Shown here piece by piece: positions 1 through 61,450 of a DNA stretch of 61,450 nt (positions are counted from its first letter, which is position 1; every line of letters begins with the position of its first letter). Location of the stretch: assembly GCF_030028105.1 (NCBI RefSeq), contig NC_092373.1:45427451-45488900 (forward strand), written 5' to 3'. This DNA is from Mobula birostris. Lineage: Eukaryota. The position numbers were made by a program, and so were the translations under genes. The notes beneath the pieces are model-generated. The model was not told the DNA's origin. It saw only the letters and a program-made list of their open reading frames with translations, and searched no databases.

Positions 1-1125
1 GTATTGGGGGCAGAGTACTTGCATGGATGGAAAATTGGCTGGCTGACAGAAAACAAAGAGTAGCGACTAATGGGTCCCTTTTGGAATGGCAGGCGGTGAC
101 CAGTGGGGTACCGCAGGGTTCAGTGCTGGGACCGCAGCTGTTTACAATATATATTAATGATTTAGATGAGGGAATTAAAAGTAACATTAGCAAATTTGCC
201 GATGACACAAAGCTGGGTGGCAGTGTGAAATGTGAGGATGTTATGAGAATGCAGAGTGACTTGGACAGGCTGGGTGAGTGGGCAGATGCATGGCAGATGC
301 AGTTTAATGTGGATAAATGTGAAGTTATCCACTATGGTGGTAAGAACAGGAAGGCAGATTATTATCTAAATGGAGTCAAGTTAGGAAAAGGGGAAGTACA
401 ACGAGATCTAGGTGTTCTTGTACATCAGTCACTGAAAGCAAGCATGCAAGTACAGCAGGCAATGAAGAAAGCTAATGGCATGCTGGCCTTCATAACAAGG
501 AGAATTGAGAACAAGAGCAAAGACGTCCTTCTGCAGCTGTACAGGGCCCTGGTGAGACCACACCTGGAGTACTGTGTGCAGTTTTGGTCTCCAAATTTGA
601 GGAAAGACATTCTTGCTATTGAGGGAGTGCAGCGTAGGTTCACAAGGTTAATTCCCTGGATGGCAGGACTGTTATTTGTTGAAAGATTGGAGCGACTGGG
701 CTTGTATACTCTGGAATTTAGAAGGCTGACAGGGGATCTTATTGAAACATGTAAGATTATTAAGGGATTGGACACGCTGGAGGCAGGAAGCATGTACCCG
801 CTGATGGATGAGTCCAGAACCAGAGGCAACAGTTTAAGAATAAGGGGTAGGCCATTTAGAACGGAGTTGAGGAAAAACTTTTTTTCACCCAGAGAGTGGT
901 GGATGTATGGAATGCTCTGCCCCAGAAGGCTGTGGAGGCCAAGTCTCTGGATGCTTTCAAGAAAGAGATGGATAGTGCTCTTAAAGATAGTGGAATCAAA
1001 GGTTATGGGGATAAGGCAGGAACTGGATACTCATTGTGGATGATCAGCCATGATCACAGTGAATGGCGGTGCTAGCTCGAAGGGCCGAATGGCCTAGTCC
1101 TGCACCTATTGTCTATTGTCTATTG
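1..1125 (+). mobile_element. CR1-clade LINE, 3' part of ORF2 (RT) and 3' UTR; truncated by window start
   Basis: ORF 27..1043 has VTSGVPQGSVLGP, KFADDTK and RPHLEYCVQFWSP motifs; frameshift near 880; ends in a (CTATTGT)n tail. Confidence 0.92.
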
Positions 1126-1600
1126 ATGTTCATGCCTTCAGGTTGGATTCTACCCAAATGGAACATAAGGTGTTGTTCCTTCAACTTAAGTGTGGCCTCA
1201 TCATGACAGTGGAGGAGGCCATGGATAGACAGGGGAGTCACTTTTTCTGGCGGACAGAGCATTGGTGCTTGGTGAAGAAGTCTCCCAATTTATGTCAGGT
1301 CTCACTGATATACAGGAGGCCAGACCAGGAGCACCGGACACAGTATATGACTCCAACAGACTCACAGGTGAAGTGTCACCTCACCTGGAAGGACTGTTTA
1401 GGGCCCTGAATGGTAGTGAGGGAGGAGGTGTAGGGCATGTGCAGCACTTGTTTCACTTGCAAGGATAAGCACCAGGAGGAAGATCAGTGGGAAGGGATGA
1501 ACGGACAAGGAAGTCGCGTGGGAGCAATCCCTGTGGAAAGCAGAAAGTGGAAAGGGGTGGAAGATGTCTTGGTGGTGGGATCCCACTGGAGATGGCAGAA
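1126..1600 (-). mobile_element. Penelope-like element fragment (GIY-YIG region), degenerate
   Basis: Reverse complement resembles 53160-53590 (GTGAAGTGTCACCTCACCTGGAAGGACTG, GTTCATGCC...AGGTTGGA). Confidence 0.75.
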
Positions 1601-4600
1601 ATTTTGGAGAATTATATGCTGATTGATCCAACCTCTCTTGGTAGCATATGCCCTGTAAATCAGACAGCATCCTGGTTAACCTCTTCTGCCCCCTCTCCAA
1701 AGCCTCAACATCCTTCTTATAGTGGGGTGACCAGACTCTATGCAATAATCCAGATGTGGCCTAACTGTTGTATGTCTATTATGAGGAAAATTAACATTAT
1801 AAAAACTTTACGGTGCTTTTATTAATCTTTGTATGTACGATATAATAGCATAACCCTATCCTGTTTGGCTTCAAATATACTCCTGATGTGCCAAGTGTCT
1901 TAGTGTCTTGGGTGAATTTTGAGGTAAATCCTTCTGTGGCTCATTGCTGTTAATTACAACATCATTTATGCTAATTACAGCAATTATCTAATAGTGCAAA
2001 GTGATTGTCCAAACTGAGGAATTTGAAGGTATCTGACTGATTGTCATTTATTACAATATGTAAGGCAATCGGAATTTATCTTGGTAGGGAGCAGAAGTGT
2101 AAATATTAAGTATTGCTTAGTACAAGGTTTGCTGGCACTTCCAATTAGTGTATTTAATTACAAATATATGTAAGGATTTTAAAAATATATTAAATTCTTC
2201 TCCATTTTTAAGTATTCCCTCAAGATAGAGAATGTCATGTTCCCCGGGAGAGATGAGGCAGTTGTTGCACACAACCAACTTCCTTGGTAAGAACTAGGTC
2301 TTGGTCCTGTTGCAGGGAGAATGGAACTTTCAAGACAGCAGAAAAGTGGCTTTACTATACAGAGTTAGCATATATGTGCACTTCACAACAATACAGACTT
2401 GGATGCGCTCCTTCTCTCAGCACCCCTCCCTCACAAACTCATACCCTTATCCTCTTCTGGAGTTTTCCTACCCCTGACCCCTTTCTGCTAATTGCCTTCT
2501 TCAGAAACCCCACTCTATCGGTCCTCATTCTTGTCTTCCTCCATTGCTCACCTCCTTCTCAATGAGCCTATTCCGTCTTTCTTTCCCTCCTGACACCACA
2601 TGCACTCCACACCGTTGACCCCAATCTCCATTTGGCAGCTGATCTAATTAAATGTGATGCCACCAATCGATTGCTGTGGATTGGCCTCTTAGGAGATCAT
2701 TCTTAAACTGCTATTACCCTGCTCTTGCTCATGCCCATTTCCAACAGCATAACGAAGAGTTCCACCTGCTCTCCCAGAAAACCTCAAAACTTTAACTTGG
2801 CTTCCTGATTCTGTGCAATATCAGCAGGTTGAACTCTCCTGGTGGATTCCAGTGCCTGAATTCCCTGCAGATGGGAGGGAAGATTCACCCTGCAGAAGGA
2901 GAATGTTGCACTCAACTTCACCCAGCAGAAATGTTACAGTTTTATATCACATCATATTAGGTGGCACTATTTCTGAAACCGGTGCAAGCTATTGACAACT
3001 GCGCTGCTCCAAAGAGTGCTATATGAGGTCATTCTTACAATCAGACATTAGGTTCTATAATGAGTCAACCTATAGCTGGGGAAGTGATGACCCCATCCTG
3101 TTAGACTGTTTGAACCAACTTATCTTTTATTTTTTTCTTGCTTCTCTTTTAATATTTGTATATCTGTGCACTTGAAATAGTACTGTGACACTATAATTTC
3201 CTTTGGGATCAAAAAAGTATCTATTTCTGATGTGCATTCTTCTTCTAACTTCTGTTAACATCATTTAATTTCAGGTAGATTCTGAAACTTATAGGCAGAA
3301 AAATAATATTTATGTCAGTCACGATAAAAGGTTTACCTCAAGGTTCAAAAATTAAATTAAAACTTAATCTTCTAATCATTAATAGTTTGAATAAACTAAT
3401 TGAGATTCTGTCCTCTGAATGATAGTTGCATCAAAATAAACTATAAAACTCTTCCAAACCATTCATTCTACAGCAGCAGTCATAGATATTAACTACATTC
3501 CACGTGACTTCAAAGTTCAAAAGTTGAAAGTAAATTTATTATCAAAGTACATATATATCACCATATACAACCCTGAGATTCATTTTCTTATTTATTACTA
3601 ATTTAATTGCTGCTTTGATTTGCAAATCTTCATAATAAAGTTGACTTACTGTTGTGACATGAACATTCCACACAGCTGTTTGCTGATCGTCCTGTTAAAG
3701 ACTGAAGTTACTGTTTTGCTACACCACTTGTGAGGTTTAAAAGCATTTTGAAATTCATATGCAGATGAGTCAATGAGTGCCATTGCTGTACGCAGGGAGG
3801 CCTGGTCCTCCCAGTATTGTCATGGTAATTTTAAATGAAAGTGAAGAGTTGCCATTTTCATTGAACTGTGCTTTTTATTTTCTGGAATTCATTCATTCAC
3901 TGTCACAATGAAAGCTAAATGCACAGATTTTCTATTTATGTTCACAAAATGTAGGTTCAAACTGACATGACCAAGGTCAGATTTGTCATTAAAGACCTTA
4001 AAAAAATGGGGAACTATTCTTAGCTTTATTTTCCCGTCACTATATATTACTGTTTAGAAGAGCGCTCATGTGTTTTTATGTGTATTGGGTCCGGTGCAGT
4101 TCCTATTAACCCCTAAGCAGCCAACAGACTTTCAAGTTTCTTAGGATTTTTATACATATCAGCTTTCACATATCTTGACTACTGTAATGATTGATTCAAA
4201 ATGTCAGGAATAGCACAATGCTATAACCTTAAATCCACATATGTAAAACACAAATGATTTAAAACTTTAAATCATAAAGCCTTTTTCATTTGTATTACAT
4301 TGTCTCTTTCCTTTTTTAATCTTTTTAACTTTACTTTTCCCTATCACAACACATGCTTGGTTGAAAGCAAATTCATATTCTGTAAGGGCTAAATGCTGCA
4401 TTTACTCCTTCATCTGCTTTTGAACAACTATTTTAGAGATGGAGCAACTTTGAATAAAAGCAATTTTTCCCACCTCACATATATATTTCACGGAAATATC
4501 CTAGCATTTTAACTCCTTCATGAGGTTACTCATCCGTGCTAGAAGTGGTTAAAGGTATCAAGCTCACCAACATAAGGCAGCATAATTAAGATTGTAATGT

Positions 4601-5675
4601 ATCAGTCTATATTGCTCATTTCCTAAACCCTGAAGCTCTCTTGCAAGATGTTTTCGAGCATTGCCTGATTCAGGATTGTTCTTGAGGTTAATTCCAGGCA
4701 GTGGTCAAGAAAAAAATTCCAACTGTGATCCTTCAGTTTTTCCATCTCTCTAAAGAACAGCCTGACTCCAACTCTGCACTTCAACAAATCAACATCAAAA
4801 TCAGAGTGCAGCAAACTGCCCTAGTCATCCTATTTATTTTGAGTAAATAGAGTGATATAAAATGAGGGTCACGTGAAATATAAAATGGAAGAAAATGTGG
4901 ATTATCATTGGGTAAGTGAGATCATATTTTAATATGAATTTAGGGGTTCATTTAAGGATCTCATGAGTTGGTTCCAACATATATAAAAATAATATTGCTA
5001 GCAATCTTGAAATCAACATTCGCTTGTGTGATTTTTGAAAAGTTATATTGCATATTTATTTCATAACTAATGAAAGACATTTGTGGAGTGGACAACATAA
5101 TCCCCTTTCTTTCTGTATTTATTGTCATGCAAAAGGAAACATTTAGCTTTTGTATAAATTGTGACCAATACCTCGTGGTTTCTGGAATGTGCATGTCAGT
5201 TAGAACACTCTCATGACGTACTTCACATTCTTTGCAAACTTACCATCAGCAATTATTAATAACAATGCTGTAAAAACCCTGAGAATAATTTCTTTCTCTA
5301 CATGGTCAGTATATTTATTATGGCATTGAAAGATTGATAATCAGATCATGTTTGAATATTACATTCAGTTTTGTAGACAAGAATGGATGCAAGTAAATGC
5401 TTTAAACTTAAATATGGACAGAGAGCTTAAAATTGAGCTACCTAGCGTGATCTGGCAGCTCTGATTAAGGGTTCAGTCAACTGAGATACTGTGGGAGACA
5501 TTGAAAGAGCCTTTTAGAATCCAGAGATTAGATGATTCCAATAGCAAAGAAAAATCCATGGGGAGGTGGTGTGAGTTATCTTCTACTGTAAGCTAAAAAT
5601 AAATTAAAGACAATTTCAAAGCTAAAAAGGTATATAAATGAACAAAGATGGCAGTAGGTTATAAATTTGACAGAA

Positions 5676-5938
5676 TATAGAAACATAGAAAATAGGTGCA
5701 AGAGTAGGCCATTCGGCCCTTCGAGCCTGCACGGCCATTCAGTATGATCATGGCTGATCATCCAACTCAGAACCCTGTACCTGCCTTCTTTCCATACCCT
5801 CTGATCCCTTTATCCACAAGGGCCATATCTAACTCCCTCTTAAATATAGCCAATGAACTGGCCTCAACTGTTTCCTGTGGCAGAGAATTCCACAGATTCA
5901 CCACTCTCTGTGTGAAGTTTTTCCTCATCTGGGTCCTA
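5676..5938 (-). mobile_element. CR1 LINE 3' end
   Basis: RKNFTQRVVNLWNSLPQ...KGIRGYG peptide and a (CTATGTTT)-type tail on the minus strand. Confidence 0.85.
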
Positions 5939-6029
5939 TTAAAATGAATGATTAATATTTTAATAAGAAAGGGGAAATTAGAGTACAACATAAATTTAAT
6001 CAAAATATAATAAAGAAAAATATTTTCTA

Positions 6030-7460
6030 CAGACATTTTTGGAAGTCTGGGAAATAAGTTACAGAAAACAAGGAGATAACGTGAATTAAACAGAAGTCTT
6101 TACTATAGAACACACAAGTAACATGACAGAGGTGGCTTTAAGTCGGGTATTGGAAGGAAGGGAGAAACTCTGATAAACTATGCCTGGGAAGTAGAACTGA
6201 ACAAGTTGTATAAGGTATAGTGGACAGGTCTGAGATTTCAATATGGGGCCTTAAAACAAGTGGCAACTGAGAGATATTTGAGCAGTTGGCTTTAATTTTA
6301 TAAATTCCTCTAGATTCAGAGAAGTTTCCATTAGATTACCTCATCATTTATACAGGTTCTTATTGAAGACATCAGGACAGGATGATTAGAAATAAAATCA
6401 AGGTAATCACCTGTCCAGCTCTTGGCTCCATCCCTGCCCCTCCCACTTTCAAATCTCTTACTAGCTCTTCCTTCAGTTAGTCTTGACGAAGGGTCTCGGC
6501 CCTAAATGTCGACTGTACCTCTTCCTAGAGATGCTGCCTGGCCTGCTGCATTCACCAGCACTTTTGATGTGTGTTGCTTGAAGGTAATCAGGGTGGTGAT
6601 TTTGTGGAATTTGTTGCCATGTGCAGCTGTGGGTGTATTTAAGGCAGAGATTGATAGGTTCTTGATTGGACGTGGCATCAAAGGTTACAGGGAGAAGGCC
6701 AGGAACTGGGGTTGAGGAGATGAAAAGAAAGATCAGCCATGATTGAATGGCGGAGCAGACTTTATGGGCCAGATGGCCTAATTCTGCTCCTATGCCTTAT
6801 GGTCTTACTTTTATGGTCATTTTTTTTGTGAAAGGGAAACTCTACTATGGCAATTTATTGCATTTTTGAATAAGTAGCATGTTGTACATATGGATTTCCA
6901 GTTGGCTTTAAGGTGCCGTATCATAGATTATTATAGAAAATGAAAGCTTATCATATAGGAAACCACATTTTGGCATGGATTGAAGATTAGATAGCCAACA
7001 GGAAACAAAGAAGAGTCTTTTTTCTAGTTGGCCAGATGTTATAAGTGGTGTGCTACAGGGATCAGTGATCAGTATTTTTAATTTTGGATGAACGCACTAA
7101 AGGGATAGATGGTATAGATGCCAAATTTGTTGATGACAAAAAAAAGGCAGTAAATCACGTAAAAGGATATAAAGAGGCCACAAAAGGATATGGATAGGTT
7201 AAGTGAGTGGGCAAAGATACTACAAAAGGGAGTGTAATATGGAAAAAAATGTAATTGTCCCTGTTGGTAGAAAATATAGTAAAAAGGCACAATCATGTGA
7301 TAAATGATTGCAGAGCTCTGGATCTGAGCTACTGCAAGATTTTAAAAAAAAGCTAGCACAACAAATAAATCGGAAAGTTGTCACTACTCTTTACTTGATT
7401 GGTTAAGCTTTAGGGTTTTGGAGACACCACAGCTGGAGTATTCGTCTCCTTTTTTAGAGT
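6030..7460 (+). mobile_element. Old, highly decayed CR1 with nested younger insertions
   Basis: Residual RT motif DNA (AGTGGTGTGCTACAGGGATCAGTG, AAATTTGTTGATGACA); younger CR1 3' end at about 6590-6805. Confidence 0.6.
6410..6580 (+). mobile_element. Penelope pLTR fragment, non-inverted and tail-less, with degenerate hammerhead
   Basis: Same family as 58035-58442; flanked by AAGGTAATCA at 6400-6409 and 6581-6590; core mutated (TTGACGA, TAAAT). Confidence 0.8.
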
Positions 7461-7544
7461 TAGAAGCAGTAAGAGATAAAATGGAAACTGGACCTTCAGC
7501 CCACTGTCTCCAGACCCACTATCAAGCATCAATATTGTTTCTAA

Positions 7545-7785
7545 TACTATCTCAACTCTTGTATTTCCCCAAAAGTATCATCAACCATCCCCACTCCCAA
7601 TTCTTCCACTCACTGCACACTAGGGATAACTTGAAACATGCTCATTTTGGGGATGTAGAACACCAGAACACCAAGGTGAAAATCCAAGTGGGCACTGAGA
7701 GAATGTGCACATTTCACATAGACTGTATCCAAGGTCAGGTTTGAACCTAAGTCTCTGAAACTGTGAGGCAGCAGTTCTACCAGAT
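7545..7785 (-). mobile_element. HE1-like tRNA-derived SINE, decayed
   Basis: AGGTCAGGTTTGAACC...CTGTGAGGCAGCAGTTCTACC is the reverse complement of a tRNA-like head; similar to 11000-11215 and 17190-17430. Confidence 0.55.
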
Positions 7786-8931
7786 ATTCATATAAGGAAA
7801 TTGTATCACTATTCTTAAAAGTCTTGTTTAATCTTGCGTGGAGATATTCCTAACAGGAACAAGTGTAGTAAAGACCATCAATCTTTATCCTGTGATGGAA
7901 TTACAAGGCATATAGGTAAACAGAGTGAGGTTATGATGGAAAGTAACATGCTGATGTGAATGAAATTTGAAACTTTCAAAATTGACCTTTGTCAGAACAA
8001 GTACAACTTCAGTGGATTTAAATTGAGCTGTTTTTCACCATTAGCTGAAGGCGAGACCCACAGTTGAGAAGACATGCAATGATGAAAGCAAGATGCATGA
8101 GGACATCATGAGGTTACTTCTATAATTAATTCTTGCATCAGTGTTTTGAACCAATTATTGAAAATGTTAAAAGGCATCTCTTATGTCTTACTTTGGCAAT
8201 GATAATCAGTGGTTCATACGTTACAACTATAATCAGACAAAATCATCACAGAAGCATGCAACAGAGATACAAGCTCTTTGATCCCACCTAATCCATGTCA
8301 ACATGATGCCATTTATCGATCCTAGACCCAAGCCCCTGTATTCCATTCTATCCTAATACTGTTACCTAATACACTGGGTACTTTGAAGATGCCTTTTGAA
8401 ATGCTATCAAAACTGCAAATTATATTTTTAATCTCATGCACAACATTCTCTCAAAGAAAATAATTCCATTGGTGAATGGCATTGGGTTATGCTCAAACAA
8501 TAGCACTCTGTACATTAAAAATTTAAGAGGATAAAAAACAGATTTCTATTATTAACAAAAACTATGTTGATGCAAGGTTAGCCTCCTCGCTCGTGTTAAC
8601 CCAAATGTTCACAGTAATGAAAGTCTCTATCTATGTGAGCTGATTATGTTGTTTCTGTTTCTTCCTTGAAGGTAGCATAGTTGTAAGCTAAGATTGTGAT
8701 TTCTCTCAAACTGAAAATATAAACATTTAAAGACTGACAGTTGCAGGAACAACACAAAAATCACTAAAAATTATGATCTTGCTAAATTTTCCTGAAAATT
8801 TCTCAGTAGATTCATAGAATCAATCAGTCTTGAAACATCTATAGCAATTGGCAATATATAAATTCAAGTTCAACTTTAATTGACGTTCAACCTTACACAG
8901 CAATACAGCCAAACGGAACAGTGATCCTCTG

Positions 8932-9190
8932 AGAACACACATTAAAGTTGCTGGTGAACGCAGCAGGCCAGGCAGCATCTCTAGGAAGAGGTGCAATCGG
9001 CGTTTTGGGCCGAGACCCTTCGTCAGGACTGACGAAGGGTCTCGGCCCGAAACGTCGAGTCCTGACGAAGGGTCTTGGCCCGAAACGTCGACTGCACCTC
9101 TTCCTAGAGATGCTGCCTGGCCTGCTGCGTTCACCAGCAACTTTGATGTGTGTTGCTTGAATTTCCAGCATCTGCAGAATTCCTGTTGTT
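8932..9190. mobile_element. Penelope-derived inverted-repeat insertion with tandem hammerhead cores
   Basis: About 95-bp inverted arms; 12-bp TSD AGTGATCCTCTG (8920-8931 and 9191-9202); tail on the right arm only. Confidence 0.9.
9058..9093 (+). ncRNA. Minimal type I hammerhead ribozyme motif (Penelope-associated)
   Basis: AGUC-CUGACGA-A-GGGU(CUUG)GCCC-GAAA-C-GUC^GACU: intact core, stem I AGUC/GACU, stem II, palindromic ACGU in place of stem III. Confidence 0.8.
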
Positions 9191-10124
9191 AGTGATCCTC
9201 TGGGGCCAGGGTTCAAGATACAGTACCAACAGTCACACACAGCACACATAGCACAGATAACTATGATGGCAGAAAACATAGTTACAACAAATATATAAAA
9301 ATAATAATAATATAGCCCAATTCCCTGAATGTCATGGCTGGTAGATTGATGGTGCATGGATGTTGTTCTGGAGCCATGTTTCTGCAAGAACAATCCACAG
9401 CAGATCCTCATTTCACGCAATTACAGCCGCAGATGAATGCAATCCAGCTTGTCTTCCCAGAAGTGGGAAACAGAACTGTATAGAAAGACTGAATATGACG
9501 TTCCACAGAATATTTGTACATCATTTCATTTGCAAAAACACCAAAGGTTTAGTACAGACATAATGAATTTCACTGCGGCAACTGTTTATTGTTTCAGAAG
9601 ATGTCAATTCACAATCCAATTTCAAAAAAACAAATCATATTGGTATTGCTCTTAAAAAAGAAAAAAAGTATGCATTTTCAAATATTTGGGAATCTTAATG
9701 AATACCTCCCCTGAGTTATAGCAGGTGAATGTTAAATTGATGTAGAATTTATTTATTATCATGCACCATGGAACAAAGAAATATTGGGAGTCCAATTTAA
9801 AGACACGCTCCCATCTTAAAATAACTCAGGTTTAAAAGTTCTCTAATAGAATATGTTTTTAATTGATCTGGCTAATGCCTTGTTAAAGATGGTCTCCAGT
9901 CACTTTCAGTGCTTCCAATAATACTGAGATAGGAAAAATAATTTCCTTCATAACAATATGAAATTCAAGACAGCTATAATGTAATGTATTGTGAACCCTT
10001 TCTGGCATCTCTAATGAAGCATTGTGTGATGATGTTCAATTCTCTCCATTGAATACAAAATGGTCATGTGTTTCAAATTAAGCAAATGATTTGCACAGGC
10101 ACTAGACCAAAGTGTTTCCGGCAT

Positions 10125-10982
10125 TATTGATGGCTTTGTGGCAAGGTTTGCATATGATATGAAGGTAAGTAGAGGAGTAAGTAGTGCTGAGGAAGCAATG
10201 TGATTGCAGAAGGACATAGACAAATTGAAAGAAAGGGCAAAAAAGTGGCAGATGGAATACAGTGTTGGGAAAAGTATGATAATGTATTCTAGTAAAAGGA
10301 ACAAAAGCACAGATTGTTATCTAAATGGGGAGAAAATCTAAACATCAGAGGTCCAGAGGGAGTCCTCGTGCAAGACTCCCAGAAGGTTAATTTACAGGTT
10401 GAATCTGAGGTAAAGAAGGTAAATGCAATGTTGGCATTCATTTCACGGGGAATGGAATATAAAAACAAGGAGAGAATGCTGAGGCTTCATAAGATGCTAG
10501 TCAGGTGGCACGAGGAGTATTGTCAACAGTTCTGGGCCCCATATCTCAGAAAGTATGTGTTGTCATTGGAGAGAGTCCAGAGGAAGTTCACAACAATGAT
10601 TCTGCGAATGAAGGGATTAACATATGAGGAGTGCTTGGCAGCTTTGGGCCTGTACTCGTTGGAATTTAGAAGAATGTGGCGGGGGGGATCTCATTGAAAC
10701 CTACTGAATGTTGAAAGGCCGGGATAAGGTGGATGTGGAGAGGATGTTTCCTATGGTGGGGGTGTCCAGAACTAAAGGGCACAGCCTCAAAATTGAGGGG
10801 CGACCTTTTATAACAGAGGTAAGGAGGAATCTTTTTAGCCAGAGAGTGGTGAATCTGTGGAATACTCTGCTGCAGTCAGCTGTGGAGGCCAAGACTGTGG
10901 GTGTATTTAAGGCGAAAATTGATAGTTTCCCGATTGATCAGGGCATCAAAGGTTATGATGAAAAGGCAGGTGTATGGGGTTC
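10125..10982 (+). mobile_element. CR1 LINE 3' fragment
   Basis: ORFs 10314..10697 and 10708..11007 (EYCQQFWAPYL, SQRVVNLWN). Confidence 0.85.
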
Positions 10983-10999
10983 AGTGGGAACTTACATTA

Positions 11000-11215
11000 A
11001 ACCCTAATCTTACTTTTAATTTCCTACCACTTTCATTAACTCTCCCCAGATTTTTCCACTCACCTACAGATTAGGGGCAATTTGCAGAAGCCAGTTAACC
11101 CCTCAACATGCATGAGGCAACCAGAGGGCCAGGAGGAAACCACGTAGTCACAGAGAGGATGTGAAATCTCCATAAAGGCAGCAACTTAAGGTCAGGATTG
11201 AACCTCTACCTCTTG
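11000..11215 (-). mobile_element. HE1-like SINE, decayed
   Basis: AGGGGCAATTT...AAGGTCAGGATTGAACC shared with 7545-7785 and 17190-17430. Confidence 0.5.
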
Positions 11216-12979
11216 CGGCTCTTCTCAACTACAGCAGATTTTTGCATTATTTTTCCCTATTGGCAGGTTGCTTTTCAACAATTTAAATGGTTTTATTGAG
11301 CCAGCCGGATGCAGAAGTTACTGGGTTTGCTTCATTATTCCCACAAAGCAGGCAAAATAAAACCTTAAACTTTGATCTATAGTTAACAAGGGGATTGGTG
11401 CCGAATGTAACACCCTAAGTGATTTCTACATATTCTCTGTTATAGGGCTGAAATTTACACCTAAGACTACTTCATTTCTTTCTCTGGCCTTCTAATCTGA
11501 ACGGATGATACTCACAAAACGCTGTAACCAGTATTTTAAGTAATTGATGTCATACTTTCCACTGGAGCATGAATCAATTATAGATGAGGTAATGTAGTGA
11601 GTGGATGGTTCTAAATTCAGGGATCATATTATCAGGGGTAATGGTAAAGTGTTAACATATTTTAGATAATGGGATCTGTGGAACTGCATATTATCATTCA
11701 TAGTTTCAGTTCTTGGGATTTTTTCCCCCTTAAAACACCATAAATGAAACATCACTTTGGTGCTGAGTTTTGCTGGTTGGTAGTGACAATTCTGATCAAA
11801 CCATCCAGGTTCAGTTACTAAAATCCTAGTAAGTCCTGGAATTCTACACGGGCGCTATTAGTCTGACATATCGACAATCTTGCTGGGATCTTGCAGGGGC
11901 CTGAAGATCCTCACTCAATAATTTAGAAACAGCTTCTTCCCCACTGCCATCAAATTTCTCAGTGGTCTGCGAGCTCATGAGTACTACCTCATTATTCCTT
12001 TCTTTTACACTGTTAGTTTATTTTGTAATTTATAGTCATCTTATGTTTTTGCATTGTCCTGTTGCCACAAAACAACAAACGTCACAGCATTTCACACCAT
12101 TTAAGTCAGTGATAATAAACCTGCTTCCTCCACTTTATGATGGAGAATTGACGCACAGGCCAATGCCAGGCTGGAACTAATGTGGTCCGTAATTTCAGTA
12201 GAGATACTGGACTGTGGTTTGGAAGGCATAATAGGAGAAAGTAAATTATTTAAAACATATACGGTTGATTTAAATCATTTAACTATCTCTATGTGTTTTA
12301 AGTGTTTCAATAACTTTAAAAATTGTTTAAAATCTTGGCGATCTTTGACAGGTGCCAAAGCCCCACCTCCACTTTTGCTTCAGTCTGGACCTGTGCGTTG
12401 GCCTGCACTGTCACCGACAGCTAGTTACTGCCCAACTCGAGGGTGTGAACTCCCACTTCTGTATATACAGCTCATTAGCATTCGCTGTGTTGGATCTGTG
12501 GACATAATTCTAGGAGTTAAGTTGTTCCCAGCCATATAATAATAAACTTTTTACCCATTTCTCATTAAAGATCATTAACCTGATCAGGAAGCCGTTAGTC
12601 AGTCTTGTTTCTCTCTCCGCAACTGCTGTCCAAGCTGCTCTGGATTCCCTCCCAGCATTCTGTTTTTGTTTCATGTAATTTCACCTTTCCCTAACATCCA
12701 ATTTTACGAACAATTGCCTTCCACGATTTCACAATTATTACCATGCTTTCTACGAAATGAATTCCCAATGTCACGATACTAGCTTTCATCTGACTCGAGA
12801 CATCCTGAGATCCCACATTTATGTTCCCATAATCATCAAACAATGCAGCCTCTATGATGCCATAGAGAACTTACGATGGTGCTATAATGACTATGGAGTC
12901 ATTCTGCATGAGAATGGCATAATTTTTAGGTGTAATTTGACGTCAGTTTGGCATGTATGCAGGAAACTGAAGCAAGCTA

Positions 12980-14960
12980 GCTTGAAGACATCTCTGACGA
13001 ACTACCACCAACACATCACCTGGAGAACCGAGGAAGCCAACACCCCTGATCACTGTGGCACTACCATCAAGAAAGCTTACCATGCTATCCTGCACCTGCA
13101 ATTTGGCAAATCCAATCATATGGCTGTACTTCTACTCCCGGCATTTAGCCAGAGACTGAGAATCACGGTGAGGACCGTGAATGTACAGTCAAGAAAGGAG
13201 GAGGAGTGTTTACAAGACTGCTTTGAGCCAGTAGACTGGACAATATTCAGGGATTCATCTTTGGTGCTGAATGAATATGCCTTGGCCGTCTTCATTAAGA
13301 CCTGAGTAGACGAGTGTATGCCTTTGAAAACACACTGAGTTTTCCCAAATTGGAAGCCCTGGATGAACTAGGAGATTAGCAGCCTGTTTAGGGCTAGATC
13401 TGAGACGTTCAAGACCGTTGATCTGGAATCCTGTAAAAATTCCCAGTATTACCTTCGCAAGGTCACACTGAGAGAGAAAAGGTAATTCCATGTGAAATTA
13501 GCGATAGAGTTAGATGCACGGCAGCAGTGGCAGTGTTTGCATGTTACTTCTCCTATAACGTGAAACCTAACAGCGATGCTTTACTCCCGAATGTATTCAA
13601 CACCCTTTATGCATGCTTTGAAAAAGAGAATGACACTATATCTACTTGAATCCCCATAGCATCCAGCTACCCTGTAATTTCTGTCACAGAGGTCGATGTT
13701 GGAACATCCTTCAGGAGGGTAAACCATGACAAGGCGTCAAACTGCGACGGTGTATCTCGCCAGGTTCTCGAAACCTATATTGTCCAACTATCTAGTGTTC
13801 AAGGACATCTTCAAACTCTCACTGATGTGGTCTGGGCTCCCTGGCTCAAAAGGACAACAAACATAACGATGCCAATGAAAAGCGGGGTGAGCTGACTAAA
13901 TAGCTCTATCGCTTGATAGCACCAGGAAGTGCATTGACAAGTTGGTTATGACTAGAATTAATTCCTGGCCGAGCAAGGACCAGAAAACGCTGCAGTTCAC
14001 CTATGAATACAAGAGGCCTACAGCTAATCTCTGGAGCTTCTACTAATAGCAGGCATAAGTCAATCTGCTGTTTATCAACTACAGCTCAGTGTTCAACTCC
14101 ATCATTCCCTCTGGATTAATCACCAAGCGTCAAAGCCTGGGCATCTGCACCTCTCCCTGTACCTAGATCCTCGATTTCCTCATCAGGAGACCAGCTTGTG
14201 CAGATTGGTGATAACATCTCCCACTCATAGACACAACTTAAGGATGCGAGTTTAGCCGACTGCTGTGTTTCTCTCCACGCTCATGACTGTGTGACTAGGC
14301 ACAGCTCAAAAGCCCTCTATAAATTCACAGGTGACGCCATGGCACTAAGGAGGCGTACAGGAGTGAGGCAGATCGGCTAGTTGAGTCATGTCGCAACAAC
14401 TTCAGGCTCACTGTCAGCTAGACCAAGGAATTGATTGTGTATATCAGGAAGGGGAAGTTGGGAGAACACACAACCAGTCTTCACTGAAGATTTAGCAGTT
14501 TCAAGGTCCCTGGTCATCAACACCTCAGAGGATCTATCCTGGGCCTATCACATCGATGCAATCACAAAGAATGCACCCCAGCGGCTATACTTCGCTTGTG
14601 CTTGCAGACACTTGCATATTTCTATAGGTGTGCGGTGGAGAACATTCTATTGGTTGCTTCAAGATACAGGATCAAAAAAGGCTACTGAGGGTTGTAGGTT
14701 CAGCCATCATGGGCACAAATTTCCCCAACATGGAGGACATTTTCAGAAGACAGTCCCTCAAGAATGGAGCATCCATCTTTAAAGACCCTTATCATCCAGG
14801 ACATGCCCTCTTCTTGTTGCTATCATCAGGGAGGAGGTATAGAAGTCTGAAGAATCTCACTCAATAGTTTAAAAATAGCGTTCTTCTCTTTTACCATCTG
14901 ATTTCTTAACGGTCCACGAACCTACGAACACTATCTTTGTATTTGCACCTTGTATTTATT
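12980..14960 (+). mobile_element. Rex1/Babar-type LINE relic (EN C-terminus, RT, 3' UTR)
   Basis: DHCGTTIKKAYHAI...FGKSNHMAVLLLPA and SIFKDPYHPGHALFLLLSSGRRYRSL peptides; many stops and frameshifts. Confidence 0.8.
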
Positions 14961-15455
14961 CTGTAATTTATTTTATTTAGAGATATGGCACGGAATAGTC
15001 CCTTTGAACCACACCACCCAGCAACTCCGACGTTCCCCGATTTAACCCTAACCTAATCACGGGACAATTTCCAATGACCAATTAACATATTAACCGGTAC
15101 AGTTTTTTAAAAAGGCCTTTCCAACTGTACTACTGCCTCAGAACAAGTAAATGTAATGTCAAATGAGTAAGTGATTATAAACATGATTGTGATTTTGAAA
15201 TTCTGGGACTGCCAATGAGGTTACAAAGTGTACTGTCCAATTGCATGACTTTATTTTTAACAAGTGAAGTAGATCAAAGCAATTGAAGCAGCACTTAATT
15301 GCTTAAAATAGATACTGTAACTTGACCTTGATACAGATTTCCATTCAAATTAAATGGAAAAACCAGACAAACTTACGAAACTGCAAACCATTGCTCTGAA
15401 TTATGAATTAGCTTTCAGCAGAGATATTTAAGGCACGCAGTCATGCCTTGATCAA

Positions 15456-15484
15456 TTCTGCATCTGCAGAATTCCTGTTGTGTA
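15456..15484 (+). mobile_element. Solo 29-nt Penelope 3' tail insertion
   Basis: TTCTGCATCTGCAGAATTCCTGTTGTGTA resembles the tail at about 9162-9190; 10-bp TSD CCTTGATCAA (15446-15455 and 15485-15494). Confidence 0.75.
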
Positions 15485-15519
15485 CCTTGATCAAAGATGG
15501 GGGAAAGTCTGGTTAAATG

Positions 15520-16000
<481 letters not shown>

Positions 16001-17189
16001 TTTCTTGAGAATGGTTAACAGTGATTAGATTACTGCTAATCTCGATCACCATTCGAGGATATAACATCAAATCCACTAAATTTTATAGAATTTTAATTTC
16101 TTTAAAGAATCCGAAATTAACCAATCTTGAACATAAAATATCGGATCACCTTAAAACAAACAGAAAGAACATCTGAACACCATGAAATCTTAAACGTACT
16201 TCAATTGGCTCTCAGAAGGGATTCATTTGGTCATTATTGAACCAAAACTAACATAATGTATCCAAGCAGTGCATTGAAGTACAATATATTGAATTGTAGA
16301 AAACTTGGGCTGCTGTGCTTGTGTCAGTTTAAAACAAAATTGTTCTGCCTAATCCCATTTTCCTGCATTTGGTAAGATGTCCTGCAAGATAGGTATCTTC
16401 AGGAACAATTTCCAAGTAGTTAAGGATCCACCAGCTTTTGGGGCAGTGTATTCCAGATCCTCAGTATCTTCTGTGTGGAAGAAGGTTTCCTCCTCTCAGC
16501 TTTATACTAATTAGTTTAAATCTAGGCCTACTGGTTTTTAGTCCTCTAATAAGAAAAACGTCCTTCAAAATACCCCAGCTTCTTCAGACTTTTGTCATGG
16601 CTACAGTTTTCCAGTCTGTCTTAGCCCTGTAGATCTCTGCAAGCTCTCCAACATAGCCGCATTCTTCATGTGCAATCAGACCCAAAAGCAATGCACAGGG
16701 TAACTTGTTTTGTAAACCAATTTATAGTAGAGCTTTCTGCACTTTTATTTCTGTGCCTTAGCTACTAAATGAAAGTATCCACTTGTTTTTTTTAATCATC
16801 CTTTTGACCTGTCTTGACATCTTTGAGACTCTCTTGACATACACTCCCTTTGTTTTATGTCTTCTCATTTATTATGTATTCCTTTGCCTTAATTAACCTC
16901 TCCAAAGACACTGGCTAATTTGTCTGGATTGAATTCTATTTTTCACTTTCTGCCCAATTTACCAGATCATCTAGAGCCTTCTGCAGTTAATGCTTTTCTC
17001 TTTTACAGTTAACTACATAGCCAATTTATGCATTTAACTAGAAATCACAAAAATACACTGCAAAAGGAAAGGAACTAAGTACTTCTCCTTGTAGAACTTA
17101 GCTGATATCAAGCTCCCAGTTTCAAAATCCACCTGTCAGCCAGTGTCATAGAGAAGTCCTTTAACCAACTGAGTCATTATCAACCATCT

Positions 17190-17430
17190 ACTTGCACTAA
17201 TTTTATCTTAATTCAATTTCTTTAAATTCTCCTTACACTATCATGGACTCTACCACTTTCCTTCACTCAGGGGGCAATTTACATTGGCCTTTATCAACCT
17301 ACAAATCTGCATGTTTTTAAGATATGGATGAAAACTACAGCAGCTAAACATAGACAAAGATGCTGTGTCTACAGCAAAGGTCAGGATTGAATCTAGGTCT
17401 GTGAGGTGGTGGCTGTACTAGCTACGCTAT
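17190..17430 (-). mobile_element. HE1-like SINE, decayed
   Basis: GGGGCAATTTAC...AAGGTCAGGATTGAATC...CTGTGAGG shared with the other copies. Confidence 0.5.
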
Positions 17431-18668
17431 TGTTCCACCTGCAGAACCAACACTGGATCCCATGTACCATGTTTCCTTGAAACTGATGAGCTGGTATTGT
17501 TCCACCTGCAGTGGACTGTATCAAGCACTGCCCTCATGGTTATCAGCTCAAGTTCAATTACCTTTAAGCAAAGCCAGAATCGTTTTCTATATTCAATATT
17601 TTGGTTTCTCTGGCATTCAGTTTTTCTTTTCACTAACATTTTAATTTAAGACATTCTTTTTCTTTTCAGTCTGTGTTTAATTAACATCTGCCTGCTAAGC
17701 TTGATTTTAAACCTATCCAAAATCACTACCAGATATCCTCACAAAGATACTGGTCCCAGCCCTGTTGAGGTACTGCCCATCTGATCTGTGTAGGTCCCAA
17801 CTTTACCATTACTGGTCCCAGTACTCCAGGAATCTGACAAGCCTCTTCCTCAGCAGCATTGCATTTACCTGCATTATCCTCTTACTTCCATGTTCACTGG
17901 GAGAAATTTTAGAAATTATTATCTTTGTGATCCTACTACTTAATCTTTTCCCTAACTCTTTCCAAAAAATATTATCTGCTGTACTTCTACTCTTTCGTCG
18001 TTGGGACCTATATGGACACCATCTTTTCCCCTCCAGTCCGCCCTGCAACTGTTAGTTATAACCTGTGTTAAACACCTGCAAAGCAAAATGCCATTTTACA
18101 AATATCTTCTGAATGTACAAACTTGAGAATTAAACACTGGCATTGTAAAGCATTATGCTAACTGATAGGCTTCTATGATGGCCCTTTGAATTGTGATGTG
18201 TGAGTTGTGGAAGGGCAAATTCCATTTACCTGATCAATCATAACTCGGTCACTTATACTACATTACTGTGCTTCTGATGTTACTTGGGTGTTCAGAAATT
18301 GTGGTTATGAGGGAAGGTACTGTTGAAGGTAGAAGATCAGTCGTGATCTTTTTGAATGATGGGAAGAGCCATCAGGTGTCAAACAACTTGTAGCACTTGC
18401 TATTTATGGTCTAGTTTGCTTTTACTTATTTAGTGCTTTGTAAAGAGGAGCATAAATAGCCATTTTTAAATACTGGAGAACACACAAGAATGCAAAAAGT
18501 ATAAATGTACTGTCTAATTAAATGCTGCTCCTATAAACACTCAAACTGATTATGTATTTGATACTTGCAGTTAAAATCTGTGTTTATTTTTATTTAGTTT
18601 AAATTAGTTTTTTACTCTTAAAGAATAATACAAATGAAAGCAGTACTGAGACAGCTTCAGGCAAATAA

Positions 18669-18839
<171 letters not shown>

Positions 18840-18944
18840 TAATGTTCATGCATTCCAACCAAATGTTGAATTGCCGCAGTTCAAAATTGTCTACTTCAAA
18901 ATGACAATATGAATGTGCTTCAGTTTATGAATTGAGTTCCATAA

Positions 18945-19925
18945 ATGGGTAAAGCCTTCGCACCATTGAGCACACCTACACGGAGCGCTGTTGCAGGAAA
19001 GCAGCATCCATCATCAGGGACTGCCACCACCCAGGTCATGCTCTCTTTTTGCTGGTGCCAGGAGGTACAGGAGCCTCAGGACTCACACCACCAAGTTCAG
19101 GAACAGTTACTGCCCCTCAACCATCAGGCTGTTGAACCAGAGGGGATAACTTCACTTGCCCCATTACTAAACTGTTCCCACAACCTTTGGACTCGCTGTC
19201 AAGGACTCCTCATCTCATGATCTGGTTATTTATTGCTTGTTTATTTATGTATTTATTTCTGTGTTTTTTTTAGTTACACATTTGTTGTCACTTGCACATT
19301 GGTTGTTTGTCCATCCTGATGTGTGTGGTCTTGCAGTGATTCTTTGTGTTTCTTGGATTTACTGTGACTGCCTCCAGGAAGGCTAATCTCAGGGTAGTAT
19401 ATGGTGACATGTATGTACATTTACTTTTAACATTGATTTCAGCTGAATGCAGCTACAAGGATCAAAATTTGATGACTAACAATGAGAATTTTCAGTATCA
19501 GAATCAGCTTTATTATCATTGGCCTATGTTGTGAAATTTGTTAACTTTATGGCAGCAGTACAATGCAATACATGATAAATATAGAGAAAAAACTGAGTTG
19601 CATTAAGTATATATGCGCGTTAAATAGTGAAGTTAAAGTAAGTAGTGCAAAGTAACAGGGAAAAAAAAGTAGTGAGGTAGTGTTCATGGGTTCAATGTCC
19701 ATTTAGAAATTGGATGGCAGAGAGGAAGAAGCTGTTCCTGAATAGCTAAGTGTGTGCATTCAGGCTTCTGTACTTCCTCCCTTTCCGATGGTAATGGCAT
19801 GAAGAGGGCATGTTCTGGGTGCTGGGGATCCTTAATGGTGGACGCTGCCTTCTTAAGGCACTGCTCCTTGAAGATGTCTTAGATGCTCTGGAGACTGGTA
19901 TCCATGATAGAGCTGACTCATTTTA
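18945..19925. mobile_element. Two Rex1-type 3' fragments, tail to tail (+ about 18945-19420; - about 19490-19925)
   Basis: AAAGCAGCATCCATCATCAGGGA...CACCCAGGTCATGCTCTC on +; reverse-complement equivalent GAAGAGGGCATG...GGACGCTGCC downstream. Confidence 0.65.
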
Positions 19926-20279
19926 CGAGAATATAATGAAATGTTATTTGACTGCATTGGTTGTGGAATGGTCAGTTTAATTGGATTCAGAATGTAGGGA
20001 TGTCTTGTTAAACCAAATTAATGTCTTAATAATATGCTTAGTGTTCTAGATGGGTGGTATGTAAGTCAATATAAAACAAAAATACGTGCTAATTCTGCAT
20101 AGATTTGGTTTGTATTTGAAGTAGGGAATATTAGTAAACATGCTGATGTAATTACATTGTTTTGATTGGGTAAAATAATTGACAATATTAGAAAAGGAAT
20201 ATGTTTTGTAAACTACTCTGGTTTGCACTAAGGAAGGACATATGGAGAGTTAGTTAATTTTACTATGCTGATATACTAA

Positions 20280-20417
<138 letters not shown>

Positions 20418-20863
20418 TGATGGAAGCTTTTCAGCATAATATGAGGTGTCACCTCTTTGAATATGTTGTCTAATTAATCCCAACACCATCCCCCTCTGCT
20501 CCCCCCCCCCACACACACACATTCACTCAGCCTTCATTTTCTTTATTGGTTGAACAATATCATGGTCCCTTTTTGAAAGCTATCAATAAATATTTTGCCA
20601 GCATCCTTTCAGCCAAACCAAAATCATAACATTGAATAATTTCATTCTTCATATTGTTGCCTCAGGCTCTTTTTCAGATTTCTAAAAATATATATTTTCT
20701 GGTTACCTTCCTACTTGAGGACACTTGGAGGTGCGGCAGGCTGCAGTGCCAAGCAGGAAACATTCTCCCGTAAATCTCATTACTTCTGGTTGTTTCTCAG
20801 ATTTTAAAAAATATATATTTTCTGGTTACCTTCTTCCTGCTCGTAAAATTAGTTAGTTTGTTG

Positions 20864-21465
20864 CAACGCAAACAAAATGTTGGAGGAACTCAGCAGGCCA
20901 GGCATCTATGGAAAAGAGTAAATAGTCGACGTTTTGGGCCGAGACCCTTCATCGGTACTGGAAAGAGAGAGAAGTCAGAATAAGATGTGTGGAGGGGAAG
21001 TAGTAATACAAGGTGATATGTGAAATTGGAAGGGGGGAGGGAGTGAAATAAAGAGCTGGGAAGTTGATTGGTGAAAGAGGTACAGGGCTGGAGAAGAGGG
21101 AATCTGATCAGAGAGGATCAGAGAAGACCATGGAAGAAAGGGAAGGGGGAGGAGCACCAGAGGGAGGTGAGGGAAGTTTGAGAAGTCAGTGTTCATGCCA
21201 TTAGGTTGGAGGCTACCAAGATGGAATATAAGATAATTGCTTCTCCAACCTGAGTGGGGCCTCATTAAGGGAGTAGAGAAGGCCATGGCCTGGTGTATGG
21301 GAATGGGAAGTAGAATTGAAATAGGTGGCTACTGGGATATCCCACTTTTTATGGCGGATGGAGCATAGGTGCTCGGCGAAGTGGTTTCCCAATCTACGTC
21401 AGGTCTAATTGATTATACAGGAGGCCACACCGGGAGCACTGTACAGTAGATGACCCCAACAGAAC
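20864..21465 (-). mobile_element. Penelope-like element 3' fragment (second subfamily)
   Basis: pLTR with mutated hammerhead (20924-20959) followed by GIY-YIG C-terminal remnants (LGSLQPNGMNTDFSNF). Confidence 0.8.
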
Positions 21466-21857
21466 AGGGTTTGTTTGTTTGCTTTTAAAACATTTCATGA
21501 CTTGAACATACTGTTTTAATGTTATCTTGGCTTAATCTGCCATTACAAATTTGTTCATTTATGGCCTTGCCTCTACCATAAAGTTAGAATTGGGATTGTT
21601 TACTGATAATTCCACAGGATTCAGTTCAGCTCTAATAATGAGGCCACATTTGCTGGTAGACAGCAGTCACAACAACTTCTACTTGTATACCATCATTTTA
21701 ATTTTAAAAAATATTATAAAGCTTTTCATGGGAGTATTACCATACAAAAGTTGGTGCTGGGCTTCATGATATAGCAAGGTAGATGACTGTAAATTTGATC
21801 TATTAGGTTTAGTTCATGGTTCAAAGTACATTTATTATCAAAGTATGTATAAACTAT

Positions 21858-22167
21858 GTGTGGGCACATGGCCAAGTGGTTAAGGCATTGGACTAGCGAC
21901 CTGAAGTGAGTCCGAGCCCCAGCCGAGGCAACGTGTTGTTTCCTTGAGCAAGGCACTTAATCACATATTGCTCTGCGACGACACTGGTGCCAAGCTGTAT
22001 GGGTCCTAATGCCCTTCCCTTGGACAACATTGGTGTTGTGGAGAGGGGAGACTTGCAGCATGGGCAACTGCTGGTCTTCCATACAACCTTGTCCAGGCCT
22101 GCACCCTGGAGAGTGAAGACTTTCCAGGCACAGATCCATGGTCTCGCAAGACTAACGGATGCCTTAA
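21858..22167 (+). mobile_element. tRNA-derived SINE
   Basis: A box TGGCCAAGTGG and B-box-like GTCCGAGCCC; 9-bp TSD ATAAACTAT; second copy at 42170-42482; sits inside an older repeat also seen at about 40875-41060. Confidence 0.85.
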
Positions 22168-22957
22168 ATAAACTATACAGCCTTGAGATTCACCTGCTTA
22201 CAGGCAGCCACAAAACAAGAAACCCGAAAGAACCCAATTTAAAAAACAGACCAACACCCATTGCGCAGAGAGAGGGGGAGAAAAACACAAATGGAGCAAG
22301 CAACAGCATTCAGAATGAAAATGAGTCTGTGGACCCAAAGGATGGAGTCTCAGCCTCAGTTCATCGCACAGTAGGGCAAATTGTCGCAAAGCTCGCAGAC
22401 ACACAGCCTCAGTGGCAAGGAGAGTGGAGTAAATGTCGTGGAGCAGTGAGCAGAACTGGCCCGTCCCTCGCCACACCCTGCTTTTTCAGTCCATCTGGCC
22501 TGGCGTTTGAATTTGTCAATCACTGGGTTGTCCCCCGCACTGGGCCCTGCCACAATGATATGCTTTGGGCCTAGACTCTGCCACCATGTTTCAGCCCGTA
22601 ACCGACCTTTCAAAATCAACCTGGGGCTTAAATCGATCCAACCTCACTCTCAGTTTAGGTGGGCAGGCTCAGAAACTCCTTCGCTCACTCCAGCTCCATC
22701 TCAAACATGCCTTGAGCTCGCTCTGACTGCATCGCACCTGTAAGCCTGAACACTTGATTCAACCTCATCTTCGCTCGCCTCTTCATTGTTTCTGGTGATC
22801 ATTTACCACAATTTTCCACAGGAAAAAGAAGTGTTATTAATAAAGTATTTAGCTGTATTTCTTTGAATTATCAGTAAGCTGTCACCAATCTTCAGTAGCA
22901 CATTCTTAAACCAGAAGTTTAAGATGGTAATGTTCTAAACAAGCAAGGGGAAGCAGA

Positions 22958-23038
22958 GCTGGGGTTTCCAACCCAGGGTTGACAGACCCCCTTGGTTAAT
23001 GGTAGGGGTCTATGGCATAAAAAGGGTGGGCACCTATG
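22958..23038. mobile_element. About 80-bp hAT-like MITE
   Basis: Imperfect terminal inverted repeats; related copy at 57360-57439. Confidence 0.5.
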
Positions 23039-24823
23039 CTGTTGATGGAATTTGAGAGTTTGGGGCTTTGGCAGCCTGAGGTATAGCCACTGATGACAAG
23101 AGATTGCAGAGATGCATAAAGTCAAAACTATGAATTTTAATAGCTGCATTGCTTAACTAAGAAAAAGTGAAGATAGCAAGTTCAGGGATTAATGTGACAG
23201 TGTCAGATGATGTAATATTGTTCTAAATGAGAAGCCTTAGTTATGTGAATAGGAGGAATAAAACTCAACTTGAAGACAAAGAATGACAGCAAAGTTGTGA
23301 ACAATCTGTCAATTCCAGATAAGTTCCAGGAAGAAGGATAAAGTTGGACTTTAGGAAATGAGACAAAGAGACTACATGGGGAGAGAGGGAGGGAAGAGAG
23401 AGAGTGGTTAAGTATAAGGGAAAAAACCTGTTAGCTAGAGGTAACAGAGCATGCAACCTTTTCATATCTCTTAGGATCTAGTACATTGTTCTTTTTCATT
23501 TTGTTTTTTAATCTTGGTAGATATATAAGCACAGTCTGTCCATTCTTGCTTCATTAGACAACCCACCTATTCCAACTACCAAGATAGTAATCCCCCTTTG
23601 AACTCCTTCTAAGAGTTGGGGATTGTCAGAGAAAACCAGGCAAAATTGCATGTCAGTTTATGTGAACACAGATATCAGCACTTTTCATGAAGGGTTACTG
23701 ATCTTTGGGACAAGTGCAGTGAGTGGATTCTTTGCAAACATTTAAAAACAAGCTGGGTAAATTCCTAAAGGGCAATAGTCACAATCAATAAAAGTTATTA
23801 TGGTATGGTCTTCTTGGTTTCTGAATTGTTTTTGATTACCTCGAGACTTTGAGAGAATTTTTATAATGATATTGCCCCGCTTAATTTGTTTTTTTTTTAA
23901 ACATCTCCTAAGATTTCTTGTAGTTATAAACTTACTGCATTGAAATCAATGGAACTAAATTTCTGAAGTGAGTATAGTACTAATGAAGGATGACCTTCTG
24001 ACCATTTATGTTGGAATACATAGGTGATGACGGTCAAATTTTACCTTAAAAGTTTCAAATTTTATTTTTATAGATAATTTTGAGATCTAAAATACTATCT
24101 TGCTATTTTTAAGGCTGAGTTCTTAAAGAACTATATTTGTTAATTATGTAAAACTGTTAATAGTACTGGGAGATTGCTTGATAAAACAATTAAGAATGTG
24201 AAGTTGAATAAGGTGGAAAACATGGCATTTCTGATTTTTAGATTTGTAATACACTTTTTAGAAGGTATTTTACTTAAAGTAATCAATAGTACAGATATTG
24301 CACAATGTATCCTCGAATGTACTTCTAAATATTCCATACTTAGCCTTGGCTATCATTTAATTACCTGAACCCTTACTCAGTTTTTTTGTTGGCGAGTGTC
24401 ATTTTTTTATTTGTGCTTCATCTTCATTTGTAAAGTGATTCTTTCCTAAAGGGTGTGGGATAGTTGTGCAGTGAAAAATTACACACTTGTATCTTGCTAC
24501 ATCGCCATTATTTGTGTGTGAGCTATGATGATGGTTTTTGATAGACAATTTTGATTCAAAGTCCTGATATACACATGTAGTATATGACCAAACACAGGTA
24601 ATTGGAACTACCTGGTAGTTACAGGACCTTCAGCCCAGTGGCCATGGCCATCATAGATTCATTGGACTAAAGGGCCTGTAACTGTGCTGTGTTTCTATGA
24701 CAGTGAATAGTATGCATTCTGGCTAGCTCTTCCTTTTCTTAATGACTGCTATTATACTGGACGTGCATTGTAATTAACTGGATCTTAGTTGAAATAGTTT
24801 AAGAGCAACAAAGATACAACTAA

Positions 24824-25388
24824 TTTTAAAAACGCAAACACGAGGAATTCTGCAGATGCTGGAAATTCAAGCAACACACATCAAAGTTGCTGGTGAACGC
24901 AGCAGGCCAGGCAGTATCTCTAGGAAGAGGTACAGTCGACGTTTCAGGCCGAGACCCTTCATCAGAACTAACTGAAGAAAGAGCCAGTAAGAGATTTAAA
25001 AGTGGAAGGGGGAAGATCCAAAATGATAGGAGAAGACAGGAGGGGGAGGGATGGAGCCAAAAGCTGGACAGGTGATGGGCAAAAGGAGTATGAGAGGATC
25101 ATGGGACAAGAGGCCCAGGGAGAAGGAAAAGGGGGAGGGGCCTCCTGTCCCATGATCCTCTCATACTCCTTTTGCTAATCACCTGTCCAGCTCTTGGCTC
25201 CATCCCTGCCCCTCCTGTCTTATCCTATCATTTTGGATCTCCCCCTCCCCCTCCCACTTTTAAATCTCTTACTAGCTCTTTCTTCAGTTAGTCCTGATGA
25301 AGGGTCTGGGCCTGAAACGTCGACTGTACCTCTTCCTAGAGATGCTGCCTGGCCTGCTGCGTTCACCAGCAACTTTGATGTGTGTTGC
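24824..25388. mobile_element. Penelope-derived inverted-repeat insertion
   Basis: Left arm (minus, with tail) to about 25140 and right arm 25141-25388; 10-bp TSD ATACAACTAA (24814-24823 and 25389-25398); hammerhead motifs at 24934-24969 (-) and 25290-25325 (+). Confidence 0.9.
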
Positions 25389-25581
25389 ATACAACTAACT
25401 TGGTTGTTGAAGTGAACTGAATTTGTGGTTTAGCCATTCAAAGACAATTGAAACAGTTTCTGTATTAATATAATACAGAAATTGTATATAGAAAGTTTGG
25501 CATGTCATAAATTTTGTACAGTTTTGTCCAACTTTGCTGGATCCCAACATGTAAAAGACTTTTTTTCCTGAATTTTTCTAA

Positions 25582-25701
<120 letters not shown>

Positions 25702-26169
25702 TGAGTACTGAAGTAATGTAAATTTCAGTATAATCTTTAAAAATTTTCTTTGAATATAGTGAAATGTATTTCTTAAAAACATTGTTGGAGAGTTTTTTTT
25801 AATGCTGCAGGCCCAAAGTTTACTAGCACCAGAACAGAATGTAAATTTTTTCTGGGAAGTTAGACTTTGTACTTTGCTGTGCTGCCGCCAATCTTTTTTG
25901 CATCAGGTTAAAAGGAGTCCTGGGAGAAAGTACTTATTTTCAGCAAAGTATGTTCTGAGTAATCAATTGCAATGCAAAGTAGATGATACAAAGAAGAAAT
26001 CTCAGCAGATATTAGAAAATACCTTGGAAACGGATCCTTCAAGTGTGGTTGTAGATTTTATGCGGAAAAATATGTTGTGCATTCTTTTTAGTATTAAGAT
26101 GTGAACACCACTGACGATATGGTTATTGCCTGTCCTAAGTCTCTTACTTCATATGAGGAATGGCTTTCC

Positions 26170-29000
26170 ATAAAACATAGGAATAAAATTAGGCCATTCA
26201 GCCCATTGAGTCTGCTCCATCATTTGATCATCAGATATAGGAGCAGACTTGGACCATTTGACCTATTGAGTCTGCTCTGCCATTTCATCATGGCTGATCC
26301 GATTTTCGCCTCAGCCCCAATGTCCTGCCTTCTCCCCGTATCCTTTCATGCCCTGACCAATCAAGAATCTATCAACTTCTGCCTTAAACCTCTACCCCTC
26401 TATTCCAAGGTGTGTCCTCCGGTCTTAGACATTTCCCATTATAGGAAATGTCCTCTCCACATTTGCTCTATCAAGGCATTTCACCATTTGATAGATTTCA
26501 ATGAGGACACTCATCATTCTTCTGAATTCTAGTAAATACAGGCCCAGAACCATCAAATGCTCTTCATATGACAAGCCATTCAATCGTGGAATAATTTTTG
26601 TGAACCTCCTTTGAACTGTCTCCAGTTTCAGCACATCCTTTCTAAAATAAGGGAGACAAAACTACACACAACACTCCCAAGTAAAACTACACACAACACT
26701 CCCAAGTGAGGCCTCACCAGTGCTTTATAAAGTCTTAACGTTACATCTTTGCTTTTATATTCTAGTCCTCTTGAAATTAATGCTAACATTGCATTTAGAC
26801 TCAACCTACAAATGAACCTTTAGGGAATCCTGCACAAGGACTCCCAAGTTCCTTTGTGCCTCCGATTTTTCTGTTTTCTCTCCATTTCGAAAATGGTCAT
26901 TTCTTCTACCAAAGTGCATGACCATACACTTCCTGACACTGTATTCCATCTGCCATTTCTTTGCCCATTCTCCTAATCTAAGTCCTTCTGTAGCCTTTCT
27001 ATTCCCTCAAAACTACCTGCCCCTCCACCTATCTTCATATCGTTTGCAAACTTTGGAAACAAAGCCATCAATTCTATCAACCGAATAATTAACATACAAG
27101 ATAAAAAGAATTGGTCTCAATTTGGACCCCTGTGGAACACCACTAGTCACTGTCAGCCAATGAGAAAAGGCTCCCTTTATTCTCACTCTTTGCTTCTTGC
27201 CAATCAGCCACTGCTTTATCCATGCTAGAATCTTTACTGTAATACCATGGGCTCTTAGCTTGTTAAGCAGCCTCATGTATGGCACCTTGTCAAAGGCCTT
27301 CTGAAAATCCAGGTAAACAACATCAACCAATTCTTCTTTGTCTATCCTGCTTGTCATTTTCTCAAAAACTTCCAACAGATTTGTCAGGCAAGATTTTCCC
27401 CTGTGGAAACCATGCTGACTATGGCCTATTTTATCATGTGTTCCAAGTACCCTTTGACCTCATCCTTAATAATCATCTCCAATATCTTCCCAACCACTGA
27501 GGTCAGACTAACTGGCCTATAGTTTCTTTTGCCTCTCTCCCTTCTTGAAAATTGGAGTGACATTTGCAGAACCACTCTCGAATCTGGTGATTCTTGAAAG
27601 ATCATTACTAATGCCTCCATGATCTCTTCAGCCACCTCTTTCAGAACTCTGGGGTGTACATGATCTGGTCCAGGTGACTTGTCCTTCTTAAGACCTTTCA
27701 GTTTCCTAAGAACCTTCTCTCTGGTTATGGTAAATTCACACATTTCATGACCCCTGACACTTGGAACTTATGCCATACTGCTAGTGTCTTCCACAGTGAA
27801 GACTGGTGCAAAATATTTACTCAGTTCATCTGCCATTTCGTTGTCCCCCCCATTACTACCTCCAGCATCATTTTCCAGTGGTCCGAAATCCACTCTTGCC
27901 TCTCTTTTACACTTCTTCACTTCATATATCTGAAAATACTTTTAGTATCCTCTTTCATATTCTATCTTTACCTCAATGATTTTTTTGTTGCCTTCTGTAG
28001 GTTTTTGAAAGCTTCCCAATCCTCTAATTTCCCACTAATTTTTGTTCTATTATATGCTCTCTCTTTGGCTTTTATGTTAGCTTTGACTTATTAGCCACGG
28101 TTGTATCAAAGTTCCTTCAGAATACTTCATAAGACTGATTCCAAGAATGAAAAGGTTACCATTTGAGGAACGTCTGGCAGCTCCTGGGCTGTATTCCCTG
28201 GAGTTCAGGAGAATGAGGGGGATCTCATAGAAACATTCCGGATGTTAAAAGGCCTGAACAGAATAGATATGGCAAAGTTATTTCCTAAGGTAGGGGAGTC
28301 TGAGACAAGAGGGCACGACTTCAGGATTGAAGGACGTCCTTTTACAATAGAGATGCGGAGAAATTACTTTAGTGAGAGGATGGTAAATCTGGAATTTGTT
28401 GCCGTGAGTGGCTGTGGAGGCCAAGTCATTGGGTGTAATTAAGGCAGAGAGATAGATTCTTGATTAGCCAGGGCATCAAAGGGTATGGGGCGAAGGCAGG
28501 GGAGTGGGGATGACTGGAAGAATTGGATCAGCCCATGATTAAATGGCAGAGCAGGCTTGATGGGCCAAATGGCCTGCTTCTCCTATATCTTATGGTCTAC
28601 TTCTTCCTCTTTGTGATGTATATATCCTGCGTCTTTCAAATTGCTTCCAGAAATTCCAGCCATTGCTGCTCTGCCATCATTCCTGCCCTGCCATCATTCC
28701 TGCCAGTGTTCTTTTCCAATCTATTCTGGCCAATTCCTCTCTCATGACTCTGTAATTCCCTTTACTCCACTGTAATACTGATACATTTGACTTTAGATGT
28801 ATGGCCTTAACCCCGTTTTCCTGCTTTCTCCCCATGATGTTCAATACACTTTTCAATCAAAAACCAATCAACCTCCAGTTTAAATATACCCAATGACCTA
28901 GTCGCTACAGCTGTCTGTGGCAATGATTTCCAATGATCCATTACCCACTGGCTAAAGAAATTCCTCCTCATCCCTCTTCCAAAGAGACGTCCTTCTATTC
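26170..29000 (-). mobile_element. Decayed CR1 ORF2 (minus) with nested + strand CR1 3' fragment at 28129-28597
   Basis: YLDFQKAFDKVP, NYRPVSLTSVVGK and KSPGPD peptides on minus; nested piece flanked by TACTTC repeats. Confidence 0.85.
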
Positions 29001-29155
29001 TGAGGCTAAGCACTGTAGGAATTTGTTAAATGTCCCTAATGTATCTGCCTCTGCCACCACCCTTGGCAACGTGTTCCACAGTCTACCACTTCCTGTGTTT
29101 AAACATAAAACCTGCCTCTGTCATCCCCCCTGTATTTTCCGCCAAATACTTTAAA

Positions 29156-32110
29156 GGGGCGTATAGCCCGGTGAGAGTTTGGGGAGCTGGGTTATGCACA
29201 ATAGGCAGCAATTTAAACAGAGAGAGGAGAAATGGGTTAAAAATTCTATATCTGAATGCACGAAGTGTCAGAAATAAGGCGGATGAGCTTGAAGCTCAGG
29301 TGCGAATGGGTAACTATGATGTTGTTGGGATAACGGAGACATGGCTGCAGGGGGATCAGAGCTGGGAATTGAATGTACAAGGGTAAACATGCTATCGAAG
29401 GGACAGAAAGGTGGGCAGAGGGGGTGGGGTGGCCCTGTTGGTGAGGAATGAGATTCAGTCCCTTGCAAGGGGGGGGACATAGAATCAGGAGAAGTAGGAT
29501 CAGTGTGGATAGAACTGAGGAACAGTAAGGGCAAAAAAACCCTAATAGGTGTTAACTACAGGCCCCCAAACAGTAGCATGGATATTGGGTGCAAGTTAAA
29601 TAGGGAGTTAACAATGGCATGTGGCAAAGGAAATGTCGCAGTAGTTATGGGAGATTTCAACATGCAGGTGAACTGGGAAAATCAGGTTGGTACTGGACCC
29701 CAGGATAGGGAGTTTGTAGAGTGCCTACGGGATGCATTTTTGGAGCAGGTTGTATGAGAGCCGACCAGGGATAAGGCTATTCTGGATTTAGTGTTGTGCA
29801 ATGAACAGGATTTGATAAGTGATCTTGAAGTAAAGGAGCCACTAGGAGGTAGTGACCATAATATGATAAGTTTTTATCTGCAAGTTGAGAGGGATAAGGG
29901 CAGATCAGAAGTGTCAGTATTGCAGTTGAACAAAGGAGACTATGGAGCCATGAGGGAGGAGCTGGCCAAAGCTGACTGGTCGGATATCCTAGCAGAAAAG
30001 ACAGTGGAACAGCAATGGCAGGTATTCTTGGGAATAATGCACAAGGTGCAAAATCAGTTCATCCCCCGGAGAAGGAAGGATTCAAAGGGGGGAAAGTGGC
30101 CACAGTGATTGACAAAGGAAGTCAGAGATAGCATGCATTAAAAAAGTATAACAGAGCTAAGGTGAGTGGGAAGAGGGATGATTGGGAAATTTTTAAGGAG
30201 CAACAGAATTTAACTAAAAAGGCAATATGGGGACAAAAAAATGAGGTATGAACGCAAGCTAGCTGGGAATATAAAGGAGGATAGCAAAAGTTTTTTTTAG
30301 GTATGTGGAGAGAAGGAAGATAGTTAAGAACAATGTTGGGTCCTTGAAGAATGAATTGGGAGAAATTGTTATGGGAAACAGAGAAATGGCAGATGAATTT
30401 AATAAGTACTTTGGATCTGTCTTCACTAGGGAAGACACAAGCAATTTCCCAGATGTATGGATAGGCCAAGGACATAGGGTAACAGAGGAACTGAAACAGA
30501 TTGACATTAGGAAGGAAACGGTGATGAGTAGACTGATGGGACTGAAGGCTAACAAATCCCCAGGTCCAGATGGTCTGCATCCTAGGGTACTAAAGGATGT
30601 GGCTCTGGAAATTGCGGCTGCATTGGTGATCATTTTCCAATGTTCCTCAGATTCAGCATCAGTTCCTGAGGATTGGCGAATGGCTAATGTTATCCCACTT
30701 TTTAAGAAAGGAGGGAGGGAGAAAACAGAGAACTATCGCCCTGTTAGCCTAACATCAGTAGTGGGGAAGATGCTAGAGTCCATTATTAAAGATGAAATAG
30801 CGGCATATCTTGATAGCAGTGATAGGATTGGGCCGAGCCAGCATGGATTTACCAAGGGCAAATCATGCTTGACTAATCTATTCGAGCTTTTCGAGGATGT
30901 AACCAGGAAGATAGACGTGGGAGATCCAGTGGATGTGGTGTTCCTTGACTTTCAGAAGGCATTTGATAAGGTACCATATAGGAGATTGGTGGGTAAAATC
31001 AGAGCTCATGGCATTGGGGGGAGCATATTGACATGGATAGAAAACTGGCTGGCAGATAGAAAGCAAAGGGTAGCAGTGAATGGGTGTTTCTCGGAATGGC
31101 AGGTGGTGACTAGTGGGGTGCCACAGGGCTCGGTATTGGGACCACAGTTGTTTACGATTTACGTCAATGATTTAGAGGAAGGCATTGTGAATAACATCAG
31201 CAAGTTTGCTGATGATACTAAGCTGGGTGGCAGTGTGACATGTGGTGAGGATGTTAGGAGAATTCAAGGTGACTTGGATAGGCTGGGTGAGTGGGCGGAA
31301 ACTTGGCAGATGGCATTTAATGTGAATAAGTGTGAGGTTATTCACTTTGGGAGCAAGAACAGGAAGGCGGATTATTATCTGAACGGCGTGGAGTTAGGTA
31401 GGGGAGAAATACAAAGAGATCTAGGAGTACTTGTTCATCAGTCTCTGAAGGTGAATGAGCAAGTGCAGCAGGCAGTGAAGAAGGCTAATGGAACGTTGGC
31501 CTTTATTACAAAGGGAATTGAGTACAAGAGCGAGGAAATCCTTTTGCATTTGTACAGGGCCCTGGTGTATTGTGTGCAGTTTTGGTCTCCAGGGCTAAGG
31601 AAGGACATCCTGGCTGTGGAGGAGGTGCAGCGTAGGTTCACTAGGTTAATTCCTGGGATGTCCGGACTGTCTTACGCAGAGAGGTTAGAGAGACTGGGCT
31701 TGTACACGCTGGAATTAAGGAGATTGAGGGGGGATCTGATTGAGACATATAAGATTATTAAGGGATTGGACAAGATAGAGGCAGGAAATATGTTCCAGAT
31801 GCTGGGAGAGTCCAGTACCTGAGGGCATGGTTTAAGAATAAGGGGTAGGTCATTTAGGACAGAGTTGAGGAGGAACGACTTCTCCCAGAGAGTTGTGGAG
31901 GTGTGGAACGTGCTGCCTCAGAAGGCAGTGGAGGCCAATTCTCTGGATGCTTTCAAGAAGGAGCTAGATAGGTATCTTATGGATAGGGGAATCAAGGGTT
32001 AGGGGGACAAGGCAGGAACCGGGTATTGATAGTAGATGATCAGCCATGATCTCAGAATGGCGGTGCAGGCTCCAAGTGCTGAATGGTCTACTTCTGCACC
32101 TATTGTCTAT
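29156..32110 (+). mobile_element. Near-complete CR1 ORF2 (APE endonuclease + RT) with 3' UTR, inactivated
   Basis: LKILYLNARS...GITETWL, MGDFN and GGSDH (EN); 505-aa RT ORF 30305..31822 with KFADD; several stops and frameshifts; CTATTGTCTAT tail. Interrupts an older minus-strand CR1 (about 29000-29155 and 32111-32715). Confidence 0.93.
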
Positions 32111-32789
32111 AAGTATTGCAATTAGATGTTAGCCATTTTTGCCCTTGGGAAGAAGTCTCTGGCTATCCAGTTGAACTATGCCCCTTTTCATCTTGTACAC
32201 CTCTCATCCTCCTTCCTTCCAAAGAGGATAGCCTTAGCTCACTCAACCTATCCACATAAGGCACCGTCATGGTTGGTAAATCTCCTCTGCACCCTCTCTA
32301 ATGCTTTCATATCCTTCCTATTATGAGGTGACTTGAACTGAACAATACTCCGTGTAGTCCAACCAGAGTTTTATAGAGATGCAATATTACCTTTTAACTC
32401 AATCCCCTGACTAATGAAGACCAACGCACCAAACATTGTCTTAATTACACTGTTATACTTCAACTTTGAGGGAAGTCCAAGATCCCTCTGTTCATCCACA
32501 CTGTTAAAAATCCTGCCATTAATCCTGTATTCTGCTTCTAGGTGGAATTTGCAAAGTGTATCACTTCACTTTTCGGCATTGAACAACATATGTCGCTTCT
32601 CAGCCTCGCTCTGCATGCATCAATGTCCCACTGTATCCTCAGACAACTTTTTGCATTATCCATCTGCAAACTTACTAATCCACCCTTCTACTTGACCAAG
32701 TCATTTATAAAAATCGATATCCCTGTATATTCTAGCCAGTATTTTCAATTTTATTTATTTGCTGAAAGTGTTACAAACATACTAAATGA

Positions 32790-32924
<135 letters not shown>

Positions 32925-33201
32925 GATAGAAGAACAGGAATGTGGAAATCATACATGTGCTTAAGTTATCAATGAAATCAAATTTGTTTGTTGATATTAG
33001 TCAACAAATGATTTCTCACACCAAATTTGTAAATGTCCTACATTTCCAGTTCTCCCTGTTTCAAAGGAGATGACGTAGGAAAGTAACTATTTAAAATTAA
33101 TGACGGGCTTAAATTTTTCAAAAAAATTTAGTGGCCATATCACGAAAAGGAAGTATACGTTTTTTGATGTTTGTAAAATGGAATTCTTTGAACAGAATCC
33201 A

Positions 33202-33207
33202 AATAAA
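33202..33207 (+). terminator. Candidate POLR2H polyadenylation signal
   Basis: First AATAAA seen after the stop codon, about 280 nt downstream. Confidence 0.55.
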
Positions 33208-34299
33208 AATGTTTGTTGTTTCAAAAATAACATTACATGCCATTTAATGCTATGACATTGAGATCTGAGTTAACTGATAATGACACTCTTTAATTAAAGG
33301 CCATATTTATGAGCACAAAAACCCAAAATGTAACCAAAAGGACTAATGGAATTGAAAAGTAATGATACTTAAGTGGCCTTTATCATTCCCCATGTGAAAC
33401 ATTGCATTTAGTTTGGGCATTGAATCTTGGGAAAGATGCACATCTGTAAGTAGGCATATCGGGATGATAATCACAAGGGTTTAAATAACAAACATTCATT
33501 TATTAGACTTACGAGCACCAAGTGCTTCACCTCTAAATGCTTCTGAACTCTAACCACTATTACCATTTTTGGTAATTAAAAACCTAGAGCATCCAATTTG
33601 CTACTCTGAGATCCAGGAGATCCAACACAGAATAATGACATGTTAGTTGGGTTTTAAATATTGCCCAAAATTTAAAAAAAATAAATTATGAAGCTGTGTT
33701 ACACTACTATGATATTTAAAAGATTGACCAAACTGCTAAATGAGATAATTAAAATAATGAATTTGATATGCTGAATCCAGATTGTGAAATACTGGTGTAA
33801 AATCAGAAAACGTGGCACATATAAAATAATATACCACTAATTCCTGATGTTTGGTCAACTAAAAATTCAAAAAATAAAAGTTTGATTTTGTAAAGCAAGC
33901 GTATTAAGGGATGTGAAGCAAAGATGGGTAAATGGATTACAAGCACACATCTGTCATCTAACTAAATGGTGGGACATGCCTGTTCCTGTGAAGACATGGT
34001 TCAATCCCATGAAGGGACAAAAAGTGTTTATAAAGAGACATGAAGCGTCTCAAAGTGTTTCAAAGCTACTTAACAGTTGTCAGTGTGTCAGTTTATCATT
34101 TGCATTGTCCCAGTGCAAAACAGTTGAGTGAAGAAGAGAAATTCACAATGTTGCAAGAAAGGAATGAAACCAAGGAATAGTGTGCTAGGCATGACAGCAA
34201 TATGCATTATATTCATGTGATATTTCATGTTTTGCATTTCTGTTAATTTAAAAACTAATATCCACTAAAGCACAAATAGTGTAAAAAAATGCAATAAAC

Positions 34300-35364
34300 A
34301 TTTGATAATTTTGGAACTGCAATTTCTGGGTTATTACAAAAGAACTTGATAATGTACACCTCAGAGAACAAAAAAGAAATAGGTCCTGGAAAAAGTGAAT
34401 GCACTGGGGTCATCTTCTAAGATTCTTTAGAATCTGTGGAGCAGTTTCTACAGACTGGAGGAATGTAGTGGTATTACCACTATTTTAAAGAAAGGAAGAG
34501 GTTAAAAAAAAGAACGAAATGACAACCTAGTAAGTCAGTAGTGGAGATGATAACAGAATCTGTTGTAAAAACTGCAATAACAACATTTGAGAGGTGTAGA
34601 CAATTATGAAAAAGAAAGCATACTTATTAGTGGTGTTTTTTTGAGTATGTAACTGGTGGATTAGATGAAGGAGAAGCAGTGAATACTTATTTTGATGCTT
34701 AGGAGGCCCATCATAATGTCCCACACAAAATGTCAGTGCTCAGGATGACGGTACTTTGGATGGATTCTCATAGAGACATAGGATGAAAATTGGTTAGATA
34801 GGAAGCATAGAATAAATGGGTGTTTTTCTGGGTGGCAGCAAATTCTGGAGTGCACTAGGGATAAGTGCTTGAACCCCAGGCATCCACAACATGAATGATT
34901 TGGATAATGTATTTAAGTTTGCATATGACATACAGAGATGGGGGCTACAAGCTGTGAAGAGGATTCAAAGAAGAACCAATGTAGACAGGTTGGTTGTCAC
35001 TGAAGCTCAATGCAGCTGGTGCTGAAGCTCTATGGGGAAGGAATGCAATCAAGGGTCCTTCCATTACTGTACCAGGAGGAGCGGGGAAGCTTTCAAACAA
35101 TGAAAGGAATACGGCCTCAGGGAGCCATATGAATGACAGTGCTATATTTGTTATTTTTTATTACAAGTTTACACTCCTAAATATAACAACAATGAATATA
35201 AAAGCTTTCAAATCAGGTTTAATATCACTGACATATGTTGCAAATTTTTTTTGTTTTGCAGTAGCAGTACATTGGAATACATACAGAAACTACTTGTACT
35301 GTGTGAACCTTTCCTCGCGGTCGCAAGTAGTTTCTGTCTGAAATTTAAAAAACCTAAATTTCAA

Positions 35365-35439
<75 letters not shown>

Positions 35440-36065
35440 ATTTTAAGTTTAAGTTGTGCACGGTTTACTTTGTATGTTTTTTGTTAAGAATAAACGTATC
35501 TTTGAAATTAAAGCTGCTACAAGACCTGGGTGTCATGCATCAGTCTCTGAAAGTAAGTGTTCAATTGCATCAAGAAATTGAGAACAAAAACAGTTTGTTG
35601 ACTTTCAAAGTAAATGGACTTGAGTACAGAAATTTACTGCAGCTGGACTGGGTTTTGTTGGGACCCCATCAGAAAGTTCAGTGATGGTTTATATTATAAA
35701 AGAATACAACACTAGTTAGGCTACATCTTCAAAGATATAGAAACAGAAGATGTATTTACTGGAGTGAATGCAGAACAGTTTGCAAGAATTTGTCAGAACT
35801 AGTAAATATTAGTTATGAGTAACCCCTATTTGGTAGACATTAATTTCATTGGAATAGAAGAAGGTAGAGATTAAAAGAAAGTATAAAATGACAATCTTAG
35901 AGGGGAACTTCCTGTTTACTCTCTTTTACAGAGGTTTCAGAAATACAGGGTTAGACTTAAATTAGACAGGAGATGGGTAGAAAAATTTTCAACAGTTGCA
36001 GGGTAGAGATCTGAAAGGGGAAGATAGGTGGAGGTACATTTACACAACACTTAGATGTATACTTA
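34300..36065 (+). mobile_element. Very old CR1 relic with insertions
   Basis: Residual RT DNA (AAGTTTGCATATGACA; DLGVMHQSLKVS peptide). Confidence 0.5.
35365..35436. repeat. Compound microsatellite (GT)12(AT)24
   Basis: Read directly. Confidence 0.95.
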
Positions 36066-36659
36066 AAGGTCTACCTGTCTGGTCTGCATTCCTCATTTTT
36101 CACTTCATGAAGGAGATTAACTAAATCTCTATCTTATATTTTCTATATTTTTAATTTCCATGATGCTTTGATATTGGAAAAGACTAACATCTATTGCCAA
36201 TCCTTTTGAAATTTCTGCATGCCTCCTGACTCCAAGCTGTCTGGTGCTTGCCTTAAAATTATTTCAGTGGTGCCATCAGTATACGAGGGAAACCTGGTAA
36301 ATAAAAAAAAAAACTCCAGTAATACCCCACCATGGTAGTAAATGGATTACGTGCCTATTTATTATTTGAACATTGACAGGACATTGAGATTTAGTATGTC
36401 ACCAAAAACTTGACAAATTTCCGTAGATGCATAGTGAAGAGTATCCTAACTGGTTGCATCAATGTCAGGAATGGAAAAGGCTACAGAAAGTGATAGATAC
36501 ATCTAGTCCATTACAGGCAAAGCCTTCCCCACCAGTGAGTACATTTCCAAGGAGCACTGCCACAAGAAAGCAGCATCCATCATCAAAGACCTTCACCGTC
36601 AGGACCATGCATGTTTTTCGCTACTACCATCAGGTAAGAGGTACAGATGCCTTAAGACT

Positions 36660-37965
36660 ATAAGAGGTAGGAGTAGAATTGGACATTCGGCCATTTGAAT
36701 CAGCTCCGCCTTCTCATCATGGCTGATTTATTTTCCCTCTCAACCTCATTTTGCCTTCTCCCCTTAACGTTTCACGCCCTGACTAATCAAGAAACTATCA
36801 ACCACCACCTTAAATACACCCAATAACCTCGCCTCCACAGCTGCCTGTGGCAATGAATTCCACAGATTCACCACCCTCTGGCTGAAGAAATTACTCTTCA
36901 CCTCCATTCCAAATGGACATCCCTCTATTCTAAGGCTGTGCCCTCCGGTCCTAAGCTCCCCCACTATAGAAAAAATCTTCTCCACATCCACTCTATCTGT
37001 GCCTTTCAACATTTGATTCCCCCCTCATTCTTCTAAGTTCTAGCAAGTACAGGTCCAGAGCCATCAAATTTTCCTCATATAATAACCCTTTCATTCCTGG
37101 AATCATTCTTGTGAACCTCCTCTGAACCCTCTCCAATGTCAGCACATTCTTTTTTTCAGATAAGGGGCCCAAATCTGCTCCCAAGTGAGACATAACCAGG
37201 GCTTTATAAAGTCTCAGTATCATCTGCATACTTGGCCACAAAGCCAATCAATTCTGTAATCCAAATCATTGACATATAATGTAAAAAGAAACGGTTCCAA
37301 CACCAACCCCCACAAAATACCACTACTCACTGGCAGCACACCAGAAAAGGCTCCCTTTATTCCCAGTCTTTGCCTCCTGCCAATCTGCCAACATTCTGTC
37401 CATGTTTGAATCTATCCTGTAAATACCATGTGCTCTTATCTTGTTAAGCAGCTTCATGTGTGGTACCTTGTCAAAGGCCTACTGAAAATACAAGTACACA
37501 ACACCCATTGATTCTCCTCTGTCTATCCAGCTTGTTATTTCTTCAAAGAATTCCAACAGGTAAGATTTTCCCTTGAGGAAACAAAGCTGATTTGGCCTAT
37601 TTTATCATGTGCTTCAAAGTACCCCAAGATCTCATACTTAATAATCGACTCCAACAGCTTCCCAACCACTGAGGTCAGGCTAAATGGCCTATAATTTCCT
37701 TTCTTCTGTCTCCCTCCCTTCTCAATGAGTGGAGTAACATTTGCACTTTTTCAGTCCTCCGGAACCATGCCAGAATTTAGTGATTCTTGAAAGATCATTA
37801 ATAATGCCTCCACAATCTCTTCAGTTACCTCTTTCAAAACCCTGGGGTGTAGTCCATCTGGTCCAAGTGTCTTATCCACTTTTAACTTCCCAAGCACTTT
37901 CTCCTGAGTAACAGCAATTGCACTCACTTCTGCCCCGACACTTGAATATCCAGCATAGTGCTAGA
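36660..37965 (-). mobile_element. Internally deleted CR1 inserted in a Rex1-type 3' fragment (about 36380-36660 and 38090-38345)
   Basis: FFSQRVVNLWNSLPQ and LERVQRRFTRMIPG peptides on minus; Rex1-type 3' sequence on both sides. Confidence 0.8.
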
Positions 37966-38720
37966 GTTCTTCCTTGCCCTTGCCCCCATTAGTTCTTCGT
38001 CATTTTGCAATAGTATATTGTAAGGCAATATGCTATCCATGTGTCTCTTACTCATCCATAGAATATCATGTCTACTAAGTATGGAATCCCCTTCCTGTCA
38101 CTACTCTAAACCGATTCTAGGACTCACAAACTTATTTTAAAAGACTCTTTATAACTCATGTTATCAGTTTTGTTTTTTATTTGTACAGTTTGTCTTCGTT
38201 TGAACATCGGCCGCCTGTCTTTATGTATAATTTTCGGAAATTTTATGATGTTTCATTTTCCCTTTAAATGCTTGGAAGAAAATGAATCTCAAAGCAGTAT
38301 ATAGTAACATATACGTACTTTGATAATAGTTTACTTTGAACTTTTGAATTAACTCAAATCACCTGACCTTCCAGAAGACACCAGAATGCAGCTCCCTCTC
38401 CTTTAAGCGGAGGGGTGGTTTCTGTGTTTCAGAGGGATTCGAGCCGCCAATTCTCTGCCCGAGTACTGCCCAGTGAGGTAGCTGACGACAGCGCTCCTCC
38501 CTTGCTTCAGTGGAGGTGCTGGGGTAGGCAGAAGCCACCTCACCTGGCAGGACGACGTCTGCAGTTGGCGCCCACCGAACTTTCCAGCGCTGACCGCGTT
38601 AAAGGTTAAATCAACGGGGTGCTGTGCGCGCGTCCAAACACTGCCAGGCACGTGCCAGTGAGCGAGGCGCGCTCCCGAGCCGTCAGCAGCGGCGGCAGCT
38701 GCAGCAGGCTGAGGCTGGGA

Positions 38721-38756
38721 GAGCCAGAGCCAGAGCCGGAGCCGGAGCCGGAGCCG
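38721..38756 (+). repeat. (GAGCCR)6 hexamer repeat in the putative 5' UTR
   Basis: GAGCCA x2 followed by GAGCCG x4. Confidence 0.9.
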
Positions 38757-38832
38757 TCGCTGAGTACAGTACCTGACCTCGCGTGGTTGGGCGGCCCAGC
38801 CGCGCAGAAGTGAGGGAGGCGGCCGCAGTGCG

Positions 38833-38908
38833 ATGGAGCATTGCACCAAGCGCAGGCTCACTCACATCGCTATCGGATTACTCTTTCTCTTCAGCGGCAT
38901 CGAGTACG
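38833..38908 (+). CDS. MFSD8-like major facilitator superfamily transporter, coding exon 1
   Basis: GCGATGG Kozak context; MEHCTKRRLTHIAIGLLFLFSGIEY + G; GTAAGG donor; phase joins exon 54001. Confidence 0.88.
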
Positions 38909-39446
38909 GTAAGGACTGGGCGGTATGGAGCGGGCACAGCCGGTACGCCATTTAAACCCCTACCCCCGGCCATTGTCGGCTCAGTTTCCACAATCTCGTC
39001 CCGCCCCATCCTCTGATCCATTACTGTGATTCAAGTCAGCCTTGAATGGGGCGATTTACTGGAGTTGGATGTTCAATTCGGGCCACTTGAGGCCAGTTTA
39101 GGCAAAAAAGAGGAAGTAACAGGCGAGGATTGATATAGTGGACAGTGAGTCGTGGTCGTGGTTCATGATTTGACGTACAGTATAGTGACTCTGGGTTGGG
39201 CAACGTATAACTTTAAGTAGACCTACCTTAATCAGTTGACGAAGGAGTGAAGAAGGCTATGTTCTTTCTCAGACCTCTAAGACTGTACTGGACCCTTCCA
39301 ACTTAACCTGATGTTAAATTAATTTTGCATTCTACTTGTTTGCCACGTTAATAATGGGACGAGCTTAAACATACTTAGAAGGAAACATTCAAACACACAT
39401 TAGTTCAGGTACTGAATTAAGTTACAATCATGTGCCTTCCATATGA

Positions 39447-39634
39447 TCAACACACATCAAAGTTGCTGGTGAACGCAGCAGGCCAGGCAGCATCTCTAGG
39501 GAGAGGTACAGTCGACGTTTCGGGCCGAGACCCTTCGTCTCTTCCTAGAGATGCTGCCTGGCCTGCTGCATTCACCAGCAACTTTGATGTGTGTTGCTTG
39601 AATTTCCAGCATCTGCAGAATTCCTCGTGTTTGC
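39447..39634. mobile_element. Short Penelope-derived inverted-repeat insertion
   Basis: 13-bp TSD GCCTTCCATATGA (39434-39446 and 39635-39647); left arm breaks inside the hammerhead core. Confidence 0.9.
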
Positions 39635-40252
39635 GCCTTCCATATGAGGTAATTTTTAGTACTTGTATAGGATTGCAACATTTTTCAAAGACTTTCTTTT
39701 GCATTGAGGCAATATTACAGGTTTATAGTTTTAATGTCTCTTCTATTTGAGATAAATATCTGGTTGCAGTATATCTAGTTTCCTTACGACGAAAACTGAC
39801 CTTGTAATGAAGAGGGAACAATCACTTGAGATGAAGCAACATTTTTAGTAGCAAACCAATCTTGAGAAATGTTAAATACTGTATAGTTTTGTTTGTTGAT
39901 TTCTAAAGTTGTAGTGCAGCACTTTGCTCTCACAAATCCCATTTTTGTCACAGGATGCTATGTTGTAATCTGATGCTAAGGGATTTGTGTGACAGATTTA
40001 ATGAATGGTTCTTTAGCTGAAATAATTCACACCAACAAGAAAGTTTAAACAATTTTGGTAATAGTCAAGGGACATTGATTTAAAGTTAAACTGGGCAGCT
40101 ATATGGACAGGAAAGGAATAGAGTGTTATGGGCCGAGTGCAGGTCGGTGGGACTAGGTGAGAGTAAGAGTTCGGCATGGACTAGAAGGGCCGAGATGGCC
40201 TGTTTCCGTGCTGTAATTGTTATATGGTTATATAGTCCTTTTTTTAAAAAAA

Positions 40253-40402
40253 AAACTGCTGGAAGAACTTAGTGGGTCTGGTAGCATCTGTGGAGGGAAG
40301 TGAACAATTGATCTTTTGGGTTGAGACATCAGCCTGTTCTGCTGAGTTCCTCCAGCAACTTGGTTTATGCTTCAGGTTCTAGTATTCGCAGTCTTTTGTG
40401 TG
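40253..40402. mobile_element. Old Penelope mini inverted repeat (second subfamily)
   Basis: TGCTGGAAGAACTTAG ... CTGAGTTCCTCCAGCA inverted arms. Confidence 0.55.
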
Positions 40403-42169
40403 TTAATTTACAGTGCTGGAAATAAATTCTTGTTAAGGATATTTTGGGATGTTTCCTGACACCTTGATCATAAAATTTACAACTTTCTTGTTTCATAATT
40501 GGACAGAATTGAGTAGTAGGAGGGATCCTGAGATGAGGCTGTAGCTGTGAGGTTCCTTTTAATTGAATACTACAGTGAAGAGTAATCCTGACACAGAACC
40601 AATTGGTATAACTAGATTAATTCAAAAACACATTTATTGGATGTCTCAGTAGTAATGTGGATATAGTAATGCTTTACGTTCCACAGATGACTTATATTTT
40701 TGAGTGTCTCTTATAGGCAGTGAATCTGATATTTCATAATTATTTTCTGTATCTTTAGTCTGGAATTTTATAAGTCCAGAAAAAGATTGAGGAAATTGGG
40801 TAGAAAGTGTGATATATGCAATTACATTTCTGCTTTTTATGTCTATCAATTGCTGGCTTATTTAAGGCTCTGAGGTTCAAAGTGCAAAGTATATATACTA
40901 TATACAATCTTGAGATTCGTCTCCTTACAGGCAGCCACAAAACAAAGAAACTAATTTAAAATGGAAGACCGTCAAACACCCGAAGTATCAAAGACAAGAA
41001 CAAATTGTACAAGCAATAAAAAGTAAACAAATAACATTGAGAACTAAGGTGCATGAAAGTCAATTGAAAACAGGTGCAAAATTAAGCTCACTACTATTAA
41101 TAAAGTACAAAGCAATAATTTTAGGCCCTGGTATTGCAAGTAGTTAATAGATCTATTCTATTTTTTCATTTCTTTGATTATATTTTTGCGATGCATTTAA
41201 AAAGTAAGATATTTCTAATTTTGTGATCATAATATCACTTGCTGATGTGCATGAAGAAGGATTTAAACTTTATTTTTTATAATTGAGGAATATGCACCTG
41301 TTGTGATTTTTTTTTGGCACACATGTCAGATTGTGAATGCTAGTTTCTGCTTTACTTGCATCTTTGCATTCCTGATATGCTAATAATGTCAAGAAGCAAC
41401 TTAAGTATAAATATGTACATACTTAAAAACTGGATGCATGCCTACTGTAACTTTCCAATTAAGTACTGTAGCAAAGGTGGCAGGTTTTAAGATTTAGATT
41501 TTTTTTTATGTGAAAGTGACAAGTTTTTTTTTGTTTGACAGATTCATTAAACATTTTGGGAAGGCTGTATCAGACCATTTAGGCAGAAGACAGGTTGTTA
41601 ACTTCACCCCTTCCTTTAGCTTTCTCATTTGACCAGTTGATAAATGATGGACTTTCTAATGTTGATGGGCTTTTAGTGCACTGCCAAGTGGACATTCTTC
41701 AAGTCTCAATTATTAAGTGCTGTTGGCCATTTGATTGCTGAAATTGGTGTTGACCTGGTAGGGCACTGAAACCTGTGCCAACCAGATGGAGGGAGTGTTC
41801 AAGGACTTCAGTCTGTCACTGTAGCATTCAGAAGTTTCCAGCTGGTTCAAAAGGGCAACAATCATACCAGAGTCCAAGAAGAGCAGGGTGAGCTGCCTCA
41901 ATGACTATCACCCAGTTGCACTCACATCTATGGTGATGAAATGCTTAGAGTGGTTGGTCATTGCCAGAGTGAACTCCTGCTTAAGGAAGGACCTGGGCAT
42001 GTTGCATTTTGTCCATTGCCACAATAGGTGTACAGTGGATGCACTCTTACATAGAACATAGAATAGTACAGCACAGTACAGGCCCTTTAGCCCACATTGT
42101 TGTGTCGACCCTCAAACCCTGCCTCCCATATAATCCCCCACCTTAAATTCCTCCATATACCTGTCTAGT

Positions 42170-42482
42170 CAGAGGTAATCCGTTAGTCTCGCGAGACCAT
42201 GGATCTGCACCTGGAAAGTCTTCACTCTTTTGGGCGCAGCCCTGGGCAAGGTTGTATGGAAGACCAGCAGTTGCCCATACAGTAAGTCTCCCCTCTCCAC
42301 AACACCAATGTTTTCCAAGGGAAGGGCATTAGGACCCATACAGCTTGGCACCAGTGTCGTCGCAGAGTGCTGTGTGATTAAATGCCTTGCTCAAGGACAT
42401 AACACACTGCCTCGGCTGGGGCTCGAACTCACGACCTTCAGTTTGCTAGTCGAACGCCTTAACCACTTGGCCACGTGCCCAC
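42170..42482 (-). mobile_element. tRNA-derived SINE nested in CR1
   Basis: Reverse complement of the 21858-22167 family; 11-bp TSD ACCTGTCTAGT (42159-42169 and 42483-42493). Confidence 0.88.
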
Positions 42483-43345
42483 ACCTGTCTAGTAGTCTCT
42501 TAAATTTCACGAGTGTATCTGCCTCCATCACTGACTCAGGCAGTGTATTTGTATTCCACGCACCAACCACTTTCTGAGTAAAAAACCTTCTTCTAATATC
42601 CCCCTTGAACTTCCCACCCCTTACCTTAAAGCCATGTCCCCTTGTATTGAGCAGTGGTGCCCTGGGGAAGAAGTGCTGGCTATCCACTCTATCTATTCCT
42701 CTTAATATCTTGTATATCTCTATCATGTCTCCTCTCATCCTCCTTCTCTCCAAAGAAGCCCTAGCTCCCTTAATCTCTGATCATAATTCATACTCTCTAA
42801 ACCAGGCAGCGTCCTGGTAAATCTCCTCTGTACCCTTTCCAGTGCTTCCACATCCTTCCTGTAGTGAGGTGACCGGAACTGGACACAGTACTCTAAGTGT
42901 GGCCTAACCAGAGTTTTATAGAGCTGCATCATTACCTCGTGACTCTTAAATTCTATCCCTCGACTTATGAAAGCTAACACCCCATAAGCGTTCTTAACTA
43001 CCCTATCTATCTGTGAGGCAACTTTCAGGGATCTGTGGACATGTACCCTCAGATCCCTCTGCTCCTCCACACTACCAAGTATCCTGCCATTTACTTTGTA
43101 CTCTGCCTTGGAGTTTGTCCTTCCAAAGTGTACCACCTCACACTTCTCCAGGTTGAACTCCATCTGCCACTTCTCAGCCCACTTCTGCAACCTATCAATG
43201 TCTCTCTGCAACCTTCAACAATCCTCTGCACACTAACTACAACACCACCAACCTTTGTGTCATCTGCAAACTTGCCAACCCACCCTTCTACCCCCACATC
43301 CAGGTTGTTAATAAAAATCATGAAAAGTAGAGGTCCCAGAACCCA

Positions 43346-43526
43346 TCGACTGCACCTCTTCCTAGAGATGCTGCCTGGCCTGCTGCGTTCACCAGCAACT
43401 TTTATGTACAATTATAAAGGAATAGGTCACCCACTAGAAAGGACAAAAGATTTGATTCCAAACTATATTATTGCAAATATAGATAGATAGATATGTTTAA
43501 GAGAATAAATACCTGTTTTCAATATG
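43346..43526. repeat. Inverted 181-bp duplicate of 57793-57973 inserted in CR1 RT
   Basis: Base-by-base reverse-complement match with 2 mismatches; interrupts the VTSGVPQGSVLGP coding sequence. Confidence 0.95.
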
Positions 43527-46099
43527 AGACACCACTAGTCACAAGCCTCCAATCCGAATGTACTCCCTCCACCACCACCCTCTGCCTTCTATAGGCAAGC
43601 CAATTTTGAATCCACCTGGCCAAACTTCCCTGGATCCCATGCCTTCTGACTTTCTGAATAAGCCTACCGTGTGGAGCCTTGTCAAATGCAAAGGCTTACT
43701 GGCTTTCCATGCAGCCTTGGATCACCTGGATAATAGAGATACCTACTTCAGACTGCTGTTTATTGATCACAGCTCAGTATTCAACACCCTCCTACCCCCA
43801 GTACCAATCAACAAGCTCCAAAACCTGGGCCTCTGTACCTCCCTCTGCAACCGAATCCTTGACTTCCTCAGCGGTAGACCATAGTCATTGCAAATTAGAA
43901 ATAGCTTCTCCTCATTGACAATCAACATCCATAGTCCTCTGCTTTACACTCTCTTCACCCAGGACTGTGTTACTAGGCACAGCTTGAATGCCATCTCTAA
44001 ATTTCCCAATGAAACAACTATTGTTGGCAGAATTTCAGATGCAGAAGTGAGATCAGCTGGTTGAGTGGTATCACAATAAGAAGCTTGCACTCAACATTAG
44101 GGAAATGATTATTGTCTTCAGAAAATGGAAGCCGATGGAACATACATCAGTCCTCATTGACGATCAGCGGTGGAAAGGGAGAGCAGTTTCAAGTTGCTGG
44201 GTGTCAAAATCTCTGAGAATTTATCCTGAGACCAACATAATGATGCAAAGAAGGCACGACAGCAGCTACATTTCATTAGTGGTTTGAGGAGACTTGTAGA
44301 GATATATTGTGGAGAGCATTCTAACTGGTTGCATCACTGTTTTGTACAGAGGGGTGACTGCACAGGATTGGAAAAAGCTTCAGAAAGTTGCAAGCTCAGC
44401 CGGCTCCATCATGGGCACTACCTCTGCGGTGTCAAGGACACTTTTAAAAGGCGATGCCTCAGAAAGGTGGCATCTATCATTAAAGACTCCCATCACTCAG
44501 GACATGCCTTCTTCTCGTTCTCATCAAAGAGGAGGGTCAGATGCTTGAAGACACAAACTCAACATTTTAGGATCAGTTTCTTACCCTTCTCCATCAGATT
44601 TCTGAATGGACAATACAATACATGTATACTACACTATTTCCCCTTTTTGCTCTCTTTTTGTAGTACTTATTTGACTTTTTAATATACATTTCTTACTGTA
44701 ATTTGCTTTTTATTATTACGTATTGCAATGTACTGCTGCCGCAAAACAACAAATTTTCGACATATGCCAGTAATATTAAACCTGATTCTGATTACAGCAG
44801 CAGAGTACACTGAATGGCAATCATGATCATGTATGGCATTCTTGCCTTTATTAATTGAGGCATTGGGTTTAAGAACAAAAGTTTTGTTGCATCTTTATAA
44901 AACTCTGGTTAGGCTGCAGGGGTATTTCATTCAATTCTGGATGTCTGAGACCTCCTGATGTCGAGGCTTTGGAGAGGGTGTAGGAGAGGTTTACCTGGAC
45001 TTTGCTAGAGGGCATGTTATGTAAGCAGAGGTTAGACCAACTGTGATTGTCCTCTTTTTCTCTTCTTCCCCAACCCTGACCTATAGAAATGTGCAGCCTG
45101 GAAATGGCAAAAACATTAATTTGACAGCACCTTGCACAATACAATGGGATTTAATTTGGGTAGTGGGAGGAATTTGATAGGGATTTCTACCGTGTATTGG
45201 GATCATGTAGATTGTAGCTTAATGCTCCAGCCACATAGGAGAGAAATAAACTGACACCCAGCTACATTAGGAACCTTGGCTTTGCTGGTTTATCACTATC
45301 AGTTTTTGAAAGTGATTGTATTAAGAAAAGCACTTGAAAGACTAAATGCAAGGTAACTTTTTTAAAACGAAAGGTCCAAAGTAAGTGATAGTTATTTGCA
45401 TCAAAATCAAGAGGGGAAATGGTTATTTTGCTTAGATTTTAATGCCAAGCTTGTTGTACACGTTCAAGGCAAAGTTCTCAAAGCGCCTCTCCCATACTGA
45501 GCTCCATGTTGACATTTTCCTGACAAATCCAGGCCAGTGTTCCAGGTCACTGAACTTTTATCAGACTATTTCATTTGGCACCTGCTTTGATTCTATAACC
45601 AATTGAAGTGAGGTTTCCTAGGAAAGAAGTTGCAGTCTGCTTTGTGCAAATTGGTCAGTTCTAGTTTGCAAATTAATTCAGCTATGATTAAATTATTTAT
45701 TCATATAAAATAAACTACCAAGCTCTAGAACAGCCATGAAACATTCCTCCAGTAATTCTGAGAAAACTTGTGTAAAATATTTTCAATTTGTCTTAGAAAG
45801 CATTGTCAAATGTGGGGAAATCATTATCTTAATTTTCATTTCAGTTTTATGTTCAATTATGAGCCGATATTGAATGAGTTGTGTTACTATTTAAAAAGAG
45901 AAAATTGAGATTGACATTGAATTTTTCCACAAGTTATTTTATTTGTGGAAAAAAGTGGTTTTGTAGAACTGTATGGAAAACACTGCTGTATTAATGTGAA
46001 AATGTCTAATGACATTGAATTCTGACAACTTTTGTTGTACCAATCCACAGATTTTGTTCCATCTCATTGTTTTCAGTCATTGATATTCACAGTGGCATT

Positions 46100-47650
46100 T
46101 CTGAGCTTAAGAGGAAGATTGTCAAAGAATACAGGATAAAAATCAGTTGCAAATTTGGGTGAAGAAACAACAGATGAAGTTTAATCTGGAGAAGTGTAAA
46201 TTGTTCCATTTAGGGAGATCAAAAGCAAGAAGAAAGTATGCGATAAATGGCAGGACCTTAGGAACATTGTGCAGAGTGTTGGATGTTGGGATGAAGTGCC
46301 AATGCGAGTGTGGCAAAGCCTTGCATGCTTGTTTTTATCAGGGCATTAAGAATAAAGTTGGGATTCATTTTGTAGTTGTATAAAACTTCAGTTAAATCAT
46401 ATTTGGACAATTGTGTGCAGTTCTGGTTGGTACACTATTGGACAGATGTGGCTATGGAGAAATTGAACCCGTTTTGCACTAGGATATTGCCATGATTTGA
46501 GTGTATTAGCGAAATGGAGAAATTTTCTAAATGTAAATAGTTTTCTCTGGAGTGTTGAACACCGGAGGATAAACTGATGGAAATGTATAATGTGAGGCAG
46601 ACATAGGAAAGATCATTAGAGTCTAGTTTCAAATACTAAAGAGTATGTGTTTAGGCAAGAAGGGGCAAATTTAAAGGAGACATATAAGGTAAAAATGTTG
46701 TACAACATTAAGTGCCTGGTTCTTGTAGTTTCATATGCAGCATCTTGTTAAAGGCCTTCTGAAAATCCAAGTATACAACATCCACCAATACTCCTTTGTC
46801 TATCCCCCTTGTTATTTCCTCAGAGAATTCTAACAGCTTTGTCAGGCAAGATCTTCCTTGAGGAAACCATGCTGACTTTGGCCTATTTTACCATGTGCCT
46901 CCAAGTACCCTGACACCATATCCTTAACAATCACTCCAACCACTAATGTCAAGCTAATTAGCCTATAATTTCCTTTTTTTCTGCCTTCATCCCTTGAAGA
47001 GTGGAGTGACATTTGCAATTTTCCAGTTCATTGGAATCATTCCAGAATTGGGTGATTTTTGAAAGATCATTACTAATGCCTTGATAATCTCTTCAGCTAC
47101 TTCTTTCAGAACCCTAGGGTGTAGTCCATCTGGTCTTGGTGACTTATCTACCTTCAGACCTTTCAGCTTCCCAAGCACATTCACCCTAATAATGGCAACT
47201 GTACTCACTTCTGTCCCCTGACACTCTCTAACTTCCAGCATACTGCTGGTGTCTCCCACAGTGAATATTGATGCAAAATAATTATCTAGTTTGTCCATCA
47301 TTTCCTTGTCCCCGTTATAATCTCTGTAGCATCATTTTCCAGCATTCTTATATCTACTTTCAAGTCTTGGTCCGGAATGTTGACCGTCCTCTTTTCCATA
47401 GATGCTGCCTGGCCTGCTGAGTTCCTCCAGCATTTTGTGTGTGTTGCGTGGACTTCCAGCATCTGCAGATTTTTCCCTTGTTAGTGGTTGATCTACTCTC
47501 GCCTCTGTTTTACTCTTTATATATCTGAAAAGTATTTGGTATCCTCTTTGATATTGATGGTGTTTCTCTTCTTATTTCATCTCTCCCCCCCCCCCCCCCA
47601 CTGGGATCCTTTAGTTACCTTCTGTTCATTTTTTTAGTGGTTTTCCAATC
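46100..47650. mobile_element. Decayed CR1 fragments (+ about 46100-46710; - about 46725-47650) with a Penelope pLTR piece at about 47360-47480
   Basis: MKFNLEKCK peptide on +; KSPRPDGLHPRVLKE...ANVTPLFK on minus. Confidence 0.7.
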
Positions 47651-50301
47651 CTGAAAAAGCTATCATTCTTCACCTGCAGAGTGCTTTAGTAAAGAACAGT
47701 GTGAAAATATAAGTACTTTCAATAAGCCAAAATGTAATAAAGTTTTGCCATCCCTCCTCTAGTTACCTCATTCTTTTGATTAGTTTTCTTTAACATTGAA
47801 GAAACTGACTTCTCCTTTCACCCTGAAGAAGGGTCTCAGCCCAAGCTGTCTGCTGTTTATTCATTTCCATAGATGCTGCCTGACCTGTTGTGTTCCTCCA
47901 GCATTTTGTGTGTGTTACTGTCTTTTAACCACCCCTTTTTCTAGCTTTTTCCTCTCAAATCATTTTTTTCCTTGTTTTCCTAGAGAGCCTGGGAAAACGT
48001 GTGCGCATGGTTTTACTTTAGTGAGGTGCCCAAATATGACATGGTGGCATATTGATGTATGCCATTCATGTATTTTTCCATTTAACCCATAGTGAATATA
48101 ACCCTTAAAGAATGCTGAATCAAACAATATGTTCACAATATTACTCAAGTATTATTGAAGCATTAAATACACGTCACTCCTATATATACACATACACACA
48201 ATGTATCTATGTACAAACTTGTACAAGAACAAGGTCATCTCAGCACTGGTAAAGAAAAAAAATGAGGGAACTGGAATTTCTTCTGCACATTCCAGTCATT
48301 TTGGTTTGCTATGCATTTTGGTTGGATCATCTCTGCCATAACAGGACTTTTGATTTGCATTAGGGAGAATATGTCAAGAGGAGTGTCCTCTTAATTTTTT
48401 TTCAGGTATTTCCTTTTCCAACGGTAAACAGACAATCTATCATCATTTCCATGATTAGCTGTCCACTTGAATTTCATCTCGTAATTGTGCCCTCCAAGAA
48501 CCACAGCCCACATCTGCATTCATGAAGCTACTGTTAGTGGAAGCCCCTTCTGTGGATTGAAAATGGATACTAGTGGTTGATAATCAGTAATGAGAGCAAA
48601 ATCTCTCCCATGTAAGGACACCCTAAACCAGACTTGAAGCCTTTCTGTCAATGTGTGCATACTTTTTCTCTGCAGTGGTAAGGGAACATGATGCAAAGGC
48701 TATTGGGTGTTCACTTCCATCACTCATAACATGTGACATGACTGTGAGGCATCACAGGGAAAGTTCACAGAATGTGTGAGCACAGTGTCTGACAAAACCA
48801 TTTCCTTTACCATTCTGGAAAGCCACCTCACACTGCTTTGTCCATTGCCATATTTTCCTGTAGTAATGAGTTCAATGGGTGCAATAGCCAGGTTTGGCAA
48901 GAATTTGTTAGAGTAATTGACAAATTTTAAAATGGACTACAGCTGTGACATGCCGTTTTGGCCTTGGGGCATCCATCGCTACTTGAATTTTCTCAGAACA
49001 CTTGTGTAATGCTTGTGCATAAATGGTGTAACCACAGTAAGTGAGGCATTGTTTAAGGAAATTACACTTGTTGCATCCTGCTCTGAGCCCATAATCTTAT
49101 AATCTTTTTAACTCTGTCTTGAGATTTTGGAGATGCTCTTTGTCACCTTCACCAGTAACAATTATGTCATCCAGGTAACACAGAGTGTCTAGGCAACCTT
49201 GTAGTATCTGGTCCATAGCTTTTTACCAGAATGCAGGTGCAGATGCTACTCCAAAAATAAGCCTATTATAGCAATAAAGTGCTTTGAGTGTTTATGGTGA
49301 GAAATACTTTGGACTCTTCCAACTCCATCTGTAATTAGGCCTCACCTAAGTCCATTTTTTTCTCTTCAGTATAATTTCTTAGTCGGATATCTGCAGGCTT
49401 CAGTTCGGAATCTTTGAAATGCCTTTCAAAGTCATTTTGTAAAATGACTGAAACAGCTGAGCCAGAGTCCAATTTCATTCTAATTAATTTGCTGTTAACT
49501 TCTGGCATAAGCCATATTGCTTATCTGTTGTGTTTTCACATTTTAAATTTCAATGCTATGCAGTCCTGTGTCACACTCAGTACTAACAGATTTTTAATCG
49601 ACAGCATATAGATTAGTGTTCTTTTTGAAACTTCAATTTTACTTTAGTAATTCATTTTTTTAATCTTTTTCTCTTCCTTGTGTAATCCATTAATTTTTGT
49701 CTGCTTGACATGCTCTTTGTATGTTGCGTTTTCTGCAAGTTTCACCTTTATATCTGCATTGGTCTGGCATATGCATCACGATGGTAACACTTCGTTTGGC
49801 CAGGCAGATTTCTGTTTTGAAGTTGCAATTTTGTTAATCTTTTGTTCTTTCATTCACTTAATTTTTTTGTTCACTTTCGCTCACAAAAATATTCTGTTCA
49901 CTTTCATTCTTATCTGCACCTCTGGCTGCTGTTTCCATGGATACACCCATTTCAGTTTTTAAATGTGAGATGTTAGAAAACGTTATTGAATATTTAATTT
50001 GTGGAATCTTGTAAGAAAGCAATCTCTCAGTGCATCACTAAGCCCACCACTGAACTGATAGTGCTTAGACAAGCTCTTCAATTTGATCGTGTACGCTGAA
50101 ATAGACTCCCTGTCCTTTTGATTCCATTTATGAAACCAAAAGCTTTCTGCAGTCAATATTTATTTCAGTTTTAAATGTTCCTGCCAAACTCAGTTCAGGT
50201 GGTTTGGTTGGAGCAGTCAAACTTTTAAGCAAATTGTATCCTCTTTCACCTATTGCACTCAGTAGCACTGACACTTGTTTTTTGTTTGTTATTTTCATTT
50301 G

Positions 50302-50560
50302 ATGCGGCTGGTGGCATAGTGGCATCAGTGTCGGACTTCGGGACGGAAGGTCCTGAGTTTGAATCCAGCTGGCTCCCCTGCACACTTTCCATTTGTGCTG
50401 GGTTACGAGCTGGTGATCTCTTTGGAAACTCACCCGGCAGAAGGCAATGGCAAACCACTGCTGTAACTTGCCTCGCATGCGGTTCCCCACTACGTCAGAG
50501 AGGCGTGGAGGGAAATCGTCTGCTAACCGGAGAAACTCTGGATGCGACGTACCTTTCCTG
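50302..50560 (+). mobile_element. tRNA-derived SINE nested in Gypsy gag
   Basis: TGGCATAGTGG A box and GAGTTTGAATCC B box; 12-bp TSD TATTTTCATTTG; related copy at about 58455-58640. Confidence 0.85.
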
Positions 50561-50858
50561 TATTTTCATTTGCTTCAAAATACTGCTCAATTTGTTCACT
50601 ATGAACCACCTAGTTATCTTTTGTGCAATGGAATGTGTATGTCTTTCTGATGTAGATAGCCATTTCTGCTTTTATAAAATTTATTATTATCACCAGGTAC
50701 TCACTGTTGAACTTTGTTCATTTTCTACCTTTTTTAAAAAAAAACTCTATCTTTCTCCCCTTCCAAAGAGAAAAAAAAACGTGCTGCGCTTTTTAAAAAT
50801 CTGTAATGTCTTTCTCTCCACTCGCGAAGAAAAAGAAGTGCTTTACTTCAATAGGTAG

Positions 50859-51693
50859 TGTTACGTACCCCATAACTGGGTTGCCAAACCAGCAGATATG
50901 GAACGCTCGTTGGAGTCTGTGATTACTAGGAATTAATAAAGTTTTATTAAAGACATAAGTAATACGGTACACTAATCATAAGGATATAAATGTAACAGGT
51001 TAGCAATGATAATACACACGTATACCCAGAACTAGGGTAGTAGGAATCAACCAAGCTCTATCGCAGTCTAGGGGTAAAATGATCAGTCTTAAGTGAAGCA
51101 GAGTTCAATTCAGTTTAGTGCAGTTCGAAGTAATCGCTGTTGTTGTACTGTTGGAGAGAGAGAGTGGGAGATGCAATTGGTTTCAGGCAGACCTTTTGAT
51201 GTCTTCGCAGTTGGTTTCGGGCAGACCTTTTGATGTCTTCTTATCCCGCTGTGGTCACCGACTGTGACCCCTCCGTTCTGGATACGATCGTTCTTCCGCA
51301 GTGAACCCGGCACCCAGGCAAGGGCGGACACACACCCCAGGTTCCCATTGATCGTACCTTTACACCCTGTGAGCCTCTGGTTGGTTCCTGTGAACCAGTC
51401 CTCCAAACTCCCACCACTTGTGGGGGCACACTGCTCCTTCCAGGGTCTCGTGGTGTGTCCCGTGCCTTAGCAAACCTGCTTTTTTTATTCCCCTGCTGGG
51501 GTATCACCTGTCCATCAAACTTCAAACAGTTCAGGTTCAAAGCAACCGGTCTGTCAATATCTGAATTGTGTTTCTTTCCCGTTAATCCCTCTCTTCTCTC
51601 TTATTAGCATTTTGAATGTTTCTCCATTGTCTTTCGTTATCTCTCTCAGTAGCATCATCTGTCCGGTAGCTCTGCTTGGCGTCACACATGACA
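50859..51693. mobile_element. Solo LTR (835 bp) nested in the Gypsy 5' leader
   Basis: TGTTACGT...ACATGACA termini; 4-bp TSD GTAG; CpG-retaining interior; AATAAA on both strands near 50935-50948. Confidence 0.8.
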
Positions 51694-52245
51694 GTAGATA
51701 GTTGTGTTGGGTTCATTTTAAAATTTACTTGTCGCCACCATTATGCTTTGTAATTCCAGAAACTTTTCAAAAGAAAAACTTGGAAGCCTGGCAGGACATG
51801 TAGGCTTAGTTTTACTTGCCTGAGGTGCTCAAATATGAAGTGGTGGCATAATGACATATGCCAGTCATGTATGTTTACATTTATTCTGTACTGAATTGTG
51901 AAAACAGCAAAGAATAATTAATCAAACAATATATTCACAATATTACTCATATTACTGAATTAATAAATACATAACATTCCTGTTTTTCTGTTGCTCTTTA
52001 TTTTTGTATAGGAAATTCACCAGTTTGCATGAGTATGACTTGGTAACTAAAGAAATCACATTGAATACAAAATTACTGTCTAAAGGACCAGTTTTAACTT
52101 CTGATTTACTTGAAACAATTACGCTTTACCATCCAAATATTGTAATTGTGCTCATTCAAACAGTAGATGAGCCACACCAGTGTGTATAATTTGATGCTGC
52201 TAAATGTAGATTACTGTTGCAAGAAAAAGTAATGCGTGTATTGAA

Positions 52246-53935
52246 AACGCAAACATGAGGAAATCTGCAGATGCTGGAATTTCAAGCAACATGCATAAAA
52301 GTTGCTGGTGAGCACAGCAGGCCAGGCAGCATCTATAGGAAGAGGTACAGTCGACGTTTCGTGCTGAGACTCTTCATCAGGACTAACTGAAGAAAGAGCT
52401 AGTAAGAGATTTGAGAGGGGGAGGGGGAGATCCAAAATGATAGGAGAAGACAGGAGGGGGAGGGATGGAGCTAAGAGCTGGACAGTTGATTGGCAAAAGG
52501 GATATGAGAGGATCACGGGACGGGAGGCCTAGGGAGAAAGAAAGGGGGAGGCGGGAAGCCCAGAGGATGGGCAATAACAGATGGGGTACGAGGGGGATGT
52601 GGGGCATTAACAGAAGTTAGAGAAGTCAATGTTCATGCCATCAGGTTGGAGGCTACCCAGACAGAATATAAGGTGTTGTTCCTCCAACCTGAGTGTGGCT
52701 TCATCTTTATAGTAGAGGAGGCCATGTCTACTATAAGTCTACGGACTCTCACAGCTATCTGGACTATTCCTCTTCTCGCCCTGTCTCTTGCAGAAATGCC
52801 ATCCCCTTCTCGCAATTCCTCTGTCTCCGCTGCATCTGCTCTCAGGATGAGGCTTTTCATTCCAGGATGAAGGAGATGTCCTCCTTTTTTTTTAAAGAAA
52901 GGGGCTTCCCTTCCTCCACCATCAACTCTGCTCTCAAACGCATGTCTCCCATTTCACGCACATCTGCTCTCACCCCATCCTCCCACCACCCCACTAGGAA
53001 TAGGGTTCCCCTTGTCCTCACCTATCACCCCACCAGCCTCCGGGTCCAACATATAATTCTCTCTAACTTCCGCTACCTCCAACTGGATCCCACCACTAAA
53101 CATCTTTCGCTCCCCCCTCGCTTTCCGCAGGGATCACTCCCTACACAACTCCCTTGTCCATTCATCCTCCCCATCCCTCCCCACCGATCTCCCTCCCGGC
53201 ACTTATTATTGTAAACGGAACAAGTGCTACACATGCCCTTACACTTCCTCCCTCACTACCATTCAGGGCCCCAGACAGTCCTTCCAGGTGAGGCGACACT
53301 TCACCTGTGAGTCGGCTGGGGTGATATACGCGTCTGGTGCTCCCGATGCGGCCTTCTATATATTGGTGAGGCCCGACACAGACTGGGAGATTGTTTCGCT
53401 GAACACCTATGCTCTGTCTGCCAGAGAAAGCAGGATCTCCCAGTGGCCACACATTTTAATTCCACGTCCCATTCCCACTCTGATATGTCTATCCACGGCC
53501 TCCTGTACTGTAAAGATGAAGCCACATTCAGGTTGGAGGAACAACATCTTATATCCCGTCTGGGTAGCCTCCAACCTGATGGCATGAACATTGACTTCTC
53601 TAACTTCTGTTAATGCCCCACATCCCCCTCGTACCCCATCTGTTATTGCCCATCCTCTGGGCTCCCCCTCCCCCTTTCTTTCTCCCTAGGCCTCTCGTCC
53701 CATGATCCTCTCATATCTTTTTTGCCAATCAACTGTCCAGCTCTTGGCTCCATCCCTCCCCCTCCTGTCTTATCCTATCATTTTGGATCTCCCCCTCCCC
53801 CTCCCACTTTCAAATCTCTTACTAACTCGTCTTTCAGTTAGTCCTGACGAAGGATCTCAGCCCGAAACATCGACTGTACCTCTTCCTATAGATGCTGCCT
53901 GGCCTGCTGTGTTCACCAGCAACCTTTATGTGTGT
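52246..53935. mobile_element. Penelope-like element, 5'-truncated with inversion; RT C-terminus and GIY-YIG endonuclease on +
   Basis: YYKSTDSHSYLDYSSSRP...ERGFPSSTI and HFTCESAGVIY...YIGE...HFNS peptides (52724-53613); left arm 52246-52726 is the reverse complement of about 53494-53938 plus tail; TSD TGCRTGTATTGAA (52233-52245 and 53936-53948). Confidence 0.92.
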
Positions 53936-54000
53936 TGCATGTATTGAATGCCATTGTTCAGTTTGTAATCTAAAACTCTTTCTTTAAACTGTCGTTTCAG

Positions 54001-54186
54001 CGGTAATACTTCCAACCATCTGGGCATATCTTCAGACACTTCAGGCTGAACCTTACTTTCTGGGTTTGGGATTATCTGCATTCAGTTTTAGTGGCCTAAT
54101 TGCAGACCCCATTCTTGGTCATTTATCAGACAGATCACGAAGGACTAAAGCAATCATATTATTTGCTAATTTATTTGAGATTGCAG
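54001..54186 (+). CDS. MFSD8-like transporter, coding exon 2
   Basis: TTTCAG acceptor; (A)VILPTIWAYLQTLQAEPYFLGLGLSAFSFSGLIADPILGHLSDRSRRTKAIILFANLFEIA(G), containing MFS motif A (GHLSDRSRRT); GTACGT donor; 186 nt. Confidence 0.93.
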
Positions 54187-54919
54187 GTACGTCATGCTTG
54201 TGTACTTTATTTGCCATTTTAATACACATCAAAAGCAGTGGTGTCTGATCAGAAGAGAACACTGGGTGGAAAGACCGATAAAGTAATGTTAATATTGTTA
54301 TATATTAAGCATTTTACCAATATTATAAATATCGTTTTAAGAATATTTCCTCTTGTGTCATCTGTTCCCAGTTTGTGCAATGATAACTCACAGAACAAAC
54401 ATTTAATTGAGAATCCTGAGGCAGGTGAAATAGTGAAGAAATAAATAATTAAGAGTATAAGGATGTAGGATTGTTTTGGAACATGAGAGATGAGGTCATC
54501 TGTTTACTAACTCCAGAAATGAAATCATTAATGATACAATAAGACTCAGCTTTTAAAATTAAAATACCACTTGATTGGTGAAAATCTACCTAATCAAGCA
54601 CTTGTTGGAGGCCCACTTGTCCATTAAATTTACCTGCATTAAAAAAATTAATATAGTGTCTCTGGTTATTTAGTAGTTGAAGGAAAATTATTTGTTAACA
54701 TTTTAATTGACGTATAAATAAGAATATAATCCAGCTCTGTCTTAAGCAATAATAATACAAAGAATCCCACTCAAAACTGATTTCTTTGTACTTTTTATTG
54801 CTCTGCAAACCTCAGATTATTTTATTATTTATACAAACCTTTTTGTTGCAAAGAAATATTCAGATGTAATGTATCGATGGCTTGAATTTTGTGGATTAAT
54901 ATCACAACTTTGATTTTAG

Positions 54920-54982
54920 GCAATTTTATGTACTTCATTGGATATTCAAAATGGCTGTTACTTGGCAGTCGGCTTGTTGCAG
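54920..54982 (+). CDS. MFSD8-like transporter, coding exon 3
   Basis: TTTTAG acceptor; (G)NFMYFIGYSKWLLLGSRLVA(G); GTAAG donor; 63 nt. Confidence 0.92.
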
Positions 54983-55251
54983 GTAAGATCAAGTTAAACG
55001 GTGTGTTATTGTTGAGGAAGTCTGTCATTGTTCATCTACCCTTACTAGATGTTTTATTCATATAGTCATTCTTATCCAATGATTTTACAACTTTATAATT
55101 ACAATAACATTGCAAGATTTCAAAAATCTGTTAGGTTATTTGAAATATTTTTATGTTTTCACCCTTTATGTTTTAAAAAAGATGGTTGAAGATGGAGGTT
55201 TAAAGGCAGTTAGGAACTGACGGTAAATTGTTGTTGGCCTTGTCAGCACAG

Positions 55252-56842
55252 CAGTGCCTATAAAAAGTATTTCCACCCCCCCCCCCCCCAGAAGTTTTCA
55301 TGTGTTACTGTTTTACACGTTTGAATCACGGTGATTTGATTTGGCTTTTTTGACACTAATTAACAGAGAAAGACCTGTGTCAAAGTGAAAACAGAACTCT
55401 ACAAAGTGACTAAAATTATTACAGGTAATTGATTGCATAAGCATTCACACCCCTCCCCTTAAAATGCCACACTAAAAATCATCACTGGTGCAGCCAATTG
55501 GTTTTAGAAGTCACTTAATTAGTGAAATTGAGATCTGTTTTTTGAGAGCTATGTGCAGTCAAGGTGCTTCAATTGATTGCAGTTAAAATACGCCTGTATC
55601 TGGAAAGTCCAACTGCTGGTGAGTCAGTATCCTGGCAAAAACTATACCATGAAGACAAAAGTATACTCCAAACAATTCCACGAAAAGGTTATTGAAAAGC
55701 ACAAGTCAGGTGATGGGTGCAAGAAAATTTTCAAGTCACTGTATATCCCTTGGAGTACAGTTAAGTCAATCATCAAGAAATGGTAAGAATATGGCATAGC
55801 TGTATATTTGTTTAGAGCAGGCTGTCCTCAGAAACTGAGTGACCGTGCAAAAAGGGGAATAGTGAGGGAGTCCATCAAGAGACCTATGACAACTCTGGAG
55901 GAGTTACAAGCTTCAGTAGCTGAGATGGGAGAGAATGCACATACAACAACTGTTGTTGGGGTGCTTCACCAGTTGCAGATTTATGGGAGAGTGCTGGACA
56001 AAAAAAACTCTCATAAAATCTTGACTGGAGTTTGCCAGAAGGCATCTGGGAGGCTCTGAAGTCAGTTGGAAGAAGATTTTGTCGTCTGATGTAACCAAAA
56101 TTGAGCTTTTTGGCCATCAGACCAAACACCGCACATCATCAAAACTGCATCATCCCTATGGTGAAGCATGGTACTGGCTGCATGATACTGTGGGGATGTT
56201 TCACTTCAGCAGGCACTGGAAGGCTTGTGAAGGTAGGGGGTAAAATGAATGCAGCAAAATACAAGGAAATGCTGGAGAAAACCTGATGCAGTCTGCAAGA
56301 CAACTGTGACTTGGGAGAAGATTTGTTTTCCAGCCAGGCAATGACCCCAAGCATAAAGCTTAAAACAGGAATGGCTTAAAAACAATGTTGATGTCCTGGA
56401 GTGGCCAAATTAGTGTCCAGACTGCAATCCAATTGAGAATTTGTGGCTGAATCTGAAAGGAGGCTGTTCCCTCGCAATCCCCATGCAACCTGACAGAGTT
56501 TGAGCAGTTGCATAAAGAAGAATGGGGAAAGATTGCAGTGTCCAGATGTGCAAAGCTGATAGAGACCTATCCACAGAGACTGTAGGGTGTAATTGCTACC
56601 AAAGGTGCATCTAATAAATACTGACTTAAAGGGGGTGAATACTTGTGCAATCAATTGTTTTGTGTTTTTGGTTTAATTAGTTTAGATCACTTTGTAGAGA
56701 TCTGTTACTACTTCTGCAAGAAAATGTCTTTTTCTGGTGATCATTACAAAAAAAGCCAAATTAAATCCACTGTGATTCAATGTCATAAAACAATAAAACA
56801 TGAAAACTTCCAAGGGGGTTGAATAATTTTTATTGGTGGCTG
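55252..56842 (+). mobile_element. Tc1/mariner DNA transposon, decayed transposase (55649-56624)
   Basis: Long TIRs CAGTGCCTATAAAAAGTATT ... AATAATTTTTATTGGTGGCTG(TA); MKTK...IPWSTVKSIIKKW and VKHG.GCMILWGCF peptides, NDPKH and NPIENLW remnants; multiple stops. Confidence 0.9.
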
Positions 56843-57113
56843 TATATTCTGAGTTAAAAACAAATTTTGAACTGTTGTATTATAATATCAGTAGTTCAGT
56901 GAAAGGGAGGAAGAATGGAACCTACATATAGAATGGAGTATCTAGGAATGGTGAACTATATTGTATTTTATGCCAAGTCGATTGTATATTTCAATGATAT
57001 TTACCTGTAATTTGTCAATGGGTGTTTTGGACTCCAATCAAAGAAGGAGAAGATTGAATGGGAATCTTGCTGAACAGTTCCAGATACTTCAACATATCAA
57101 GAATAATAATATA

Positions 57114-57612
57114 CAGTCATGGTCACTTTATTAGCTAGCTCTATACCTGCTCATAATGCAAATATATAATTAGCCAATTGTGTGACAGCAACCCAATGCA
57201 TTTATGGAGATATGGGTTATTCAGACCAAAGATCAGAATGAGGAAGAAATGTGATCTAGGTGACTTTAACAGTGGAATGATTGTTGGTGGCAAACGAGGT
57301 TATTTGAGTATCTTAGAAGCTGCTGACTTAGGAATTTTCATGCAGAACAGTCTTGAGAGCACTGTTTCCCAATCTGGGGTGCACGAACCCCTCGGCTAAT
57401 GGTAAAGCTGCATGGAATGAAACTGGTTGAGAACCCTTGCTTTAGAGTTTACAGAGGATGCTTGGATAAGCAAAAGACATCCAATGAGCTGTAGTTCCTT
57501 GGGTGAAAATGCCTTATTAATTAGCAAATTCAGAGGAGAATGGCCAGGATGGACTACAGCAGAAGAATACACTGGGTTCCACTGCTGTACCTAATAAAGT
57601 GGCCACTGAATG
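57114..57612. mobile_element. Non-autonomous Tc1-like element with nested hAT-like MITE (57360-57439)
   Basis: TA-flanked imperfect TIRs (TGGTCACTTTATTAG / CTAATAAAGTGGCCA); KKCDLGDFNSGMIVG remnant; MITE has imperfect 8-bp TSD CTTGAGAG/CTTTAGAG. Confidence 0.7.
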
Positions 57613-57912
57613 TATGATTGAAGGATGACGCCTTAGAATAAAAGTAATAAATCTACTTGCAAAGAGCAAATAAGTAGGAATAGACTACATAGTGAAACAC
57701 TGAAAGCCGACAAGGTTTTAAAATGTAAGCGAGAATGTGATTAAACGGATCAAGAGATTTAAATAGTGAACTTTTTTTATATTCATGAACAGCATATTGA
57801 AAACAGGTATTTATTCTCTTAAACATATCTATCTATCTATATTTGCAATAATATAGTTTGGAATCAAATCTTTTGTCCTTTCTAGTGGGTGACCTATTCC
57901 TTTATAATTGTA

Positions 57913-58442
57913 CCTAAAAGTTGCTGGTGAACACAGCAGGCCAGGCAGCATCTCTAGGAAGAGGTGCAGTCGACGTTTCAGGCCGAGACCCTTCGTCAGG
58001 ACTAACTGAAGGAAGAGTTAGTAAGAGATTTGAACCCCATCCGTTATTTATTTTTATACACACATTCTTTCTCTCACTCTCCTTTTCTCCCTCTGTCCCT
58101 CTGACCATACCCCTTGCCCATCCTCTGGGTTCCCCCCCACCCTTGTCTTTCTCCCCGGACCTCCTGTCCCATGATCCTCTCATATCTCCTTTGCCAATCA
58201 CCTGTCCAGCTCTTGGCTCCATCCCTCCCCCTCCCGTCTTCTCCTATCATTTTGGATCTCCCCTCGCCCTCCCACTTTCAAATCCCTTACTCACTCTTCC
58301 TTCAGTTAGTCCTGACGAAGGGTCTCGGCCTGAAACGTCGCCTGCACCTCTTCCTAGAGATGCTGCCTGGCCTGCTGCGTTCACCAGCAACTTTTATGTG
58401 TGTTGCTTGAATTTCCAGTATCTGCAGAATTCCTGTTGTTTG
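57913..58442. mobile_element. Penelope-derived inverted-repeat insertion (donor of the 43346-43526 copy)
   Basis: Left arm 57913-58034 (minus), right arm 58035-58442 with tail; 14-bp TSD CCTTTATAATTGTA (57899-57912 and 58443-58456). Confidence 0.92.
57968..58003 (-). ncRNA. Minimal type I hammerhead ribozyme motif
   Basis: Minus strand reads AGUC-CUGACGA-A-GGGU(CUCG)GCCU-GAAA-C-GUC^GACU; predicted cleavage between 57972 and 57971. Confidence 0.75.
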
Positions 58443-59145
58443 CCTTTATAATTGTATCAGCTCCAGACTTCGAGGTGAATGGTCCTAGGTTTGAATCCAG
58501 CTGCCTCCTTGCATACTTTCCATCCATGCTGGGTTGAGCATAAAGCTAGCAACACAGCCTCATTTTAAAAAAAAACATAGAGAAATGCTCAAGAAACGGC
58601 AAGGTTGCCCTCCCGATGTGTCACAAGGTGCAGAGAGGAACAACAATCAAATTTATTACCATATTTTATTTCCCATGTGACATATTTGCTGATAAATTGT
58701 CCATCTTTCTATTGTTCAAAGTGGAAGAGAAATAGGAATTCTAATATGTTGATAATTTTTTTTAACCTAGCTGTTAATTGTTTTTCTGGTGATCTTATTA
58801 TCTTTAAATATTTGCTGAATATTATTTAATTTCTTAGTAAACAATTATTATCTCATTACTTATTTATTTTCTTTTCTGTAAAGTCTTCACCAACCCACAT
58901 TTCAACCTTCAGCTCAAGAAACAGAAAAAAGTATCAATTTTTGCCTTATCTTTTTGGGAAAAAAAATGTTGTTGAAATTTAGTTCACATCAAGCTGTTTT
59001 GGAAATGATTATTTGCAGGGGACAGGAATTATTCATTTTGTTCTCTATGAACTCAACCAATCAAATACTGAATATTAGATTCTAGTAAATGATGCTGTAC
59101 TTGCCTTGATGCTCCCAAGAAAAGGAATAAATTCATTTCTTGCAG

Positions 59146-59265
59146 GTGTTGGGACTGGTGCTGGTGCATGCATTTTTGGATATCTTACTCGTTCTACAAC
59201 AACAGAGGAACGGGCTACAGTGTTTGCAGTCATTATGGCTGCACGACAGGCTGGGTTGTTGATTG
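59146..59265 (+). CDS. MFSD8-like transporter, coding exon 4 (gene continues beyond window)
   Basis: TTGCAG acceptor; (G)VGTGAGACIFGYLTRSTTTEERATVFAVIMAARQAGLLI(G); GTAAGT donor; 120 nt. Confidence 0.93.
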
Positions 59266-59579
59266 GTAAGTAAATATTAATGAATAATATACTCTAGTGC
59301 AAAATTATTGCTGCTATCATATCTAGAAATTTGCACTGTAATTCATGAAAGACATTAACAATTGCAGTCATTTCAAAGATAAAAACATTCCACCTTTATG
59401 GACACTAATTGTGTCATCAGCAGTTGCCATTATCCTAATAAATGTTCAGTTTTCATTTCAACATCACATTAACAGTAAACAATTAAACCCTGCCCTTCCA
59501 CCATCACCATTGAGCATATTTTTAAACAGTAATTTGATACCCATTCATCTCTTTACCAGTTTGACAGTTTTGTGAACGT

Positions 59580-59768
59580 GAGGTTCTGTAGAGGTTGGAA
59601 ATCCAGCATAACGCATACAAAATGCAGGAGGATCTCAACAGGTCAGGCAGCATCTCTGGAAAAGAACAAACAGTTGATGTTTCAGGTCAAGATCCTTCAT
59701 TAGTTTATTCCTTTCCATTGATGCTGCCTGAACTGCTGAGTTCCTGCAGCATTTTGTAAGTGTTACTC
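59580..59768. mobile_element. Old Penelope mini inverted repeat (second subfamily)
   Basis: ACAAAATGCAGGAGGATCTCA...CAGGCAGCATC and GATGCTGCCTGA...AGCATTTTGT arms; hammerhead degenerate. Confidence 0.7.
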
Positions 59769-60601
59769 AACAGGTTTGTTAATTTGCCTTGTTACATTTT
59801 GAATGAAATTTCTAATACAGTCCGGTGTATTTCCATCTTTCAAACCCCAAACATCCAAAGAATGACAGTTTTACTTTCACTTACGATATTTCATTATTTT
59901 GCTTTCATCTTGAAATAATTTTCACAGTTCCCCCATGCTTCCTTTCCTTTATCAACAGCTGATAAGACCAAGTGTATTGAATCAGAGAGACTATTGGCAG
60001 GAAATTGACATATAATCTAATGTAATTGTGGCATATTTGTTTTGCTGTGTTTTGAAGCATACAATTTTTTATAATTGCAGAAATATAATACATAAGAAGA
60101 ATATGTAATATTCTTTGTCTTTAGAACCACTGGTGCTTGTCAACAAAAGTAGCAAATGTAGCAGTTCTAAAATTGCATTTGCCATGTAAGAAATAAGCAT
60201 GAGAACACCTCAGAAATTTGAGTAAGACCTGATTCTCACCCCAAGTGCTTCATAACTACCCAGCACCCAAACCATGCATGTGGCTCCTGTGTTCCTTGAA
60301 AATGATACATATCACAATTTTCTGAACACAAAGATACATCATCTGCATTTACATCAAGAAACCGGAGTTGAAAAGAGATGAATCTTGTGTTGATTTATTG
60401 ACCCTTTTTTTCACATAAGTTCCATGAAAAAGCATTTTATTCTGTATCACAAATTTTTGGGTCACAATTTGTGAATACAGTAAGGACAAATTTCCTTACA
60501 GGAAGGCAGCTATGTAGAATTGGAATTTCCCTTTAACTTGTTGGCTGAGGGATGAACAGTATTCATTTGGGTAGTCGATACTCTAATGCCATAGTCAAAA
60601 T

Positions 60602-61450
60602 CACTGGGCAACAAATTTTTCGAAAGTGCTGCTTCCTTAGAATTTTTGTTTATGATGGACCACAAAGCTGAACACAATTATAATTTCTGATTGCACAATG
60701 GAATTTGGAGAAACAAGAAATTAACTTTTATTGACTACAGTGTGCTTTGTAGTAGTTTTACTAGGCTAAAATGTTTTGTTGATGATGTTGATTTTTGTTT
60801 GTACATAGTGTCTGAGGCATCTCCCTTAAATGTCCAACTATAATCAGCCAACGTTGATGGATTCCTGTTGCCCCGATACCGTTTCTTCATAACTGCGATG
60901 TCCTGGTGAAACCTTTCACCATGTTCATCACTGTCAGCACCAATATTTGCAGGGAAGAATGGGAATGCAGGAAGTGAATGTTTAGTGACATGTTGCACTT
61001 CATGGCTTTGTTTGCTTGAAGCATGTTGTCAACCAGCTGCACATAGTTTGGTTTTTAAACGCAAACAACAGGAATTCTGCAGATGCTGGAAATTCAAGCA
61101 ACACACATCAAAGTTGCTGGTGAACGCAGCAGGCCAGGCAGCATCTCTAGGATATCCCTTACTCACTCTTCCTTCAGTTAGTCCTGACGAAGGGTCTCGG
61201 CCTGAAACGTCGACTGCACCTCTTCCTAGAGATGCTGCCTGGCCTGCTGTGTTCACCAGCAACTTTGATGTGTGTTGCACATAGTTTGGTACTCTGTAGT
61301 TGCCAAGAAGATTTTTCAACAGCATCCTTGAATGCCCTCCATGTGACTTTTCTCTGGTCCACGAGAAGTTCTTGGAATTTTCTGTCATTAATGACCTGTT
61401 TGATCTGTGGACCAACAAAAATACCTTTCTTAATTTTGGCATCAGTTATT
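60602..61450 (-). mobile_element. Probable Chapaev3 (CMC superfamily) DNA transposon relic, 3' end
   Basis: Minus-strand peptides DAKIKEGIFVGPQI, LGNYRVPNY and FFPANIGADSDEHGERFHQDIAVMKKRY...LADYSWT; CACTGGGCAACAAA terminus at 60602. Family assignment is from motif recall. Confidence 0.7.
61053..61275. mobile_element. Penelope-derived inverted-repeat insertion nested in the Chapaev-like transposase
   Basis: 15-bp TSD TGCACATAGTTTGGT (61038-61052 and 61276-61290); intact hammerhead core at 61180-61215 (+). Confidence 0.9.

What the first reader, a model, noticed from the sequence alone, without database searches (positions are those of the whole stretch)
43346..43526. Host DNA plus Penelope arm copied 14 kb away, starting at a hammerhead cleavage site
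Seen: 43346-43526 is the reverse complement of 57793-57973 (181 bp, 2 mismatches). It comprises about 60 bp of a Penelope arm, its TSD and about 105 bp of unique intron. It interrupts a CR1 RT at the PQGSVLGP motif with loss of only a few target bases, no TSD, no poly(A), and 2-nt microhomologies (TC left, TG right). At both mismatches the copy keeps the family consensus, so the donor mutated afterwards. The donor arm has an intact hammerhead core (57968-58003, minus) predicted to cut GUC^GACU between 57972 and 57971. If the ambiguous TC is assigned to the CR1, the insert starts at 43348, which equals 57971, exactly the first base of the 3' cleavage product. Inference: a ribozyme-processed read-through RNA carrying host flank may have templated the insertion (ribozyme-defined transduction or RNA-templated break repair). 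Ordinary DNA-templated, microhomology-mediated repair from a nearby locus is the competing explanation.
Basis: partly seen in the sequence, partly recalled or inferred. Interest (0 to 1): 0.82.

Follow-up and report, generated by a model that had tools for sequence, protein, structure and literature searches.

The report
Break-repair patch copied from Penelope flank
A 181-base piece of a jumping-gene end plus its neighbouring DNA was copied, flipped and pasted into a broken spot 14 kb away; one edge of the patch sits at a predicted RNA self-cutting site, but the data cannot tell whether RNA or DNA was the template.

Summary
43346-43526 is the reverse complement of 57793-57973, 181 nt with 2 mismatches. 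It carries 59 nt of a Penelope-like (PLE) arm, that insertion's 14-nt target duplication and 106 nt of low-copy flank. It splits a LINE reverse transcriptase at the GVPQGSVLGP motif.

Public contigs of paralogous LINE copies give the likely target before insertion. They show TC microhomology on the left, up to 4 nt (TATG) on the right, 2-4 nt lost, no target duplication and no poly(A). One contig bridges the right junction exactly. Two related organisms seem to hold the flank without the arm or the LINE.

The donor arm has an intact minimal hammerhead core. Its predicted cut falls at the patch edge only if TC is assigned to the LINE.

Against the ribozyme reading:
- The hammerhead is probably antisense to the host gene.
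- It is locked in a ~140-bp hairpin in any full read-through RNA.
- None of the 13 other arm fragments here starts within 2 nt of the cut.

For it: an AATAAA lies 13-17 nt before the patch's other end.

Verdict: a templated break-repair patch whose template is unresolved (DNA about 0.5, ribozyme RNA about 0.2). First readers noted similar cut-site junctions on other pieces of this genome; these are unchecked.

The parts
43346..43526 (+). Inserted patch: the copy, in the sense orientation of the PLE arm
   Evidence: (I1): 181 nt, 99% complementary to 57793-57973; sequences.
43346..43347 (+). TC: left microhomology, shared by the LINE family and the donor
   Evidence: (loose ends and table 5c): LINE paralogues read ...AGATCC... 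at this point; the donor reads ...CGTCGACTG.
43348..43406 (+). PLE arm part of the patch. It runs from the first base after the predicted hammerhead cut to the tail-less arm end.
43407..43420 (+). Copy of the donor PLE's 14-nt target-site duplication
   Evidence: 57899-57912 equals 58443-58456..
43421..43526 (+). Copied low-copy flank. The last 4 nt (TATG, 43523-43526) are probably microhomology with the LINE target.
   Evidence: a single contig at 43460 in each of X1, X4 and X9; joint 43347->43523 with CT between.
42738..43345 (-). LINE reverse transcriptase, the part downstream of the break (WVLGPLLF... onward, with a frameshift)
43527..43695 (-). LINE reverse transcriptase, the part upstream of the break (...RLVTSGV)
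   Evidence: 61% identity to the intact paralogue at 30959-31120.
57793..57973 (-). Donor segment
57913..58442 (.). Donor PLE mini-insertion. The minus arm is 57913-58034 (tail-less), the spacer is 58035-58276, and the plus arm with its tail is 58277-58442. It is flanked by 14-nt TSDs.
   Evidence: (I7).
57967..58004 (-). Minimal hammerhead motif. CUGACGA is at 57999-57993 and GAAAC at 57979-57975. Helix I pairs 58004-58000 with 57971-57967. The predicted cut lies between 57972 and 57971.
   Evidence: There is no Rfam hit.
57810..57815 (-). AATAAA, 13-17 nt upstream of the donor end of the patch
38834..38909 (+). Context: candidate first coding exon in a CpG island. It would place both loci in intron 1 of a plus-strand gene.
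   Evidence: GC 0.63-0.67. ATG, 25 codons, then a GT donor. Inference only.

Best explanation
The patch is a real, recent, lineage-specific templated insertion that repaired a double-strand break in an old LINE copy.

Order of events: a PLE mini-element first inserted at 57913-58442. Afterwards about 175-181 nt spanning its tail-less arm end, its target duplication and the adjoining flank were copied. The copy was joined in inverted orientation at the break.

The junctions use 2 nt of microhomology on the left and up to 4 nt on the right, with 2-4 target bases lost. There is no target duplication and no poly(A).

The most likely template is the nearby DNA itself. The repair route would be synthesis-dependent, microhomology-primed repair (filler-DNA, SD-MMEJ or MMBIR type). 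A 3' end from the right side of the break (...CATA-3' on the minus strand) would prime on the donor at TATG, copy into the PLE arm, detach and re-anneal through TC/GA. Under this reading the edge at the hammerhead cut is a coincidence.

Shown: the sequence relations, the order of events and the junction structure. Inferred: the break, the polymerase route and the DNA nature of the template.
For: - The copy includes the arm, the TSD and the flank, so it was made after the PLE insertion.
- The LINE halves are collinear and in the same orientation, so this is an insertion and not an inversion.
- Microhomology and small target loss come from LINE paralogue contigs. The family reads ...AGATCCTTGTGG... 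and a subfamily joint runs 43347->43523 with CT between (X1 depth 115, X4 134.8, X9 12.3).
- The patch differs from canonical PLE insertions in this window. Those carry 12-14-nt TSDs (4 of 4 examined) and are inverted arm pairs with one tailed end (6 of 6). The patch has neither feature.
- The donor is only 14,266 nt away, in cis and inverted. This is the usual geometry for DNA template switching. Human RNA-derived templated insertions instead mapped to 18 of 24 chromosomes without preference (PMC5110952, passages read).
- The exact X1 contig 43384-43557 bridges the right junction and carries the copy-specific letter at both mismatch sites. This argues against a chimeric-read artefact.
Against: - Two coincidences are unexplained under a DNA template. 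The left edge falls within the 3-position window that includes the predicted hammerhead cut: 3 of 123 arm positions is 2.4%, or about 0.3% over 30-1000 nt. The right edge lies 13-17 nt after an AATAAA (2.4-4.1%).
- A copied tract of 175-181 nt taken 14 kb from the break is not what I recall as typical for polymerase-theta templated inserts (recalled; not checked in a paper here).
- No bridging contig for the left junction appears among the listed pieces.
- In X1 the flank appears only in the LINE context, with no sign of the donor context. I cannot explain this.
Confidence: 0.5

Rival explanations
1. Ribozyme-defined RNA template. A minus-sense RNA starts inside the PLE spacer or arm and reads outward through the tail-less arm into the flank. 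It is cut by the minimal hammerhead after C57972. The 3' product starts at G57971 and perhaps ends at a cryptic poly(A) site near 57793-57797. A break end primes on UAUG. A reverse transcriptase (from the PLE, a LINE or polymerase theta) runs off at the 5'-OH end, and the cDNA is joined to the other break end without microhomology.
For: - The core motif is intact in the donor arm, and helix I (5 bp) and helix II (4 bp) can be drawn.
- The layout matches the published Anolis PLE. The start codon sits in the CUGAUGA box of some copies, the cut comes about 25 nt later, and there are two 3' end classes about 40 nt apart (PMC11167929 main text).
- The left edge fits the cut if TC belongs to the LINE, and the LINE family does have TC there.
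- AATAAA lies 13-17 nt before the other edge.
- Junction features match class 2 templated insertions, which are attributed to RNA (PMC5110952, passages).
- Polymerase theta can reverse transcribe RNA (PMC8195485, title and start of abstract seen in a search listing).
- A second junction at 9057/9058 lies 1 nt past a predicted cut.
- First readers noted cut-site junctions on other pieces of this genome (unchecked).
Against: - It needs transcription antisense to the probable host gene.
- The arm keeps only 63 nt upstream of the cut, so a PLE promoter there is doubtful.
- Any RNA that starts beyond the element folds into a ~140-bp hairpin at -275 kcal/mol, z -21.8, which buries the core.
- The arm alone does not fold as a hammerhead in the minimum-energy structure (z -0.64, -7.7 against -12.2 kcal/mol).
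- Rfam gives no hit.
- Minimal PLE hammerheads act as dimers with low activity. The Anolis one needs the PLE protein, is not required for insertion in vitro, and left no RNA-seq ends at the cut (PMC4209133 Results; PMC11167929 main text).
- 0 of 13 other arm fragments in the window start within 2 nt of the cut.
- There is no poly(A) in the patch.
- A donor 14 kb away requires the RNA to act in cis.
Confidence: 0.2
2. RNA-templated patch with no role for the ribozyme. The nascent plus-sense intron RNA of the host gene, from the same transcription unit as the break, serves as template. The left break end (...CCCATC-3') primes on GA at 57972-57973, and the cDNA is joined at the TATG microhomology.
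For: - If the gene is on the plus strand, this RNA is made whenever the gene is transcribed, and it lies in cis.
- The junction features are class-2-like (PMC5110952, passages).
Against: - Nothing in the sequence requires RNA: there is no splice junction, no poly(A) and no untemplated bases.
- The hammerhead-site and AATAAA coincidences are again unexplained.
- The plus-sense RNA also forms the long hairpin.
Confidence: 0.15
3. Endonuclease-dependent retrotransposition, either PLE-mediated or LINE-mediated 3' transduction of the flank.
For: - The patch contains an element end followed by its flank, as in 3' transduction.
- The PLE protein binds RNA near this region in Anolis, and a weak product primed from the template's 3' end was seen in vitro (PMC11167929 main text).
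Against: - The patch has no TSD, no poly(A) or LINE 3' tail, and no inverted partner arm.
- Its 3' end is not at either of the family's two usual end classes.
- Canonical PLE insertions in the window have 12-14-nt TSDs (4 of 4) and paired arms (6 of 6).
Confidence: 0.04
4. Assembly artefact or unresolved structural polymorphism: one of the two copies is not present as drawn in a single haplotype.
For: - In X1 the only contig over the shared 121 nt runs straight through both points where a k=31 graph should fork if the donor context were in the same reads.
- No bridging contig for the left junction appears among the listed pieces.
- PLE inverted structures are known to trouble assemblies (PMC8557442, passage read).
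Against: - The two mismatches, each with the ancestral state in the copy, are not what a chimeric join produces.
- The X1 contig matches the copy exactly across the right junction.
- The TSD logic ties the flank to the donor.
- Contigs in X4 and X9 show the flank outside the LINE.
- The tool itself warns that a hole proves nothing.
Confidence: 0.08

Closest known systems
Class 2 templated sequence insertions (TSI/TSIP) at double-strand breaks in human cells (Onozawa et al., as reviewed in PMC5110952)
   Same: - A donor-derived patch with the donor left intact.
- No target duplication and no poly(A).
- Microdeletion and microhomology at the junctions.
   Different: Human patches came from distant loci on many chromosomes and were tied to RNA by inhibitor and RNA-transfection experiments. 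Here the donor is 14 kb away in cis, and no RNA evidence exists.
Filler-DNA, SD-MMEJ or MMBIR template-switch insertions (established knowledge, recalled; not read here)
   Same: - Microhomology at both junctions.
- A nearby donor in inverted orientation.
- Small target loss.
   Different: Those models give no reason for an edge at an RNA processing site. The enzyme involved cannot be inferred from sequence.
Minimal hammerhead ribozymes of Penelope-like elements (PMC4209133) and the Anolis PLE mechanism (PMC11167929)
   Same: - The core motif lies in the pLTR.
- Helix I is short, there is an unpaired base before helix II, and there is no helix III.
- Two 3' end classes (the 'tail') are present.
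- Arms occur as inverted 5'-truncated pairs.
   Different: No published role for the cut site in defining insertion ends. The authors found cleavage unnecessary for insertion in vitro and saw no RNA ends at the cut.
Ribozyme-defined 5' ends of non-LTR retrotransposons (R2 and L1Tc HDV-like ribozymes; PMC3774820 and PMC3185411, seen as search listings and abstract starts only)
   Same: [quoted passage not shown]
   Different: In those elements the ribozyme sits at the element's own 5' end and frees it from a co-transcript. Here a hammerhead near a 3' end would free a fragment that consists mostly of host flank.
LINE 3' transduction (established knowledge, recalled)
   Same: An element end plus its downstream flank is moved together.
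   Different: The patch has no TSD and no poly(A). Only 59 nt of the element is present.

Membership tests
Minimal hammerhead ribozyme of PLEs (Cervera & de la Pena 2014) | Conserved core: CUGANGA, then GAAA, then a cleavage triplet ending in H17 | tested here: met
   CUGACGA...GAAAC GUC at 57999-57972 on the minus strand. There are 8 motif matches in the window against 0.00 in 100 shuffles.
Minimal hammerhead ribozyme of PLEs (Cervera & de la Pena 2014) | Short helix I (4-5 bp), helix II with an unpaired base at its 5' end, and no helix III or loop (dimer design) | tested here: met
   helix I is 5 bp including one G-U pair, and helix II is 4 bp after an unpaired A. ACGU is self-complementary. 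The criteria come from the PMC4209133 Results.
Minimal hammerhead ribozyme of PLEs (Cervera & de la Pena 2014) | Recognised by a curated covariance model | tested here: not met
   no hammerhead family at the gathering threshold or at E up to 10. This is expected if Rfam's models require helix III (recalled).
Minimal hammerhead ribozyme of PLEs (Cervera & de la Pena 2014) | Self-cleavage at the predicted site | not testable with these tools
   The sequencing runs offered were contigs only, and contigs cannot show RNA ends.
Canonical PLE insertion | TSD, an inverted or tandem partner arm, and a 3' end at one of the two family end classes | tested here: not met
   For the patch: no TSD, a single arm, and an end that runs 120 nt past the arm end. 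The donor element meets all three.
Class 2 templated sequence insertion | No TSD, no poly(A), microdeletion and/or microhomology, donor intact | tested here: met
Class 2 templated sequence insertion | RNA origin of the patch | not testable with these tools
   The patch has no splice junction. No raw RNA reads were on offer.
LINE-type 3' transduction | TSD and a poly(A) or LINE 3' tail at the insertion | tested here: not met
Microhomology-mediated DNA template switch (SD-MMEJ/MMBIR) | Microhomology at both junctions and a nearby donor | tested here: met
   TC on the left and up to TATG on the right; 14,266 nt between the arms. These features are compatible with the class but not exclusive to it.

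The most novel reading that the evidence does not exclude
The patch is a DNA fossil of a defined small RNA. This RNA would be the 3' product of in vivo cleavage by a minimal Penelope hammerhead, with its 5'-OH at G57971. It would read out of a tail-less arm into host flank and end about 15 nt after a cryptic AAUAAA. It would then be reverse transcribed to its very 5' end and used to patch a chromosome break. If so, PLE hammerheads do cut in vivo, and their products can carry host sequence to new sites.
Probability: 0.2. Interest if true: 0.8.

Novelty: new member of a known kind. Interest (0 to 1): 0.45.

Why it matters
What PLE hammerheads do in vivo is an open question. Craig et al. 2021 call their function 'still unclear', and Frangieh et al. 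2024 saw no RNA ends at the cut. If insertion edges across this genome pile up at the base after GUC, genomic junctions would give the first in vivo record of cleavage. They would also show a new way for host sequence to be moved.

This one event cannot establish that. It does define the exact genome-wide test. It is also a clean, dated example of a templated break-repair patch in a non-mammalian animal genome, with donor, target and order of events all resolved.

Tried and rejected
- **Inversion with duplicated breakpoints.** Rejected. The two LINE halves are collinear and in the same orientation across the patch, and the PLE is continuous across 57973/57974.
- **Gene conversion between two PLE arms.** Rejected. 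There is no homology on the flank side.
- **Template switching during the LINE's own retrotransposition.** Unlikely. It needs two switches that return within 2-4 nt, and a plus-sense RNA.
- **Rfam.** Nothing at the gathering threshold over the whole window. Only chance-level non-hammerhead hits appeared at E up to 10 over 57850-58480.
- **Pfam.** No hit on the short LINE pieces or on two PLE-internal ORFs at E up to 0.01. Only the intact paralogue scored.
- **No intact copy of the same LINE subfamily spans the break within the window**. The family sequence came from public contigs instead.
- **Enrichment at the cut within the window.** 0 of 13 other arm fragments begin within 2 nt of the cut. 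One internal junction (9057/9058) lies 1 nt past a cut. This is too few to test.
- **Earlier notes of this scan.** None for this window. There were titles only for three related notes elsewhere in the genome.
- **Literature.** A search for hammerhead + transduction + Penelope listed 4 papers. None is about this, judging by title and start of abstract.
- **Supplements were not opened.** Fig. S2 of PMC11167929 (RNA ends) and the supplementary alignments of PMC4209133 (vertebrate minimal hammerheads) may bear on the cleavage claim.
- **The host gene was not identified.** Its strand rests on one candidate exon. The species is unknown to me because organisms are coded.

Full report
**1. The observation**

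The window holds an inverted repeat of 181 nt, 43346-43526 against 57793-57973, 99% complementary with 14,266 nt between the arms (pair I1). Reading both stretches gives two mismatches: 43386 (C in the copy, T in the donor) and 43405 (T in the copy, G in the donor). This is far beyond chance.

**2. The donor**

The donor lies at the left end of a Penelope-like (PLE) mini-insertion, 57913-58442.
- The insertion is made of two inverted arms, 57912-58034 and 58277-58399, 123 nt and 96% complementary (I7). A 242-nt pyrimidine-rich spacer sits between them, and the right arm carries an extra ~43-nt tail.
- It is flanked by a 14-nt target-site duplication, 57899-57912 and 58443-58456.

The family is abundant in the window. 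All 6 inverted pairs have one short end and one end about 40 nt longer. All 4 pairs whose flanks I read have 12-14-nt duplications; the pairs at 24826-25388 and 52245-53945 were not examined.

This matches the published PLE signature of inverted 5'-truncated copies and a 30-40-bp 'tail' at one end (PMC8557442, passages read). It also matches the two internal reverse-transcription start sites shown for an Anolis PLE (PMC11167929, main text read).

**3. What the copy holds**

Mapped base for base, the copy contains:
- TC at 43346-43347;
- 59 nt of arm at 43348-43406;
- the 14-nt duplication at 43407-43420;
- 106 nt of flank at 43421-43526.

Because it carries the arm/duplication/flank joint, it must have been made from the donor locus after the PLE landed there.

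At both mismatches the copy has the family state:
- Site 1 is CG in 6, TG in 3 and CA in 2 of 11 other arms.
- Site 2 is T in 11 of 11.

Four arms of a divergent family were left out of these counts. The partner arm of the same element also agrees with the copy at both sites. So both changes happened in the donor after copying. No donor-specific change is shared by the copy, so the copying may have followed the PLE insertion quickly.

**4. The target**

The patch splits a minus-strand LINE reverse transcriptase between ...RLVTSGV and WVLGPLLF....
- These pieces are 61% and 52% identical to an intact paralogue in the window. That paralogue hits RVT_1 at E 2e-30.
- Naming it CR1-like rests on recall of its C-terminal motifs.
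- The two halves are collinear and in one orientation, which excludes an inversion.

**5. Public contigs**

Only Logan contigs were on offer. I laid 42300-44600 on one run each of four coded organisms, at a 90% identity threshold.

*5.1. The LINE and the arm are very high copy.* Summed depths reach 10^5-10^6. The paralogues give the family sequence across the break. Contigs that leave the window at 43342 continue with a consensus reading AGATCCTTGTGG followed by the right LINE flank (loose ends and table 5c). In reverse-transcriptase sense this is GVPQGSV.

A subfamily joint runs 43347->43523 with only CT between (X1 depth 115, X4 134.8, X9 12.3). The window's copy shares that subfamily's A at 43527. 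So the likely target before insertion read ...CCCATC CT TATG AGACACC....

That gives:
- TC microhomology on the left;
- 2-4 nt lost;
- no duplication and no poly(A).

The exact pre-insertion sequence of this very copy remains an inference. The X9 contig at depth 12.3 is a candidate orthologous empty site.

*5.2. The right junction is bridged.* X1 record 7 is 174 nt at depth 7.7, with no differences. It covers 43384-43557, so it bridges the right junction with 143 and 31 letters and carries the copy-specific letter at both mismatch sites. X1 may be the assembled sample, so this may not be independent. No bridging contig for the left junction appears among the listed pieces; 246,724 pieces were not shown.

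*5.3. Relatives seem to lack both events.* X4 record 20 (388 nt) fits only 43409-43526, with 1 difference. X9 record 29 (296 nt) fits only 43407-43526, with 7 differences. Both run on into unlike sequence at both ends. 43407 is exactly where an empty PLE site would begin to match. I infer that organisms B and C carry the flank without the PLE arm and without the LINE context. That would make both events specific to the lineage of the window. This is an inference from where the alignments end, because I could not see the other letters of those contigs.

*5.4. One unexplained point.* In X1 no other contig lies over 43460. Record 7 runs through both places where a k=31 graph should fork if the identical donor stretch were in the same reads. 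The donor context is therefore not visible in X1. The tool warns that holes prove nothing.

**6. The hammerhead**

The donor arm reads CUGACGA, one unpaired A, a 4-bp helix II with a tetraloop, then GAAAC GUC. A 5-bp helix I can be drawn.
- The motif occurs 8 times in the window against 0.00 in 100 shuffles.
- This is the minimal, helix-III-less design described for PLEs, thought to act as a dimer (PMC4209133, Results read).
- In copies with U at position 7 an ATG lies inside the core box and the cut is about 25 nt later. This parallels the Anolis element, where the cut is given as 26 bp past the start codon (PMC11167929).
- Rfam finds no hammerhead.
- The arm alone does not adopt the hammerhead in its minimum-energy fold (z -0.64). 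The hammerhead-consistent structure scores -7.7 against -12.2 kcal/mol for 53 nt.

No tool here can show cleavage.

**7. Does the ribozyme reading gain or lose?**

*7.1. Points for:*
- The LINE family really has TC at the break, so placing the patch start at 43348 is legitimate.
- AATAAA at 57815-57810 on the minus strand lies 13-17 nt before the donor end of the patch. The fraction of minus-strand positions with such a signal 10-30 nt upstream is 2.4%, or 4.1% if ATTAAA is counted. I found this after the fact.
- A second locus has a junction 1 nt past a predicted cut (9057/9058).
- Three first-reader notes on other pieces of this genome report junctions at the cut. They are unchecked and I could not see their sequences.

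*7.2. Points against:*
- The fit needs one of three equivalent junction placements.
- A CpG island at 38400-39000 (GC 0.63-0.67) holds a plausible first coding exon on the plus strand: ATG at 38834, 25 codons, then a GT donor at 38910. Both loci would then lie in intron 1, and the donor hammerhead would be antisense to host transcription. This is an inference, with no homology or RNA support.
- The minus arm keeps only 63 nt upstream of the cut.
- Any minus-sense RNA that starts outside the element forms a near-perfect ~140-bp hairpin (-275.3 kcal/mol, z -21.8) that buries the core.
- None of the 13 other arm fragments in the window begins within 2 nt of the cut.
- Published minimal PLE hammerheads cleave poorly in vitro (PMC4209133).
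- The Anolis hammerhead needs the PLE protein, is dispensable for insertion in vitro, and left no RNA-seq ends at the cut (PMC11167929).
- The donor is 14 kb away in cis. Human RNA-derived patches came from all over the genome (PMC5110952, passages read).

**8. Weighing**

All readings agree on a templated patch at a double-strand break, joined by short microhomology. I put that at about 0.85-0.9.

For the template:
- Proximity and inverted orientation favour DNA synthesis-dependent repair.
- The two edge coincidences favour a minus-sense RNA with defined ends. Their product is roughly 10^-4 to 10^-3 before allowing for the many features a reader could have found striking.
- That RNA needs three unsupported assumptions: antisense initiation inside the element, escape from the hairpin, and activity of a weak ribozyme.

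My odds:

| Reading | Odds |
|---|---|
| DNA template | 0.5 |
| Ribozyme-defined RNA | 0.2 |
| Other RNA (host-sense intron) | 0.15 |
| Artefact or polymorphism | 0.08 |
| Endonuclease-dependent retrotransposition | 0.04 |
| Unassigned | the rest |

**9. Comparison with what is known**

The patch behaves like a class 2 templated sequence insertion (PMC5110952), or like filler DNA from microhomology-mediated template switching (recalled). It is not a canonical PLE or LINE insertion.

Ribozyme-set 5' ends are known for R2 and L1Tc through HDV-like ribozymes (PMC3774820 and PMC3185411; listing and abstract starts only). They are not known for PLE hammerheads. A search for hammerhead + transduction + Penelope listed 4 papers, none on this by title and start of abstract. 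Polymerase theta can copy RNA in repair (PMC8195485, listing and start of abstract).

**10. Verdict**

The interpretation cannot be decided. As it stands this is a new member of a known kind, a templated break-repair patch. It comes with a specific, cheap genome-wide test that could turn it into evidence for in vivo hammerhead cleavage.

Noticed in passing
window 8934-9190: This PLE mini-insertion has three hammerhead cores, one antisense and two sense. A 29-nt sense fragment runs from the first core base to 1 nt past the predicted cut (9029-9057). It is joined at 9057/9058 to a second sense arm that starts 32 nt before its own cut. The TSD is about 12 nt.
   Followed up: partly
window 38400-39000, exon candidate 38834-38909 (+): A CpG island (GC up to 0.67) holds a candidate first coding exon: ATG, 25 codons with a hydrophobic stretch, then a GT donor. 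It suggests a plus-strand gene whose intron 1 covers 39-61 kb.
   Followed up: partly
window: six inverted PLE pairs (8934-9190, 24826-25388, 39448-39634, 52245-53945, 57913-58442, 61053-61278): Every pair has one arm that ends about 60-73 nt after the predicted cut and one that ends about 100-112 nt after it. This is the 'tail' signature of two reverse-transcription start sites reported for an Anolis PLE.
   Followed up: yes
window 43384-43557, as seen in run X1: A single exact contig runs through the 121 nt shared with the donor without breaking. It looks as if the donor context were absent from that read set. Contigs in X4 and X9 show the opposite, non-LINE context.
   Followed up: partly
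window 47380-47472, 47823-47919, 59609-59767: A second, divergent PLE-like family shares the GATGCTGCCTG block (63-88% to the main family). Its hammerhead region is decayed or different. 59609-59767 is itself an inverted pair.
   Followed up: no
window 24938-24965 (-), 25294-25321 (+), 52353-52380 (-): Copies with U at core position 7 (CUGAUGA) place an ATG inside the hammerhead core. It opens a short frame (MKGLGLKRRL...) that continues across the predicted cut, as described for the Anolis PLE ORF start.
   Followed up: partly
window 52245-53945: This larger PLE copy has long inverted internal segments (52546-52726 against 53494-53674, 94%). Its ORFs resemble the region between the PLE reverse transcriptase and endonuclease. 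Pfam gave no hit at E up to 0.01.
   Followed up: partly
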